Shown: positions 1 through 64,000 of the stretch, one piece after another
How positions within the stretch are numbered: position 1 is the first letter of the stretch
Layout of the letters: each line of letters begins with the position of its first letter
NCBI GenBank assembly: GCA_965238075.1
Contig: OZ250173.1
Location: 224,001-288,000, forward strand
Direction of reading: 5' to 3'
DNA: 64,000 nt
Source of the DNA: Candidatus Entotheonellaceae bacterium
Lineage (GTDB): Bacteria > Tectomicrobia > Entotheonellia > Entotheonellales > Entotheonellaceae
Notes under the pieces: model-generated
What the model was told of the DNA's origin: nothing
The model's database searches: none
What the model saw: only the letters and a program-made list of their open reading frames with translations
Translations under genes and position numbers: made by a program

Positions 1-551
1 GCGCCGTCGTTCGCGTCTACCACGAACAGATGCGAGCGGCGGTCGTAGACGAACCCCTCGCCGTTCATCTTATACTTGAGGGTCGTAATCACCCGCGCCG
101 GCTTGGAACGCGGTTCCTCCGCCCCGTCCTGCTGCGTCTCTTCGCCCCCCACGCGCGACACGAAAGCCAGACGTCTGCCGTCCGGCGACCAGACAGGTTC
201 GGCAACACCCTGCGCCAGTTCGGTCAACCGCACGGATTCGCCGCCATCAAGCGGCATGACGTACAACTGGGGACGTTTTTGACCCTGCCGCTGGGATACG
301 AACGCCAGCCGAGTTCCATCTGGCGACCAGCGCGGCGCACCGTCTCGCTTGTCGCCACTGGTCAATCGGCGCGGCAGTCCCCCATCAACGCCCGCAAGCC
401 AGATATTCGACAAGTACTGGTCGCGCTCTTCGGACAGCGTCGTCACCACGAAGGCCACCCGTCGTCCGTCGGGCGACATCCGCACCTCGCTCACCCAGCG
501 AATGCGGGTAATGTCCTCCGGTTTCATGGCCCGCCGGTGCCTTGCGCTCAT
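1..551 (-). CDS. S9 family peptidase (acylaminoacyl/dipeptidyl peptidase), N-terminal part; runs off the window edge
   Basis: Not in the ORF track because it is open-ended. Manual translation gives MSARHRRAMKPEDITRIRWVSEVRMSPDGRRVAFVVT...APRWSPDGTRLAFVS...PVWSPDGRRLAFVS (PD40-type propeller repeats). GGGGAG RBS upstream. Confidence 0.85.
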   Translation of the reverse strand, partial: MSARHRRAMKPEDITRIRWVSEVRMSPDGRRVAFVVTTLSEERDQYLSNIWLAGVDGGLPRRLTSGDKRDGAPRWSPDGTRLAFVSQRQGQKRPQLYVMPLDGGESVRLTELAQGVAEPVWSPDGRRLAFVSRVGGEETQQDGAEEPRSKPARVITTLKYKMNGEGFVYDRRSHLFVVDANDG

Positions 552-725
552 GCCATATCTCCCCTGTTTTCAAGCCTTGTTCGGTATGCGAGGCGGCACC
601 CTAGCATGCTGTTTTAACGAGTGTCAAACGGTCTGGCGCTGTGCTACCATGGCGCCCCTCGGAAGCCGGGAACGGTGCATCTCGCCGGTCGAATCGGGGC
701 ACTGGCAACCATTGAGGAGCGGGCC

Positions 726-1940
726 ATGACGACTTCGAACACAGCCCTTGCCGGCATTCGCGTGCTGGATCTGGGGCGGTATCAGGCCGGCCCCCGCATC
801 GGCCTCGTTCTGGCCCGTCTGGGCGCCGAGGTAATCAAGGTCGAAGCGCCGGGCGGCGACGAGAGCCGCAAAAACGGTCCGTTCGTGCGCGGCCAGAGCG
901 CTTACTGGGTGCAGTACAACAGCGGCAAGAAGAGCCTCGGCCTGAACCTGCGCACCGAACAGGGAATCGACATCGTGCGCCGTCTGGTCAAGGTCTCCGA
1001 CGTACTCATCCAGAACTTCCGGCCCGGCACCATCGATGCCATGGGGCTCGGCTACGACCAGCTCAAGGAACTGAACCCTGGCCTCGTGATGGTCAACGTG
1101 TCGGCCTACGGGCAATACGGCCCCTACCGCGATCGCATCGGCTTCGACCCCATCGGACAAGCCATCAGCGGCATGATGTCCCTCACCGGCTTTCCCGGTA
1201 ACCCGCCCACCCGCACGTACAACCCCGTGATCGACCGCATCACCGCCTTGCACGGCACGATCGGTACGCTGGCAGCGCTGCAGGAACGCCACGTGTCCGG
1301 CGAAGGGCAATGCGTCGACGTGTGTCTGGCCGACACCGGCTTCAGCATGACGGAAATTCAGTGCGCCGCCTTTCTTGGCGAGGGGATTGTGCCGGAACGC
1401 ACCGGCAACGGGCGCGGCTTGATGAACACCTACGAAACCCGCGACGGCTGGGTGCTCGTCGCCGCCATCAGCGACAACATCTGGCCGCGTCTATGCGAGG
1501 CCATCGACGCCCCCGAGTGGGTGCACGACCGACGCTTCAAGACGGTTGACGACCGCGGTCGGGCATGGGAGGCCATCGAAGAACGGCTACGGGCCTGGTT
1601 CGGCAACCGCACGGTGCGAGAATCGGTGGACCGTTTCTCAGAGTTTGGCATTCCGATCAACGCCGTGAACGACGTGCCCTCTGCCGCTCGCGACCCCCAA
1701 TTGCACGAGCGCGAATTGCTCGTGGAAGTGAGCGACCCCGTCGCCGGTACCATCCACGTCTCCGGCAAGAACATCAAACTGAGCCGCAGCGAAACGGTGC
1801 TGGGCTCGGCCCCACTGCCCGGTGAACATACCGAGGAAATCCTCACCGAGCTGCTCGGCTGTGCCCCACAGGACATCGATGAACTGGAAGCCGCTGACGC
1901 CGTGTATCGCAGCACGCCGCAACCTGTGGATGGTGGTTAG
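726..1940 (+). CDS. CaiB/BaiF class III CoA-transferase
   Basis: LAGIRVLDL...AGP, LGAEVIKVE, NSGKKSLGLNL and NFRPG motifs. ATG at 726 follows GAGGAG. Confidence 0.93.
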   Translation: MTTSNTALAGIRVLDLGRYQAGPRIGLVLARLGAEVIKVEAPGGDESRKNGPFVRGQSAYWVQYNSGKKSLGLNLRTEQGIDIVRRLVKVSDVLIQNFRPGTIDAMGLGYDQLKELNPGLVMVNVSAYGQYGPYRDRIGFDPIGQAISGMMSLTGFPGNPPTRTYNPVIDRITALHGTIGTLAALQERHVSGEGQCVDVCLADTGFSMTEIQCAAFLGEGIVPERTGNGRGLMNTYETRDGWVLVAAISDNIWPRLCEAIDAPEWVHDRRFKTVDDRGRAWEAIEERLRAWFGNRTVRESVDRFSEFGIPINAVNDVPSAARDPQLHERELLVEVSDPVAGTIHVSGKNIKLSRSETVLGSAPLPGEHTEEILTELLGCAPQDIDELEAADAVYRSTPQPVDGG

Positions 1941-1996
1941 TCATGAATCCCTTGCTATTCCCTGTCCACGAACCCCTGCTTTAACGGGAGGTAAGC

Positions 1997-4081
1997 ATGA
2001 GAAGCTACCGCTATTCGCGCTGGGATGGGACGCAGGAATCGTTACCGGTCGACGGTGAAGACCTGATGGAGGCCATGGCGGACGATCTGGCGTCGCACGG
2101 CGATCTCCGTCAGGCGCTGCGCAACCTGATGCAACGCGGCATGCAGGGGCGCATGGGCAGCGGTTTCGAGGGCATTCGGGAGATGATGGAGCGCCTCAAG
2201 CAGCAGAGCCGCGAGCGACTGGAGCGCTATAACCTGGCGTCGCTGGTGGATGAATTGAAGGAACGTCTGGACGACATTATTCGGGAGGAGAAGGAGACGC
2301 TGAGCCCGCCGCCGCAACAGGGGCAACAGGACGAAGAGGCCGCAACCGGCTCTCAGGCGTCGGACGGCGAATCGGCAGATAGGGCTGCTCAGCAGGGCGG
2401 GCAACAGGGGGCTTCCGCCGAGGCATCAGACCGGGCCGGCCAGGCGGGAAGCGGCGACAATCAGCAACGCCGGGAATTCATGGACCAATTGCCGCAAGAT
2501 TTCGCCGGCCGCGTCAAGGCCCTACAGCCTTACAACTTCTTGGACCCGCAGGCGCAGCAGGCTTTCGACGAACTGATGGAAATGCTCAAGCAGCAGGCCA
2601 TGGGCAACGCCATGCGTGACATGGCGCAGCGCTTTGCCGACATGTCCCCCGAAGAGCGGCAGCGTTTGAAGGAAATGATCGCCGATCTGAACCGCATGCT
2701 GGACCAGCAGGTGTGGGGCGAGCAGCCCGATTTCGACGGCTTCATGCAGAAATATGGGGACATGTTTGGCCCCAACCCGCCGCAGAGCCTGGAAGAACTG
2801 ACCCAGCAGATGGCATCGCGTATGGCGCAAATGCAATCGCTCTTCAACAGCCTACCCGAGGACCTGCGGCAAGAGCTTCAGGAGATGCTCAGCGCCGCCT
2901 TCGAGGATGAAGGATTGGCGGCCGAAATGGCGGAATTACAGGCCAATCTCGATTTCCTTGCTGCCGATGAACGGCCTTCTTATGAGTTCAGCGGCGACGC
3001 CGACGTGCCGCTGGAGCAGGCCATGCACCTGATGGACGAGTTGCAGAAGGTCGATGCCTTGCAGCAGCAGTTGCAAGATGTGGGCAAGGCCGGCTCCCTG
3101 CAGGACGTTGATGCCGAGACGCTGGAAGCCATTCTCGGCCCCGAGGGGCGCCAGGAATTGGAAAAGCTACGCGAACTTGAACGCCGCCTGGAGGAAGCCG
3201 GCTATCTGAAACGTCAGGGCGACCGCCTCGAACTGACCGCCAAGGGCGTTCGCAAAATCGGCTCTAAGGTGCTCCGAGACATCTTCAACCGACTCAAGAT
3301 CGGCCGCCACGGCGGGCACCCCACCGAGCGACGCGGCATCGGCATCGAAGCACGCCTCGACACCAAGGCCTACGAATACGGCGACCATTTCAGCCTGCAT
3401 TTGCAGCAGAGCCTGATGAACGCCGTGCAGCGCCAGGGCAAGGGTACCCCGGTGCGCATTCTGCCTGAGGATTTCGAGGTGTATCGGGATGAGAACCTGA
3501 ACCAGTGCTCCACCGTGCTGATGCTGGATCAGAGCCGGTCGATGGGGCTGAACGGCTGCTTCGACGCCGCCAAGAAGGTGGCGCTGGCCTTGCACAGTCT
3601 GATCAAGATGCAGTACCCAAGGGATCACCTGTACGTCATTGGGTTTGCCGAGTACGCCAGCGAGTTGCGCCACGAGGACATCCCGTCATCGTCCTGGGGC
3701 AGCTACTATCCGGGCACCAACATGCACCACGCCCTGATGATCGCCCGGCGCCTGCTGTCGCGCTCGCGGCATGGCCAGCGGCAGGTGCTGATGGTCACCG
3801 ACGGCGAACCGACCGCCCACCTCGAACAAAACCTGGCCTACTTCAACTATCCTCCCACTTGGCGGACCATCGAGCAAACGCTGCAGGAGGTCAAACGCTG
3901 CACTCGTGAGGGCATCGTGATCAACACGTTCATGATGGAGCAGGATCCGTACCTGATGCGGTTCGTGCAGGAAATCACCAAGATCAACCGCGGGCGGGCG
4001 TTCTTCTCCTCCCCCAGCCACCTGGGGCAGTACGTCGTCACCGATTACCTCAATAACAAGCGTCGGCGGCGCATTGCGTGA
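1997..4081 (+). CDS. VWA-domain protein with long helical Q/E/M-rich N-terminus
   Basis: N-terminal YRYSRWDGTQ. C-terminal MIDAS elements DQSRSM, GTN and VTDGEP. GGAGG RBS. Confidence 0.88.
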   Translation: MRSYRYSRWDGTQESLPVDGEDLMEAMADDLASHGDLRQALRNLMQRGMQGRMGSGFEGIREMMERLKQQSRERLERYNLASLVDELKERLDDIIREEKETLSPPPQQGQQDEEAATGSQASDGESADRAAQQGGQQGASAEASDRAGQAGSGDNQQRREFMDQLPQDFAGRVKALQPYNFLDPQAQQAFDELMEMLKQQAMGNAMRDMAQRFADMSPEERQRLKEMIADLNRMLDQQVWGEQPDFDGFMQKYGDMFGPNPPQSLEELTQQMASRMAQMQSLFNSLPEDLRQELQEMLSAAFEDEGLAAEMAELQANLDFLAADERPSYEFSGDADVPLEQAMHLMDELQKVDALQQQLQDVGKAGSLQDVDAETLEAILGPEGRQELEKLRELERRLEEAGYLKRQGDRLELTAKGVRKIGSKVLRDIFNRLKIGRHGGHPTERRGIGIEARLDTKAYEYGDHFSLHLQQSLMNAVQRQGKGTPVRILPEDFEVYRDENLNQCSTVLMLDQSRSMGLNGCFDAAKKVALALHSLIKMQYPRDHLYVIGFAEYASELRHEDIPSSSWGSYYPGTNMHHALMIARRLLSRSRHGQRQVLMVTDGEPTAHLEQNLAYFNYPPTWRTIEQTLQEVKRCTREGIVINTFMMEQDPYLMRFVQEITKINRGRAFFSSPSHLGQYVVTDYLNNKRRRRIA

Positions 4082-4146
4082 AGCAGTGGTTCGTGAACAA
4101 TGGGTGGTGATCAGTGTTGGTCACTGGCCATTTATCACTGGTTACT

Positions 4147-5133
4147 TCAGCGGATTTTCCCCTCGATGTGAGTCAGCGTGAAAGTACTGCCAGGCTTGCG
4201 GGGATAGACGATTATGCGGGCCCGCGACAGCGTTTTCTCCACCGTTTCCAACCACAACCGTCCCTTCGATACCTGCGGTGAGGTGCGCACCTGCTCGGCG
4301 AGCTTGACGAAGCGCTGTGCGGCGCCGTGGGCTGCGTTGACCACCTCGCTGCGATAAATTTCCGCTTCCTGCCGAATCCGGTGGGCCTGTGCACGGGCAC
4401 GTGGCAGCAGGTCCTTGGCATAGCCGTCGGCGACATTCATGAGGCGCTGGCGGTCCGCCTTGGCGCTGGACACGTCGTTGAAGGCGGCGATGACGTTTGG
4501 CGGCGGATTGTCCTCGACGATGTTCACCGACACCACCTGCAGCCCGAGTCCCATGGCATCGACCAGTTCCTGGATCAGCACCCGCGATTCTTCCTGGATG
4601 CGCGCCTTGCCGCTGGACAGCACGTCGTCCACCTTCATGCGCGCTACCAGGAAAGTCAGGACGCTCTCGGCGGCCTTGCGCAGCGCCATGTCGCGGGGCT
4701 GTCCGTCACTGAAATCGGCGACGCGAAACAGGTAATCGGCCGGCGACTTGATGATATATTGAATCGCCGTCTGCATTTCGACGATGTTGGTGTCGCCGGT
4801 GAGCCATTGCACCTCTTCCTCCATCGCCACCTTGTCCGCTTGTTCAGCCTCCAGATAGCTGAAGCCGACGGCCATGGTTCGCACCTCGGTGGTGCGCACG
4901 AGGCGCATGGTTTCCAGCGGGTACGGTAGGATGAAGTGCATGCCGGCAGGCAGGATGCTCCGCACGCGGCCAAAGCGCAGCAAAACGCCCTGCTCGTTCT
5001 GCTTCACCACCCAGACGCCGGTGACGGCCATGTGCGCGATGAGGGCGACGAGCAAAACCGGCAGCAAGTACCAGCCGCGCAGCCGCATGCCAAAGCGGCC
5101 GTTGCGGGCCGATGGCGTGGTATCAGGCGTCAT
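4147..5133 (-). CDS. hflK: HflK-like SPFH protein
   Basis: Single N-terminal TM; GVLLRFGR, LTGDTNIV, PPPNVIAAFNDVSSAKAD, AEIYRSEVVNAAHGAAQRF, RLWLETVE. Confidence 0.9.
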   Translation of the reverse strand: MTPDTTPSARNGRFGMRLRGWYLLPVLLVALIAHMAVTGVWVVKQNEQGVLLRFGRVRSILPAGMHFILPYPLETMRLVRTTEVRTMAVGFSYLEAEQADKVAMEEEVQWLTGDTNIVEMQTAIQYIIKSPADYLFRVADFSDGQPRDMALRKAAESVLTFLVARMKVDDVLSSGKARIQEESRVLIQELVDAMGLGLQVVSVNIVEDNPPPNVIAAFNDVSSAKADRQRLMNVADGYAKDLLPRARAQAHRIRQEAEIYRSEVVNAAHGAAQRFVKLAEQVRTSPQVSKGRLWLETVEKTLSRARIIVYPRKPGSTFTLTHIEGKIR

Positions 5134-6092
5134 TGTGCGGCTCCTTCCTGCTGTTCCGTAAGGCGCTTCAGGCTGTCGACAGCGTCGCCGACACGCTCGG
5201 GCACGCCATCGCCGAAAGCCGCTGGGGATTGCAGCACCTTGAGCAATTCAGCGTCGCTTGGCACCACGATGGTGGAGCTTTCGCCGATGATGTTCTGGTA
5301 CGCCTCCAACGAGCGCACGAACTCGAAGAATTCCGGGTCCTGCCCAAACGCCTCGGCGTAAATGCGGGTGGCCTCGGCGTCGGCCTCGCCGCGAATCTCC
5401 TCGGCCTGGCGGCGCGCCTCGTTGAGCAGCACGGCTGCCTCGCGATCGGCGCTGGCGCGAATCTTCTCGGCCTCTTCCTCGCCCTCGGAGCGATACAGCC
5501 GCGCAATACGCTGGCGTTCGGCTTCCATGCGGCGAAACACCGCCTGCTTGTTCTGCGGCGGGAAATTGAGGCGCTTGATGCGCACCGCGGCGATGTGCAC
5601 GCCGAAGTTGGCGCTGGCGCGTTGCGCGGTCTTGCGGGTGATGTCGCGCATCACGTCGGCCATCGTCTGGTCCTGCTCTTCGGTCGATACCAAGGCCGAC
5701 AGCGGATAAGCTCCGAGCGTCGTGCCGACTTCCGAGCGCATGATGTCCGTCAGCCGCGCCTCGGCGCTGTTCTTGTCGGTAAGGCTGACCAGATAGCGCA
5801 GCGGATCGGCCACCGACCAGACGAGGAAATTGCTCACCAGGATGTTTTTCTTGTCTGAGGTCAGGTACTCGCCGGGCTCGGGGTCGAGCACGTTGGTGCG
5901 CCGGTCGATGCGCAACAGGGTGTCGATGGGCGGCGGCCACTTGAAATGCAGCCCCGCTTGGTCGATCACCCGCCGCGGGTCGCCGAATCGCGCCACAATG
6001 GCATACTCGGTTTCCTGCACCTGGAAGGTACCTGCAAAAGCGACGAGCGCTATCACAACCACCACGCCTATCACGATTAGAACGCTTCGCAT
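5130..6092 (-). CDS. hflC: HflC-like SPFH protein
   Basis: AIVARFGDP, LTSDKKNILV, VFRRMEAERQRIARLYRSEGEEEAEKIRA, DPEFFEFVRSLEAY. Overlaps hflK by 4 bp. Confidence 0.93.
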   Translation of the reverse strand: MRSVLIVIGVVVVIALVAFAGTFQVQETEYAIVARFGDPRRVIDQAGLHFKWPPPIDTLLRIDRRTNVLDPEPGEYLTSDKKNILVSNFLVWSVADPLRYLVSLTDKNSAEARLTDIMRSEVGTTLGAYPLSALVSTEEQDQTMADVMRDITRKTAQRASANFGVHIAAVRIKRLNFPPQNKQAVFRRMEAERQRIARLYRSEGEEEAEKIRASADREAAVLLNEARRQAEEIRGEADAEATRIYAEAFGQDPEFFEFVRSLEAYQNIIGESSTIVVPSDAELLKVLQSPAAFGDGVPERVGDAVDSLKRLTEQQEGAAQ

Positions 6093-6164
6093 GTCATGAG
6101 CTCCAAATGGCAGTGGTTCGTGAAAAGTGAATAGGGGTTGGTTCTCGCCTTTGCTGGCCGCTCA

Positions 6165-8270
6165 TCACTTTCCATCACGGATGTTCCAAAGATCGACTTC
6201 GACGTCATCGCCCAGCAGGAACAACCCCTTGACGCCCTGCAAGGCGCTCTCGATGGTATCGAAATACAGTCGCCGCCGGGTCAGCGCCTCGTTGTTGCGG
6301 TATGCGTTCAGGCGCGACAGGAAGGACGTCCCCTGCCCTTTCGCTCCGTTGAGTTTCTCGCTTCTAAAGCTCTCGGCCTCCTGGATGAACGAAAACGCTT
6401 GGGCGCGCGCCGCGGCCACGGTTTCGGAGTGATAGCCCTCGGCCTGCCGGATTTTGCGTGCCCGGTCCTCCAGTGAACTGGCGACGTCGCGGAACGCCTC
6501 GTGCACGGCAGCCGGGGCGTGAGCGTCGAGCAGATTCACGGCCACCGCGCGAATGCCACTGCCAACAGCGTCGAGTTCGGCTTGCAGGGCGGCCAGAACC
6601 TCCTGCTCGATGGCGGCTCTGTCGGTTACCAGAACTTCCGACGACGAGCGGTGCGCCACCGTCTGGCGCACGGCCCACTCGGCAAAGGTGCGCACCACCG
6701 CGGCGGGCTCGGCCACCCGGTATTTGTAGGCATAGGGCCCACTAACGCTGAAGTGAACGGTATAGAAAAGGCTGAGAATGTTCTCCTCGCCGCTCATCAC
6801 TTGGGCGGCGTCGATCAGGTCCTCACGGTCGGAGCGTTCGATGTCGATGCGATTGGCAGCGCGCAGGAAGCCCTGGTCGAGGCTACGCACTTCGTTGGTG
6901 CGCAGCCGGGTGACGCGGTCGATCGGCAGCGGCAGGTGGACGTACAAACCGGGCGCCTCAAGAGCGCGCACGACGCGCCCGAAGCGCACCACCCAGGCAG
7001 CTTCGCCCGGACCGACCACGGAGAACGCGGTGGAGACGTATAGCGCGACGACAACGATGACGGCGGCGATTCGGAAGGCGGGAGACAGGGGATCGAATCC
7101 CAGCGGCGCGCAGAACGCCCGCACACGCTCGACCGTGTAGGGACCTAGCCCCATGCGGACGGTGCTGAAGACCAGCAGGTAGACGAACAGCACCGCCGCG
7201 GCGATGTCGAGCGGCGACAAGCCGCTTTCCACGACCTGGGCAACAATCGCCGCGAGGTCCACCGCGAAATAGCTGTAGACGGCGTTGATCAACAGGCCCA
7301 GCAACAAAGCACTGCCGGTGACCCCGAGCAGGTGCACCACCAAAACCCGCCGGCCGAGCAAGCGCGCAATAATGGCGATGGTGGTGGCATTGGTCGCCGG
7401 CCCCACCAGCAGCAGCACCAGGGCGGCGCCGGGGTCCAGCCCTTTGGCGATCAATGTGGCGGCCACCGGCGTGGCGGCGGCGGCGCAGATGTACATCGGT
7501 GTGCCAATCAGCAGCATCAGCACCGACGACACGAACCCCGCGGGAATGACGGACCCGAAGAAGTCATCGGGGACAAGAATGGCGATCAGCCCGGACACCA
7601 GCAGGCCGATGATCAGCCACACCGTCAAGTCGTCCAACAGCGGCCCGAAAGCGTAAGTCATCGAATCCCGTGCCACGTCCTTGACCGAGCGTTTGCCGAC
7701 GCCGCCCGGCGTGTATACGGTGCTGTGATCGTGCCCGTGATCGTGGGCGAGGTCATGAGTCTCAGCGGGTAATGCCTCGGTATCCCCATCCCAACCCCGT
7801 CGCACCACGAAATTGACCACCGAGCCGGTGAACACCGCGGTGGCGAACGCTCCTAGCGGCCGCGCCACCGTCATGATGGGGTCGAGCAGCGCGTACGTGA
7901 TGCCGATGGAATCCAGCCCCGTTTCGGGTGTGGAGATCAGGAAGGACGTCGTCGCGCCCTTGCTCGCCCCGCTGCGCCGTAGCGACGTCGCCACCGGCAG
8001 CACCGAGCACGAGCACAGCGGCAGCGGAATGCCGAACAGGGACGCTAAGGTCACCGACTTGAGCCGGTTCTCGCCGAGGTGCTTGTAGACTTTGTCCTCT
8101 GGCACAATCGCCTTCAGCACTCCCGCCAGCGCAAAACCGATCAACAGATACGGCGCCGACTCCGCCACCAGCGTCAGCATGACCCCAAAATAGTCGTTCC
8201 ACAGAAACCCGCAGACGCCCATCCCAAGAACGCAAATGCCGAGCGTGATCCCATGCCGTCGCCAAGGCAT
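6165..8270 (-). CDS. DUF318/ArsP (SO_0444-like) metal permease fused to a C-terminal HflK-like SPFH domain
   Basis: N-terminal half has ESAPYLLIG, PLPLCSCSVLP, FLISTPETGLDS, a His-rich loop HDLAHDHGHDH, PMYICAAAATP and GPATN. C-terminal half has VVRFGRVV...PGL, GEENI, VHEAFRDVASS and RRLYFDTIE. One continuous ORF. Confidence 0.87.
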   Translation of the reverse strand: MPWRRHGITLGICVLGMGVCGFLWNDYFGVMLTLVAESAPYLLIGFALAGVLKAIVPEDKVYKHLGENRLKSVTLASLFGIPLPLCSCSVLPVATSLRRSGASKGATTSFLISTPETGLDSIGITYALLDPIMTVARPLGAFATAVFTGSVVNFVVRRGWDGDTEALPAETHDLAHDHGHDHSTVYTPGGVGKRSVKDVARDSMTYAFGPLLDDLTVWLIIGLLVSGLIAILVPDDFFGSVIPAGFVSSVLMLLIGTPMYICAAAATPVAATLIAKGLDPGAALVLLLVGPATNATTIAIIARLLGRRVLVVHLLGVTGSALLLGLLINAVYSYFAVDLAAIVAQVVESGLSPLDIAAAVLFVYLLVFSTVRMGLGPYTVERVRAFCAPLGFDPLSPAFRIAAVIVVVALYVSTAFSVVGPGEAAWVVRFGRVVRALEAPGLYVHLPLPIDRVTRLRTNEVRSLDQGFLRAANRIDIERSDREDLIDAAQVMSGEENILSLFYTVHFSVSGPYAYKYRVAEPAAVVRTFAEWAVRQTVAHRSSSEVLVTDRAAIEQEVLAALQAELDAVGSGIRAVAVNLLDAHAPAAVHEAFRDVASSLEDRARKIRQAEGYHSETVAAARAQAFSFIQEAESFRSEKLNGAKGQGTSFLSRLNAYRNNEALTRRRLYFDTIESALQGVKGLFLLGDDVEVDLWNIRDGK

Positions 8271-8469
8271 AGCGGTTCCTCCATTGGTCTAACGGTCCTC
8301 GTGAAGCCGCATCGGCCCAGACTTTCTGCGCGCGGCGGGCACTGCGCATTCTATAGGCATGACGGCCACAATGACAATTTCAAAACGGTTCAGCGCAGAA
8401 TGACTGGGCAGATCGGGCGCTTGGTGAAAGCGACGTGAAAACAGTGGCCGCCACTGCCGCCAGCGCAGC

Positions 8470-8966
8470 CGCAGCCATCAAGTCTCACCGCCGGGGCGCT
8501 TGCCGTCACAAGACCTCTAACATCGACATCGGCGACTGGGGGATGCTGAGCTTTGGCGGCATCCTTTCCCTCACCACCGCTTGGGACAAACAGGAATTGC
8601 GCGGGGCGCCGAAGATTGCGCTGACAAACGGGGGCGCCACGGTCTGATCGGCGCTCCACCCCAGTTTGTCGGTGTCGAATCCCAGGCGCTGATGGCGGAC
8701 AACGCCCATGACAGCAACGACTTGCGCGCCCAGTTGCAAGCCCGTGGCGCTACCGCGGTGATCTCTGCCAAGGCGGAATCGCGTCACGGAGATCGAAGAC
8801 GACTCGGAGATGTACAAGGGACAGCATTTCGCGGGGAATTTCTTCTGTCAACGGAAAGGCTTCGGTCGCCTTGCAAGGCGCTTCGAGAAGACCGATGTCA
8901 GCTACGCCGCGCTGATTCATGTGGTGAGTTCTCGCTTGGCGCTTGCCTGAATATCCACGGGCCCCA
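8470..8966 (+). mobile_element. Degenerate IS5-family transposase remnant
   Basis: Frameshifted pieces read RHGLIGAPP...QALMADNAHDSNDLRAQLQARGATAVI, then GFGRLARRFEKTDVSYAALIHVVSSRLALA*. Ends with IS5-like AATATCCACGGGCCC. Left boundary is approximate. Confidence 0.75.
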
Positions 8967-8983
8967 AAACCCGCCTGGGGCCC
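8959..8983 (-). terminator. GC-rich hairpin just downstream of the P450 stop codon
   Basis: GGGCCCCA-9 nt-TGGGGCCC perfect 8-bp stem; no strong U-tract on the minus strand. Confidence 0.4.
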
Positions 8984-8984
8984 T

Positions 8985-10337
8985 TTACAGGTTAGCAGCC
9001 GTGCGTATCACCGGCAGACCGCCCGATGGGGCAAACGTAATGCTGCGCCGCACCACGCGTACCGTGTAGCTCGGGTCCGGGCGCAAGACCACGCGCAGCA
9101 ACATCCGAGCCAAGACGATTTTCATCTCGTAGGTGGCAAACGCCGCACCGAGGCAGTGGCGCAATCCGCCGCCAAACGGAAAGAAGGTGTAAGGATCAAC
9201 GCGTCTGTCGACGAAGCGTTCGGGCTTGAATGTCTCGGGCTCCGGCCAGACGTCTGGCCGCCGATGGGTGAGGTAGATGCACGGCGACACGACGCAACCG
9301 GCCGGCAGGTCGCAGTCGCCAATACGCATTGGCGTTTCGAGATAGCGTGTGACGATAGGCAAGATGGGATCGAGGCGGGCCGTTTCTTTAATGACGGCGT
9401 CCAGATAGCTGAGTTCGGCGATCTGCTCCGCCATGTGCTCGGAGCCTTGCGATCCATTCCCGATCACCGACGCTACCTCGGTCTGAGCGGTCGCCAGCAC
9501 GTCGGGGTTTTGTAGCAGGCGGTGTACCGCCCACGACAGCGAGGTGGCCGTGGTTTCATGCCCCGCCACCAGCATGGTGATCATTTCATCCCGGATTTCG
9601 TCGTCGCTCATGGGCTGACCGTCTTCGTCGCGGGCGGCGACGAGCATGGCCATGATGTCGGTGCGCTCTTCGAGAGCTGCCGTCCTGCGCCGGGCAATTT
9701 CGTCGTACAGCAGCCGGTTGATTTCACGGCTAAGCTCGCCGATCCGTTTCCAGGCCGTGAGCGGTCCCAGATTGACTTGCAGCCGGCGAATCAGCAGCAG
9801 CGGGCTACTGCCGACCAGCCTCAGAAACTCGACCAGCAGCACGCGGAGACGAGACAGCATTTCGCCCTCGTCCACCCCGAACACCGTCCGCAGAATGATA
9901 TCCAGGGTGATTTGCTGCATATGCTTATGAATCGGAAAAACGTGTTCAACCGGCCAATCATCGATCGAGCGATCCACAATTTCACGCATGATACCGCCGT
10001 ACAGCCGCATCCGCTCGCCGTGAAACGGCGGCATGAGCAGTTTGCGCTCGCGCCGATGCCGCGCCCCATCCAGGAGCAGGAGCGAGTTGGGACCGAAGAC
10101 GGGTCTCAGGATTTCGTTGCCGCGTCCGGCGCGCAGGGTCTCGGGATCGCCGGTGAAGATCTCTTTGATGGCGGCCGGTTGACTGAAAAATACCAACGGC
10201 GGCGCGCCGATCAGGCGTATCGTAAACGCGTCGCCGTAAGCCTCGGCGCACCCCTGCATGAACGGAATTGGCTTCCAAATCCACTTAAGCGTTTGAAAGG
10301 GACGCGGACTTCTTGGACCGGTTGGCAGGGCAGGCAT
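8985..10337 (-). CDS. Cytochrome P450 (CYP110/CYP135-like)
   Basis: AGHETT I-helix, ETAR (ExxR), PERF and haem motif FPFGGGLRHCLG. Likely start is MPALPTGP. Confidence 0.95.
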   Translation of the reverse strand: MPALPTGPRSPRPFQTLKWIWKPIPFMQGCAEAYGDAFTIRLIGAPPLVFFSQPAAIKEIFTGDPETLRAGRGNEILRPVFGPNSLLLLDGARHRRERKLLMPPFHGERMRLYGGIMREIVDRSIDDWPVEHVFPIHKHMQQITLDIILRTVFGVDEGEMLSRLRVLLVEFLRLVGSSPLLLIRRLQVNLGPLTAWKRIGELSREINRLLYDEIARRRTAALEERTDIMAMLVAARDEDGQPMSDDEIRDEMITMLVAGHETTATSLSWAVHRLLQNPDVLATAQTEVASVIGNGSQGSEHMAEQIAELSYLDAVIKETARLDPILPIVTRYLETPMRIGDCDLPAGCVVSPCIYLTHRRPDVWPEPETFKPERFVDRRVDPYTFFPFGGGLRHCLGAAFATYEMKIVLARMLLRVVLRPDPSYTVRVVRRSITFAPSGGLPVIRTAANL

Positions 10338-10747
10338 GACTGAAAACCGCCATACGTAGGAGGTAAAGCAAATCTGGCTTGGTAACGGCACGCCGAGCTC
10401 AGCAGGCGGCGCTCGTTGCCAGGGCCGAGTGGCGAAATTCTTTTTTCTATCACCCTGCCCCGAAGCCAGAGAGTCAATATATGGTGAACGGTGATTCGCG
10501 TCCCCAATACTTCGGACAGTTTGGACAGCAAGGCGGCCCCACGAGTTCGCCAAATCTATAGTTGTGTCGCCCAACGCAACCGAGAATGGCGGCGTTGAAA
10601 TCAAGGGGTCTGGCAGAAATTGCCGGTGCAGGCAAAACGTCGTCGCAGAGACGCCAACTCCGGAAAGCTCGTTATCCCAAACGGGATGCACTTCAGATGC
10701 CAGGGAGAGTATGAAACAGGCCGGATCTTCCGACAATCTCGACCAGC

Positions 10748-11281
10748 CTATGAGTCCTTAACGGGTAGAAGGCTTTCGTCACGGTGAATGGGGATGGGAA
10801 ACGCCACCTGAACACGTGACGCGGCGTTCATCATCCAGATGGTTATCCACATACTGGAGAAGGTGACCTGGGTTGCCCCGGTGGGATAGGGAAAGGTGAA
10901 GAGGGCTGTCTTGCGCTTCCGGCGGCCAACCTTGGTGGCCTCGCCGGAGATGCCGCTGAGCGCGAGTAACGGGTAGGTCGTCCCCGTCGCCGCGTCCGTC
11001 AGCAGGGTCGATGTCTGAAAGCCTTCTGCCAGGAAAATCGGGCGGGGTGAACTGGCATTGTTCTTGTATACAACGCCAAGAACGAGACGGTCGCCCTTTT
11101 TCTCGACAAACCGCAGCACCCAGTTCCAGCTTTGGGCCTTGAACACTTGCCGGTTGACCTTAAGCCGCCAATCCGTCTCAGGTTGGGCGTGCGTCTCTGT
11201 AACCGGAATCAGGCCAGGACACAACAATGAAACGACAAGGAGGGCGACAGCCGCCGGGACCAGAGGCCATTGTGACCGCAT
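10748..11281 (-). CDS. Exported hypothetical protein, predicted beta-rich
   Basis: Signal peptide MRSQWPLVPAAVALLVV...THA. GAGGAGAGG RBS. Lies directly downstream of the cytochrome c gene. Confidence 0.65.
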   Translation of the reverse strand: MRSQWPLVPAAVALLVVSLLCPGLIPVTETHAQPETDWRLKVNRQVFKAQSWNWVLRFVEKKGDRLVLGVVYKNNASSPRPIFLAEGFQTSTLLTDAATGTTYPLLALSGISGEATKVGRRKRKTALFTFPYPTGATQVTFSSMWITIWMMNAASRVQVAFPIPIHRDESLLPVKDS

Positions 11282-11312
11282 TCCCCTCTCCTCATGATTG
11301 CCGGAAGGCGGC

Positions 11313-11729
11313 TCATTCAGGATCAAGCCACACCGCCCCTCTGACCGCCAGGGTCTCCAGATACGCCCCAATTTGGCCGATTTCTTCATCGCTTAGCACC
11401 CTGCCGCCGCCATAGGGCGGCATCTTTTTTTTGCCCTTCTTGACGATTTGCACGTAAAGACTGTAGCCGCGCTTGAATTTTTGCAGATTCGAGGCTCCGG
11501 CAATTCCCCGTCCCCTGCCGTTCGCTCGTGACCCATGGCAGACCGCACAAATGGAACGGTAGAGCGTCTTACCATCCTGAACCGCGTTCTCATCACCCGA
11601 CAGCGGATTGGAAGACGCGACCCTGGCAGCCGCCAGTGCGTCCGTGCCCGCCGTCAGACCTCCACCCACAACGGTTACAAAAGCCAGCACCGACACCACA
11701 AAGAGAGTGTCGCAGCGCGTCCGTTTCAT
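11313..11729 (-). CDS. Monohaem cytochrome c, probable electron acceptor of the PQQ dehydrogenase
   Basis: Signal peptide, NPLSGD, CAVCHG haem motif, distal MPPYG. Confidence 0.9.
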   Translation of the reverse strand: MKRTRCDTLFVVSVLAFVTVVGGGLTAGTDALAAARVASSNPLSGDENAVQDGKTLYRSICAVCHGSRANGRGRGIAGASNLQKFKRGYSLYVQIVKKGKKKMPPYGGGRVLSDEEIGQIGAYLETLAVRGAVWLDPE

Positions 11730-11818
11730 CCGACTCGTCTTCTCAGGTGCAGCGAAAGCACGCCAATTCGACGTGCTTTCGCCGGGTCGTTACGAAAGCC
11801 GCTGTCTGCAAGACAAGG

Positions 11819-13528
11819 CTACCTGCTGAAGGTGAACATGATACTTCCATGCTCAAGGGGATGGTCGTCGGGGGCTGAGCCAAAGCTCGGCATCCCGCCA
11901 CCGGCGATGGTGACATATTGTTTGCCGTCCACCATGTAGGTGATCGGCGCCGCCTTGAAAGTTACACCGGCGCTGAAGGTCCAGAGGATTTCCCCAGTGC
12001 TGGCGTCCACGGCGTGCATGATACCGCCCGCGCTGCCGTACATGGTCAAACCGCCGGCAGTGGTCAGCATGCCACCGGAGTAGCCGTCCTTGGATTTCTG
12101 GTCGCGCCAGGTTTCCTGCCCGGTTGCCGCATTCACTGCCTTATTCAGTTCATAGCCGCCGGGCGGCAGTTCAAACGTCGCACCAACCAACTGCACGTTG
12201 CTCGTCGTCTGAACCTTCTCGAACCCCCACAGCATGCCCATCTCGCGCGCCGACAGATAGATCATGCCGGTTTGCGGGTTGTAGGCCGGCGGATACATGT
12301 TCACGCCACCCAGCAGGCTGGGCCATACCTCCACCGGAGCCTCGCCTTCCTGCGGGATGGTCTGGGTCCAGACGGGCTTGCCATCGTTGGTGAACCCCGA
12401 CGCCCAGGTAATGCGGTCCGAAAACGGCGTCGCTTTCAGGAACTTGCCGGTTTTAGCATCCATGTAGCTGATAAATCCGGTCTTGTTCGGTTGCACCACC
12501 GTTTTCCGGCCATCGATGGTAATGACCAAAGGCACTTGCATGGTGTCGTAATCGTAGGGATCGCCAGGCACAACGGTGTAGCGCCAGGCGACCTTGCCGG
12601 TCTCCGTGTCGACGGCCACCACGGCGGCGGCTCCGACGTTCTCGTAGTCACCGCCGCCGCGGCCTTGCCTGTCGCTGTACGGCGTATACGGGTAGGCATT
12701 CGCGGTACCGGTATAGTACATCTTCAGCTCGGGGTCCCAACTGCCGGTAATCCACGGGCCGGCACCGCCGTAATCCCGGCTGTCCCCCGGCCAGCTTTCG
12801 TAGCCCGGCTCCCCAGGTCCGGGAATCATGTTCGCCGACCACAGCAGCTCGCCGGTCTCCGGGTCAACGGAGTCCACAAAGCCGGGCTTGCCGCCCATGT
12901 CGGAAGCGTTCATGGGCAGAAGGACCTGGCCCGGAATCACCAGGGGTCCCACGGTGGTCAGGTAGCCGCCCGCGTCGTCCGATGATTCGTACGTGCGCGG
13001 GTACTCCCGTATCTGTTTGGAGAACATCACCTCGCCGGTCTTGTAGTGGAGCGCGTGCAGGACGTTGTCATTGGAGAGGAAGTAGATCTTGTCCTGGTAG
13101 ATCGCCACGCTGCGGTGCTTGTTCGTCAGGAAATCGTTGAACTGCCAGTGGCCCCAATCTTCGGGTAGTTCGTGCTCGAATTTCCACGCCCGCCTTCCGG
13201 TACGCGCGTCGATCGCATGCACCTTGTTGTCCAGCGGGATGTAAAGCAGGCCGTCGTGGTAGATAGGATTGGACTGCAGGCCGGTAACGCCGCCAAGGGC
13301 GAGCGCCCAGGCCACGTTGAGGTCCTGAACGTTGCTCGTATTGATCTGTGTGAGTGTGCTGTGCCGAGTGGCGTGCCAGTCACCGTGGACGTGCAGCCAT
13401 TCTTCGCCCGCCGGCTGCGCCAGCGCTTCATCCCGCACCGGGAACGCCTGGGCACCGCCGATCATCAGCATGAGCAAGGAAACCACCATCAGTAACCCAG
13501 ACACGCGCTTGAAAATACCACTACTCAT
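11819..13528 (-). CDS. Periplasmic PQQ-dependent dehydrogenase (alcohol dehydrogenase fold), possibly lanthanide-dependent
   Basis: Signal peptide; RHSTLTQINTSNVQDLNVAW; Trp-docking repeats (TGxxxW); GGAGPWITGSWDPEL; DPYDYD; APITYMVDGKQYV. Confidence 0.92.
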   Translation of the reverse strand: MSSGIFKRVSGLLMVVSLLMLMIGGAQAFPVRDEALAQPAGEEWLHVHGDWHATRHSTLTQINTSNVQDLNVAWALALGGVTGLQSNPIYHDGLLYIPLDNKVHAIDARTGRRAWKFEHELPEDWGHWQFNDFLTNKHRSVAIYQDKIYFLSNDNVLHALHYKTGEVMFSKQIREYPRTYESSDDAGGYLTTVGPLVIPGQVLLPMNASDMGGKPGFVDSVDPETGELLWSANMIPGPGEPGYESWPGDSRDYGGAGPWITGSWDPELKMYYTGTANAYPYTPYSDRQGRGGGDYENVGAAAVVAVDTETGKVAWRYTVVPGDPYDYDTMQVPLVITIDGRKTVVQPNKTGFISYMDAKTGKFLKATPFSDRITWASGFTNDGKPVWTQTIPQEGEAPVEVWPSLLGGVNMYPPAYNPQTGMIYLSAREMGMLWGFEKVQTTSNVQLVGATFELPPGGYELNKAVNAATGQETWRDQKSKDGYSGGMLTTAGGLTMYGSAGGIMHAVDASTGEILWTFSAGVTFKAAPITYMVDGKQYVTIAGGGMPSFGSAPDDHPLEHGSIMFTFSR

Positions 13529-13650
13529 GATCCCTCTCTCCTTACTTGCCAAAGGGTCATAGCTCAGAACGTTGTAAAGAACAAACCTGAAAGGCCGTCT
13601 AGCAGAAGCCCGGAGGGAAGTCAAGGACGTATCGGCCTCACAGTAGGGCA

Positions 13651-14664
13651 TTATTTCTTCGCCGCCGGCGCGGGGCGCTGCCGCGGGATGCCGAAATTTT
13701 CGGCGATCTTGTAGGCGGCTTTCGCCTTGTTGCGGTAGGCGATGACGTTCTGCGTGTGCAGCGCTCGGTTCGTGCTGCTGCCGCGCTTGGCATCGGCAAG
13801 CAAGGTATAGGCATCGCCCAGATGCTTGTGCACGGTGCCATACTCGCGGGGCGAGGTCTCGGCGTCCAGTTGGTTCGCCGCCCTGTCAAACTGGTCGATG
13901 GCCCGTTTTAAGTTACGGCTGGCGCCGTTTCCCCGCGCCAGAATGAGGTAGGCCAAGCCCGTGTTGGTGTAGGTTGCCCCAAGGGTGGCGGCGTCTGGTG
14001 CCGCCACCAGCGCCGCCCGCGCCTGCTCGTAGAACTGCAGGGCTTGCTCCATGCTCGAATTACCCGCCTGATGGAGGTCCCGGTGTACGTTGCCAAGGCG
14101 GTTGAGCGTTTGTGCCTGTGCCACCGCATCGGAATCGGCCGCATGCAGCCCGAGGGCAGCTTGGTAGGCTTCGATCGCTTTGTCTGCAAGCTCCGATCTG
14201 GCCTCGACCTGAAAGTGCCGCCGGTACGCATCTCCCAGGTGGCTCTGGACGCTGGCATAGGCTGCGGCGAAGGCGTTGACAGGAAGAAGCTCCAGCGCCT
14301 CTTGAAACGCCGCCACCGCCTGGGCGAGATGGCCTTGCGGGTCACCCTGGTCCGCAAGTCCCAGATAGCACAGGCCCACCTGTTCCGCGATTTGCCCCTT
14401 GCTCTCACGTGTCAGATCGGCATCGAAGGTTCGCAGAACGTGTTGGTAATCCTCCAAAGCGCGAGCGAACTTGCCGCGCTCGTATCGCCCCTCCGCGCGG
14501 TGGACGGCATCGGCGATCCGTGCCTCCAGGGCAGCACGCTGTCGCGGACGGATGGTATGATGAATGTAATTCGTGACGGCCCCCATGGCGGCGCCCAGAC
14601 CAACCAGAATGAGCACCGCAAGAATCCACGGGTGCCGATTCAGCACCCATCGCACCTCAGGCAT
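13651..14664 (-). CDS. Membrane-anchored TPR-repeat protein
   Basis: N-terminal TM followed by repeated TPR helices (LGDAY, LGNVH, TGLAY, AxxxYxxAL). Confidence 0.8.
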   Translation of the reverse strand: MPEVRWVLNRHPWILAVLILVGLGAAMGAVTNYIHHTIRPRQRAALEARIADAVHRAEGRYERGKFARALEDYQHVLRTFDADLTRESKGQIAEQVGLCYLGLADQGDPQGHLAQAVAAFQEALELLPVNAFAAAYASVQSHLGDAYRRHFQVEARSELADKAIEAYQAALGLHAADSDAVAQAQTLNRLGNVHRDLHQAGNSSMEQALQFYEQARAALVAAPDAATLGATYTNTGLAYLILARGNGASRNLKRAIDQFDRAANQLDAETSPREYGTVHKHLGDAYTLLADAKRGSSTNRALHTQNVIAYRNKAKAAYKIAENFGIPRQRPAPAAKK

Positions 14665-14790
14665 GACATGCCCACTCCTCAACAATGGTTGACAACCCGG
14701 AGACAACAGATATACGCTCAGCATTGCTTATGAAGACGCTTGCATCGGCAACCATGACGGTTTATCGACCCTTCATAAAGTCACGCCAGC

Positions 14791-15480
14791 ATGAACATCC
14801 AACACACCCTATTCTATAAGTGGCTGCTGGGCAATTCCTTTGCCGTCCTCGTAGGATACGTTGCATGGCTGCAAGGCTGGATCGAACTGATCCTGCGCAG
14901 TGATGCGAGCTATCTGTCGTGGGCGATCATCCTGGTCTTCGGGATGTTCTGGATCATCAGTACCTACCACATTCTGATCTTGAATCGAGAATTGACGCGC
15001 TTTGCCGACGGCAGTCCGCAGGGGGTGGCGGCGGATTACTTCGCCAAGCTGCAGAGCAAGAGCCACAACCAACAGGGAGCCCCCGTCGATCAGAATCTGC
15101 TGGCTACCACCCTGCGCATCCGGCTGATGATGTCGGTTCAAGTCGTCGGTTACGTGGCGAATACCTTGATTCTGCTCGGCTTGATCGGAACCGTCGTCGG
15201 TTTTGTGATCGCGGTCAGCGGCCTGGGAGACAGTCTCGGGCAGGGCGAAAACATCGATCGTGTGAAAAACGTGCTGAGTCAGATCGTCAACGGCATGGGC
15301 GTGGCGCTGTTCACCACCCTGGTCGGCAGCGTCTTGGGCGGCATCTGGCTGCAGGTGCATTTCCAGATGCTGCTGCGCGCCGTGACCGATCTGGTGGTGC
15401 GAATCGTCGAACACGCCGAAGTCGAGGTCATTCCTAAATTGACCGTCAATCGGGAAGCGGCGGGCGCCGACGCCTCGTGA
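14791..15480 (+). CDS. MotA/TolQ/ExbB proton-channel family protein
   Basis: LILLGLIGTVVGF and GMGVALFTTLVGS signature helices, plus two N-terminal TMs. Confidence 0.9.
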   Translation: MNIQHTLFYKWLLGNSFAVLVGYVAWLQGWIELILRSDASYLSWAIILVFGMFWIISTYHILILNRELTRFADGSPQGVAADYFAKLQSKSHNQQGAPVDQNLLATTLRIRLMMSVQVVGYVANTLILLGLIGTVVGFVIAVSGLGDSLGQGENIDRVKNVLSQIVNGMGVALFTTLVGSVLGGIWLQVHFQMLLRAVTDLVVRIVEHAEVEVIPKLTVNREAAGADAS

Positions 15481-15517
15481 GGTTTCCCAATCTTTCAACC
15501 CTTCTGCAAGCCGAGAC

Positions 15518-16111
15518 ATGTACGCCTTAGGAGAGTTGACGCCAGATACCGATCCCGCCGGGGTGGTTTTTCGGGACGTGCTGTTCCTCATGGTCCTCAG
15601 CCTGGTGGTGGTGATCTTCCTGATGACGTTCCTGATCAATCCGGTCAAGAAGACCGATGAGGTGCCGATTCGAACGGAGATCCTGATCGAGGCCTTCTGG
15701 CCCACCGGCACCTCGTACGACGTGGATTTGTGGGGGATGGGTCCCGACGGCGTACCGGTGGGCTGGGGGGTGTTTACGGCAGGTCCGGCCTTGAACCTGG
15801 AACGTGACGACCGCGGCAAAATCAATGATGCCGCCACACTCAATTACGAAATGATGTCGATCCGCAGCCGCGACCCGGGGGAATACACGATCAACTTGCA
15901 TCTCTATAACGAATTCGGCGACCCCCTGCCCGTGCCCGTCAAAGTAAGCGTTGCCGGGAAGGGTGACATCGGCGAAATCTTCTCAGGTGACGTGCTGCTG
16001 ACCCGGCGCAAACACGAGGTCACCGTCGTGCGGTTCAGCCTGGATGAGGATGGGGAACTGCTCCCGGACAGCATCCATAATCTCTACAAATCAATCTTGG
16101 CCTATCGCTAG
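15518..16111 (+). CDS. MotB/ExbD-like single-TM protein with YfaP(DUF2135)-like soluble domain
   Basis: TM with intramembrane Asp (VFRDVLFLMVL), followed by DVDLW...PDG...LERDDRG...NYE...PGEYTINLHLY. Confidence 0.65.
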   Translation: MYALGELTPDTDPAGVVFRDVLFLMVLSLVVVIFLMTFLINPVKKTDEVPIRTEILIEAFWPTGTSYDVDLWGMGPDGVPVGWGVFTAGPALNLERDDRGKINDAATLNYEMMSIRSRDPGEYTINLHLYNEFGDPLPVPVKVSVAGKGDIGEIFSGDVLLTRRKHEVTVVRFSLDEDGELLPDSIHNLYKSILAYR

Positions 16112-16121
16112 GCTTCATTGT

Positions 16122-16574
16122 ATGTCCGACATACTCCAGTTCATCGTCCTGTTCGCCATCCATGCGGCGACGGTCTGTTTTCTGTTCGCCATGCTGTTCC
16201 TGTACCGCCCCCGGCAGTGGGGGCTGCGACTGGTTACCGTGATCATCGGGGTGGCCGCGCTGGCTATGCCGTACCTCTTTTTGTCCAACACCCTGGGATA
16301 CCCCGACCCGTGGCCGCAAACTGGCGTCTACGACGTGCTGGGCTGGAATATTGATGAATCGCGGCAGGAAATTTACCTGTTTGTTGCCCAGGAAGATGGT
16401 TCCACGCCGCGCCATTACCAGGTGCCGTTCAGTCTGAAAGCTGCGCTGACCTTGCAGGAAGCGCAGGAAACGCTGACCATTTTCGAGAAACTCTCGGTGC
16501 GAATCGAACCCGGAGGAACTCCAGAGATACCTGCCTATCATTTTCTCGTCCGCCAGAAGAGCGAGGCTGAATAA
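16122..16574 (+). CDS. Hypothetical 2-TM membrane protein (paralogue of next gene)
   Basis: Two hydrophobic helices, then LGYP...GVYDVL...EIYLFV...TPRHYQVPF. Confidence 0.7.
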   Translation: MSDILQFIVLFAIHAATVCFLFAMLFLYRPRQWGLRLVTVIIGVAALAMPYLFLSNTLGYPDPWPQTGVYDVLGWNIDESRQEIYLFVAQEDGSTPRHYQVPFSLKAALTLQEAQETLTIFEKLSVRIEPGGTPEIPAYHFLVRQKSEAE

Positions 16575-16577
16575 CCC

Positions 16578-17045
16578 ATGCCGTTAACATCCTACGCAAG
16601 TCTTTTGGCCCTCCATACGGGCTGCATACTGGTCATTTTTGTCGCCATCTTCCTGTCTGGACGCAAGCTCAAAGCCCTAGCCGCCATTGCGGGTGCCGTG
16701 GCCATCTGGCTGCCATTGGGGATTCAATTGCAGGCCCTCGGCCATCCTAATCCCAATCCGCCCCAAGGCGACTATCAATTGCTGGCCACGCAGCCGAGCG
16801 CCTCAGAAGAGTCGTTGTACATCTACGTTGAGGCACTGGAGAAAGACGATACCCCGCGGCTTTATCGTATCCCCTTCCCCAAAATCACCTTCGAGCGCCT
16901 GGAGACAGCGGGTAACGCGGACAATGAGATAAGGGTGATCCGTGTCGAACCGGGTGAGAGCACGGAGTTTGAAGTGTTCTACATCAACTACGAGCCGCCC
17001 GATCTCATCAAGGGGGAACCCAGGCGCGGCACCCGCTATCAGTAG
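16578..17045 (+). CDS. Hypothetical 2-TM membrane protein (paralogue of previous gene)
   Basis: Two hydrophobic helices, then LGHP...GDYQLL...SLYIYV...TPRLYRIPF. Confidence 0.7.
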   Translation: MPLTSYASLLALHTGCILVIFVAIFLSGRKLKALAAIAGAVAIWLPLGIQLQALGHPNPNPPQGDYQLLATQPSASEESLYIYVEALEKDDTPRLYRIPFPKITFERLETAGNADNEIRVIRVEPGESTEFEVFYINYEPPDLIKGEPRRGTRYQ

Positions 17046-17142
17046 CACTCGCCGATTGACAGCGCCCCCGGCGCCCGTCTTCCGAACTTACCCCGCCTGA
17101 GTATGCGCATAGTGCATCATCTATCGGTATGGCTTCCGCCCT

Positions 17143-17586
17143 CTACAGCGCCGCCTTATTGCAGCGGCAGGTGCCGATCTGGTGCAATTCGATGATATTG
17201 TCGAAGGGGTCGCGGACGAATATCTGATCGGATCCCTGGCCGACGAGACCTTCGATCTGCCAGTACCAGATGCCGCGGGCCTCCAGGTCGCGTTTGGCTT
17301 CCTGGATGTCCTCGACGGCGAGGGCAACGTGCGGGTGAGTGGGGTCTTCCTTTTCGCTGCGCGCGACGGGCGACATGCCAACGGCACCCATGAGGTGGAT
17401 CTGCGAGGTGTTCTCGCCTTCCCCGACGTACATCCAGAAGCCGGGAATGCCCGGGATCGTGGGCCGGCCGGCGTCGGTCTCCAGCCCAAGCACGTCGCTG
17501 TAAAATGAGCGTGCTTTTTCGACCTCGCCGTCTTCCTTACCGATGCGAATGCCGTGGTGATGCAGTTCAAGAACCTTGATTGCCAT
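17143..17586 (-). CDS. VOC/glyoxalase family protein
   Basis: LHHHGI, FYSDVLGL, HVALAVEDI, QIFVRDPFDNIIEL. Confidence 0.9.
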   Translation of the reverse strand: MAIKVLELHHHGIRIGKEDGEVEKARSFYSDVLGLETDAGRPTIPGIPGFWMYVGEGENTSQIHLMGAVGMSPVARSEKEDPTHPHVALAVEDIQEAKRDLEARGIWYWQIEGLVGQGSDQIFVRDPFDNIIELHQIGTCRCNKAAL

Positions 17587-17710
17587 GTGCGGTCTCCTTT
17601 ACCGAGGGGGAATCAATTGCGGGATATACTGCCGATGTAACGGCTTTCAACAGCGCCCTATTCTGCATGCGCCGGGTGCGGGAAACAAGCCGATTCAGGC
17701 GACTCGCGTC

Positions 17711-18493
17711 CTATGAAAAGGCGCGCGGAAACAGGCGCCTGGCGTTGGCGGTAGTAATTCGGGCCGCCTCATCCACGGGCACGCCCTTGATAGTGGCGAT
17801 GTGCTGGCAGGACAGCCAGACGTTACACGGCTCGTTGCGTACGTCTTTGTCAGGACCCAAGACGGGAGCGTCGGACTCCAGCAACAGGTGCTCCAGCGGC
17901 AGGTGGCGGACGAGTTTCTGTTTCTGCGGCGAACGGACGATCGAAGGGGGAATGGAAAAATAGTACCCCGCCTCGATGGCGGCGCGAGCGGTGGCGGCTT
18001 TGCCGTCGAAGGCGTGCAGCAGAACGTGCCGGGCGCCGTTCTCGCGCAGCCAGGCGATGCAGTGACGGCCAGCGGAACGGGAGTGGATGTTGAGCGGCAT
18101 ATCGAGTTCGCGGGACAGGGCAATATGCTGCGCCAGAATGTCGCGCTGCACCTCACGGTCGGCGGCGTCCTGCACCTTCCAGTAATCCAGGCCAACCTCG
18201 CCGATGGCCACCAGCCGGTCCTGGTGCTGGCGGATGAAGTCCAGCATCGCCGCCGCTGCATCGCGGTCGAGAATCGTCGGGTACAGCCCGGCACAGGGCT
18301 TGATGAGCGGGTGGCGGTCCGCCAACTCGATGACTCGCTCCGCTTCCGCGAGGCTCTCGCTGACGCAGAGGATCGCCTGCACGCCCTGGGCGGCCGCTCG
18401 GGCCAGCACGGCGTCCAGGTCGGCGGCAAACGCCGGCGCGTACAGGTGGGCATGGGCGTCGACAAGCGGCAGATCGGATTCGCGCAGTGTCAT
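17711..18493 (-). CDS. tatD: TatD-family metal-dependent DNase
   Basis: DAHAH, AIGEVGLDY, IHSR, LHAF and LLESDAP motifs. Confidence 0.9.
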   Translation of the reverse strand: MTLRESDLPLVDAHAHLYAPAFAADLDAVLARAAAQGVQAILCVSESLAEAERVIELADRHPLIKPCAGLYPTILDRDAAAAMLDFIRQHQDRLVAIGEVGLDYWKVQDAADREVQRDILAQHIALSRELDMPLNIHSRSAGRHCIAWLRENGARHVLLHAFDGKAATARAAIEAGYYFSIPPSIVRSPQKQKLVRHLPLEHLLLESDAPVLGPDKDVRNEPCNVWLSCQHIATIKGVPVDEAARITTANARRLFPRAFS

Positions 18494-18505
18494 CCGAAAT
18501 TGGCC

Positions 18506-19417
18506 TCAGAAAATGGCAACCGGGTGCGCCGGGGCGCCCGTGGCGCCGACGAGCGGCAGCGGCATGGCCGAGAAAAAGAACTCGTAGCGGCCCTGCTCGG
18601 CGCAGGCTACCGCCAGGCGCTCGGGGTCAACGTTGTCGATGAGGGCGAGGCCGAGGAACGGAATGGCCAGGTGCGTGCCCATACCGAAACCTTGGTAACC
18701 GCTCGGACGCTCGTCCATCATGTCCCAGGCAATGGCGGCGATGTCCTTTTCGCGGAACCATTCCAGGCACGACAGATTCAGCCCCGGGTGTGGCGAGATT
18801 CGCGGCCGCCAGTCCGGATGGGTGCTGCGAAACGCCTCGTCGCCGCCGCGCACCACGACCACGTCGCCGGGTTCCACCTGCACGCCGGCGCGGCTGGCAG
18901 CGGCGTCCAACTCCTTTGGCGTGACCGGATGCCCAACGGTAATGTGCCCTTCGTTGCGCCCGGCGGCGATGTCCAGCAGCACGCCCCGTGTGAGGATCCC
19001 TTTGTTGAAAATGGGATCAATGGGACACCAAGTGGCGCCCTCAGCGGTGAGGCTGTCCGCAAACGGGCGCCCGTTGTACAACTCCCCGTCCCAAGCCACG
19101 TGGCACAGCGCGTCGACGTGGGTGATCCAAAAGCCATGGTAGACCATGTCGAAACGGTCCAGGACTATGTCCACCCGCTCGCGTTTCGACGGGAAGGTGA
19201 CGTGGTACATGTACACCGGGCGGGGCACCACGTCCCGCGCCAGCGACACCGCCAACCCGCTCCGGATGAGATCCTTCGCCGCCGCCTGCTTGGCTGGCGT
19301 GATCAGGTTCAGCGTGCCGAGCTGGTCATCGTTGCCCCAGCGGCCCCAATTGTTGAGTTCTTTGAAGTAACCTTCCACACGGTCCTGCGTGGGTATCACC
19401 ACCGCCGTCATTCCCAT
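18506..19417 (-). CDS. Cyclase (kynurenine formamidase-like) family metal hydrolase
   Basis: NWGRWGNDDQLGTLNLI, THVDALCH, TRGVLLD, GATGAPAHPVA. Confidence 0.88.
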   Translation of the reverse strand: MGMTAVVIPTQDRVEGYFKELNNWGRWGNDDQLGTLNLITPAKQAAAKDLIRSGLAVSLARDVVPRPVYMYHVTFPSKRERVDIVLDRFDMVYHGFWITHVDALCHVAWDGELYNGRPFADSLTAEGATWCPIDPIFNKGILTRGVLLDIAAGRNEGHITVGHPVTPKELDAAASRAGVQVEPGDVVVVRGGDEAFRSTHPDWRPRISPHPGLNLSCLEWFREKDIAAIAWDMMDERPSGYQGFGMGTHLAIPFLGLALIDNVDPERLAVACAEQGRYEFFFSAMPLPLVGATGAPAHPVAIF

Positions 19418-19621
19418 CTCCTCTGCTGTGTCTTCGTCCCCGCCGTTACGCGGCTCGCCGCACGGTGTTTATCTTGCCTAGAGCCCTGCCCGAACGCAAC
19501 TTGGCCGCCGACAACGACCACCGCTTGACCTCCCGCACCAGCTTTAGTAGTGTGCCACGCTAACAGCCGGTGCCTAAAGCTAGGTTCCGCGCGGGGCGAA
19601 ACGGTAGACAGGGAGGCGGTT

Positions 19622-20989
19622 ATGGACCTCGATGCACGGTACTCCAGGCGCGATTTCGTTGCGATGACGGCCGGATTGGCGGCCATGGGGTTGACCACCA
19701 GCCTGACGCCGGATCTGTTGCACGCGCAGGCCGGCAGCGACCTCAAGGGCGTCACCATCGTTTACTGGAACATGATTGGGGTGCAGAATCCTATCGTCAA
19801 ACGCCTCTCCGCCTCGATTGTCAAGGCCTTTGAACAGCGCACGGGCGCCAAGGTGAAGACAACCTGGGACACCTATGGCAGCATCATCGGTCCTAAGTAC
19901 CGCACCAATTTCATCGCCGGCAAAATTCCCACGCTGTTCGACGGCTCTAATCGCTGGAGCGGCCAGTTGCGAAGCTTCCTGCGGCCTATGAACGACTTCA
20001 TCGCCGATTTGGACCCGGAAACACACGCCGGCATCGCCTGGTTGCTGCCCTTGGTCGAACAGCAGAATCGCGGCTATCCCGACGCCGATCAGATCTACGA
20101 TCTCCCCTTCACGCTAATCCCGCAGGCACCGTTCGTGACCCGCCGCGACCACTGGGAACAGGCTGGCCTGGACTTCGACAGCAATTGGCCTATCCGTGAC
20201 ACCGACCACCTCGTCGAGGTGCTCACCGTTTTGCAGTCCGTAACCAAGTACCCCTATGAGGTGTACGGCAAAATCTGGGACGCCGGCGACACGCAACTCA
20301 ACGGCTGGGTGCGCTCGCTGGACATCCCCAACAGCGACTTCATCAACGCCGACTGGAGCCGCTCCACCTGTGACAGCGACGCCTGGATTACCGCGGTGCA
20401 GTTCTACATCGATCTGTACCGCAAGTACGGGTTTTCGTCGCCGAACAGCCCGCAGAGCACCGACGAAGCCGCGGTGGAACAACTGATCCGCGGCCAGAAA
20501 AGCCTCGTGCACGCCGACATCCTCAACCGCGGCACCATCCTGCGCCGCTTGCGACGAGGGATCGAGGACGGCACCATCCAGTGGGGACCGCACTGCCCGA
20601 TGGCCGGCGGCACCACCGGCTCGACGGCTTTTTTGGCCATGAGTTCGTTCAGCATTGCCCGGCAGGAAGGCCCGGACGCCGCCATCAAGGAAGCAGCCGC
20701 CTGGGAATTCATCAAGGAGTGGTTGATGCCGGAGAATCAAATCGCCCTGGCCAAGAGCAGCGGCCTGTGCGCCCGCCGCGACCTGTGGGAGGGACTGAAA
20801 GGCGCCCCGGACCGCTACATCGAGGCCGTCATTCCCATGCTGGATAATCCCGGCGTGTGGAGCAACCATGTCAGGAGCGTAGATATCCAGTACAATCTGT
20901 TCGCGCCGCACATCCAGCAGGCCATGCTGGGAAACGACGTGGCCAGCGAGTTGCGCGCCTACGCCGCTGAAGTCAACAAAATCCTGTAA
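19622..20989 (+). CDS. Carbohydrate ABC transporter substrate-binding protein, Tat-exported
   Basis: SRRDFV twin-arginine signal; AAWEFIKEW; heads a permease-permease-ATPase operon. Confidence 0.85.
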   Translation: MDLDARYSRRDFVAMTAGLAAMGLTTSLTPDLLHAQAGSDLKGVTIVYWNMIGVQNPIVKRLSASIVKAFEQRTGAKVKTTWDTYGSIIGPKYRTNFIAGKIPTLFDGSNRWSGQLRSFLRPMNDFIADLDPETHAGIAWLLPLVEQQNRGYPDADQIYDLPFTLIPQAPFVTRRDHWEQAGLDFDSNWPIRDTDHLVEVLTVLQSVTKYPYEVYGKIWDAGDTQLNGWVRSLDIPNSDFINADWSRSTCDSDAWITAVQFYIDLYRKYGFSSPNSPQSTDEAAVEQLIRGQKSLVHADILNRGTILRRLRRGIEDGTIQWGPHCPMAGGTTGSTAFLAMSSFSIARQEGPDAAIKEAAAWEFIKEWLMPENQIALAKSSGLCARRDLWEGLKGAPDRYIEAVIPMLDNPGVWSNHVRSVDIQYNLFAPHIQQAMLGNDVASELRAYAAEVNKIL

Positions 20990-21013
20990 TCCCCACATAA
21001 CCCCGGAATTTCG

Positions 21014-21985
21014 ATGGCCCGTCAAGAAGCGCTACATCCTGGGCACCCGCTCGACATCAGCCCTGCTCTTCCTGCCGCCGCGGCTGCCAGCGGTCCCAGA
21101 CCCGCTGCCGCCGAGCGCTGGCTGATCTGGCTGTTCTTATTGCCTACCGTGTTGTTCCTCGTCTTATTGTTGTGGCTGCCGTTCCTGCAGGGCGTGTGGA
21201 TCAGTTTCCACAAATGGCCGTTCATCGGTGAGCCGCAATGGGTCGGCCTGCAGAACTACCGCGACCTGTTCGGCGCGGCGTATTTCTGGACCACGATGCG
21301 CGTCACCCTATTGTACTCGCTGAGCACCGCCCTGCAATTGGCCCTGGCCCTCGCCGCCGCCCTGGCGCTGAACCAATCGTTCATCCCCCTGAAATCCGTG
21401 TGGCGCGGCGTCATGCTGATGCCTTATGCCATGCCGCCGGTGGTCGTCGGCGCGATCTGGATGTACCTGCTCGACCCCGACCTCGGCATGGTGACGCACT
21501 ATCTGCTGAGCTGGGGCATCATCTCTGAGCGGATTTACTGGTTCTCCGATCCGGTGTGGGCCAAGTGGATCATCATGCTGGTGGCGTCGTGGACCTTCTG
21601 GCCATTCATGTTCATCATCCTGCTGGCGGCCCTGCAGGCCATACCCCAGGGCTACTACGAGCTCGCGGAGGTTTACGGCGCCAATCTGTGGCGGCGCTTC
21701 CGGATGGTGACCCTGCCGCATATTCGCGGCGCCATGCTTGCCGCGGTGATCATCCGCATTGCCTGGAATCTGGCGAAGATCGAGCAGCCCTTCCAACTGA
21801 CCGGCGGCGGACCCGGCTACGAAACCAGCGTCCTCAGCATCCTGACCTACCGGTTCGCCTATCTGTCGGGTGATTTCGGCATGGCGTTCACCGTCGGGCT
21901 GCTCCTCATCCTGGTCACCTTCGTGCTCATCGCGCCGTTTTTGCACGGCTTTCAGAAGCAGATCAAGCAGGCACGGAGGCGCTGA
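21014..21985 (+). CDS. Carbohydrate ABC permease (MalF-like)
   Basis: WVGLQNY, LQAIPQGYYELAEVYGA (EAA-loop variant), LTGGGP. Confidence 0.92.
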   Translation: MARQEALHPGHPLDISPALPAAAAASGPRPAAAERWLIWLFLLPTVLFLVLLLWLPFLQGVWISFHKWPFIGEPQWVGLQNYRDLFGAAYFWTTMRVTLLYSLSTALQLALALAAALALNQSFIPLKSVWRGVMLMPYAMPPVVVGAIWMYLLDPDLGMVTHYLLSWGIISERIYWFSDPVWAKWIIMLVASWTFWPFMFIILLAALQAIPQGYYELAEVYGANLWRRFRMVTLPHIRGAMLAAVIIRIAWNLAKIEQPFQLTGGGPGYETSVLSILTYRFAYLSGDFGMAFTVGLLLILVTFVLIAPFLHGFQKQIKQARRR

Positions 21986-21993
21986 ACAGCCCT

Positions 21994-22830
21994 ATGGCCA
22001 TGCACACGCAGCGTGCGACCCTCACACAGAAAGTTTTGAGCTACAGCGGTCTCGCCGTGGTTTTGCTGATCGTCCTGATCCCATACGGCTACATCGCCCT
22101 TACCGCCTTCAAGCCGGCCGAGGAAATCTTCGACGTGCGCTGGCTGCCCAGGGTGTGGAGCCTGGACGCCTGGCGCTATGCCATCGAATTCGAGCAGTTC
22201 CACCTATACATCTACAACAGCATGATTGCCGGGCTGGGCGCCGCGATGCTGGCGCTGTGCGTCGCCGTGCCGGGCGCCTACGTCTTCGGGCGCAAGCAGT
22301 TCCGCGGCAAGGACGTGATGTTCTACATCATCGTCATGGCGCTGTTGTTTCCCTTCGTGCTACTCGTCGTACCCTTCACCATCCTGTGGGTCAGGATCGG
22401 GCTGTACGACACCATGCCGGGGCTGTGGCTGGCGTACCAGGTGTTCATCATCCCCTTCGCCATCTGGATTCTGCGCGCCTATTTCGCCGAGTTGCCGCCG
22501 TTCCTCGAAGAGTGCGCCATGGTTTACGGCTGCACGGCGTTCAAGGCGTTCTGGCGCGTCATGCTGCCGCTGGCCAAGCCGATCATCACCTCGCTAATGT
22601 TTCTCGCCTTTCTGGTCGGCTGGAACGATTTTCTGTTCTCCAACATGTTAACCACGGGTGAGGGGCCGCGTACAGCATCGGTCATCATCTACGTTTCGGC
22701 CGTGGGCGGCGAGCGCGTGGAGTGGGACGTGCTGATGGTCATGACGCTGATGGCCGGTATCCCGCCGGTGCTGCTGTATATCTTGGCGCAGGGGCAATTC
22801 TTGAAGACATTCGCCGTTCGCAGCTACTAA
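21994..22830 (+). CDS. Carbohydrate ABC permease (MalG-like)
   Basis: LPPFLEECAMVYGC EAA loop, WNDFLF. Confidence 0.92.
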   Translation: MAMHTQRATLTQKVLSYSGLAVVLLIVLIPYGYIALTAFKPAEEIFDVRWLPRVWSLDAWRYAIEFEQFHLYIYNSMIAGLGAAMLALCVAVPGAYVFGRKQFRGKDVMFYIIVMALLFPFVLLVVPFTILWVRIGLYDTMPGLWLAYQVFIIPFAIWILRAYFAELPPFLEECAMVYGCTAFKAFWRVMLPLAKPIITSLMFLAFLVGWNDFLFSNMLTTGEGPRTASVIIYVSAVGGERVEWDVLMVMTLMAGIPPVLLYILAQGQFLKTFAVRSY

Positions 22831-22844
22831 CCAGGGGGTACGGG

Positions 22845-23942
22845 GTGGCCGAAAACATCGGCATTCGAGTGCATAATCTCCGCAAGACCTTCCAACGTGG
22901 GCGTGTGCAGGCGTGCCGCAACGTCAACCTGCAGCTCGCCGAGGGCGCCCTGATGGTGCTGCTTGGCCCGTCCGGCTGCGGCAAGACCACGACGCTGCGC
23001 TGCATCGCCGGTCTGGAGCAGCCGGATAACGACGACGCCATCTGGGTGAAGGGGCGCAACATCACCCGGTTGCAGCCCAAGGACCGTAACCTGGCGTTCG
23101 TGTTCCAGGACACGGCGCTGTTTCCTCACCTGAGCATCCGGCGCAACATCTCTTTCGGCCTGGACATGCACAAGACATACGGACGCGCCGAGCGCCGGCG
23201 GCGGGTGAACGAGGTGGCCAAACTGTTGCACATCGAGGACCTTCTGGAACGCAAGCGGCACGAGGTGTCCGGCGGTCAGGCGCAGCGGGTGGCGCTGGGC
23301 AGGGCGATCGTCATGGAACCCGACGCCTTTTTGCTGGATGAGCCACTTGCCAACCTCGATGCCGCGCTGCGCGTGGAAATGCGCACGGAAATCAAACGCA
23401 TTCAGAAACGCCTCGGTATCACAACGATTTTCGTGACGCACGATCAGGAGGAGGCGTTGTCCCTTGGCGACGTCATTGCCGTTATGAAGGACGGCGAAGT
23501 TCAACAGGTTGGCACGTCGCACGAAATTTACCACTACCCGGTCAATTTCTTCGTCGCCACCTTTATTGGTTCGCCGCCGCTCAACTGCCTGCCATGCCAC
23601 GTGCAGACGGACAACGGCGCGCTCAACCTCGCCTCTCAGGCATTCCGGTTGCCTCTCGAAGCGGCCGACGGAACGGCGTCGTTGCGGGATCACGGGGAGA
23701 TCATGCTTGGTATCCGCCCCGAGTTGATCGCCCTCGCGCCCGAACGACCGGACACGGTGGCGGCGCGGGTTTCCCTCATCGAGCCCTTGGGCAGTCGCAC
23801 CATTGTTATTGTGGAAGCCGAAGGCGTGGAATTGCGGGCGTTGGTGCAAGGAGAAACGAGCGTGCGCGAGGGCGAAGCGGTGCATCTGCGGCTGGACCTG
23901 GGACGGGCGTTTTTCTTCGACCGCGCCGGCAACAGATTATGA
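22845..23942 (+). CDS. Carbohydrate ABC ATPase (MalK-like)
   Basis: GPSGCGKT, VSGGQAQR, LLDEP, VTHDQ, C-terminal TOBE (IEPLGS). GTG start inferred. Confidence 0.93.
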   Translation: MAENIGIRVHNLRKTFQRGRVQACRNVNLQLAEGALMVLLGPSGCGKTTTLRCIAGLEQPDNDDAIWVKGRNITRLQPKDRNLAFVFQDTALFPHLSIRRNISFGLDMHKTYGRAERRRRVNEVAKLLHIEDLLERKRHEVSGGQAQRVALGRAIVMEPDAFLLDEPLANLDAALRVEMRTEIKRIQKRLGITTIFVTHDQEEALSLGDVIAVMKDGEVQQVGTSHEIYHYPVNFFVATFIGSPPLNCLPCHVQTDNGALNLASQAFRLPLEAADGTASLRDHGEIMLGIRPELIALAPERPDTVAARVSLIEPLGSRTIVIVEAEGVELRALVQGETSVREGEAVHLRLDLGRAFFFDRAGNRL

Positions 23943-23981
23943 GCCCGCGGTGAAATAGCGGTGAAATAGAGGAATCGTCAG

Positions 23982-24911
23982 GTGCATTTTGCCGACCGCC
24001 TCTGCGCGGCCATCGATGCCAAAGGCAGCGCCGTCGTGGTGGGGCTCGACCCACGCCCGGAGAGCCTGCCGCCGCACCTGCTGGCCGCCTGCCGCGCCGA
24101 ATTGGCTGACAACGCCGAGGCCGTGGCGGAGGCATTATGGCATTTCAACCGGGGCATCATCGACGCGGTGCACGATGTCGTTCCGGCGGTCAAACCGCAG
24201 CTCGCCTTCTACGAGCGTTACGGTGTTACCGGCCTTGAGGCTTACGCCCGCACGGCGCAATATGCCAAAGAAGCAGGGCTGCTGGTTATCGCCGACGGCA
24301 AGCGTAACGACATCGGCTCCACAGCGAGCGCCTATGCGGAGGCGTTTCTGGGCGCTCCTGGCGATTTCACCGCCGATGCCCTCACCGTCAACCCGTTTCT
24401 CGGACGCGACGGCATCCAGCCATTTGTTGACTGCGCCCAGCAGCATGACCGCGGCGTGTTCGTGCTGGTCAAAACGTCCAATCCGTCCGCCGGTGACTTA
24501 CAGGATATGCAGGTTGACGGGCGACCGTTATACGAGCACCTCGGCCGCTTGGTGGAATGCTGGGGCGAAAGCAGCCGCGGGCAGAGCGGCTATTCGAGTG
24601 TCGGTGCCGTCGTGGGCGCCACTTGGCCTGAGCAGACGGCCCGCTTGCGTTCACTCATGCAGCACACCTTGTTTCTGGTACCCGGCTACGGCACCCAGGG
24701 CGCTACCGCGGCTGACGTAGCGTGTTGCTTCGACGCCCGCGGACACGGCGCCCTGATCAACGCCTCACGCAGCATCATCTTCGCTTGGCGTACTGAACGC
24801 TATGCGGGCCGTTATAGCGAGGCGGACTATGGGGCGGCGGCACGCGAGGCTGCACAGCGTATGGGTGACGAGATCCGCAAGGCCCAGGGCCGGCTGTCCG
24901 GGGCGGGATGA
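23982..24911 (+). CDS. pyrF: Orotidine-5'-phosphate decarboxylase (subfamily 2)
   Basis: VGLDP, KPQLAFYE, DGKRNDIGST, KTSNP, GAVVGAT, LVPGYGTQG, NASRSI. Confidence 0.95.
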   Translation: MHFADRLCAAIDAKGSAVVVGLDPRPESLPPHLLAACRAELADNAEAVAEALWHFNRGIIDAVHDVVPAVKPQLAFYERYGVTGLEAYARTAQYAKEAGLLVIADGKRNDIGSTASAYAEAFLGAPGDFTADALTVNPFLGRDGIQPFVDCAQQHDRGVFVLVKTSNPSAGDLQDMQVDGRPLYEHLGRLVECWGESSRGQSGYSSVGAVVGATWPEQTARLRSLMQHTLFLVPGYGTQGATAADVACCFDARGHGALINASRSIIFAWRTERYAGRYSEADYGAAAREAAQRMGDEIRKAQGRLSGAG

Positions 24912-24952
24912 TCGTGTGCCCCGCCGGATGATCCACGGAGAGGAGACACGCA

Positions 24953-26638
<1,686 letters not shown>

Positions 26639-26664
26639 GCGGCTTCCCGGACACGAGCGCCATC

Positions 26665-26900
26665 ATACGATTTGCCCGCAGAACAGCCCTGTGGTCACCG
26701 GAAATTCCCGCGGCATCGGGCGCGCCATAGCCCTGCGGCTGGCGCGTGTTTGCGCGCAGGCCGATCTCGGGGAACCGGAGACGCCGCGGGTCATGTTCGA
26801 CAAGGTAAGTGAGACGTTCAACTGCTCTGACGACGCGGCCTGGATTTGCGGCCAGACGCTTATGGTGGACGGCGGGCTGCCTCGCCTCGCCGCTCGATAC
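26665..26900 (+). pseudogene. Collapsed SDR (FabG/FabL-like) pseudogene with large internal deletions
   Basis: N-terminal VTGNSRGIGRAIALRLAR joins via QADLG to C-terminal CSDDAAWICGQTLMVDGG within about 75 codons; no YxxxK core. Confidence 0.75.
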
Positions 26901-26961
26901 CGGCCAGCTTGCACTGTCGTAGGTATGACGCCAACCCCTACGTGAAAAAGGACGCGACCGC

Positions 26962-27936
26962 ATGGCGGTAGACCCGGGCAGCTTTAGCCCCTTTCCCCTG
27001 CTGCGCGGACCGCACCTGCAAACCATCGCCGCCGCCAAACTGCGCCTGTGGCGTCGCGAGCCGCCCGGAGAGGTTCAGGTGGTTACCCTGCCGGACGGCG
27101 ACCGCATCGCCTTGGTCGTTTCCACGCCGCCGCAATGGCGACCCGACGGCCCGAGCGTTCTGTTGTTGCACGGCCTGTGCGGGTGCCATCAATCCTCGTA
27201 CATGATGCGTCTGGCCCTCAAGCTGTGGCGGCGCGGCATCCGCGCCATTCGCATGAACATGCGAGGTTGCGGCGCCGGCGTGGGTCTTGCCCGACAGCCG
27301 TACCACAGCGGCCGCAGTCCCGACGTGTTGGCCGTGCTGGAAGCCTTACAGGGGCAGTCACCGCAATCGCTCGTGACCCTGCTGGGCTTTTCTCTGGGCG
27401 GCAACGTGATGCTGAAATTCGCCGGCGAACTGGGACGGCGGGCGGAAGCGCTTTGCACCCAAGTCATCGCCGCATGCCCGCCCGCCGACCTTGCAGCCTG
27501 CTCGCGCCTGCTCAGTCAGCCGTCCAACCGATGGTACGAGCGGTACTTCATGCGACGCTTGCTCGCCGCCGTAGCCGAGCGTCACCGCCTGTTCCCGGAC
27601 TTGGCCTCCGTCAACCTGCCCGAACGTTTGTCGCTCTACCGATTTGACAATCTTTATACCGCGCCGCAATGCGGCTTCGCCGACGCCGAGGATTACTATT
27701 CACGCAGCAGTGCCGCGTCTTGGGTGCCGCAGATCACCCTGCCGTGCCGTATCCTGTTCGCCGATGACGACCCGGTCATCGACGCCGCGGTTTTCGACCG
27801 CGCCGCCCTGCCCCCAAACGTGGAGGTCGTGCGCACGTCACGGGGCGGGCACATGGGGTTCCTGGGGCGCCCTGGGCGGCCCGGCGGCTATCGCTGGATG
27901 GATGCGTGTTTGCTGGATTGGATCGGCGCGGCGTGA
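26962..27936 (+). CDS. YheT-like alpha/beta hydrolase
   Basis: GPHLQT, LHGLCG, NMRGCG, GFSLGG, DDP, GGHMGF. Confidence 0.9.
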   Translation: MAVDPGSFSPFPLLRGPHLQTIAAAKLRLWRREPPGEVQVVTLPDGDRIALVVSTPPQWRPDGPSVLLLHGLCGCHQSSYMMRLALKLWRRGIRAIRMNMRGCGAGVGLARQPYHSGRSPDVLAVLEALQGQSPQSLVTLLGFSLGGNVMLKFAGELGRRAEALCTQVIAACPPADLAACSRLLSQPSNRWYERYFMRRLLAAVAERHRLFPDLASVNLPERLSLYRFDNLYTAPQCGFADAEDYYSRSSAASWVPQITLPCRILFADDDPVIDAAVFDRAALPPNVEVVRTSRGGHMGFLGRPGRPGGYRWMDACLLDWIGAA

Positions 27937-27942
27937 GGACGC

Positions 27943-28524
27943 CTATGTTTCTTCCTCGGTGAGCCAGCGCCGCGTCGGCGGCATTTGGTGCCGCTGCAGC
28001 GCATCAAGGAGCGTGAGGGGTTGTTGGGCGGTTACGAACAGGCCCCGGTATTTGGATTTGACGAAGCCTTCCGCAATCGTGTGATCGACGAACGATATCA
28101 ACGCATCGAAATAGCCCGCCACGTTCAGCAGGCCGATCGGTTTGCGGTGGATGCCGAGTTGCGCCCAAGCGATGACTTCGAACAATTCTTCAAGCGTGCC
28201 GTAGCCACCCGGCAAGGCGATAAAGGCGTCTGACAGCGACGCCATGAGGCCCTTGCGCTCATGCATGCTAGACACGACGTACAGCTTCGTCACCGTCTCG
28301 TGAGCCAGTTCCCGATCCGTCATCGGCTTGGGAATAACGCCGGTCACGGCGCCGCCCGCCCCCAGAGCGGCATCCGCGATAGTCCCCATCAGGCCGACGT
28401 GCCCGCCGCCGTACACCAAGCCGTGACCGCGTTGCGCCAGCAAGCTGCCCAGTTCGATGGCCGTTTGCCGGTAGCGGGCGTCGGTGCCGCTCTGCGAACC
28501 GCAAAACACGCAGATATTCCGCAT
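27943..28524 (-). CDS. LOG family nucleotide phosphoribohydrolase (TIGR00730)
   Basis: [32 protein letters not shown]. Confidence 0.95.
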
Positions 28525-28545
28525 GTGTTTTGTACCTCTTTACCT

Positions 28546-29283
28546 TCAAGATGCGTCCAAGAGCGTTAGCAGATCTTGCCAGGACGTAATGACAGGCACC
28601 GATAAATCAGAGGGCGGTGTCATCAAAGCGGCAGCGTCCCGTTGCCGCTGGGCGTAGACCGTCTGCACCGGCCGCATGCCCGCCAGCAGGGAGCCCTGGA
28701 CGTCGGCCCGCGGGTCGTCCCCAACAAAAAGAATCGACGACGCCGGCACCTCCAGAGCGTCGATCAAACTCTGAAAAACCTGCGGATGCGGCTTACGGTA
28801 ACCCAGATCCCCGGAGACCAGCAGAACCTCGAAATACGACGACAGGCCCAGGTGGTCGAGGATCTGCCGCGCCGCCGGGCCGTGGGTCAGATTGGATAGC
28901 AAGCCGAGGCGGTAGCGCGGCTTGAGAGCGGCCAGCATGTCAGCGGTGCCGGGGAGCGGTCGGGCGTTATCGACAAATGCCGAGAAATACGCTTCCACGG
29001 CCTCGCCCACGCGCGGATCCTGCGGCGGAATATCGATGCCCATCTGTTGCAACGCGGTGCTGACCCACAAGCCATTATGGGTTTCCTCGCCCAGGCGCTC
29101 CGCCTCGCTGACGAATTGCCGGGCCACGTCGCGGTACACCGGCATGAAGTCATCGGCATGCACGGCAACCCCTTGCGCCTTCAGACTGTCGAGCAGCCGG
29201 TCGATGGATGAATAGCGGCTCGGCATGTCCACCGTGATGAGGGTGTTGAAGAGGTCGAAGGCCACTGCCCGAATGTTGTCCAT
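28546..29283 (-). CDS. HAD-superfamily hydrolase
   Basis: FDLFNTL, LLSN, RKPHP, VGDDPRADV. Confidence 0.9.
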   Translation of the reverse strand: MDNIRAVAFDLFNTLITVDMPSRYSSIDRLLDSLKAQGVAVHADDFMPVYRDVARQFVSEAERLGEETHNGLWVSTALQQMGIDIPPQDPRVGEAVEAYFSAFVDNARPLPGTADMLAALKPRYRLGLLSNLTHGPAARQILDHLGLSSYFEVLLVSGDLGYRKPHPQVFQSLIDALEVPASSILFVGDDPRADVQGSLLAGMRPVQTVYAQRQRDAAALMTPPSDLSVPVITSWQDLLTLLDAS

Positions 29284-29489
29284 GGGCTCCCCAAATGATG
29301 CTTGTTCACATGCCGCTTTGTGCTTTCCGGCGGCTGCATCTTGCCATACAAAGGGACACCCCACAATTGCGCGGCGCCGTGCTTGCAGTGCCAAGGGCCA
29401 TCACGTAAAGTGTGCCGCTCGTAGGTCGAATCGTGTTTTGCCGGCACTTAACCCACGTAACCACAACGACCTGGGCGGGAGAGGACGAC

Positions 29490-30692
29490 ATGATCCATAC
29501 ACTATTCAAAACGCGACGGCAGGCCGTTGCAGCGTTGCTGGCGGTGGCGCTGCTGACTGTGCCGTCCCTTTCGGCAGATGAAGCGACGACCCTGAACGGC
29601 GATGCGGCAGCGCAGCACGAGCAAGCAGCGCTGGCGCGTATTGCCGATCCGCCGCTAGGTTTGCCGGAGGTGCCCGTCCCCGACGACAACCCGCCCACTG
29701 CCGCCAAGATCAGCCTCGGCCGCAAGCTGTTTTTCGACGAACGCCTATCCCATAGCGGCAAGCTGTCATGCGGCTCGTGCCACCTGCCCCATGAGGGCTT
29801 CACGATCAACGAGAGCGCCACGCCGGTCGGTCATGACGGCATGATCCTGCGGCGCAACGCCCCGACCCTGCTGAACGTCGCTTACCAGCGTTCGTTCTTC
29901 CGCGACGGACGGCAGAGCAGCCTCGAAAAACAGGCTCTTGAGCCTTTCACCGTGGAAGACGAATTGGCCAACCCGTCGCTGGATGTGGTGATCGACCGCA
30001 TCCGCCAGTTGCCCGATTATGCCGGCCTTTTCGAGGAAGCATTCGGCGAGGGTCCCAGCCCGCGAACCGTCGCGCATGCCATCTCTACCTACGAGCGCAC
30101 GTTGTTGGCCGCCGATTCCGCCTTTGACCGCTGGCGCTACGGCGGGCAGGAGAATGCCCTGGACGCCATTGCCAAACAAGGTTTCGACCTGTTCACTGGC
30201 AAGGCTGGCTGCGTCAACTGCCACGCCCTCGACGAAGGCGACGCCCTGTTCACCGACCACCTGTTCCACGATGACGGCATCGGCTGGATTCCGGCCCGAG
30301 ACATCGGCGCTGGACAACTGATAACGCGCCGGGGCATGCCCCTCTACACCGCGGTCCACGATCCCGACGCCGTTGCAACGCCTTCCGACATGGGCCGCAT
30401 GGAGGTCACCAAGGAATTTATCGACATGTTCCGGTACCGCACGCCTTCCCTGCGCAACATCGAGCTCACGGCGCCCTACATGCACAACGGCACCTTCGAG
30501 ACGCTTGAAGACATCGTCGCATACTACGGCGACGGCGGCTTCCGCCACTTCGGTATCGACCGCCTGGTGCGCGATCTGCGTCTGAACGATACGGAAAAGG
30601 CGGCGCTGGTGGCCTTCCTGAAAAGCCTGACGGCGGGAAACATTAAGGCGCTGATCGTCGAGGCGCAGAGTGAAGCGACGCCGGAGCCGTAA
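29490..30692 (+). CDS. Di-haem cytochrome c peroxidase/MauG-superfamily protein
   Basis: Signal peptide; LGRKLFFDERLS; CGSCH; RNAPTLLN; CVNCH; RTPSLRN..LTAPYMHNG. Confidence 0.9.
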   Translation: MIHTLFKTRRQAVAALLAVALLTVPSLSADEATTLNGDAAAQHEQAALARIADPPLGLPEVPVPDDNPPTAAKISLGRKLFFDERLSHSGKLSCGSCHLPHEGFTINESATPVGHDGMILRRNAPTLLNVAYQRSFFRDGRQSSLEKQALEPFTVEDELANPSLDVVIDRIRQLPDYAGLFEEAFGEGPSPRTVAHAISTYERTLLAADSAFDRWRYGGQENALDAIAKQGFDLFTGKAGCVNCHALDEGDALFTDHLFHDDGIGWIPARDIGAGQLITRRGMPLYTAVHDPDAVATPSDMGRMEVTKEFIDMFRYRTPSLRNIELTAPYMHNGTFETLEDIVAYYGDGGFRHFGIDRLVRDLRLNDTEKAALVAFLKSLTAGNIKALIVEAQSEATPEP

Positions 30693-30732
30693 CGGCGGTC
30701 GGTCGTGAGTGAGGAATGAGGCCTATGAAGGG

Positions 30733-30765
30733 GGTCACGGGCAGAACGGAAGCCCGCCCGTGACC
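30733..30765. repeat. Inverted repeat/hairpin at the left edge of the IS630 remnant
   Basis: GGTCACGGGC-13 nt-GCCCGTGACC, perfect 10-bp stem. Confidence 0.6.
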
Positions 30766-31086
30766 TGAACCCGCGCCATGCAGCCTCACTTTACCAGGCT
30801 CTCGGAGCGGCTGAGGCTCGGCGTCTAGCTGAGCGGCTGGAGATTCACCGCACGCCCAAGCGCGACAGTTGGCTGAACACGGCGGGGCTAGAGATTGGGG
30901 TGGTTGCGCAGCAGTGCCTGGACCGTCCCATTCCGGGGCGCGAGGTCCTGCGGTGCGAAGTTGACGCTTGGCAGAACCGTCGCGACCAGAACACCGTTGG
31001 GGGCAGACCCGCGTTTCACGACCGCGGATGCGCACAATAGACTGAAGTCGCTATGCCGGAACAATACGATCGTGTTGGACTACTAG
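30765..31086 (+). mobile_element. IS630-family transposase C-terminal remnant
   Basis: Reads LNPRHAASLYQALGAAEARRLAERLEIHRTPKRDSWLNTAGLEIGVVAQQCLDRPIP...RFTTADAHNRLKSL (family pattern HYTPKHGSWLNMAEIE). Ends GACTACTAG. Confidence 0.85.
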
Positions 31087-31541
31087 GCACCGAAACGAAC
31101 TTCGGCTACCGGGTCGCTGTACTCGACACCTTTGGTGGACCAGAAGATGGTGGCAATTTCGTCCACGGCAGCGACCAGCGCTTTGGCGTTCTCCATGCTG
31201 ACGGTCTGCTTGCACTGGCCTGCGAGCTTGAGGGCGGCGTTGAATTTGCCGGCGATTTCGTTGGCGTCGACGCCGGGCCAGCCGTAGTCTGCCCAGAGGA
31301 TGCGAAGCTCGTGCTTGCAGAGTTCCGCGTGCTCTTCCTTGACCGTAACATAGCGCCCGAGAGTGTTGGCGGATGCGACGTCGCCCGTGTCTTCCAGCGA
31401 CTGGATGCGGAGGATCATCTTCTGCACGGTCTGTGCCGCAATTTTCGCGGAGATGGGATCGTAGATTCCACAGGGGATGTCACAGTGTGCGCTGGCTGTT
31501 CGGATGGAGAATAGACGCTCGACAGTCGATTTTACGCTCAT
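31083..31541 (-). CDS. sodN: Nickel superoxide dismutase precursor
   Basis: Leader peptide followed by the Ni-hook HCDIPCGIYDP; KEEHAE..K.EL..LW.DY. Confidence 0.96.
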   Translation of the reverse strand: MSVKSTVERLFSIRTASAHCDIPCGIYDPISAKIAAQTVQKMILRIQSLEDTGDVASANTLGRYVTVKEEHAELCKHELRILWADYGWPGVDANEIAGKFNAALKLAGQCKQTVSMENAKALVAAVDEIATIFWSTKGVEYSDPVAEVRFGA

Positions 31542-31667
31542 TTGAACCTTCCTTTCGGGGAGTTGGAAACTTGGTGAGGGGATACAATAAACGCCATTTT
31601 TGTGCAGTGCAAGGGGTTGCCGCTTCTAGCGGCTCTCTGCACGGGGTCGATGAAGGGGTGGTTTGGC

Positions 31668-32141
31668 ATGTCTGCCAGATTTCTGTTGTACAGGGTACGA
31701 GGTCAGAGCATGGCGCCAACACTGCGTCAGGGGGACTATGTACTGGTAAGCGCATGCGAAGACCTAGCGCGAGCGCCGAAGCGGGGCGATATCGTTGTTG
31801 TCGCAACGGACGAGGGAAGGTACGTGAAGCGCGTCGTAGGATTGCCTGGTGAGCGCGTGGAATTCACGGAGGGCATGTTGCTTGTTGACGGCGACAGACT
31901 TACAGAGTCTTACCTGCGCGGGCTGCCGCCGTATCTGGGCTTGGACGACTCCGAATTTTCGCTCGCGGTGGACGAGTATTTCGTTATGGGCGACAACCGG
32001 TCGCACAGCGCGGATAGCCGGCATAGTGGTCCGGTCACTCGCTCAAGCATAGAGGGCAGGACACTATGGCGTGTGTGGCCGCCGCTGCGCCGGGGCAATC
32101 GCCCTGGACATTGGAACCGGCCGGGTAACCGGACGGACTGA
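31668..32141 (+). CDS. sodX: S26 peptidase, probable NiSOD maturation protease
   Basis: VRGQSMAPTLRQGD, YVKRV, GDNRSHSADSR. No TM anchor. Divergent from sodN. Confidence 0.75.
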   Translation: MSARFLLYRVRGQSMAPTLRQGDYVLVSACEDLARAPKRGDIVVVATDEGRYVKRVVGLPGERVEFTEGMLLVDGDRLTESYLRGLPPYLGLDDSEFSLAVDEYFVMGDNRSHSADSRHSGPVTRSSIEGRTLWRVWPPLRRGNRPGHWNRPGNRTD

Positions 32142-32309
32142 ACGGGTGGGATTGCCGTCTGATAAACTACGCATAAGGGTACTGGAAACAAATCCAACAC
32201 AGGCAGGGTGTCAAGTTTCATGGGGCGCGCTGAACTGCGAGGGCAATAGCCTAGATGGGTGCCGCGCCGGGGACTTTCAACATGATGCCAAACTGGAGGA
32301 GAGGTCAGG

Positions 32310-34082
32310 ATGGCAATCCATCACCAGAGCGAGCACACCGAAGTTGACCACAGCACCGGCCGGCCGGTGATTCGCGGCCGTAACGGCATCGTTTCCACCG
32401 GCCACTATCTGACCTCCATGGCGGCGATGCGCCAGTTGCTGGCCGGCGGCAACGCTTTCGACGGCGCCGTGGCCGCCTGCCTGACGGCAGCAGTCGTCGA
32501 ACCCACAGCCTCCTATTCGCTGGCTGCCGAGGGGGTCGGCATGTTTTTCCACGCCGCCAGCGGGCAATTGTCGGCGGTGAGCGGTCAGGGTGTGGCGCCG
32601 CAGCTTGCCACCGTTGAGACGTTTCGGAGCCGCGGGCTGGAGAAAATTCCCACCGGGCCGGGGCCGCAGGCGCACCTGTCGTTCACCGTGCCCGGCGTGG
32701 TGGCCGCGTGCTTCCGTCTGCTCGAAACCTACGGCAGCAAAACCCTGGCGGAGGTGCTGGCTCCGGCCATCGACTACGCCGAGCAGGGTTTTCCGATGTA
32801 CGAAACCATGCACCGCCTGCTGGGCAGTCCGGACACCAGGGCCCAGTTCGACTTGTACCCACCCGGCGGCACGGACGTGTTTTACCCCGGAGGCTCGGTG
32901 CCGGCGGTCGGCGAACGGTTTGTGCAGCCCCAACTCGCCGCCACCTTGCGCCTGCTGGTGCAGGCCGAGGCGAAGGCCAACGGCTCGCGGCGGGACGGCC
33001 TGCAGGCGGCGCGAGCGGTGTTTTACGAAGGGGAAATTGCCCGCCGCATCGCCGCGTTTTCCGAACGCTGCGGGGGTCTTTTGCGGCGCGACGATTTGGC
33101 CGCCTACCAGGCGCGTATTGAAAATCCCATCGAAATCCGCTTCGCCGGCCACTCGATTCATACGCAATCGACCTGGTCGCAGGCCGGCGTTCTGCTGCAA
33201 ACGCTCAATATGCTTGGGCACCTCGACCTGCCTGCTCTGGGGCACAATTCACCTGCCTACGTGCACACCGTCACCGAAGCCCTGAAGCTGGCCTTCGCCG
33301 ACCGCGAGTGCTACTACGGAGATCCCGAGTTCGCGGCGGTGCCGATCGACGGTCTGCTGGATGAGGCATATGCCGCGCAGCGCCTGCAAGGCATCGGTGA
33401 GCGGGCTTGCCCAGAGTTGCCCCCGCCCGGCACGCCCTCCGGAGCAACGGGTGTATCGACAAGCCCGCAGCCAGCGGCAGCCGGTGTCCCCGAGGCGGCA
33501 GAAGAAGGCACGACACATCTGGCCGTGATCGACGGTGACGGCAACATGGTTTGCCTGACGCCGAGCGGCGGGGTGTTTCGCAAATCGGCTTTTGCGCCGG
33601 AGCTGGGCTGCACGCTCAGCACCCGCAGCGAGATGTTTTTCCTCGACCCCGATCACCCTAACGGCCTGCAGCCCGGCAAGCGCCCCCGCACCACCTTGGT
33701 GAATTACATCGTCAGCAAGGACGCCCAACCTGTCATGACCTTTGGCTGCCCCGGCGGCGACGATCAGGCGCAGGCCAATTTGCAGTTGATGCTCAACGTG
33801 CTCGTCTTCGGCATGGACCCCCAGCAGGCCGTGGAGGCGCCGCGCTTCTCAACCCAGAGCATGCCCAACTCGTTCTACCCGCGCGCCTACCACCCCGGCG
33901 TCCTCAACCTCGAAACGGGTTTCCCGGACGCCACCGCCGCGGCGCTGGCCGCCAGGGGTCACACCATCAACCGCGTCGGCGCCTGCGGGACTGGCGCGGT
34001 CATCACCCAGCGCGATCCCGACACCGGTATCCTGGCCGCCGGCGCCGACCCCCGCCGCCCGACCTACGCCCTTGCCTGGTGA
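32310..34082 (+). CDS. ggt: Gamma-glutamyltransferase family Ntn hydrolase
   Basis: GGNAFDGAVA, TVPG, LKLAFADR, EEG/TTHL autoprocessing Thr, PGKRPRTT, GCPGGDDQ, ADPRR. Confidence 0.92.
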   Translation: MAIHHQSEHTEVDHSTGRPVIRGRNGIVSTGHYLTSMAAMRQLLAGGNAFDGAVAACLTAAVVEPTASYSLAAEGVGMFFHAASGQLSAVSGQGVAPQLATVETFRSRGLEKIPTGPGPQAHLSFTVPGVVAACFRLLETYGSKTLAEVLAPAIDYAEQGFPMYETMHRLLGSPDTRAQFDLYPPGGTDVFYPGGSVPAVGERFVQPQLAATLRLLVQAEAKANGSRRDGLQAARAVFYEGEIARRIAAFSERCGGLLRRDDLAAYQARIENPIEIRFAGHSIHTQSTWSQAGVLLQTLNMLGHLDLPALGHNSPAYVHTVTEALKLAFADRECYYGDPEFAAVPIDGLLDEAYAAQRLQGIGERACPELPPPGTPSGATGVSTSPQPAAAGVPEAAEEGTTHLAVIDGDGNMVCLTPSGGVFRKSAFAPELGCTLSTRSEMFFLDPDHPNGLQPGKRPRTTLVNYIVSKDAQPVMTFGCPGGDDQAQANLQLMLNVLVFGMDPQQAVEAPRFSTQSMPNSFYPRAYHPGVLNLETGFPDATAAALAARGHTINRVGACGTGAVITQRDPDTGILAAGADPRRPTYALAW

Positions 34083-34153
34083 TAGCCGCACGGGTTGACG
34101 GGTATCGGCACAACGGCCTTGTGCCGTCGAGTGGGAAATATGTGATAACCGAG

Positions 34154-34487
34154 ATGATGCCATTGCCGAGGATCTTGCCGGTTTCTGAGATTCACGAACG
34201 ACTGCAGGTCATTTTCCCGGAAGGAACGCCAAACCGGAATTATGTAACGCGCGAAATCGCGGCGGACGGCGTTGCTAGCTCTGGCCACGGAGGCCGGATT
34301 CCGGGAAGAGCAAGTGGCGTTTGTTACGGCCTTTGCGGACCGCGACAATACGGCGTTCAAGGGTTCCGTCAGCGATTTGGCATGGAAATCGTTTGCTTGG
34401 TTTGCGTCCGAACCGGAACACATCATCATGCTGCATCGAGGTACGAACGTCGAACAGGCCCACCTGTCGGATTTGATGCGCAGTTGA
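34154..34487 (+). pseudogene. Collapsed BsuBI/PstI-family type II restriction endonuclease remnant
   Basis: N-terminus MPLPRILPVSEIHERLQVIFPEGTPNRNYVTREIAA is joined out of frame to C-terminus VAFVTAFADRDNTAFKGSVSDLAWKSFAWFASEPEHII. Confidence 0.7.
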
Positions 34488-34524
34488 TCCGAAGTCGTTC
34501 ATCAAAACTTATGAAGGGGTCCTC

Positions 34525-35253
34525 ATGGCAAACGAACAATTGCGCTCCGAGCTGGCGCCAACCGGCGTGCTGCGGGCGGGCATCAACATGGCCAACTTTC
34601 TGCTCGTTACCGGACGCCGGGACGACGGTGCCCCGCAGGGCGTGGCACCGGACATGGCGAGTGCCGTGGCGGAGCGCCTGGGCGTCGAAATCGCGTTCGT
34701 GCCTTACGACACGCCCGGGCAGCTCGCGGACGACGCAACCAACGGCGTCTGGGATATCGGCCTGATCGGCGCTGAGCCGGCGCGCGCCGAGCACATCGCG
34801 TTTTCGGCTGCATACGTGGAGATCGAGGCCACGTACCTGGTGCCGGCGGGTTCGCCAATACAGGCAATATCCGACGTCGACCAACCCGGTGTGCGCATCG
34901 CGGTAGCGGCCCGCAGTGCCTATGACCTTTACCTGACGCGCAACATTCAGCACGCCGAACTGGTGCGCGTAGCCGGCCTGAACGCCTCCTACGATCTGTT
35001 CGTCAACGACAAGCTGGACGCCTTGGCCGGCCTGCGGCCGCGGCTCATATCGGATGTCGAGAAGCTGGCCGGCGCCCGCCTGCTCGACGGCAAATTCACC
35101 GCCGTGCAGCAGGCCATCGGCACGCCGCGGGGCCGTGAGGCCGCCGCGGCGTTCTTGCATGACTTCGTGGAGGAGGCAAAGGCGAGCGGGTTGGTGGGGC
35201 AGTTTATTGAGCGCCACCGAGTCAGGGGTCTGTCAGTGGCGCCGCCGGCATAA
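34525..35253 (+). CDS. Amino-acid-type ABC substrate-binding domain protein (orphan, no signal peptide)
   Basis: LAPTGVLRAGIN, FSAAYVEIEATYLV, DVDQPGVRIAV, SAYDLYL. Confidence 0.85.
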   Translation: MANEQLRSELAPTGVLRAGINMANFLLVTGRRDDGAPQGVAPDMASAVAERLGVEIAFVPYDTPGQLADDATNGVWDIGLIGAEPARAEHIAFSAAYVEIEATYLVPAGSPIQAISDVDQPGVRIAVAARSAYDLYLTRNIQHAELVRVAGLNASYDLFVNDKLDALAGLRPRLISDVEKLAGARLLDGKFTAVQQAIGTPRGREAAAAFLHDFVEEAKASGLVGQFIERHRVRGLSVAPPA

Positions 35254-35261
35254 GGAGCCGG

Positions 35262-36050
35262 TCAGATGCAGCGGACGCCGCCGCCGTCGACCGGGGTGAT
35301 GGTGCCGGTCATATAGGAGGCCAGCGGCGAAGCGAGGAAAACGGCGAGGCTGGCGACTTCATCGGGCTCGCCGGGCCGCCGCAGGGGGTAGCCCTGCATC
35401 CAGGCGGTTTCGGTTTCCTGCCGGGATTGGCCGCGCTCGGCGGCCATGGTCGCCATGATAGTGTCCCAACGCTCGGTGCGGATGGGGCCGGGATTGATGG
35501 CATTCACCAGGATGCCATGCGGCCCGCCTTCTTCGGCCAGCGCCTTGGTCATGTTCATCAGCGCCGCGTTGGCCCCGCCCCCGGCGATGTAGGCGGCGCT
35601 CGGCTGCCGGCCGGCGGTGCCGATGATGTTGACGATACGCCCGCTGCCCTTGGCCTGCATCAGGGGAAAAATTTCGCGTATCAGCCGGAGGTAGCCGAAC
35701 ACCTTCAAAGACCAGTCGGTCTGCCAGTCCTCGTCCGGCTTGGCCAGCAGCGAGCCAGCGCGGATGGCGCCGGCGTTGTTGACGAGAATATCAAGCGTGC
35801 TGAAGTGGCTGACCGTCTGCTGCACCAGGCTGCGCACGCCGTCCAGTGAGCTCAGGTCGGCGCTCACCGGCAGCACCCGCACGTCGTGGCGCTGATGCAA
35901 ATCCTCGGCCACGGCCTCCAAGAGATCCGCGCCCCGGGCGCAGAGGGCTAGATTGACACCCTCGGCCGCCAAACCCTCGGCAATCGCCTTGCCGATTCCC
36001 TTGCTGGCCCCTGTCACCAGAGCCACCTGCCCGCGCATGTTCAGTTCCAT
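35262..36050 (-). CDS. SDR oxidoreductase
   Basis: TGASKGIG, LVNNAG, NAINPGPI.T, VDGG. The catalytic motif is atypical (YIAGGGAN). Confidence 0.9.
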   Translation of the reverse strand: MELNMRGQVALVTGASKGIGKAIAEGLAAEGVNLALCARGADLLEAVAEDLHQRHDVRVLPVSADLSSLDGVRSLVQQTVSHFSTLDILVNNAGAIRAGSLLAKPDEDWQTDWSLKVFGYLRLIREIFPLMQAKGSGRIVNIIGTAGRQPSAAYIAGGGANAALMNMTKALAEEGGPHGILVNAINPGPIRTERWDTIMATMAAERGQSRQETETAWMQGYPLRRPGEPDEVASLAVFLASPLASYMTGTITPVDGGGVRCI

Positions 36051-36261
36051 GACTGCTTGAATCCTTCCTTGGTTGATTATTGGCGCCGCTGCCATTGCAA
36101 AAATGATCCGTTCCATTTTATAGCCCGACGATTGGCGGACAAAGACAAAAAATAGCACAGAAACGCCACTCACCCGCCCTTTCCTATCCGTGTGGTAAGC
36201 TTTAGCACCCGTGCGTTGCGGGAACATTCCGCCGCCCCCAATCCCTGCTGATACGTGAGCC

Positions 36262-36966
36262 ATGAGCGAATTCCGGGACGCCTTTCGGACCGCTATTTCC
36301 CTGCTCGTGAATTTCGACGGCGACCTGATGGCCATTGTCGGCTTGTCGCTGTTGGTGAGCCTGTCGGCGGTGCTTCTGGCCGCCATGGTGGGACTGCCGC
36401 TTGGTGCGGCGGTGGCGGCATGCCGTTTTCCCGGCCGGCAGGCGGTGCGGGTGCTTCTCAACGCGCTGCTCGGCATTCCGCCGGTGGTCATCGGGTTGAT
36501 CGTCTACCTGCTGCTGTCGCGCGCCGGACCCCTTGGCGCGTTGGGGTTGCTGTTTACCCCAACGGCCATGATTATTGCCCAGTGGTTGCTGGTGACGCCC
36601 ATCATCGCCGCCCTGACGCAGCAGACGGTCAGCGACCTGCACGACGAATACGCCGAGCAACTTCGGTCCCTCGGTGTCGGCTCTTTGCGCGCCATCCCCA
36701 CTTTGCTGTGGGAGGGCCGCTTGAGCCTGTTAATCGCCGTGATGGCCGGCTTCGGGCGGGCCATTGCCGAGGTCGGCGCCGTCATCATCGTGGGCGGCAA
36801 CATCAATCACGTAACGCGCGTCATGACGACCACTATCGCGTTGGAAACCAGCAAGGGCAATTTGGCTCTGGCCTTGGCGCTCGGCATGATCCTGCTGCTA
36901 CTGGCGCTGGCCGTGAATGCCGCCGCCCTGGTTGCGCGGGACGTCGTCAGCCGCCTTTACGGATGA
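36262..36966 (+). CDS. tupB: Tungstate ABC permease
   Basis: PPVVIGL.VY, LLFTPTAMIIAQ, GFGRAIAEVGA..IVGGNI...TRVMTT.IALETSKG. Confidence 0.92.
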   Translation: MSEFRDAFRTAISLLVNFDGDLMAIVGLSLLVSLSAVLLAAMVGLPLGAAVAACRFPGRQAVRVLLNALLGIPPVVIGLIVYLLLSRAGPLGALGLLFTPTAMIIAQWLLVTPIIAALTQQTVSDLHDEYAEQLRSLGVGSLRAIPTLLWEGRLSLLIAVMAGFGRAIAEVGAVIIVGGNINHVTRVMTTTIALETSKGNLALALALGMILLLLALAVNAAALVARDVVSRLYG

Positions 36967-36975
36967 AGGACTGAC

Positions 36976-37731
36976 GTGACAGCGTCCGATACAGAACGCC
37001 AACGTACCGGCGATACCGCCAGCATTTTGCCGCTGCGGGTACGCGACATCTGCTTCGACGCGGGCGGCAAGCGGCTGATTGAGCACATCTCGTTCACGGT
37101 CCATGCGGGGCCATGCCTGATTGTCCTGGGACCCAATGGCGCCGGCAAGAGCTTGTTGCTGCGGCTTTGCCACGGGCTGCTGTCGCCCTCTGAAGGCACT
37201 ATCGAATGGGCCGAAGCCGATCCCATCCGCGCCCGAAGCCAACAAGCCATGGTGTTTCAGCGCCCGGTGCTGCTGCGCCGCTCGGTGGCGGCGAACGCCC
37301 ATTTCGGCCTGCGACTGCGCCGGGTGCCACGGCGGGAGCGGCAGGCCGTGGTGGCCGAAGCCCTGCGACAGGGCGGCCTGAGCCACGTCGCCACCCGCGC
37401 CGCGCGGGTGCTGTCGGGCGGCGAGCAGCAGCGCCTGGCCCTGGTACGCGCCTGGACGCTGCAGCCGCAGGTATTGTTTCTCGACGAACCGACGGCGCAT
37501 CTCGACCCGGCGGCTACGCGGGCCGTCGAAACGCTGCTGAAGCAGTTCCATGCCGCCGGCACCAAACTCATCATGACGACCCACGACCTCGGCCAAGCCC
37601 GCCGGCTGGCCGACGAGGTGCTCTTTCTGCACCGCGGCCGGCTGCTGGAACACAGCCCGGCCGACTCGTTCTTTGCCCAGCCGCACAGCGCCGAGGCGGC
37701 TGCGTTTCTCGACGGGAACCTGCTTTGGTAA
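36976..37731 (+). CDS. tupC: Tungstate ABC ATPase
   Basis: GPNGAGKS, VFQRPVLLRRSV, LSGGEQQR, LDEPT. Adjacent to tupB. Confidence 0.9.
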   Translation: MTASDTERQRTGDTASILPLRVRDICFDAGGKRLIEHISFTVHAGPCLIVLGPNGAGKSLLLRLCHGLLSPSEGTIEWAEADPIRARSQQAMVFQRPVLLRRSVAANAHFGLRLRRVPRRERQAVVAEALRQGGLSHVATRAARVLSGGEQQRLALVRAWTLQPQVLFLDEPTAHLDPAATRAVETLLKQFHAAGTKLIMTTHDLGQARRLADEVLFLHRGRLLEHSPADSFFAQPHSAEAAAFLDGNLLW

Positions 37732-37782
37732 GCACGGGTTGAACCGATGCCGGGAGGAGGCGAGGCATTGCGACCGGTAAGC

Positions 37783-37800
37783 TTATTGACTTGTCAACAA
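37783..37800. promoter_or_regulatory. Palindromic putative operator in front of the MFS gene
   Basis: TTATTGAC-TT-GTCAACAA, a near-perfect AT-rich inverted repeat in GC-rich context. Confidence 0.45.
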
Positions 37801-37801
37801 A

Positions 37802-39028
37802 ATGAAAACGGTGGATTCGATGTCTCGGCTGCATGACCCACACGGTCCAGGCATGCAACTGCCTACCGCATCCAACCCGGCGACGGAACCGCAGTTCCCT
37901 GGCCATCCGGCGGCTCTGGCCTTGGCCGGCCTTGTGTCGCTTGCGGTCGCCATCGGAATCGGCCGCTTTGTCTATACGCCGATTCTGCCTTACATGACCG
38001 TTGGCCTGGAGCTCAGTAAATTGGAAGCTGGCCTGATTGCATCGGCCAACTTCTTGGGATATCTGCTGGGTGCCGTCGCGATGGCATGGCGCGCCTTGCC
38101 GGGGGATCCACGCCGCTGGCTGCTCGGCACCCTGGTGGTGAGCGGGCTCAGCACCGGTGCCATGGCGCTGACAACAAGCCTGGGCCCGTTCTTGCTTCTT
38201 CGTTTTACAGGCGGTGCTGCCGGCGCGCTGGTGATGGTGCTTGCGTCTTCCTTGGTCATGGACCGGCTCGCCGCCGCCGGACGGGCCGGTTGGGCAGCAG
38301 TGATGTATGCGGGGGTCGGCTGCGGCATTGCGATCTCGGCCCTGACGGTACCGGCGATTGCATCGGGAGGTGGCGATTGGCAAGGCCCGTGGCTGCTCTG
38401 CGGTGCCCTTTCCCTCGCCTTGTCGATCCTGGTCGGGGTGCTGTTGCGAACCCCTCCGACTCCTGTGACAGCGGCGATAGGTGCTGGGGCCGATAAGGAG
38501 GAACACGGCCTTCGCCGATTCATTCTCGCCTACGGTCTGTTCGGTTTCGGCTACGTCATCACCGCCACGTTCGTCTCCGACATGGTGCGGGCCGATCCGG
38601 TATTGCAGCCGGCTGAAAACTTGGTGTGGCTTTGCGTCGGACTAACGGCGGCTCCGTCGGTCCCACTTTGGTGTTGGGCCGGCCGTCGTTGGGGCAACGA
38701 GCGTGTCTTTGCGATTGCCTGCCTGGTTGAGGCGGGAGGCGTGGCGCTAAGCGTGTTGGGGGGTGACATTGGGCACCTGCTTCTGGCGGCCGGCCTTCTG
38801 GGCGGGACCTTCGTAGGACTGACCGCGCTCGGTCTCGTGCATATCCGCCGCCTGTCCAGCCGCGACCCGCGCCGCAACCTGGCCCTGATGACCGCCGCCT
38901 TTGGGCTGGGGCAGATGGTAGGCCCGACTCTGGCCGGCGTGCTACACGATTCGCTGGGCAGCTATCTGGCTGCGTCGTTACTTGCCGCGGTTGCTCTTGC
39001 GGCGGCGGCAGCGCTGGCCACCCGCTGA
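37802..39028 (+). CDS. YbfB/YjiJ family MFS transporter
   Basis: GIGRFVYTPILP, ASANFLGYLLGA, YGLFGFGYVITATF; about 12 TMs. The true start may be downstream. Confidence 0.9.
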   Translation: MKTVDSMSRLHDPHGPGMQLPTASNPATEPQFPGHPAALALAGLVSLAVAIGIGRFVYTPILPYMTVGLELSKLEAGLIASANFLGYLLGAVAMAWRALPGDPRRWLLGTLVVSGLSTGAMALTTSLGPFLLLRFTGGAAGALVMVLASSLVMDRLAAAGRAGWAAVMYAGVGCGIAISALTVPAIASGGGDWQGPWLLCGALSLALSILVGVLLRTPPTPVTAAIGAGADKEEHGLRRFILAYGLFGFGYVITATFVSDMVRADPVLQPAENLVWLCVGLTAAPSVPLWCWAGRRWGNERVFAIACLVEAGGVALSVLGGDIGHLLLAAGLLGGTFVGLTALGLVHIRRLSSRDPRRNLALMTAAFGLGQMVGPTLAGVLHDSLGSYLAASLLAAVALAAAAALATR

Positions 39029-39064
39029 ATGGTCCGCCTTCTATAACAATTGAGAAAACGCCCC

Positions 39065-39898
39065 ATGTTTCTCCGCCTGATCATCTGCCTGATCGTCACT
39101 CTCCTGTTCTTACACCCAAATGGCCCCGCCGCTGCCGCGGAACGCTTCATCACTGTCGCCTCGACCACCTCCACCGAGAATTCCGGCCTTTTCCAGGCCA
39201 TCTTGCCGTTGTTCGAGCGCGCTGCCGGCATTGCCGTGCGCGTCGTGGCGGTGGGAACCGGCCAGGCTGTCCGCATGGCAGAACGGGGCGATGCCGATGT
39301 GCTATTCGTCCATCACCAGCCGTCCGAAGAGCAATTCGTGGCCGATGGCTTCGGGGTCAAGCGCCATGACGTGATGTTTAACGATTTCGTGCTGGTGGGC
39401 CCGCGGCACGATCCGGCGGGTATTGGCGGCTTGGCCGACGTTATTGACGGTTTGATGCGGATCGCCGCTCGACAGGCGGTGTTCGTCTCACGCGGCGACG
39501 ACAGCGGTACGCACAAGCGGGAATTGAGTCTTTGGCAAGCGGCGGCAAGCGATGTGGCAGCGGCCAGCGGCACTTGGTACCGCGAGAGCGGCGCCGGTAT
39601 GGGGACAACGCTTAACATCGCCAGCGGCATGGACGCCTACACCCTCACTGACCGCGGCAGCTGGCTCAATTTCAACAATAGAGGCGATTTGGTGGTTCTG
39701 GTGGAGGGCGACCGGCGCCTGTTCAACCCCTATGGCGTCATATTGGTGAACCCGCAGCGCCACCCGCACGTCAAGACGGCGGACGGCCAAACGTTCATCG
39801 ACTGGTTGCTGTCGCCGGACGGGCAAGGAGCCATTGCGGCGTATCGCATCGACGGCCAGCCGGTTTTCTTTCCCAGCGCCGACAAAGACACCCCGTAA
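39065..39898 (+). CDS. tupA: Tungstate ABC substrate-binding protein
   Basis: Signal peptide; STTSTENSGL tungstate motif; VGTGQA; SRGDDSGTH; DRGSW. Confidence 0.93.
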   Translation: MFLRLIICLIVTLLFLHPNGPAAAAERFITVASTTSTENSGLFQAILPLFERAAGIAVRVVAVGTGQAVRMAERGDADVLFVHHQPSEEQFVADGFGVKRHDVMFNDFVLVGPRHDPAGIGGLADVIDGLMRIAARQAVFVSRGDDSGTHKRELSLWQAAASDVAAASGTWYRESGAGMGTTLNIASGMDAYTLTDRGSWLNFNNRGDLVVLVEGDRRLFNPYGVILVNPQRHPHVKTADGQTFIDWLLSPDGQGAIAAYRIDGQPVFFPSADKDTP

Positions 39899-39906
39899 AC
39901 GCTGCC

Positions 39907-40755
39907 TCAGCCCTTCACCGCGCCGGTCATGCCGGAGACGTAATTTTCGACGAAAAATGAATAGACGAAGGCCACCGGGATCGAACCCAACAACGCCCCG
40001 GCCATCAGCGAGCCCCAGAAGAACACGTCGCCTTTCATCAGCTCGCTTACCACGCCGACCGGGATGGTCTTCTGCTGCGGTGAGGAGACGAACACCAGGG
40101 CGTACAGAAACTCGTTCCACGACAGCGTAAACGAGAAGATGCCGGCGGAGAGAATGCCCGGCATGCTGAGCGGCAGGACGATTTTCGTCATGGCCTGCAG
40201 GCGTGTCGCCCCGTCGATACGGGCGCACTCCTCAAGCTCGCGCGGGATGGTCTTGAAGTACCCCATCAGCAGCCAGGCGGAAAACGGTACCAGGATGGTG
40301 GGGTAGGTCAGAATCAGCGCCCAGGGCGAGTCCAGCAGCCGCAGGTTGGCGATCACCGAGGCCAGCGGGATGAACAGCAGGGTGGGCGGCACCAGGTAGG
40401 TGATGAAAATCGAGATGCCGAAGGTCGCCGAGCCCGGAAAGCGCAGGCGCGACAGCGAATAGCCGGCCAGCACGCCGGCGAACAGCGAGATGGCGGTGGA
40501 CGCCGTAGCGATCCACAAGGTGTTCCAGGCCCAGCGCACGAACATGGTTTCCTTGAACAGATAGAACCAGTGCTCCAGGGTGGCCTGCGACACGATGAAC
40601 GGCGAGCGCCGCACGTTGTACAGCTCGAAATCCGACTTGATCGAGGTGATGAACATCCAGTAAAAGGGGAACAACATCGCCGCCACGAACAGAAACAGTG
40701 GGATGTAGAAGACGATCAGCCGTTTCAGTAAAGTCTCGCCAACATACGCTTGCAT
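39907..40755 (-). CDS. Carbohydrate ABC permease (MalG-like)
   Basis: IPRELEECARIDGA, WNEFLYA. Confidence 0.93.
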   Translation of the reverse strand: MQAYVGETLLKRLIVFYIPLFLFVAAMLFPFYWMFITSIKSDFELYNVRRSPFIVSQATLEHWFYLFKETMFVRWAWNTLWIATASTAISLFAGVLAGYSLSRLRFPGSATFGISIFITYLVPPTLLFIPLASVIANLRLLDSPWALILTYPTILVPFSAWLLMGYFKTIPRELEECARIDGATRLQAMTKIVLPLSMPGILSAGIFSFTLSWNEFLYALVFVSSPQQKTIPVGVVSELMKGDVFFWGSLMAGALLGSIPVAFVYSFFVENYVSGMTGAVKG

Positions 40756-40788
40756 GAATGGAACCGCCTCTCCGGGATGACCGCGCGG

Positions 40789-41811
40789 CTAGTCGCTTCC
40801 CTCGCGCCGCAGGTAGAAAAGCTGCCACAGGATGACCAGCCCGAGAATGGGGAACATGAACAGCGCCGCGGCCGCGCCCTCGCCGAGATTGCCGGAGGTC
40901 ATGCCGAGCTGGTAGGCCAGGGTGGCGAGCAGGTGGGTGCTGTTGTGCGGCCCGCCGCGGGTGAGGATGTACACCACCTGAAAATCCGAGAACGTCACCA
41001 CGAACGAAAACACCGTGACCACCACGGCGATGGGTTTGACGAGCGGCAGGGTGATGTGCCAGAACTTCTGCAACTCGTTGGTGCCGTCGATGTTGCCGGC
41101 GTCATACAGTTCCTGCGGCACCGTCTGCAGGCCCGCCAGGAACATGATGGCGAAGAACGGCAGGCCGCGCCAGGCGTTCACCAGGATGATCGAGAACATT
41201 GCCAGCGCCGGACTCCCCAGCCACAGCGGCCCTCTGAAATAGCCCCAGTTCTCCTTCAGCGCGATGCCGAATACGCTGATCTCCATCTGCCACATCCACC
41301 TGAGCGTCCAGTTGAAAACGCTGAAGGTGGCGTCGAACATCCACAGCCACGCCAGGCCGCTGAGAACGGTGGGAACGATGAACGGCAGCAGCACGGTGGC
41401 GCGGGTGAAGCGCGCCAGTCGGAACTTGCGGTTCAGCAGGATGGCGAGCCACATGCCTAACACCATCTTGATGACCGTAGCGGCAACGGTGAAGACGACC
41501 GTGTTCCAGGCCGCCTGGTGAAAGATGTCGCTCCTCAGGAGCTTGGCGAAGTTGGCCAGGCCGACGAACTTGCCCGGCGTGCCGACCAACTTGTCGGTCA
41601 GCGACATCCACACACCCAAAGAGAACGGGTAGGCGATGAACACGACGATCAGCAGCAGGGCCGGCACCATGAGCACGTAGCCGAGCACGGCCTCGTTCTC
41701 CAGCCACAGGCCAACGCGCTTGCCAAACGACAGGCGCGCTCCGGCTTCCAGGGTATCGGATGTTGCGGTTGGGACGGATTGCGAGGTGGATTTCAACGGA
41801 TGTTCCTGCAT
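40789..41811 (-). CDS. Carbohydrate ABC permease (MalF-like)
   Basis: FVGLANF, LAGLQTVPQELYDAGNIDG, LTRGGP. Confidence 0.93.
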   Translation of the reverse strand: MQEHPLKSTSQSVPTATSDTLEAGARLSFGKRVGLWLENEAVLGYVLMVPALLLIVVFIAYPFSLGVWMSLTDKLVGTPGKFVGLANFAKLLRSDIFHQAAWNTVVFTVAATVIKMVLGMWLAILLNRKFRLARFTRATVLLPFIVPTVLSGLAWLWMFDATFSVFNWTLRWMWQMEISVFGIALKENWGYFRGPLWLGSPALAMFSIILVNAWRGLPFFAIMFLAGLQTVPQELYDAGNIDGTNELQKFWHITLPLVKPIAVVVTVFSFVVTFSDFQVVYILTRGGPHNSTHLLATLAYQLGMTSGNLGEGAAAALFMFPILGLVILWQLFYLRREGSD

Positions 41812-41859
41812 GGAGAGGGTGCGCCCGCCGTGTTCGGACCTGGCGGGCGCATCGGCGAA

Positions 41860-43203
41860 CTACCCTTCGTAGATGTTCTTCAATTCCTTCTCCGCCGAAG
41901 CGATGACGCTCTGGGTCGAATCGCCCCGGACCGCCTTGGCGAACAGGTCGACGATGATGTACTTGGCGAACGCCTCCGATGAGTGGCGGTTATACGGCCC
42001 GGCGTACCCGAGGTTGCGGCCGTATTGCGGCAACTCGCGGTAGATGGTGACGGCCGGGTCTTCCACCCACATGGGATGTTCCTGCCACTTCGGCAGCGGG
42101 CCGTTGATGTAGCCCTTGTTGACCAGCAGGAACTTCTCGAAATTGTCGTCCTGGTGAACGAAGCGGATGTAGTCGCGCGCTGCCTCCTTGTTCGACGAGT
42201 AGCGCGTGATGCAGTTGGAGAACGGTCCGACGCCGTGATAGCGTCCGTTCGGGCCCTTGGGAATCAGGAAGTGCCCCAACCGGTCGGCGAAGCCAGGGGC
42301 GACTTTGCGGGGATCGTTGCGGGCTACGAAATAGATGCTGGCGCCGTTCAGGGTGCAGGCGATGGTTTCGGCCAGGAAGGCGCGATTGTTGCTGGTGTCG
42401 TCCCAGGCCAGGCCGCCCTCGTCGCAGGCGGCGGACCAGAATTCCTTGAGGAAATCCACCGCGTTGGCCGTCTCCTTGCTGTTCAGAGCCACCCGCCCAT
42501 CTTCGTCCACTTCTTTGCCGCCGAAGCACCACAACAGGGTGTAGGCGAAGCCGGGTGCATCACCGAAGGTGTGGCCGAGGCTTTGGCCGACCGGCATGCC
42601 GAAGTGTTTCAGCTTTTTGCCGGCTTCCAGGTACTCGTCCCAGGTATCAGGCGGCTCGGCGATACCGACTTCCTCGAAAATGTCCTTGCGGTAGACGTTG
42701 GCACCGCCACCGAAGAAGTTAGGCACGCCGCGATGCACGCCGTTCTCATCACGCACAGCTTCGCGGATGAACTGGTATATCTCGTCGCCGCCGAGCTCGG
42801 TGATAAGGTCGTTGTGATCGTCAAGGCCCGCCGAGTAAAGCAGCGGGTAGTTGGAAAGGAGCTGCAGAATGTCGGGGCCGGTGCCGCCCTCGATGGCCGC
42901 CGTCGCCCTGGCCGGCAGGTCGTTGGCATTGATGTGCTCAATCGTCACCTTGACACCCGCCTGTTTGCCGAATTCCGCCGCCTGGCGGTCGCGCTCGACG
43001 TCAGCCGGGGCGACGAAACTGCTCCACTCCAGGACGTGCAGGGTTCGTTCCTGCCCAAAGGCCGGTGCCTGACCGGTCAGCCAGTTCGTGCCAGCGACGG
43101 CCGCCAAGGCCGCTCCCGCTTTACCCGTGTGCGCCAGGAAATCCCGCCGCCGCATCCGACCGGGGGCCGTTTCACCCCGTTGCTGCGCTGCTTCGTGTGC
43201 CAT
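41860..43203 (-). CDS. Carbohydrate ABC substrate-binding protein, Tat-exported
   Basis: RRRDFL twin-arginine signal; PPDTWDEYLE; WDDTSNNRAF. Confidence 0.9.
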   Translation of the reverse strand: MAHEAAQQRGETAPGRMRRRDFLAHTGKAGAALAAVAGTNWLTGQAPAFGQERTLHVLEWSSFVAPADVERDRQAAEFGKQAGVKVTIEHINANDLPARATAAIEGGTGPDILQLLSNYPLLYSAGLDDHNDLITELGGDEIYQFIREAVRDENGVHRGVPNFFGGGANVYRKDIFEEVGIAEPPDTWDEYLEAGKKLKHFGMPVGQSLGHTFGDAPGFAYTLLWCFGGKEVDEDGRVALNSKETANAVDFLKEFWSAACDEGGLAWDDTSNNRAFLAETIACTLNGASIYFVARNDPRKVAPGFADRLGHFLIPKGPNGRYHGVGPFSNCITRYSSNKEAARDYIRFVHQDDNFEKFLLVNKGYINGPLPKWQEHPMWVEDPAVTIYRELPQYGRNLGYAGPYNRHSSEAFAKYIIVDLFAKAVRGDSTQSVIASAEKELKNIYEG

Positions 43204-43350
43204 GACTCGCCTCCATAAGACGCTCTCGCGCCTGACCTGTCGTGCCCGCCCAGTTGCCTTTGGTGAGTGCTTTAGTATCGCGTTTTCTCTTGCGCTGTCA
43301 AGTCGCTACGCAGTTCCGCAGGTGGCTGGCGGTGAGCAAAAGGGGAGGAA

Positions 43351-44865
43351 TTAAAGGGAGCGGAGAAACTGGAGTATGGCTTCGCGGTCGGCACTCGGCA
43401 GGCGGCGGAAATACGCCTTGGAGTCCTCGGCCTCGCCGCCGTGCCAGAGGATGGCCTCGGCCAGATTGCGGGCGCGACCATCGTGCAGGAAGTAGGTGTG
43501 GCGGTTGACCGTCTGCACGAGCCCGATGCCCCACAGGGGCGGCGTGCGCCATTCGGAGCCCGTGGCTTCGAAATCCGGCCGGCCGTCGGCCAGGGCGGCG
43601 CCCATGTCGTGCAGCAGCAGGTCGGTGTAGGGGTGGATCACTTGCCGCGACAGGTCCGGCAGGCCGGGCACCGCGTCGGTGTGTAAGGTGGATGTGTGAC
43701 AGGCGCTGCACCGCGCCGCGTCGAACAGTTGCCTGCCGCGCCCCACCTCCGGGTTGTGCGGGTCGCGGCGGGCCGGCACCGCCAGGGTACGGTTGTAGAA
43801 GATTACGTGTCCAAGCAGGTCGGCGGACAATTCGGGGCTGCCGCCGTTCAGTGCTTGCCGGCATGCCAGCGCGTTGGGGGGGCAGTTGTCATCGGGGAAA
43901 AAGGACGATGTAATGCCGATGTCACCGAGGAATGCGCCAGCCGCCTGCTGGGCCACGTTGGGCTGATTGGCCTTCCAGCCAAATCGGCCAAGCACCGTCT
44001 GCTGTCGGGCTTTGTCCCAGACCCGATTGGGTCGCCCGGAAATACCGTCGCCATCGGCGTCGTCAGGATCGGCCAGCGCTAGCAGCGCCTCCGCGGGCAC
44101 CGCTTCCAGCAACCCGAGTCCGACGATGGCAGGGGCGACTCGGGGCGACAGCAGGGTGTCCGGGTGCATGGGGCCGTACTTCAGATCGGTGAAAGTGTAC
44201 GTCGGTCTCCTCAGACTGTAGGATTCGCCGTCGCCATACGTGCCGGCATATTCTTCATAAGTTATCACCGCCCTACCCTCGGGCGGCACGCCGTGCACGG
44301 CCAGGCCATTCAACTGGTCGCCGTAGGTCGGTTCGGGCACAACCCCCTGCTGCACGTCGCGGCCCGGAATGCTGAGCCGTACGAGCATCGACAGCATGTC
44401 TTTGCCGGGCTCCGGCGGCTGGCCGCGCCCGTCGTGCAAGTGGCAGGCAGAGCACGAACGGGCGTTGAACAAGGGTCCGAGGCCGTCGCGCGCCGTGGTG
44501 GACGACGGCGCGCTGACCCAATTGCGGTTGAAGAAGGAATTGCCGACGAAGAATTGCGTTTCCTGGTCCGGGGTCAAGTGGGGAAGCGGCTGGCCAAACG
44601 CCTGCCGCGTGGTGGCGAACACGGTCGCCGCGCCGCCGGACAGTGCCTCCGATGCTCCTTGAGCAGAGACTCCGCCCATCAGGACGACCATGGCGAGAAG
44701 GCACCACACGGCAATGAAATGACCTCCCCAAACCGTCGCTCCCGTGAAAGCGGGAGTCCACGTTTGTCGAGGGGCAAGAGCCTGGCCCGGACTCGATCCT
44801 GGAGCCCTGGATTCCGGGTCACGCCCGGAATGCCGCTCGGGGGTTGCCGGACAAGCCATTTTCAT
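43351..44865 (-). CDS. Di-haem oxidoreductase (DUF1111/DHOR) family protein
   Basis: DGLGPLFNARSCSACH, GRFGWKA, CSACH, PYTDLLLHDMG, EWRTPPLWGIG, LHDGRA. The N-terminus derives from a repeat element. Confidence 0.92.
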   Translation of the reverse strand: MKMACPATPERHSGRDPESRAPGSSPGQALAPRQTWTPAFTGATVWGGHFIAVWCLLAMVVLMGGVSAQGASEALSGGAATVFATTRQAFGQPLPHLTPDQETQFFVGNSFFNRNWVSAPSSTTARDGLGPLFNARSCSACHLHDGRGQPPEPGKDMLSMLVRLSIPGRDVQQGVVPEPTYGDQLNGLAVHGVPPEGRAVITYEEYAGTYGDGESYSLRRPTYTFTDLKYGPMHPDTLLSPRVAPAIVGLGLLEAVPAEALLALADPDDADGDGISGRPNRVWDKARQQTVLGRFGWKANQPNVAQQAAGAFLGDIGITSSFFPDDNCPPNALACRQALNGGSPELSADLLGHVIFYNRTLAVPARRDPHNPEVGRGRQLFDAARCSACHTSTLHTDAVPGLPDLSRQVIHPYTDLLLHDMGAALADGRPDFEATGSEWRTPPLWGIGLVQTVNRHTYFLHDGRARNLAEAILWHGGEAEDSKAYFRRLPSADREAILQFLRSL

Positions 44866-44866
44866 A
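44713..44866. repeat. MITE/RPE-like palindromic element inside the 5' end of the DHOR gene
   Basis: Internal hairpins GTCGCTCCCGTGAAAGCGGGAGTCCA, CCTGGCCCGGACTCGATCCTGG and TGGATTCCGGGTCACGCCCGGAATGCCG. Imperfect outer inverted repeats ATGAAATG / CATTTTCAT. Confidence 0.75.
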
Positions 44867-44878
44867 AGGAAGTTCCCG

Positions 44879-46027
44879 TCAGTCGAGCAACACAACCTGC
44901 AGGTTCGCAATGCCGAGAGCGGCGGCGGCGTTGACGATCGCTTCAGCCTGAGCCCGCAGGGCGTGGATCGCCGCCTGCACCCGTTGACGGCCTATCGGCG
45001 TCACGATCTCGCGGTCGAACGGCGGCTGGATGGCGTGCACCGCAGCCGTGGCGTTGCGCATCTGGCGGTGCAGTTCGGCTTTGCGGCCGTCTTGCAGCAG
45101 CGCCAGGATGCCCGGCCCGCTTAGCACCGTGCCGTTGCTGCGCACGTAACGGCCCTTGATGACGTTCTGAATGCCCTGGGCGTTGCGGACGATATCGACG
45201 TGGGTATTGTCGCTGAAGCAGGAATGCTCGTCTTCCTGATCATGCGATTCCAGGGCCACCGCCATGCGCTCGCCGGCCAGCTCGCTGCGGCTCAAGGTGC
45301 CGATGCCGACCAGAATCTGGCGCAAGGCTTCATTCGGCCCCTGGGCCAGAAATGTCGCGCGGTAATTGCCGTTTTGACGCGGCGCCCATTCTTCAACCAG
45401 AGTCTGCAGATCATCGACCAATTGTGACGCCGCGGTATGCAGGAACTGCACGCGCCGCGGCGCTTCCACATAGTCGGAAACTGGACGGGCGCCGGGTCCA
45501 TCGGCGCTCAGGTCCTGCCCCCACAGCAGAAATTCGATGGCGTGGTAGCCGAGGCTGATGTTTTCTTCACCGCCCTGCTCGTTGAGCGCGAGAAGGTGTT
45601 CCTGCGTAATCGGCGCGTCAGGATCATTGATGATGCCGGCGCACGGGTTGCCCTGCACGTAGTCGACGTAGCTCTCGTCCATCGGCCAGGCGTTAAGCTG
45701 GCCCTCCGGCCCGTCAGCGTCGTCGATGGGCCCGCCGTAGAATCTGAACGCTTCGGTCTGGCCGTACGGGATGCGCGCCCGCTTCCAGGCGTTCTTGGCG
45801 GCTTCCAGTGAGGCGGCACTCGGCCGGTCGGTCAACGTTTGCAAGGCGCTCTGCAAGGCGACCGCCCGCCGATAAGAATCCTCGTAGCCAGCGTGCACGA
45901 TGTCGGCATAATGCGCCACCACCTGCTGCACGGTGGCGAGGTCGGCGCCTTCCACCGGCGGACTGGGCGCCAGCCCGGCCAGCAAGAACAGCAAGCAAGA
46001 AACGGAAGCCAGGGAACGTGTTGGCAT
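44879..46027 (-). CDS. Imelysin (M75/IrpA-like) iron-regulated periplasmic protein
   Basis: Signal peptide; AR.PYGQTEAFRF, LNAWPMDE..DYV, GYHAIEFLLWGQD, ELAGERM, QEDEHSCFSDNT. Confidence 0.92.
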   Translation of the reverse strand: MPTRSLASVSCLLFLLAGLAPSPPVEGADLATVQQVVAHYADIVHAGYEDSYRRAVALQSALQTLTDRPSAASLEAAKNAWKRARIPYGQTEAFRFYGGPIDDADGPEGQLNAWPMDESYVDYVQGNPCAGIINDPDAPITQEHLLALNEQGGEENISLGYHAIEFLLWGQDLSADGPGARPVSDYVEAPRRVQFLHTAASQLVDDLQTLVEEWAPRQNGNYRATFLAQGPNEALRQILVGIGTLSRSELAGERMAVALESHDQEDEHSCFSDNTHVDIVRNAQGIQNVIKGRYVRSNGTVLSGPGILALLQDGRKAELHRQMRNATAAVHAIQPPFDREIVTPIGRQRVQAAIHALRAQAEAIVNAAAALGIANLQVVLLD

Positions 46028-46074
46028 GGTTAGGTTCTCCTGCGGACCGGATTGGGGCGGCGGGTTGCGTTTCC

Positions 46075-46106
46075 AATAATGATAGTCACTCTCAATTTCA
46101 AGTCAA
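46075..46106 (-). promoter_or_regulatory. Fur box overlapping the sigma70 promoter of the imelysin operon
   Basis: AATAATGATAGTCACTCTC (46075-46093) matches the GATAATGATAATCATTATC consensus at 15/19 positions. Minus-strand TTGACT-16 nt-TATCAT. Confidence 0.75.
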
Positions 46107-46224
46107 CAGCGAACGCCATTGCGGTTGTCCCTGCCCTTCCGGCGCCGGATCAAAACGCAGGCGTAGTATGCGGTATACTGTGGCCCTTCAACCGTTCGTT
46201 CCTTCCATCTAGGAGAGCTGACCC

Positions 46225-46956
46225 ATGGCGAAGATGACCACGCAGAAAATGCTGACCGAACTGAGCAAGATCGATACGCCGTCAATCACCAATGTGGTGG
46301 CGACCTACCCGAAAAACGACCTCTGTCTCGGCCTCTACAACCCGTGGACCGAGAACTGGTACACCGACGATTCCATCCGCTGCATGTATCCTGAGCTCGG
46401 CGCCAAGGTGGGCTACGCGGTCACCTGTATTTACGGCATGCCCGATCCCAATTTCTCCCGCCTGTCGTTCCTCGACGTTATCGACGCCCTGGACGCCTCC
46501 CCGCAGCCGACCGTTCTCGTTCTGCAGCAGAAGTACCCGCCCGAGATCGCCGGCAAGGTAGGTCTGGCGGGCGAGATCATGGTCACGGCGATGCAGTCGG
46601 TCGGCTGTGTGGGCATGCTTTCCAACGGCCCGTCGCGCGACATTGATGCCATCCGCGCCATGAAGTTCCAGTACCTGCTTAGCGGCGCCTCGGCGGGCCA
46701 TGGCGACATGGCGGTGCATGCGGTCAACGTGCCGGTGAACATCGGCGGCATGGACGTATCGCCGGGCGAAATGGTGCACATGGACGAAAACGGCGCCTGC
46801 AAGTTTCCTGCCGATAAAATTGAGCCGGTGCTGAAGAACGTCAAGGCACTGCTCAAGGACGAGGACGTGCGCATCACGGCGCTGCGCAAAGCCAAAAATG
46901 CGGCGCAGGTCAAAGCCGCGTTTGCCGGGCATTCGTACAGCGAAGAAGACGAGTAG
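46225..46956 (+). CDS. RraA/HMG-aldolase family protein
   Basis: DTPSITN, VGYAVT, GEIM, NGPSRD, V.PGE.VHMDENG. Confidence 0.88.
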   Translation: MAKMTTQKMLTELSKIDTPSITNVVATYPKNDLCLGLYNPWTENWYTDDSIRCMYPELGAKVGYAVTCIYGMPDPNFSRLSFLDVIDALDASPQPTVLVLQQKYPPEIAGKVGLAGEIMVTAMQSVGCVGMLSNGPSRDIDAIRAMKFQYLLSGASAGHGDMAVHAVNVPVNIGGMDVSPGEMVHMDENGACKFPADKIEPVLKNVKALLKDEDVRITALRKAKNAAQVKAAFAGHSYSEEDE

Positions 46957-46982
46957 GCCGGCGCACAGCAGAGGACTCGCAC

Positions 46983-48056
46983 ATGACGGAGCAACACGGC
47001 CTGCGCATCGGCGTGCTCGGCACCGGCTGGGGCACGCGCATCTCGGTGCCGGCCCTGCGCGCCGAGGGCTGGCACGTCGCGGCGCTGTGGAGCCGCAACG
47101 CCGAGCGCGCCTCGAACCAGGCCGCCGAACTGGGCATCCCGTTCGCCACCAACGACGCCTCGGCGCTGATCAATCGCCCTGACATCGACGCCGTGACGAT
47201 CGTCACGCCAACGCCGACGCACCACGACATCTGTCTGGAAGCGTTAGCAGCCGGCAAGCACGTGCTGTGCGAAAAACCCATGGCCATGCGCGCCGACCAA
47301 GCCGAGGCGATGGTGACGGCGGCCGAATCCGCCGGCGTCACGGCGATGATCAACTTTGAATTTCGATTCACGCCGCAGCGCCTGCACATGCAACGGCTCC
47401 TGGCGGATGGCTACGTAGGCCGCCTGCGCCACGGCACGGTGGAGCTGTACTGGGCGCCGCCGCTGGCTGAGCGGGAGTTGAATTGGCGCAGTCAGGCGTC
47501 CATGGGCGGCGGCGTGCTGAACGAGCACGGCTCCCACTACATCGACGGCCTGCACCAGTGGCTGGGGGACATCAGCAGCGTCAGCGCGCGCACCGAGACG
47601 TTCGTGCCGCAGCGCCGCGGCCCCACCTCGGGCGGGCCGGTGCAGGCTGACGCCGACGACTTTTTCACTGCCACGTTCGGCATGGCGCAGGGCGGCGTGG
47701 TGGTGCTGACGCAATCGTGGGCGGCGGCCTTCGGGCAGGGCATGCGCGCCACCCTGGCGGGCTCCGGCGGCATGCTGGTGACGGCGTGTCGGGAAACGAT
47801 GATGTTTGACGGCGAGGTGTGCGGCGTGCCCGCCGGCAGCGACGATCTACAACCGCTCCAGCGTCCGGCGGACATTGCGCCGTTGGACGAACCCGACTGG
47901 CGTATCGGCTCCTCGCGGCGTTTACTGCGCGAGTTTCAGCGCGGCATTCGCGAAGGCTGCTCACCGACCCCGAACTTCGCGGATGGCCTGCGCTGCCAGC
48001 GGGTGATCGACGCCATTCGCGAGTCGGCGCGCAGCGGGCGAACAGTCACGCTGTAG
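46983..48056 (+). CDS. Gfo/Idh/MocA oxidoreductase
   Basis: GVLGTGWG, GKHVLCEKPM, GGGVLNEHGSHYID. Confidence 0.92.
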   Translation: MTEQHGLRIGVLGTGWGTRISVPALRAEGWHVAALWSRNAERASNQAAELGIPFATNDASALINRPDIDAVTIVTPTPTHHDICLEALAAGKHVLCEKPMAMRADQAEAMVTAAESAGVTAMINFEFRFTPQRLHMQRLLADGYVGRLRHGTVELYWAPPLAERELNWRSQASMGGGVLNEHGSHYIDGLHQWLGDISSVSARTETFVPQRRGPTSGGPVQADADDFFTATFGMAQGGVVVLTQSWAAAFGQGMRATLAGSGGMLVTACRETMMFDGEVCGVPAGSDDLQPLQRPADIAPLDEPDWRIGSSRRLLREFQRGIREGCSPTPNFADGLRCQRVIDAIRESARSGRTVTL

Positions 48057-48061
48057 GGGGA

Positions 48062-48454
48062 TCAGCTGCCGTCGCGAACGTCCTTGAACACCTTGCTCGC
48101 CGTCAGCAGCGATTCGCGGACCAACGGCAGGCCGACGTAGCCGGACATGTGGATCAGCACCTCGACCAGTTCGTCTTCGCTCCAGCCCTGGCGCAGCGCC
48201 ATGCGCAGGTGCAGCGCCAATTCCGGGTCGCGTCCGGTGGCGACGTCCGACACCACACACACCAGGGCGCGGGTTTTCAGGTCCAGCCCCGGGCGGGTCC
48301 ACAGGGCGCCGAAAACGGTCTCGGCGGCGAGGTCGCGGAATTTCTGCATGATCGGGTCGCTGTAGGTGGTGCTGTTCATGCTGGCCGCGAACGCCTCGCC
48401 CATCAACTCGCTGCGCAGCGCGATGCCCTTGCGGTACAGTTCACTCTCGGCCAT
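48062..48454 (-). CDS. Carboxymuconolactone decarboxylase family protein
   Basis: FGALWTRPGLDLKTR, ELALHLRMAL, YVGLP. Confidence 0.9.
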   Translation of the reverse strand: MAESELYRKGIALRSELMGEAFAASMNSTTYSDPIMQKFRDLAAETVFGALWTRPGLDLKTRALVCVVSDVATGRDPELALHLRMALRQGWSEDELVEVLIHMSGYVGLPLVRESLLTASKVFKDVRDGS

Positions 48455-48697
48455 GGTGTCTTTCCTTTGTCAAACCGACTGTTCAGGGTCGTGCGGCCAT
48501 TCCCTCCCCTGCTCCGGCGAGGGCGCCGCAGGTGGCGCGTAGGATAGCACAGCGGCCCGCCGGCGGTTGACCCACCGCTGCTTCTCCTCTATCTTGACGG
48601 CGTTCCGCCCCCCGATGCCCTGCACGGCCTCCGGGACCCGCCGGTTCGCCCGCGCTGGCGCCGTGACGACCCAACCACCGCAAGGAGCAGGCAAGGC

Positions 48698-49564
48698 ATG
48701 AAATACGGCGTGGTATTTCCGCAAACGGAGTACGGCAACGATCCGCAGGCCATCAAGGATTACGCCCAGACTGCCGAGGGACTGGGGTACGACTATCTAC
48801 TCGTCTACGACCACGTGCTCGGCGCCCATCCGGACCGCCAGCCCCGGCTTACCGGCCCTTATACCGACGCCCACCCCTTCCACGAACCCATGGTGCTCTT
48901 CGGCTTCCTCGCCGCCGTCACCACCAAGCTGGAACTCGTCACCGGCATTCTCATCCTGCCGCAGCGCCAGACCGCGCTGGTAGCCAAGCAGACGGCGGCC
49001 GTTGACGTGCTGAGCGGCGGACGGCTGCGGCTTGGCATCGGCATCGGCTGGAACTACGTGGAGTACGACGCCCTCGGCAAAAACTTCCGCACCCGCGGGC
49101 GGCAGGTCGAGGAGCAGATCGAGGTGCTGCGCAAGCTGTGGACGCAGCCGCTGGTGACACACCAGACCGACGATCACAACATCGACAACGCTGGCATCCT
49201 TCCCCTGCCCGTCCAACGGCCCATCCCGATCTGGTTTGGCGGCGTTGCCGAGCCGGTTCTGAAACGCGCCGCGCGTCTCGGCGACGGCTGGATGCCGGCC
49301 GGGCGTCTGCCGGATGACGAGATGCGCGGGCACGTTGAGCGTCTGAAGGGTTACCTGAGCGACGCCGGCCGCGACCCGCAGAGCTTCGGCATCGACCCCT
49401 GGATCAGCATCCTGGACCTCAGCCAAGACGTGTGGCGCCAGCGCGTTGAGGCATGGCGGGGTCTCGGCGCCACCCACGTGGCCATCGACACCATGCGTGC
49501 CGGTTTCAAGACGCCGCAGGAACACATGGACGCCATTCGCGCCTTCCGCAACGTCCTTGACTAA
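48698..49564 (+). CDS. LLM-class F420-dependent oxidoreductase
   Basis: AEGLGYD...YDHV, HEP, LPQRQTALVAKQ, DVLSGGRLRLGIGIGWN, RAARLGDGW. Confidence 0.9.
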   Translation: MKYGVVFPQTEYGNDPQAIKDYAQTAEGLGYDYLLVYDHVLGAHPDRQPRLTGPYTDAHPFHEPMVLFGFLAAVTTKLELVTGILILPQRQTALVAKQTAAVDVLSGGRLRLGIGIGWNYVEYDALGKNFRTRGRQVEEQIEVLRKLWTQPLVTHQTDDHNIDNAGILPLPVQRPIPIWFGGVAEPVLKRAARLGDGWMPAGRLPDDEMRGHVERLKGYLSDAGRDPQSFGIDPWISILDLSQDVWRQRVEAWRGLGATHVAIDTMRAGFKTPQEHMDAIRAFRNVLD

Positions 49565-49612
49565 ACGCTGCGTGCCAGGCACCGGCGCAACCGATAGCAG
49601 GGAGCTTCCGCC

Positions 49613-50116
49613 ATGACGCGCAGAAACATCATCGCCGTGGTTCTCGTCGTGATCTCGCTCGTGGCCGTCGTGCCGGGCCTCATCCAGCCGATCATCACCC
49701 TCAGCGCCAACATGATGGGCCGCCAGGTGTTCGCGGAAACCCGCAGCATCCTGCAAACCGCGAAGGACCTGCATGAGTCCGGCAACGACTTGGTTGCCGG
49801 GATGATCCTCTTATTCAGCGTCCTGGTGCCCTTCATCAAAGCCGTGCTGTTGGCCGTGGTGGGAATGCTCAAGCCGACCGTGCCGCTGCGCTACCGCATC
49901 TTCGCCTTCGTACGCGGTATCAGCAAGTGGGCCATGGCCGACGTGTTCGTGGTGGGCGTCTACATCGCCTATCTGTCGGCCAAGGCCACCGACGCGCTCG
50001 ACGCCGAGTTGCACGAAGGTTTTTACTACTTCACCGCCTACTGTCTGATCTCGCTGCTTTCCGTGCAGATCATGCGTGTCGAGCAACCGCAGGAACCGCA
50101 GGCCGGCGGCGCCTGA
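49613..50116 (+). CDS. Stand-alone PqiA (paraquat-inducible A)-like membrane protein
   Basis: SILQ, LFSVLVPFIK, ISKWAMADVFVV, GFYYFTAYCL. Confidence 0.8.
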   Translation: MTRRNIIAVVLVVISLVAVVPGLIQPIITLSANMMGRQVFAETRSILQTAKDLHESGNDLVAGMILLFSVLVPFIKAVLLAVVGMLKPTVPLRYRIFAFVRGISKWAMADVFVVGVYIAYLSAKATDALDAELHEGFYYFTAYCLISLLSVQIMRVEQPQEPQAGGA

Positions 50117-50142
50117 GCTTTTTTTGATGAGAGGAGACCATC

Positions 50143-50673
50143 ATGTCTTCGGCAGACGGAATACTGGCCGCCCTGGAGTGGAACTGGCGTATGGTGGATG
50201 CCACCCTGGCGGATCTCGATGACGCGGCACTGGCGCGCCAGCCGCAGCCGCAGTGCAACTCCATCGCCTGGACCCTGTGGCACATGAACCGGGTGGTCGA
50301 TTCGTTCGTCCATGAGCGGGTTGGCTCCGAGACGCCGCTGTGGCGGCGCGACGGCTGGTGCGAGAAGTACGGCATGAGCAACGAGCCGGAGGAACGCGGC
50401 GCCGGCTGGAGCGCCGACAAGGTTGCCGCTTGGGTGCCGCCGGGCAGAGACATCCAGGTGGGGTATTACGAGGCGGCGAAGGAAGCGGCGCGTGCCCGCA
50501 TTTCCGGGCTCAGCGAGGCCGAGCTGGCAGTCCGCCGCGTCATCCCGCCGATGCCCGAGCCGCGCAGCGTCGCCCAGGCCCTGGGGCAGATAACGTGGGA
50601 CAACATTTCCCACGGCGGGCAGATTTCCTACATCCGCGGCCTGTTCGACGGCATGGGCTGGTATCCGCGGTAA
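50143..50673 (+). CDS. DinB family protein
   Basis: NSIAWTLWHM, SHGGQISYIRG. Confidence 0.85.
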   Translation: MSSADGILAALEWNWRMVDATLADLDDAALARQPQPQCNSIAWTLWHMNRVVDSFVHERVGSETPLWRRDGWCEKYGMSNEPEERGAGWSADKVAAWVPPGRDIQVGYYEAAKEAARARISGLSEAELAVRRVIPPMPEPRSVAQALGQITWDNISHGGQISYIRGLFDGMGWYPR

Positions 50674-50732
50674 GGCCGAACGACCGTAACGTGCGCCGGG
50701 CACCGGCGCCGCACGAAGAAAGGAAATCCGCC

Positions 50733-52340
50733 TTGAAACAAATTCGCAGCCAATGGCACGCTGTCCTCGCCGTTACCCTGCTCGCCTGCTTCTGTGCCGG
50801 CCCGCTCCCCGGAGCCTTGGCTGACGACCCCAAACCGGGCGGCACGCTCAAATTCATCCCGCATGCCGACCTGAAGATTATCGATCCCATCTGGACCACC
50901 GCCTACATCTCCCGCAACCACGGTTACATGATCTACGACGTGCTGTTCGCCTTGGACGAGAACCTGAACATCCGCCCGCAGATGGTGGATACTTGGGAGG
51001 TGAGCGACGACGCCCTGCTGTACACCTTCACGCTGCGCGACGGCCTCCTGTGGCACGACGACCAGCCGGTCACGTCCGAAGACGTCGTCGCCTCGCTGCA
51101 ACGCTGGGGCCGGAAAGACGGTCAGGGACAACTGCTCATGGCGTTCACTGACAGCCTCGAAGCGCTCGACGCCAAGACCTTCCGCCTGACGCTGAAGGAG
51201 CCCTTCGGCCTGGTGCTGGACGCCCTGGCCAAGCCGAGCAGCAACGTGCCGTTCATCATGCCGGCGCGGGTCGCCGCCACGCCGCCGGACGAGCAGATTC
51301 GGGACACCACCGGCTCCGGCCCGTTCATCTTTGTGCAGGATGAATGGCGCCCCGGCCACAAGGTGGTGTACCGTCGCAACGATGCCTACGTACCCCGCGA
51401 CGAGCCGCCGAGCTTTGCGGCCGGCGGCAAACGGGTATACGTCGAGCGCGTCGAGTGGCTGTATCTTCCCGACCCCGTCACCGCCAGCGCCGCGCTGCAG
51501 CAGGGAGAAGTGGATTACTGGGAGTCCGCGCCCCCCGACTTTGTGCCCTCCCTCGAGGGCGCGCCCGGCATCAACGTAGAGATCGCCGACCTGTTCGGCG
51601 CCCAGGCCTGGCTGCGCCCCAATCACCTGCACCCGCCGTTCGACAACAAGAAGGCGCGCCAGGCGCTGATGTGGATGGTGGATCAGGAGCTCTACATGCG
51701 CGCCGCCTATGGCGCCGAGCGTTTCTGGAAGACCTGCCCGGCCTTTTTCATGTGCGACGGGCCGTACGGCTCCGATGCCGGTTCGAATCCGCTGAGGCAG
51801 CAAGACTTCGACAAGGCCAAGCAGTTGTTGCAGGAGGCAGGATACGACGGCCGGCCGGTGGTGTTGATGGACGCCACCGACATCGCCACGAACCACTACG
51901 CTGCGCTGGTGACCGCGCAGTTGCTGAAGAAGATCGGCCTCAACGTGGAATTGCAGGCCATGGACTGGAGCACCGTGGTGGCGCGCCGGGCCGACAAGAA
52001 GCCGGTGCAGGAGGGCGGCTGGAATCTCTTTCACACTGGCTGGATTTTCGCCGACCTGTTCACCCCGGCGGTCAACCAAGGCGTGCGCGGCGGTTGCGCC
52101 GCCGCCTGGTTCGGTTGGTATTGCAGCCCCGGCATGGAGGAGCTGCGCGCCGCCTGGGCGAAAACCACGGACGAGGCCGAGCGGCAGTCCCTGAGTGCCG
52201 ACATCCAACGGCTCGCCATGGATGAAGTCCCCTACGTACCCTTGGGCGAAAACGTCACCTATCGGGCCTACCGCGAGCACGTCAAGGGCGTGCTGAAATT
52301 CCCCGCGCCGGTTCTGTGGAACGTCTGGATGGACAAGTGA
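50733..52340 (+). CDS. ABC transporter family 5 (peptide/nickel) substrate-binding protein, orphan
   Basis: Signal peptide from TTG after AAGGA; DPIWTTAYI.RNHGYM.YD.LF; FTLRDGL.WHD; GSGPF; NHLHPPFDN. Confidence 0.92.
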   Translation: MKQIRSQWHAVLAVTLLACFCAGPLPGALADDPKPGGTLKFIPHADLKIIDPIWTTAYISRNHGYMIYDVLFALDENLNIRPQMVDTWEVSDDALLYTFTLRDGLLWHDDQPVTSEDVVASLQRWGRKDGQGQLLMAFTDSLEALDAKTFRLTLKEPFGLVLDALAKPSSNVPFIMPARVAATPPDEQIRDTTGSGPFIFVQDEWRPGHKVVYRRNDAYVPRDEPPSFAAGGKRVYVERVEWLYLPDPVTASAALQQGEVDYWESAPPDFVPSLEGAPGINVEIADLFGAQAWLRPNHLHPPFDNKKARQALMWMVDQELYMRAAYGAERFWKTCPAFFMCDGPYGSDAGSNPLRQQDFDKAKQLLQEAGYDGRPVVLMDATDIATNHYAALVTAQLLKKIGLNVELQAMDWSTVVARRADKKPVQEGGWNLFHTGWIFADLFTPAVNQGVRGGCAAAWFGWYCSPGMEELRAAWAKTTDEAERQSLSADIQRLAMDEVPYVPLGENVTYRAYREHVKGVLKFPAPVLWNVWMDK

Positions 52341-52344
52341 GTAG

Positions 52345-52660
52345 GTGAGCCGTACGGCACCCCGCCGACGCCGGCATGGTCCGATGGCCAAAGCGTGGCG
52401 TCGTCCTCCCCAGCCACGCGGTTAGCGGGCTGGCAACCCACCGTGCAGGCGTCGTCAACCTCGGTGTCAATGGACACGGCGCCAAGCATTGACGAATTCC
52501 ACACGAAAATAAAATCGATACGTTTGGTCAAGTTCCCGCCTGCAGTCAGATCAGCTTCTTGACAGCACGTGAACCCACTTCCGGGCACTCTCTTCCATAT
52601 GATCGACAAAGGTTCCGGCAGCTGTTCGTAGCCACCCAACAAACCCGGTGCAATACTAAC
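52345..52660 (-). pseudogene. C-terminal remnant of an endonuclease/exonuclease/phosphatase (EEP) protein
   Basis: GFTCCQEADL...KRIDFIF...LWPSDHAGV motifs. No plausible N-terminus, because the upstream region is occupied by the ligase gene. Confidence 0.7.
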
Positions 52661-52703
52661 CGGCGCAATCCGAGTGGCTCCGGTCCGCCGCGAACAGAAC
52701 CTC

Positions 52704-53576
52704 TCATCTGTTCCGAGGTGGTTCATCGCTGCGAACACGCCAGAAAACCGGAAATCGCGGCTTGCCCGATCCTGTAAACCCTTGGTGTTTGAAGGTGATG
52801 GTGGCGCCGATGGGCGGCGGATTCTTGCGCTCGTCGTCGGAAAAGCCGCTGCCGATTTTGACGCTGATGCCCCGCGCCGTTCGCACCGTGACACTTCCCA
52901 TCAGGCCGGCGAGCCTTCCCTTGCCGGGATTGTGAGCAATCACGATTCCCTCCGCGTCGTCGAATCGTTTCAGCTTCAACAGATCCATGCTGCGTCCGGC
53001 ATGGTAGCGGGAATCCCCACGATGCAGCATCAACCCTTCGCTGCCGTTGGCGACGACGGTGTCCAGTTTTTCCAGCAGCGCCTTGTGGTCCGGCATTTTG
53101 TGCTGCGGGATAACGGCAAGAAATTTGTTCGGCGATGCGGCGACGGCGGCATGCAGGTTTTGCAGCCGCACGTCAAAGGTGCCGGGGTCCTCGGGCAAAT
53201 CAAAGACCATGTAGCGCACCTGTCGCCAGCCGTCGTGCGGCATGTGGCGGGATACGATGGAAACGGTCTCTTCAAACTGCCCGCGCCCGACCCATAATTC
53301 GCCATCCAGTGAGAGCGGCGGGAAATCAGCGGTGAACCAAGACGGCGCTGCAAAGGTGTTGCCGCCGCGCGAAATCAGCTGGTTGCCGTTCCAAAATGCC
53401 CGCACGCCATCCAGCTTTTCGCTCACCCAATAGGCATCCAGGTCAGTATCCTGGTGGTATTTTTCAGCGAGGAGGAGAGCCGGCTTTTCTTCGGCGGCAA
53501 CCGCGGTCGCGAGTAAAGAGACAGCAGTCAGACAGATGGCGAGAGCAATGGAGAACCTGAACATAACCGGCTTCAT
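52704..53576 (-). CDS. Minimal ATP-dependent DNA ligase with signal peptide (Lig E type)
   Basis: Signal peptide ending AVAAEE; motif I SEKLDGVR; LDGELW; EGLML; LLKLK; OB-domain IGSGFSD, PRFPVF. Confidence 0.92.
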   Translation of the reverse strand: MKPVMFRFSIALAICLTAVSLLATAVAAEEKPALLLAEKYHQDTDLDAYWVSEKLDGVRAFWNGNQLISRGGNTFAAPSWFTADFPPLSLDGELWVGRGQFEETVSIVSRHMPHDGWRQVRYMVFDLPEDPGTFDVRLQNLHAAVAASPNKFLAVIPQHKMPDHKALLEKLDTVVANGSEGLMLHRGDSRYHAGRSMDLLKLKRFDDAEGIVIAHNPGKGRLAGLMGSVTVRTARGISVKIGSGFSDDERKNPPPIGATITFKHQGFTGSGKPRFPVFWRVRSDEPPRNR

Positions 53577-53784
53577 CTTGTGGATTCGTTGCAGAAGGTT
53601 ATTCGCCGCGTGAGTATCAGATCGTTCGATTGTAATGGAGGGTGTGGCGATTTGGACAGTCCGATAATGGGCGCCGTGGCTGCCGGCGTTTTCACAAAGC
53701 GGGTGGTGGGTGAAAATACCCTATACCTCCGTTATGATGGCGAGTATTTCGCGGCCGGGTGATTCATGGATAAGGAGAAGAAGT

Positions 53785-54531
53785 ATGGGACGTTTGGATG
53801 GCAAAGTAGCCGTGATTACCGGCGCGGCACGGGGGCAGGGTGACGCGGAGGCGGAGTTGTTCGCCCGCGAAGGCGCCTACGTGGTGCTGACCGACGTGTT
53901 GGTAGAAGAAGGACAACAGGCCGCCGACCGAATTTGCGCGGCGGGCGGCGAGGCGCTGTTCGTCAAGCTCGACGTCAGCAGCCCCGACGAATGGAACGAG
54001 GTGGTGCGGCATACGGTGCAGACGTATGAGCGGCTCGACATCCTGGTCAACAACGCCGGCATCGCGGTGCGCGGCGGTGTGGAAAGCACCCCGGTCGAGG
54101 AGTGGGACCGCTGCCTGGACATCAACGCCAAGGGGGTGTTTCTGGGCATGAAGTACGCCATCCCCGCCATGTTGGAGAATGGATCGGGATCGATCATCAA
54201 CATTTCCTCAACCAGCGGCATCGTCGGCTTTCCAGGCGGCACCGCCTACCACGCCTCCAAGGGCGCCGTGCGCATCATGACCAAGGCCGCGGCGGCGGAA
54301 TACGCCCAGCGCGGCGTGCGGATCAACTCGCTGCACCCTGGCATCATCAAGACCGCAATGACCGACAATATGGCTGATGACCGCACCGCCGGCATCATTG
54401 ACCGCACCCCCATGGGCCGCAAGGGCACGCCGATGGAAATCGCCTACGGCGTTCTGTTTCTGGCCTCCGATGAGTCGTCGTTCGTCACTGGCGCCGAGTT
54501 GGTCATCGACGGCGGCATGACGGCCGTCTAA
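53785..54531 (+). CDS. Classical SDR dehydrogenase (3-alpha,20-beta-HSD/cyclopentanol dehydrogenase-like)
   Basis: TGAARGQG, NNAG, NISS, YHASKG. Confidence 0.93.
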   Translation: MGRLDGKVAVITGAARGQGDAEAELFAREGAYVVLTDVLVEEGQQAADRICAAGGEALFVKLDVSSPDEWNEVVRHTVQTYERLDILVNNAGIAVRGGVESTPVEEWDRCLDINAKGVFLGMKYAIPAMLENGSGSIINISSTSGIVGFPGGTAYHASKGAVRIMTKAAAAEYAQRGVRINSLHPGIIKTAMTDNMADDRTAGIIDRTPMGRKGTPMEIAYGVLFLASDESSFVTGAELVIDGGMTAV

Positions 54532-54557
54532 ACCACTCCAACCTCCAGGGAGACATC

Positions 54558-55751
54558 ATGACCACGAACAACGGCGCCCTGCCCCTTTTCCGTTTCACTG
54601 TTTTGGATCTCACCCGCGTGCGGGCCGGCCCGACCTGCGTGCGCCAACTGGCCGACTGGGGCGCCAACGCCATCAAGATCGAACTGCCCGAGTCGATGGA
54701 GGGCAACGCCGCCCTCGGCGGCCCGCGGCACGGTTCCGATTTCCAGAATCTGCACCGCAACAAAAAAAGCATCACCCTCAACCTGAAGGCGCCGGAAGGG
54801 CTGAAACTGTTCAAGCGCTTGGTCGAGAAAGCCGACGTGGTGGTGGAGAACTATCGTCCGGACGTGAAGCACCGCCTGGGGGTGGATTACGAATCGCTGT
54901 GCACGATCAACCCCCGCTTGGTTTACGGCAGTATCTCCGGTTTCGGCCAAGACGGGCCGTACCACGGGCGTCCCGGCTTCGATCAGATCGCGCAGGGCAT
55001 GGGCGGGCTGATGTCCATCACCGGGCTGCCCGGCCAAGGGCCGGTGCGCGCCGGCGTACCCATTGCTGACCTGTGCGCCGGACTCTCCTGCGCCTTGGGC
55101 ATCCTCACCGCCCTCTTGGAAAGAGAGGTAACCGGCAAGGGTCAGTGGGTGCAGGCGTCGCTGTTGCAGGCGCAGATTTTCATGCTGGATTTCCAGGCAG
55201 CCCGCTGGCTGCTGGAAAAGGAGGTGGCGCCGCAGGCCGGCAACAACCACCCCACCAGCATTCCAACCGGCGTGTTCAAAACGGCGGACGGCCACATCAA
55301 CATCGCCTCAGCCGGCGAGGCGATCTGGCAGCGCCTCTGCAAGGCCATCGAAGCGCCCGAATTGCTGGACGACGCCCGCTTTGCCGACGGCGCCGTGCGC
55401 TCCGATAATCGCGATGCCCTCAATGCGGTCATCGAAAGCCACACGCGAGCCTACACCAGCGAGGCGCTCATCGCGCTGCTCAATACGGCCGGGGTGCCGT
55501 GCGGACCAATTTACGCCGTCGATCAAGTCTTTCAGGATGCGCAGGTGAAGCATCTCGGCATGGCGCAGCCCGTCTATCACCCGGAACTGGGCGATATCGA
55601 ACTGGTTGGCCAGCCGTTCACCCTCAGCCGCCACAGCAACAAACTGCGAACGGCCACCCCGTCGCGCGGCCAGAACACCGCCGAGGTGCTGGGCGAGTTG
55701 GGCCTCACCGCCGAGGAAATCGAGGATCTGCAAGCTCGCCAAGTCGTGTGA
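54558..55751 (+). CDS. CaiB/BaiF class III CoA-transferase
   Basis: VLDLTRVRAGP, HRNKKSITLNLK, ENYRP, ISGFGQDGPY, GFDQIAQG. Confidence 0.93.
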   Translation: MTTNNGALPLFRFTVLDLTRVRAGPTCVRQLADWGANAIKIELPESMEGNAALGGPRHGSDFQNLHRNKKSITLNLKAPEGLKLFKRLVEKADVVVENYRPDVKHRLGVDYESLCTINPRLVYGSISGFGQDGPYHGRPGFDQIAQGMGGLMSITGLPGQGPVRAGVPIADLCAGLSCALGILTALLEREVTGKGQWVQASLLQAQIFMLDFQAARWLLEKEVAPQAGNNHPTSIPTGVFKTADGHINIASAGEAIWQRLCKAIEAPELLDDARFADGAVRSDNRDALNAVIESHTRAYTSEALIALLNTAGVPCGPIYAVDQVFQDAQVKHLGMAQPVYHPELGDIELVGQPFTLSRHSNKLRTATPSRGQNTAEVLGELGLTAEEIEDLQARQVV

Positions 55752-55841
55752 TGAGACGAGCACCGTTGGTGTGCTATGATGCCGGGCGTTTTTCCGCACA
55801 TCCAATCTGAATACCCATCAATCTACATGGAAGGAAACGAC

Positions 55842-56126
55842 ATGCCCCGATACGTCATCGAACGGGCCATCCCCGACATTGGCTCGGCCGAGCGGGAAGC
55901 CCTCCGCGGTGCGTCGCAAAAGTCGAACAGCGTTCTCGCCGCCATGAAGGCCGAGAACAAGAACATCCAGTGGGAACACAGCTATGTGGCCGGCGACCGC
56001 ACCTTCTGCATCTACATCGCCGACGACGAAGCGCTCATTCACGAGCACGCCGAGCGCAGTGGTTTCCCGGCCACGGTAGTGACCCCGGTCCGCAAGATGA
56101 TCGACCCGGTCACCGCTGAAGGCTGA
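55842..56126 (+). CDS. DUF4242 family protein
   Basis: MPRYVIER, IQWEHSYV...TFCIY, EHAERSGFPA. Confidence 0.85.
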   Translation: MPRYVIERAIPDIGSAEREALRGASQKSNSVLAAMKAENKNIQWEHSYVAGDRTFCIYIADDEALIHEHAERSGFPATVVTPVRKMIDPVTAEG

Positions 56127-56141
56127 CAGCGCCATTCGGCG

Positions 56142-56195
56142 CGGGCGGCGGCATCTCGCATCTGCCCCGCCCCTGCCGGTTCGATTTTCTTCATT
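56142..56195 (+). terminator. Possible intrinsic terminator
   Basis: GGGCGG-C-GGCA...TGCC-CCGCCC stem followed at some distance by a T-rich run. Confidence 0.35.
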
Positions 56196-56267
56196 TCTGA
56201 TCCTGCCCATTTACATGTCCTTCTTACACGCCTCGCCCATCTCGCCTGAGCATGCAGGAGACTGCCG

Positions 56268-57185
56268 ATGAAGCCTTACCGTTCCATCCTCTTCGTGCCG
56301 GGAAACCGTCCCGACTGGATCGACAAGGCTCCCAGGTTTGGCCCGGACGCCTTGATTATTGACCTGGAGGATGCCGTACCCGTTGCCGAAAAGCTCACCA
56401 CGCGGCCCATCGTGCGGGCTGGTATTGAACGCTCACGGGCGCGAGGCATGCCGATTGTCGTGCGGGTGAACGGCTTGACAACCGGCCTGACGGGCGAGGA
56501 CGTCGAGGCCGTGGTGGCCGAAGGGGTGGTGGCCATCGCCGTGCCCAAACTGGAGCACCCGGAGGAATTGCTCAAAGTTGACGCCTGGATCGAGCTGTAC
56601 GAGCGCAAAGCCGGGCTGCCGGTGGGCGGCATCGAAATCATGGCCTTGCCGGAAACGGCTCGCGGCATCCTGAAGGCCTACGAACTCGCTACCGCCTGCC
56701 CGCGCGTTGGCAACGTCATTGGCGGCGGCAGCTCGCGCTCCGGGGACGTGGCCCAGGCGATCGGCTACAAGTGGACACGCCCCGGCCTGGAAACCCTGTA
56801 CATGGCCTCACACCTGCTGTTGGCCAACCGCGCTGCCGGCATTGCCTATCCGATTGCCACCGGCTCCCTCGAAGTTGGTGATTTGGAACTGGTGCGGGCG
56901 CAATTGGAGCGAGCGCGCGAGATCGGCTATCGAGGGGCGCTGCTGATTCACCCCGCCGCCGTGCCCATCGCCAACGAGGTGTTTGCGCCCAGCCGCGAGG
57001 AAATCGACTGGAACAAGGGGGTTTTGCAGACCATGGCGGCGGCCGAACAGGAAGGCCGCGCCGCAACGACGTATGACGGCATGATGATTGACTACGCCCA
57101 CGTGCGTAACGCGCTGGACCTGCTGCAGCAGGCGGAGGCGTTCGGCATCGAGGTGGGGGAATACCCGCACGTCAAGGCGCTGTGA
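56268..57185 (+). CDS. CitE/HpcH-family CoA-ester lyase
   Basis: RSILFVPGNR, DLEDAV, VRVN, PK, ETARG, IHP, GMMIDYAH. Confidence 0.9.
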   Translation: MKPYRSILFVPGNRPDWIDKAPRFGPDALIIDLEDAVPVAEKLTTRPIVRAGIERSRARGMPIVVRVNGLTTGLTGEDVEAVVAEGVVAIAVPKLEHPEELLKVDAWIELYERKAGLPVGGIEIMALPETARGILKAYELATACPRVGNVIGGGSSRSGDVAQAIGYKWTRPGLETLYMASHLLLANRAAGIAYPIATGSLEVGDLELVRAQLERAREIGYRGALLIHPAAVPIANEVFAPSREEIDWNKGVLQTMAAAEQEGRAATTYDGMMIDYAHVRNALDLLQQAEAFGIEVGEYPHVKAL

Positions 57186-57309
57186 GGGCAGCGGAACCGG
57201 CATCCCGGTTTGCATTGAAGCGGACATTCGTATAGGGTATCGGCCCCGCACAGACAGGGCGGCCTGCAGGCGCGGGCGCAACATCACTTTGCAAGGGAAA
57301 GGACATGGC

Positions 57310-57537
57310 ATGGCAGGGCTAGGCTGGATCATTATGGCCATCGGATTCGCGATTCAGGTTTTGGTCCCAGTGGGCTTTTTTGGCAGGCCAACAGGGCTCA
57401 TTTTGGGCATACCAACCCAGCTTGCCTATGTGTTCCTGGGCACATGGGTTCTCGTCATAGGACTGGTCATCGTGTACAACACTTGGCTGATGCCGTATGC
57501 CAGGCGGCTCGATGCAAGTCTGGATACGGATAAATGA
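57310..57537 (+). CDS. Small 2-TM protein (DUF3311/DUF997-like symporter partner)
   Basis: Two hydrophobic helices, ILGIP; sits directly upstream of the SSS genes. Confidence 0.6.
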   Translation: MAGLGWIIMAIGFAIQVLVPVGFFGRPTGLILGIPTQLAYVFLGTWVLVIGLVIVYNTWLMPYARRLDASLDTDK

Positions 57538-57645
57538 CGGGCTGAAAATGTCGAGTTCCGGGCAGCGGGCGCCGTCGGGATTGGCAATTTTTGATGCTCA
57601 GAATCAGGCCGTAACGGGGTTCAATATCTGGAAGGAATAACAAGT

Positions 57646-59151
57646 ATGAGTGTTGTTAACTTCACCATCCTGTTGTTGATCCTCTATCTTGTCGGGCTGA
57701 AGTTACTCTCCTACTTCGCGCACCGCATTTCCACCCGCGCGTCCGAGGATTATTTCTTGGCGAGCCGCAACATTGGCTTGCTGGCTCTGATCGGTACGAC
57801 GATGGCCAGCATCTTTTCCACCGGCACGGTGGTGTCGTCGCCCTCGCAATTCTACAGTCAGGGCTCGGGCTTCTTCTATGTGTTCTTCTTCGCCTTCATG
57901 CCGGTGGTGTACTTCTTCTTGGCCACCAAGATGTGGCGACTCGGCAAAGCCAAGGGCTACATCACCCCCGGGGACATGCTGGGCGACTTCTACAAGAGCC
58001 GTGCAGTCGTCTTCTGGTGTGCGGCCATCGGTCTGATGGCCCTGCTACCTTACGCGGTGGCGCAGCTCGTCGCCATCGGCAAAACGTTCGAGGCCCTCAC
58101 CGACGGTAAGATCAGCTATTTCTGGGGCGTCACCGTGGTGTCGATTTCCATCGCCCTGTACATGTATTTCGGCGGTGCCCGCGCCGTCGTGTGGACTGAC
58201 ATGATCCAGGGCTTCATTTTTGCCTCGTTGCTGATTATCGCCGGTTTTATGGTCATCAAGTGGTCGGGAGGCTGGCAACCGATGGTGGGCACCCTGACGA
58301 ATGACTATGCCGCCAAGACGTCCTTCGACGGCAAGATGACATGGCGCTATTACGAGCTCGGCTTGCTGCCGCTGTCGTTCTCGTTCCTGCCCTACATCTG
58401 GCAGCGCATGTACATGGCCCGCTCGGCGTCGCACGTGGCCAAGAACCTGTTGGCGGTGCCCATCATCTTCATCGTGCTGTTCTTCACCACCTGGGTTATC
58501 GGCTCCTCGGCGCACGTGATTCTGCCGGACGGCCTGCAGGATGCGGACAGTGTCCTTGGCGCCCTGTTCAAGGACAATCTGCCCTACTTTGGCGCCTTGC
58601 TGCTGGTGGCTGCCTTTGCGGCAGGCATGTCAACGGTCGACAGCCAGTTATTGTCAGCCGGCTCGCTGATCACCCACGACCTCGGCGGCATCTTGCGCGG
58701 CGAGAAGCGCGAGAGCTTGGCCATTTTCACCTTCGGCAAATGGTCCACGGTGTTCCTGATGGCAGCCCTCTACCTGTGGAGTCTTAATCTCAAGTCGGCG
58801 CTCATTCTGAACCTGATCATCTTGGGCATCAGCCTGACGATCATCTACATCCCGTGCGTGTTCGGCATGTTCTACTGGAAGAAAGCCACGCCGGCCGGTG
58901 CCGCTTGGTCGATGGGGGGCGGCCTGATCGCATTTCTCATCAAGCAGTTCCAAATTTTCGGCCTGGACGCCTGGCTGCCGGGACCGTTGGGCTCCATTTC
59001 ATACGGTCTGGCAGCGTCGGTCTTCTTCTTTGTGGTGGTCAGCCTGCTTACCAGCAACGCCAGGATCCGCGACATGCAGGAAGAATACGACGCTATCCTG
59101 GGCGTGACGTCGGCCCCCAGCGCGGTCGCCGCTCCCAGTCCGGCAGACTAG
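57646..59151 (+). CDS. Sodium:solute symporter (SSS/PutP-like), copy 1
   Basis: EDYFLASR, YITPGD, GGARAVVWTDMIQG, AAGMSTVDSQL. Confidence 0.93.
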   Translation: MSVVNFTILLLILYLVGLKLLSYFAHRISTRASEDYFLASRNIGLLALIGTTMASIFSTGTVVSSPSQFYSQGSGFFYVFFFAFMPVVYFFLATKMWRLGKAKGYITPGDMLGDFYKSRAVVFWCAAIGLMALLPYAVAQLVAIGKTFEALTDGKISYFWGVTVVSISIALYMYFGGARAVVWTDMIQGFIFASLLIIAGFMVIKWSGGWQPMVGTLTNDYAAKTSFDGKMTWRYYELGLLPLSFSFLPYIWQRMYMARSASHVAKNLLAVPIIFIVLFFTTWVIGSSAHVILPDGLQDADSVLGALFKDNLPYFGALLLVAAFAAGMSTVDSQLLSAGSLITHDLGGILRGEKRESLAIFTFGKWSTVFLMAALYLWSLNLKSALILNLIILGISLTIIYIPCVFGMFYWKKATPAGAAWSMGGGLIAFLIKQFQIFGLDAWLPGPLGSISYGLAASVFFFVVVSLLTSNARIRDMQEEYDAILGVTSAPSAVAAPSPAD

Positions 59152-59291
59152 ACGCGCAAAGAAGGGCCTACTGATAATTGAGGGGCTGCAAATGTTGGGT
59201 TCCGGGCACAGCGGGGGCGCCGTCGAGATTGGCAGTTTGATGCTCAGAATCAGGGCGTAACGGGGTTCAATATCTGGAAGGAATAACAAGT

Positions 59292-60797
59292 ATGAGTGTC
59301 GTTAACTTTACCATCCTGTTGTTGGTCGTCTATCTTGTCGGGCTAAAGTTCCTCTCCTACTTCGCGCACCGTATCTCTACCCGCGCGTCCGAGGATTATT
59401 TCCTGGCCAGCCGCAACGTCGGCTTGCTGGCCCTGATCGGCACGACCATGGCCAGTATCTTTTCCACCGGCACGGTGGTGTCCTCACCCTCGGAATTCTA
59501 CCGCCAGGGTTCCAGCTATTTCTGGGTGTTCTTCTTTGCTTTCATGCCGGTGGTGTACTTCTTCCTGGCCACCAAGATGTGGCGGCTGGGCAAAGCCAAG
59601 GGCTACATCACGCCTGGGGACATGCTGGGCGACTTTTACAAAAGCCGCTCGGTTGTCTTCTGGTGTGCGGCCATCGGTCTGTTCGCCGTTTTGCCATACG
59701 CGGTGGCGCAACTCGTCGCCATCGGCAAGACGTTCGAGGCCCTCACCGACGGCGTAATCAGTTATAACGTGGGCGTCACCGTGGTGTCGATTTCCATCGC
59801 CCTGTACATGTATTTTGGCGGCGCCCGCGCCGTCGTATGGACCGACATGATCCAGGGCTTCATATTCGCCTCGCTGCTGATTGTCGCCGGTATTCTGGTC
59901 GTCAAGTGGTCGGGCGGCTGGGAACCGATGGTCGGTACCCTGACGAACGACTATGCCGCCAAGACGTCCTTCGAGGGCAAGCTGACGTGGCGCTATTACG
60001 AGCTCGGCCTGCTGCCGCTATCATTCACCTTCCTGCCCTACCTCTGGCAGCGCATGTATATGGCGAAGTCCGCCTCGCACGTGGCCAAGAACCTGATGGC
60101 GGTGCCGATCATTTTTGTGGTGCTGTTCTTCACCACCTGGGTCATCGGCACCTCGGCGCACGTGATTCTGCCAGACGGCCTGCAGGATGCGGACAGCGTG
60201 CTGGGCGCGTTGTTCAAAGACAATCTGCCCTACTTCGGCGCCATGCTGCTGGTGGCCGCCTTTGCGGCGGGCATGTCGACCGTCGACAGCCAGCTGCTGT
60301 CCGCCGGCTCCCTGATTACGCACGACATCGGCGGCATCATTCGCGGCGAGAAGCGGGAGAGCGTGGCCATTTTCACGTTCGGCAAATGGTCCACGGTGTT
60401 CCTGATGGCAGCCCTCTACCTGTGGAGTCTCAATCTCAAGTCGGCGTCCATTCTGAACCTGATCATCCTGGGTGTCAGCCTGACGATCATCTACATCCCG
60501 TGCGTGTTCGGCATGTTCTACTGGAAGAAAGCCACGCCAATGGGTGCCGCCTGGTCGATGGGCGGCGGCTTCGTCTTCTTTCTCATCAAGCAGTTCCAGA
60601 TCTTCGGCCTGGACGCTTGGCTACCGGGACCGCTGGGTTCCATTTCCTACGGTCTGGCAGCGTCGATCTTCTTCTTTGTGGTGGTCAGCCTGCTTACCAG
60701 CAACGCCAGGATCCGCGACATGCAGGAAGAGTACGACACGATCCTGGGCGTGGCGTTAGCACCGAGCTCGGCCGCCGCCCCCAGCCCGGCAGACTAG
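59292..60797 (+). CDS. Sodium:solute symporter, copy 2
   Basis: Same length (501 aa) and same motifs as copy 1. Confidence 0.93.
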   Translation: MSVVNFTILLLVVYLVGLKFLSYFAHRISTRASEDYFLASRNVGLLALIGTTMASIFSTGTVVSSPSEFYRQGSSYFWVFFFAFMPVVYFFLATKMWRLGKAKGYITPGDMLGDFYKSRSVVFWCAAIGLFAVLPYAVAQLVAIGKTFEALTDGVISYNVGVTVVSISIALYMYFGGARAVVWTDMIQGFIFASLLIVAGILVVKWSGGWEPMVGTLTNDYAAKTSFEGKLTWRYYELGLLPLSFTFLPYLWQRMYMAKSASHVAKNLMAVPIIFVVLFFTTWVIGTSAHVILPDGLQDADSVLGALFKDNLPYFGAMLLVAAFAAGMSTVDSQLLSAGSLITHDIGGIIRGEKRESVAIFTFGKWSTVFLMAALYLWSLNLKSASILNLIILGVSLTIIYIPCVFGMFYWKKATPMGAAWSMGGGFVFFLIKQFQIFGLDAWLPGPLGSISYGLAASIFFFVVVSLLTSNARIRDMQEEYDTILGVALAPSSAAAPSPAD

Positions 60798-60815
60798 ACG
60801 CGCAAAGGAGAGACT

Positions 60816-61115
60816 ATGGAAACGCAACGTGACAGCAACGTTGGTGTGTACTTCATGGCCATGATCTTCATTGGCTTGGCCTTTGGCGGCATCCTCGCTG
60901 TGAATCAGACCGGTGGCTATTGGCAACGGTTCTGCGGCGAGCGGATGGATGTCGAGGCCTGCCAGACGATGGCTGAGAATCGGCAGAAAGCAATTGGGGA
61001 ACTGATCAAGCTCGGTGACAAGCACGGTTCCCATGCCGCCATTCCCGGCATCCCGTCAATGGACGAGGCGGAGGCCGGCACCATGCCAGCGGAAACGGCA
61101 GAAGAAGGAAACTGA
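60816..61115 (+). CDS. Hypothetical single-TM protein
   Basis: AAGGAG RBS, one TM, C-x7-C pair. Confidence 0.6.
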   Translation: METQRDSNVGVYFMAMIFIGLAFGGILAVNQTGGYWQRFCGERMDVEACQTMAENRQKAIGELIKLGDKHGSHAAIPGIPSMDEAEAGTMPAETAEEGN

Positions 61116-61142
61116 GCGGCGCAAACGCGGAGGATTGGACCT

Positions 61143-61466
61143 ATGTATGTCCTCAAACGGGTTTTTCAAGTACAACGCGGCCAAGAGTGGAAGGCTGCTG
61201 CCCTGGCCACCCGGATCGCTGCCGCCTACGAGGCGGCCGGCCGTAATCCGTCAAGCGTCTACATCGGCGGCACCGGGTTGCCCGGCGAGCCCGGCATGGT
61301 GTACGTGGAGTGGACGCAGGACCGAATTGAGCCGAACCGCTACTCCGACGTGCCCAAGGCCGTTTTCGAGCTCGTGAAAGAGTTGCGTCCGATCCAGGAG
61401 GATACCTGGATCGAATTCTACGAGTTGGTGACCCCGGAAAAACTGCATGACCGCGGCGCGGCCTGA
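61143..61466 (+). CDS. Hypothetical protein (possibly dimeric alpha/beta barrel)
   Basis: GGAGG RBS and coding-like codon usage. Confidence 0.65.
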   Translation: MYVLKRVFQVQRGQEWKAAALATRIAAAYEAAGRNPSSVYIGGTGLPGEPGMVYVEWTQDRIEPNRYSDVPKAVFELVKELRPIQEDTWIEFYELVTPEKLHDRGAA

Positions 61467-61493
61467 GCTTCTCCCAACGGCACCAGGTGAATC

Positions 61494-63211
61494 ATGGTCA
61501 AGATGAGCGGTGGCGAAGCCTTGGCGAAGTCTCTCGTAAAAGAGGGCGTTGAGGTCGTATTCGGCATCCCAGGCATACAGATATACGGAATCGTGGCCGC
61601 AATACGGGATGAGCCGGGCCTTGGCATGGTCACCACGCGCCACGAACAAGCTGCGTCATACATGGCCGACGGCTATTCGCGCGCGTCGGGAAAACCGGGC
61701 GTCGCCCTTGTGGTTCCAGGCGTGGGTCTTTACAACGCCGCCTCCGGCTTGGCCACTGCGTACGCCCGTTCTTCGCCCGTGCTCTGTGTTGCCGGACAGA
61801 TCCCGCGCCACCAGATGGGAAAAACCTCGGAGCCGTTCATGAAATTTCAAATCAGCCGGAAGTCGTGTGCCCCGTCACCAAGTGGCAGCGGCAGGCGCTC
61901 CGGCCTCGCGAAGTTCCGGTGTGTGTGGCCGAGGCGTTCAGACAGATGCGAACAGGCCGTCCCCGCCCTGTTCTGATTGAGATTCCCCCCGATGCTTCGG
62001 TGGAGCGAGAGGAAGTCCAGCTGCGGGAGCCGTTCCGAGTTCCCCGCATCGTACCCAGCCCTGAACACCTTCGGGAGGCTGCCCGCGTCATCGCCCAATC
62101 CCGCCTGCCCCTCATATACGCCGGCGGTGGGGTGGCGCGATCAGACGCGGAAGAAGCTCTCGTCAAACTGGCCGAAGCGACCAACATACCTGTCGTCACA
62201 TCCACCGGCGGTAAGGGAACCATTCCGGACAAACATCCGCTGTCTTACGGCTCGTGTTTCAGCCCTCGGGGAGAGAGACAGGAACTGAATCAGCTTTACG
62301 AAGTCATGCAGTCCGCCGACGTCGTGATAGGAATCGGCACCCGTTTTTCGATGGGCAACCCGGCCGGCGAGGCGTCTACTCTCGTCAACATCAACATAGA
62401 CGACGGGGAGCTTACCAGGGTCCAAGCCAATACCATCCCCCTGCATGGCGACGCCAGAGCGACCCTTGAAGGGATAATTCCCTACCTCACTAAGGCTAGA
62501 GCAGGAGACCGCCCGTCGCCCGTCGAAGCAGTCGTTGCGGCTCGGCGTCTGATCGCCTACTACGACATCCAGCTCCACGAGCCGCAGTATCCAGTGCTAC
62601 AGGCAATACGGAACGGCATTCCTGAGGACGCTTTCACAGTCTGGGGAATCACCCAGTTCGGCTACTACGCCCGCACTCACTGGCAGGTGAATCATGCCAA
62701 GACATACATAGATTCCGGCTATTCGTTCAACCTCGGCTATTCCTTCCAGACGGCGCTGGGCGTGAAGGTGGCTCAACCCGACCGCCCTGTGGTGTGCATC
62801 GTCGGGGACGGCGGGTTCATGTTCAATTCGTCGGAACTTTCCACCGCGGTCAAGTATGGGATTAATGTAACGACCGTCGTTTTCAGAAACGATTCCTACG
62901 GCAACATTGCCCGCGACTTGAACGAGGTGTTTAGCGGAACATACGAGACCGATCTGCACAACCCGGACTTCGTCAAGTTTGCCGAGTCGTTCGGCGCCGC
63001 CGGCATGAGAGCAAGCGACCCCATGGATTTGGAAACCCTGGTCCCCCTCGCGCTGCAACGCCAGGCCCCGGTGGTTATTGACGTACCCTTCGGAGACATG
63101 CCAATACCAGCCGCCCCACAGATTGCGCCTCTGTATCATCTACCGTGGACAATGCCCCAGGAGGGCGATCGAATCCTGAGGCAGTCGATGTGTTTGTCAA
63201 CTGCCGCCTAA
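61494..63211 (+). pseudogene. ThDP-dependent enzyme (acetolactate synthase-like) split by a single-base frameshift at about 61820
   Basis: Frame 1 has FGIPG, RHEQAASYMADGY and GQIP. Frame 2 continues NLGAVHEI...VTKW and contains GDGGFMFN...N (ThDP motif). Confidence 0.85.
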
Positions 63212-63394
63212 TTCACCGTTAGCTCTTCGGGTTTTGTCGTCCCAAGGACTTGCGCAGTAACCGGCAGTTTGCGACAACGGCGCCTCAGGCGATTGTGTCG
63301 GCGTCGTTCCACCGCGAAATCAAGCGATGGCAAATCCCGCCCACTTCTCAGCCAATTCCTGCGTGGGCATTCAGTGGCGACAAGGGGACACGTT

Positions 63395-63856
63395 ATGTCG
63401 CGGTGGCAGAGAGGTGTCGTGTGGAGCATGGCCGCGTTGACGTGCATGATCGTGCCGGCTGTCGCGGGTGCGCCAAGCAACGCCGCGCTGATGACGCTGG
63501 TGATGCCCGGCGTTGTATCTGGGGAAGTGGCGAAACGCACCGAGGTACTACGGGATTTGCTGTCGCAGTATTACACGCTGGTGCCGCAAGACCAGGCGCA
63601 GACGGCCGAAGCCCGCGCGGTGAGCGCCGGATGTGAAGGGACGGAGGCGTGCATGGCGGAAGTCCGGCAGGCGTTAGGCGTCGATGTTGTCTACCACCTT
63701 TACATCGAAGATCAGGGGTATGTCGACCCGGTTCACCTGACCCGCCTCGGTAAAGCCGGCATCGTTAAGCAATACACCCAACGCAACCGTTGCACGCGTC
63801 GACTCTATCGCAGAACTCTGGAGCAACTTTTGCGCGCCATCCAGCATGCTCCATAA
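63395..63856 (+). CDS. Exported hypothetical protein
   Basis: AAGGGGA RBS, signal peptide ending AVAGA, GCEGTEAC Cys pair. Confidence 0.6.
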   Translation: MSRWQRGVVWSMAALTCMIVPAVAGAPSNAALMTLVMPGVVSGEVAKRTEVLRDLLSQYYTLVPQDQAQTAEARAVSAGCEGTEACMAEVRQALGVDVVYHLYIEDQGYVDPVHLTRLGKAGIVKQYTQRNRCTRRLYRRTLEQLLRAIQHAP

Positions 63857-64000
63857 GAGCATAAGGCGGCCGCATTGCAACCGCGCCTGTGGCGGGCTCT
63901 CTCGACAGCTATGACAGGCTCCTCAGCATGCAACCTGATTCGGTCACGCACTGGCAAATACCTGAACCGCTCGCCATCCGGGAAGCCCGCTTATACGATG

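Follow-up and report, generated by a model that had tools for sequence, protein, structure and literature searches.

The window analyzed here, a stretch of 64,000 nucleotides (C1:224001-288000 of the genome), contains three adjoining open reading frames on the minus strand, which encode a permease-HflK fusion (6165-8270), an HflC protein (5130-6092, 320 aa) and a free HflK protein (4147-5133, 328 aa; "K2"). The fusion gene is one ORF of 701 aa, which joins an SO_0444/ArsP-type permease to an HflK-type SPFH protein, and both domains match their profiles: Pfam assigns residues 30-329 to ArsP_1 (E 2.6e-46, 158.6 bits with a gathering cut-off of 32.3) and residues 418-612 to Band_7 (E 1e-16). A first-pass annotation had described this uninterrupted permease-HflK ORF, followed by hflC and a free hflK, as well as three permease motifs and the absence of ftsH from the window. 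All of these points were confirmed: the reading frame contains no stop, hflC and the free hflK score above the NCBIfam cut-offs, the motifs PLCSCSV, HDLAHDHGHDH and PMYICA are located at residues 84-90, 172-182 and 258-263, and no FtsH match was found within the window. The stop codon of hflC and the start codon of the free hflK overlap in the sequence ATGA, and the spacing between the fusion gene and hflC is 72 nt. Some 78 nt before the start of the fusion gene there is a sigma-70-like promoter match (8348-8377, minus strand), but one match found versus 0.9 expected is no excess over chance.

Among the 120 top-ranking database relatives listed, 118 combine both Pfam domains, with identities down to 43%, and fusions account for 41 of the 80 metagenome loci. 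As all 41 are in one frame without a stop between the domains, the objection that homologues are never fused or are interrupted at the junction did not hold. The other 39 metagenome relatives have no fused SPFH part within the sequence retrieved and no same-strand hflKC alongside. A full-length fused match was obtained in 9 of the 17 genomes of the window's phylum, and among 251 sampled Planctomycetota genomes 11 match at E <= 1e-90, nine of them over nearly the whole query. The gene order is retained as well: where 1000 nt or more of downstream sequence is available, hflC comes next in 32 of 34 fused loci, and where this is 2100 nt or more, hflC plus hflK come next in 22 of 23. The single miss by count (L119) in fact contains both genes, and one fused locus (L055) shows no hflC in the 1997 nt downstream. 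The three genes are therefore well supported as a conserved module and not a chance neighbourhood.

The permease domain (residues 30-373; 7152-8183, minus strand like all features below) reaches 362.4 bits against the NCBIfam profile for SO_0444 Cu/Zn efflux (NF033936, equivalog cut-off 300); the match spans residues 32-367 and covers positions 2-348 of the 351 profile positions. A paralogous permease at L015 scores 374.2 bits against the same profile, and the SaoE profile gives 138 bits for the permease, well under its cut-off of 325. The CSC signature motif of the SO_0444 family (preprint 10.1101/2022.07.06.499078) is part of PLCSCSV (8001-8021), a short helix-loop-helix that we read as re-entrant hairpin 1, and PMYICA (7482-7499) is read as re-entrant hairpin 2. 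C86-S87-C88 and C262 are invariant across the 15 fusions of alignment A1 and across the 34 permeases, fused or not, of alignment A4. The His-rich stretch HDLAHDHGHDH (7725-7757) lies in the long central loop, which is variable in length, rich in K+R and in D/E, and read as cytoplasmic. The CSC motif, a second Cys motif and a His-rich loop are shared with SO_0444 of Shewanella oneidensis, whereas the C-terminus of the permease here continues into HflK. An extra N-terminal hydrophobic segment (residues 8-24; 8199-8249) with RR just before it is shared by P0061 and P0067, two relatives of Tectomicrobia type, and is missing in the other 12 fusions of alignment A1.

Searching the PDB by sequence with the permease part gave no match, and Foldseek with the permease model (pLDDT 84, pTM 0.82) returned a best E of 7.7e-3. 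The predicted fold resembles elevator-type proteins of the ion-transporter superfamily: the top 13 fold matches are all of elevator/ion-transporter type, and the next Z falls to 5.2. Proteins of this fold are built from two inverted repeats that each contain a re-entrant helical hairpin. ArsB (10TP_A, 278 aligned) and YdaH (4R0C) both reach a Z of 13.6, although a helical-bundle arrangement alone can give about 13, and further matches are VcINDY (4F35, Z 11.8) and SiaQM (8B01, Z 11.6). The resemblance to ArsB, YdaH, VcINDY and TRAP elevator transporters is thus one of predicted fold, without detectable sequence relation. One paper assigns the ArsP family (TC 2.A.119) to the TOG superfamily and gives it a 4+4 arrangement of segments (PMC7176098).

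In the predicted topology, a ninth hydrophobic segment (residues 354-375; 7146-7211), which belongs to the SO_0444 family profile, brings the chain back to the cytoplasmic side. It is followed by an Arg-rich linker, read as cytoplasmic, with the motif APLGFDPLS (7083-7109), in which G391 is invariant and P394 and S396 are conserved in at least 90% of the sequences; the motif is restricted to permease fusions and is absent from the P1B-ATPase fusions described below. The mean number of K+R in 15 fusions is 4.7 for the linker, which marks it as the positive side, and 1.3 for the preceding loop 8 on the opposite side. The permease would therefore have nine membrane segments with its C-terminal end in the cytoplasm, and as this end passes through a short Arg-rich linker into a normal HflK-type transmembrane anchor (residues 399-419; 7014-7076), we infer that the linker is cytoplasmic and the SPFH/coiled-coil part periplasmic, like in E. 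coli HflK.

The closed HflK/C cage is an alternating hetero-oligomer of 12 + 12 subunits. In the fused HflK the SPFH domains, the coiled coil and the C-terminal segment are encoded at 6168-7022; this part narrowly passes the TIGR01933 cut-off (162.1 versus 159.4 bits, residues 416-685) and aligns with residues 142-340 of E. coli HflK (E 2.1e-20), with a poorly modelled insertion at residues 467-498. The free HflK scores higher against the same profile (205.7 bits) and aligns with E. coli HflK 79-352 (E 2.9e-36), and the module HflC reaches 208.5 bits against TIGR01932 (cut-off 134.4) and has E. coli HflC as best solved match (E 1.4e-47). For the SPFH parts, the best solved matches are E. coli HflK and HflC, in sequence as well as in fold, and the alignments indicate that all three proteins retain coiled-coil and C-terminal segments matching the E. 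coli cage-forming parts. The stomatin-type cage PDB 9ZD2 also appears among the fold matches of the SPFH part. With the E. coli HflK/HflC-FtsH complex (7VHP, 7WI3, 9CZ2) the module shares SPFH1/2, coiled coil and C-terminal segment, the side-by-side encoding of HflK- and HflC-type subunits and, in its predicted layout, a periplasmic SPFH part behind one N-terminal anchor. It differs by the N-terminal permease of nine segments on HflK and by three paralogues versus two, each of a lineage apart from the canonical pair.

A canonical pair, the presence of which had to be checked, is encoded elsewhere in the same genome and away from the module (hflK 288.9 bits, hflC 258.7 bits), and the module itself occurs a second time in the genome, in a deeply diverged form. 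An extra HflK match at another locus was found in all nine genomes of the phylum with a full fusion. In quick trees, in which several deep nodes are weak (SH-aLRT 39-75), the fused HflK proteins form one clade (SH-aLRT 83, then 95) and the free module HflK proteins another (63, then 82), canonical HflK falls apart from both, and the module HflC clade is distinct from canonical HflC (support 92). The gene first annotated as a "second hflK" is thus indeed an additional hflK, but belongs to a paralogue lineage of its own and is no simple second copy.

The same arrangement exists with another exporter class. P1B-type heavy-metal ATPase-HflK fusions are represented by 683 matching proteins, with PF00702 and PF01145 in all 120 listed, and like in the permease fusion a heavy-metal exporter is placed N-terminal to HflK, with hflC and hflK coming next, an order that was found in all three loci examined. 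These proteins differ from the permease fusion in their linker motif and in their cargo, a pump that is driven by ATP and unrelated to the permease. The HflK part of these proteins is sister to the permease-fused HflK (SH-aLRT 91), and by their source names the matches listed come mostly from Acidobacteria/Bryobacterales.

A predicted Cu/Zn export permease within an HflK polypeptide, accompanied by an HflC and a further HflK of the module, suggests a bacterial membrane cage with built-in transporter cargo. We consider it reasonably probable that the module encodes an HflK/C-type cage of its own, apart from the canonical HflKC, to which a metal exporter is covalently tethered. One of the two HflK paralogues would bear the thiol- and His-rich Zn/Cu-type export permease as covalent N-terminal cargo, and its periplasmic SPFH part would pair with the module HflC and the cargo-free HflK. 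The three proteins may thereby form a ring or cage fencing a membrane patch with a fixed, limited number of exporters, in which the cargo-free HflK would occupy the remaining HflK positions. Such a co-assembly would likely serve to control the lipid surroundings of the exporter, its number, its stability or its access to proteolysis. The conserved module, the separate canonical pair, the distinct lineages and the second exporter class are consistent with a transporter-carrying cage as put forward in the first-pass annotation; the accompanying idea of a vesicle found no support. Our literature search retrieved no description of an exporter-HflK/HflC/HflK module. SPFH cages are known to enclose FtsH (PMC12005517), and a stomatin cage encloses AQP1 and UT-B (PMC12407830). 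The latter system (PMC12407830; PMC13724742) is comparable in that an SPFH cage keeps a channel or transporter within a fenced-off area of membrane, as is proposed here for the module. Stomatin is eukaryotic and forms a cytosolic homo-oligomeric dome with non-covalent cargo, whereas in the module the cargo and the proposed cage subunit are one polypeptide, whose SPFH part is predicted to lie in the periplasm.

Alternatively, the HflK part could dock the exporter into an FtsH-containing complex for degradation or quality control, for example at low metal, which we regard as rather unlikely. HflK/HflC is known as partner and cage of FtsH (PMC12005517; bioRxiv 2024.08.09.604662), the genome has two full ftsH genes (C1:3151370 and C1:2936123), and a rooted quick tree places the fused HflK as sister to canonical HflK (SH-aLRT 94), all of which would fit such a turnover. 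The position that corresponds to Arg191, an FtsH contact of HflK (bioRxiv 2024.08.09.604662), is uncertain in the alignment of the fused part with E. coli HflK. However, nearly every locus retains an HflC and a second HflK that belong to the module, which would be needless if the fusion just joined the canonical complex. Moreover, ftsH is absent from all 90 module or related loci examined, although this is weak evidence because ftsH usually lies apart from canonical hflKC, too.

The assignment to the SO_0444 family, the invariance of the Cys motifs and the zinc transporters encoded nearby lend some support to the metal link itself, and the permease would probably export metal. SO_0444 is required when Shewanella grows under stress by ZnSO4 or CuCl2, as also shown by complementation, which is the only phenotype on record, and its efflux role has a basis in fitness and complementation, not in transport assays (PMC3219624). 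In place of Zn/Cu detoxification, the permease might move an organoarsenical or another thiophilic compound, feed metal to periplasmic enzymes, or import metal. Of 47 fused loci, 4 have a ZIP gene immediately upstream and 4 have ZnuABC adjacent; as both are importers, they are odd beside an exporter and may indicate another direction or role, and a secreted-looking FmdA-like amidase directly upstream in 21 of the 47 loci could likewise speak for another role. The window's own locus has no adjoining metal gene, and a test of 10 upstream ORFs revealed no metal-sensing regulator. A different substrate would also be in line with the Pfam membership in ArsP_1, whose founding member exports organoarsenicals, and with ArsB as top fold match. 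Nevertheless, we think that these options are quite unlikely, as the SO_0444 equivalog cut-off is exceeded and that of SaoE is far from reached, the other type of cargo, the P1B ATPase, is an exporter of heavy metals, and no ars genes were noticed beside the loci in a general inspection of their neighbourhoods.

It is also conceivable that the SPFH part, HflC and free HflK form small oligomers or open arcs which gate or stabilise the transporter and enclose no membrane patch. The predicted permease fold resembles elevator-type transporters, and these are sensitive to scaffold-domain anchoring. Open "nautilus" forms of HflK/C have been described (bioRxiv 2024.08.09.604662), and ASIC channels are reported to be modulated by stomatin-domain dimers (PMC3433786). 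We assume that such a local regulator is improbable, since the coiled-coil and C-terminal segments corresponding to the regions that build the E. coli cage are retained in all three proteins, and three conserved paralogues exceed the needs of a simple regulator. Finally, a sequencing or assembly error joining two neighbouring genes has a negligible probability and was ruled out by the independent fused ORFs in 41 metagenome contigs, in nine genomes of the phylum and in 11 from Planctomycetota, together with contigs from RNA libraries of two studies (X19 record 22, 6898-7219; X20 record 27, 6137-7181), which are no proof of transcription by themselves but span the domain junction, with no indels listed within 4147-8270 in the comparison.

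Extending the proposed exporter-carrying cage further, one may speculate that several phyla possess an FtsH-independent SPFH microcompartment of cargo-HflK, HflC and free HflK with two exporter families in the wall polypeptide. Metal would be discharged into a periplasmic chamber and buffered there or passed to enclosed clients, for example the FmdA-like enzyme, which is encoded directly upstream in one large subclade; we attribute only a low probability to this broader scenario. In the databases, the P1B-ATPase fusions (e.g., P0125) are named either "FtsH protease activity modulator HflK" or "cadmium-translocating P-type ATPase".

The minus strand of the window carries three tightly packed ORFs between positions 4147 and 8270, as the first-pass annotation had described, including an uninterrupted 701-aa fusion of a permease and an HflK-type SPFH part (6165-8270, free of stop codons). 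Pfam ArsP_1 covers residues 30-329 of the fusion (E 2.6e-46) and Band_7 residues 418-612 (E 1e-16), and both halves exceed the equivalog cut-off of the respective NCBIfam model: SO_0444 family Cu/Zn efflux transporter with 362.4 bits at residues 32-367 (cut-off 300) and hflK with 162.1 bits at residues 416-685 (cut-off 159.4). The motifs named earlier from the sequence, PLCSCSV (84-90), HDLAHDHGHDH (172-182) and PMYICA (258-263), are all located in the fusion. After a gap of 72 nt it is followed by hflC (5130-6092, minus strand; NCBIfam, 208.5 bits), whose stop codon overlaps with the start of a free hflK (4147-5133, minus strand; NCBIfam, 205.7 bits) in the sequence ATGA. Near the operon one promoter-like site was found at 0.9 expected, terminator-like sites showed no excess over shuffled sequence, and an Rfam scan of 3900-9200 gave no matches. 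By eye, the surrounding ORFs do not look metal-related: a 583-aa ORF with the P450-like motif FGGGLRHCLG lies upstream of the fusion (8985-10736, minus strand), an acidic 694-aa ORF rich in coiled coil converges on the operon (1997-4081, plus strand), and a 610-aa ORF is located further away (11819-13651, minus strand).

The fusion is not restricted to this genome. Both domains (PF03773 and PF01145), a combination that the first-pass annotation had proposed to look for, are present at full coverage in 118 of the 120 best database relatives, down to 43% identity, the remaining two being short, at 510 and 487 aa. Organisms named for these relatives belong to Tectomicrobia, Planctomycetota and Gemmatimonadetes, with the closest genomes (91-92% identity) being Candidatus Entotheonella/Tectimicrobiota assemblies. 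Within the phylum of the window 9 out of 17 genomes contain a full-length fused match and a tenth a partial one with a TGA, and 11 of 251 sampled Planctomycetota genomes have a match with E <= 1e-90, nine of them spanning nearly the whole query. Furthermore, an alignment of 15 fusions used as query retrieved 80 metagenome loci. In 41 of them the domains are fused, always in a single frame and without an intervening stop; 39 were counted as unfused, ten of which end less than 600 nt past the permease and are therefore not judgeable. In the RNA libraries of two studies there are contigs that cover the operon and span the domain junction, with no indel listed inside 4147-8270; as such libraries can contain DNA, they do no more than hint at expression.

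The order fusion-hflC-hflK is also found in Entotheonella genomes and, at 42-50% identity, in a Planctomycetota genome. Among the fused metagenome loci, hflC is located downstream in 32 of 34 with at least 1000 nt of downstream sequence, and both hflC and hflK in 22 of 23 with at least 2100 nt. One locus (L119) was counted as a miss by the parsing rule, with both genes actually present further along. The metagenome contig L055 (4731 nt) has no hflC in 1997 nt downstream, and no other fused locus with sufficient sequence on that side lacks this gene. L060, a locus with hflC and hflK both in place, encodes an almost identical fused HflK. Unfused permeases with adjacent HflC/HflK genes were found only at L085 and L103, where they belong to the canonical type and run in the opposite direction.

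The genome of the window contains three HflK/C systems. A separate canonical pair, which the first-pass annotation had suggested looking for, is indeed present at about 2504575-2506789 of the window's contig (C1; hflK 288.9 bits, hflC 258.7 bits), and an additional HflK match at another locus exists in all nine genomes of the phylum with a full fusion as well as in the Planctomycetota genome of locus L020. The third system is a second module at C1:180493-184796, consisting of a 741-aa fusion (SO_0444 374 bits, hflK 176 bits), hflC and hflK. The whole region (G000:C1:180493-186968; L015 4493-10968, minus strand) lies about 43 kb upstream of the window and has the gene order HflC-like (325 aa), FmdA/AmdA-family protein (360 aa, with a hydrophobic N-terminus), 741-aa fusion, hflC and hflK, with IS3-like transposase ORFs next to it (L015 2709-3865). 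Of the six genomes compared in the genus, this one alone shows the extra matches of the second module.

Phylogenetic analysis points to separate lineages for the module proteins. A FastTree of 124 SPFH regions splits into HflC-type and HflK-type sequences with a support of 100. In quick IQ-TREE trees, with rows labelled by locus position and not by best match, the fused HflK parts (39 rows) group in one clade with an SH-aLRT of 83 (95 without eight near-identical rows), the 26 free module HflKs form another one (63, then 82), and canonical HflKs fall outside both. The module HflCs, including the extra upstream HflC copy of some loci, make up a clade of 48 rows with a support of 92 apart from canonical HflC. 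The fused HflK clade has its two deepest subclades supported at 99 and 87; one holds the window's fusion and the other the second fusion, which therefore do not result from a recent duplication. Several long branches occur in these quick trees, whose deep nodes have only moderate support.

When only the HflK part of the fusion was used to search longer proteins, 75 permease fusions came up and, in addition, one 999-aa P-type ATPase protein (P0125), in which a heavy-metal P1B-type ATPase (TIGR01525, 563.6 bits, residues 79-620) is joined at its C-terminus to HflK (TIGR01933, 209 bits, residues 683-967). With this HflK part as query 683 proteins were retrieved, and the 120 best of them, which were listed, all combine PF00702 with PF01145. 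According to their source names most of these listed matches belong to Acidobacteria/Bryobacterales and one to Gemmataceae, and the P1B fusion is also present in 3 of 251 Planctomycetota genomes. In all three P1B loci analyzed (L124, L125, L126) the fusion is followed by hflC and then hflK, with the last gene of one locus cut by the contig end. In a rooted quick tree the HflK parts of the ATPase fusions (11 rows, 93) and of the permease fusions (31 rows, 95) are sister clades with an SH-aLRT of 91, canonical HflK is sister to both together (94), and the free HflKs of both module types cluster weakly (39). Together with the common layout this places two unrelated heavy-metal exporter families on one HflK lineage, which is the strongest argument that the link between cage and transporter is functional. 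A linker motif common to permease and P1B fusions was looked for and not found. Besides, a Verrucomicrobia MAG (L028 5416-10515) encodes a 537-aa protein with an N-terminal multi-span region without Pfam family joined to HflK, followed by hflC, an apparently frame-shifted HflK-like gene and then a P-type ATPase gene (Pfam E1-E2_ATPase, Hydrolase) whose product starts with a long His-rich stretch. Here we may be dealing with a cargo of a third type or with the same design in unfused form.

For the topology of the fusion we compared the mean K+R content of the loops over 15 fusions, which is high in loops 1, 2, 4 (the His loop), 7 and the linker (3.1, 2.7, 5.3, 2.5 and 4.7) and low in loops 3, 5, 6 and 8 (0, 0.3, 1.0 and 1.3). 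The positive-inside rule predicts a cytoplasmic linker in front of the HflK anchor and a periplasmic SPFH part, an arrangement like that of E. coli HflK. This pattern would fit only if the Cys-bearing segments 70-99 and 246-275 are re-entrant hairpins and not full spans. A confident model of the permease part (window 7152-8183; 34-row alignment, from which L079 and L092 were left out because of a stop codon; pLDDT 84, pTM 0.82) resembles elevator-type proteins of the ion transporter superfamily: it aligns with ArsB over 278 residues (Z 13.6), with YdaH (Z 13.6), VcINDY (Z 11.8) and TRAP SiaQM (Z 11.6), and the 13 best fold matches are all elevator-type with two hairpins, the next match having a Z of 5.2. 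Foldseek with the same model returned nothing at E <= 0.001, and the permease had no sequence match among solved structures. The predicted fold differs from the 4+4 TOG topology that has been put forward for the ArsP family (PMC7176098). The full-length model is weaker (pLDDT 69), and the best fold matches of its SPFH part are HflK chains (E 7e-11).

A conserved polypeptide combines an exporter-type permease with HflK, has dedicated HflC and HflK partners and follows a design that recurs with another exporter. E. coli HflK/C is described as a cage of 12 heterodimers around FtsH (PMC12005517), and we consider it probable that the three SPFH proteins would form a dedicated cage in the same manner. 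Some HflK positions would be taken by the cargo-free HflK, which would leave each assembly with a limited number of exporters in a fenced membrane patch, and the cage might provide lipid surroundings for an elevator-type mechanism, stability, a limit in number or gated access to FtsH. Stomatin SPFH cages have been described to enclose channels and transporters (PMC12407830; PMC13724742); unlike there, the cargo is covalently attached in the fusion. A complex prediction for fused HflK (residues 395-701), HflC and free HflK, each with its own alignment, gave a score of 0.01 (mark 0.32) and speaks neither for nor against binding. That the module instead serves an FtsH-coupled turnover of the exporter seems rather unlikely to us. 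The window was correctly said to lack ftsH, and two full ftsH genes are located elsewhere in the genome; ftsH is absent from all 90 loci examined, which is weak evidence since canonical hflKC is unlinked to ftsH, too. Arg191, cited as the HflK contact to FtsH, could not be placed with confidence in the alignment with E. coli HflK: it falls on no Arg there, and the Arg residues close by count as 185 and 193. A role of the SPFH part as regulator without any cage appears still less plausible given a dedicated set of both HflC and HflK partners.

All parts of the proposed cage are members of known families, and the sequences are already in databases under one name or the other: permease fusions as 'HflK protein' or 'SO_0444 family Cu/Zn efflux transporter', P1B fusions as HflK or Cd/Cu ATPase, including 'cadmium-translocating ATPase', and never with both halves, so that our finding corrects these names. 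Our search of the openly accessible literature turned up no account of HflK fused to a permease or an ATPase, nor of the three-paralogue module. The roles of bacterial SPFH cages beyond the enclosure of FtsH are an open question and their cargo is mostly unknown. Here the cargo is encoded in the gene itself, as a cage subunit joined to a metal exporter, with dedicated partners, in several phyla and with two unrelated transporter families. This offers a defined three-gene system that can be expressed to ask how SPFH cages choose a membrane transporter, count it and influence it, and bears on whether SPFH cages can function without FtsH and why metal export would gain from a fenced membrane patch.

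Substrate and direction of transport are a question largely separate from a cage, turnover or regulator role. C86, C88 and C262 are invariant across fused and unfused relatives. In the published work on SO_0444 the gene was needed for growth under ZnSO4 or CuCl2 stress, with complementation, and adjoins a ZntR-like regulator (PMC3219624). Among 47 fused loci a ZIP zinc-transporter gene is located directly upstream on the same strand in at least four (L020, L041, L050, L077), a ZnuA/ZnuC/ZnuB set adjoins at least four, and a gene of the FmdA/AmdA family, again with a hydrophobic N-terminus, lies directly upstream in at least 21 including the second module, preceded by an extra HflC in at least 6 of the 16 loci whose upstream sequence is long enough. 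All of these numbers are minimum values, given that many contigs stop short. No ZIP, Znu or FmdA/AmdA gene adjoins the module in the window. Ten upstream ORFs from ten fused loci included no MerR, ArsR or Fur-type regulators; five had no Pfam family, and the remainder were unrelated enzymes or a LytTR regulator. A ZIP gene is also located directly upstream on the same strand of four unfused relatives (L080, L088, L110, L113), and an importer is thus paired with the presumed exporter whether or not the latter is fused to HflK. Finally, two unfused SO_0444-type permeases (L079 1826-2845 and L092 3436-4449) each have one in-frame TGA (context GCG*P) in their central loop; it may encode selenocysteine, in which case the site would differ from the USC motif reported for the family.
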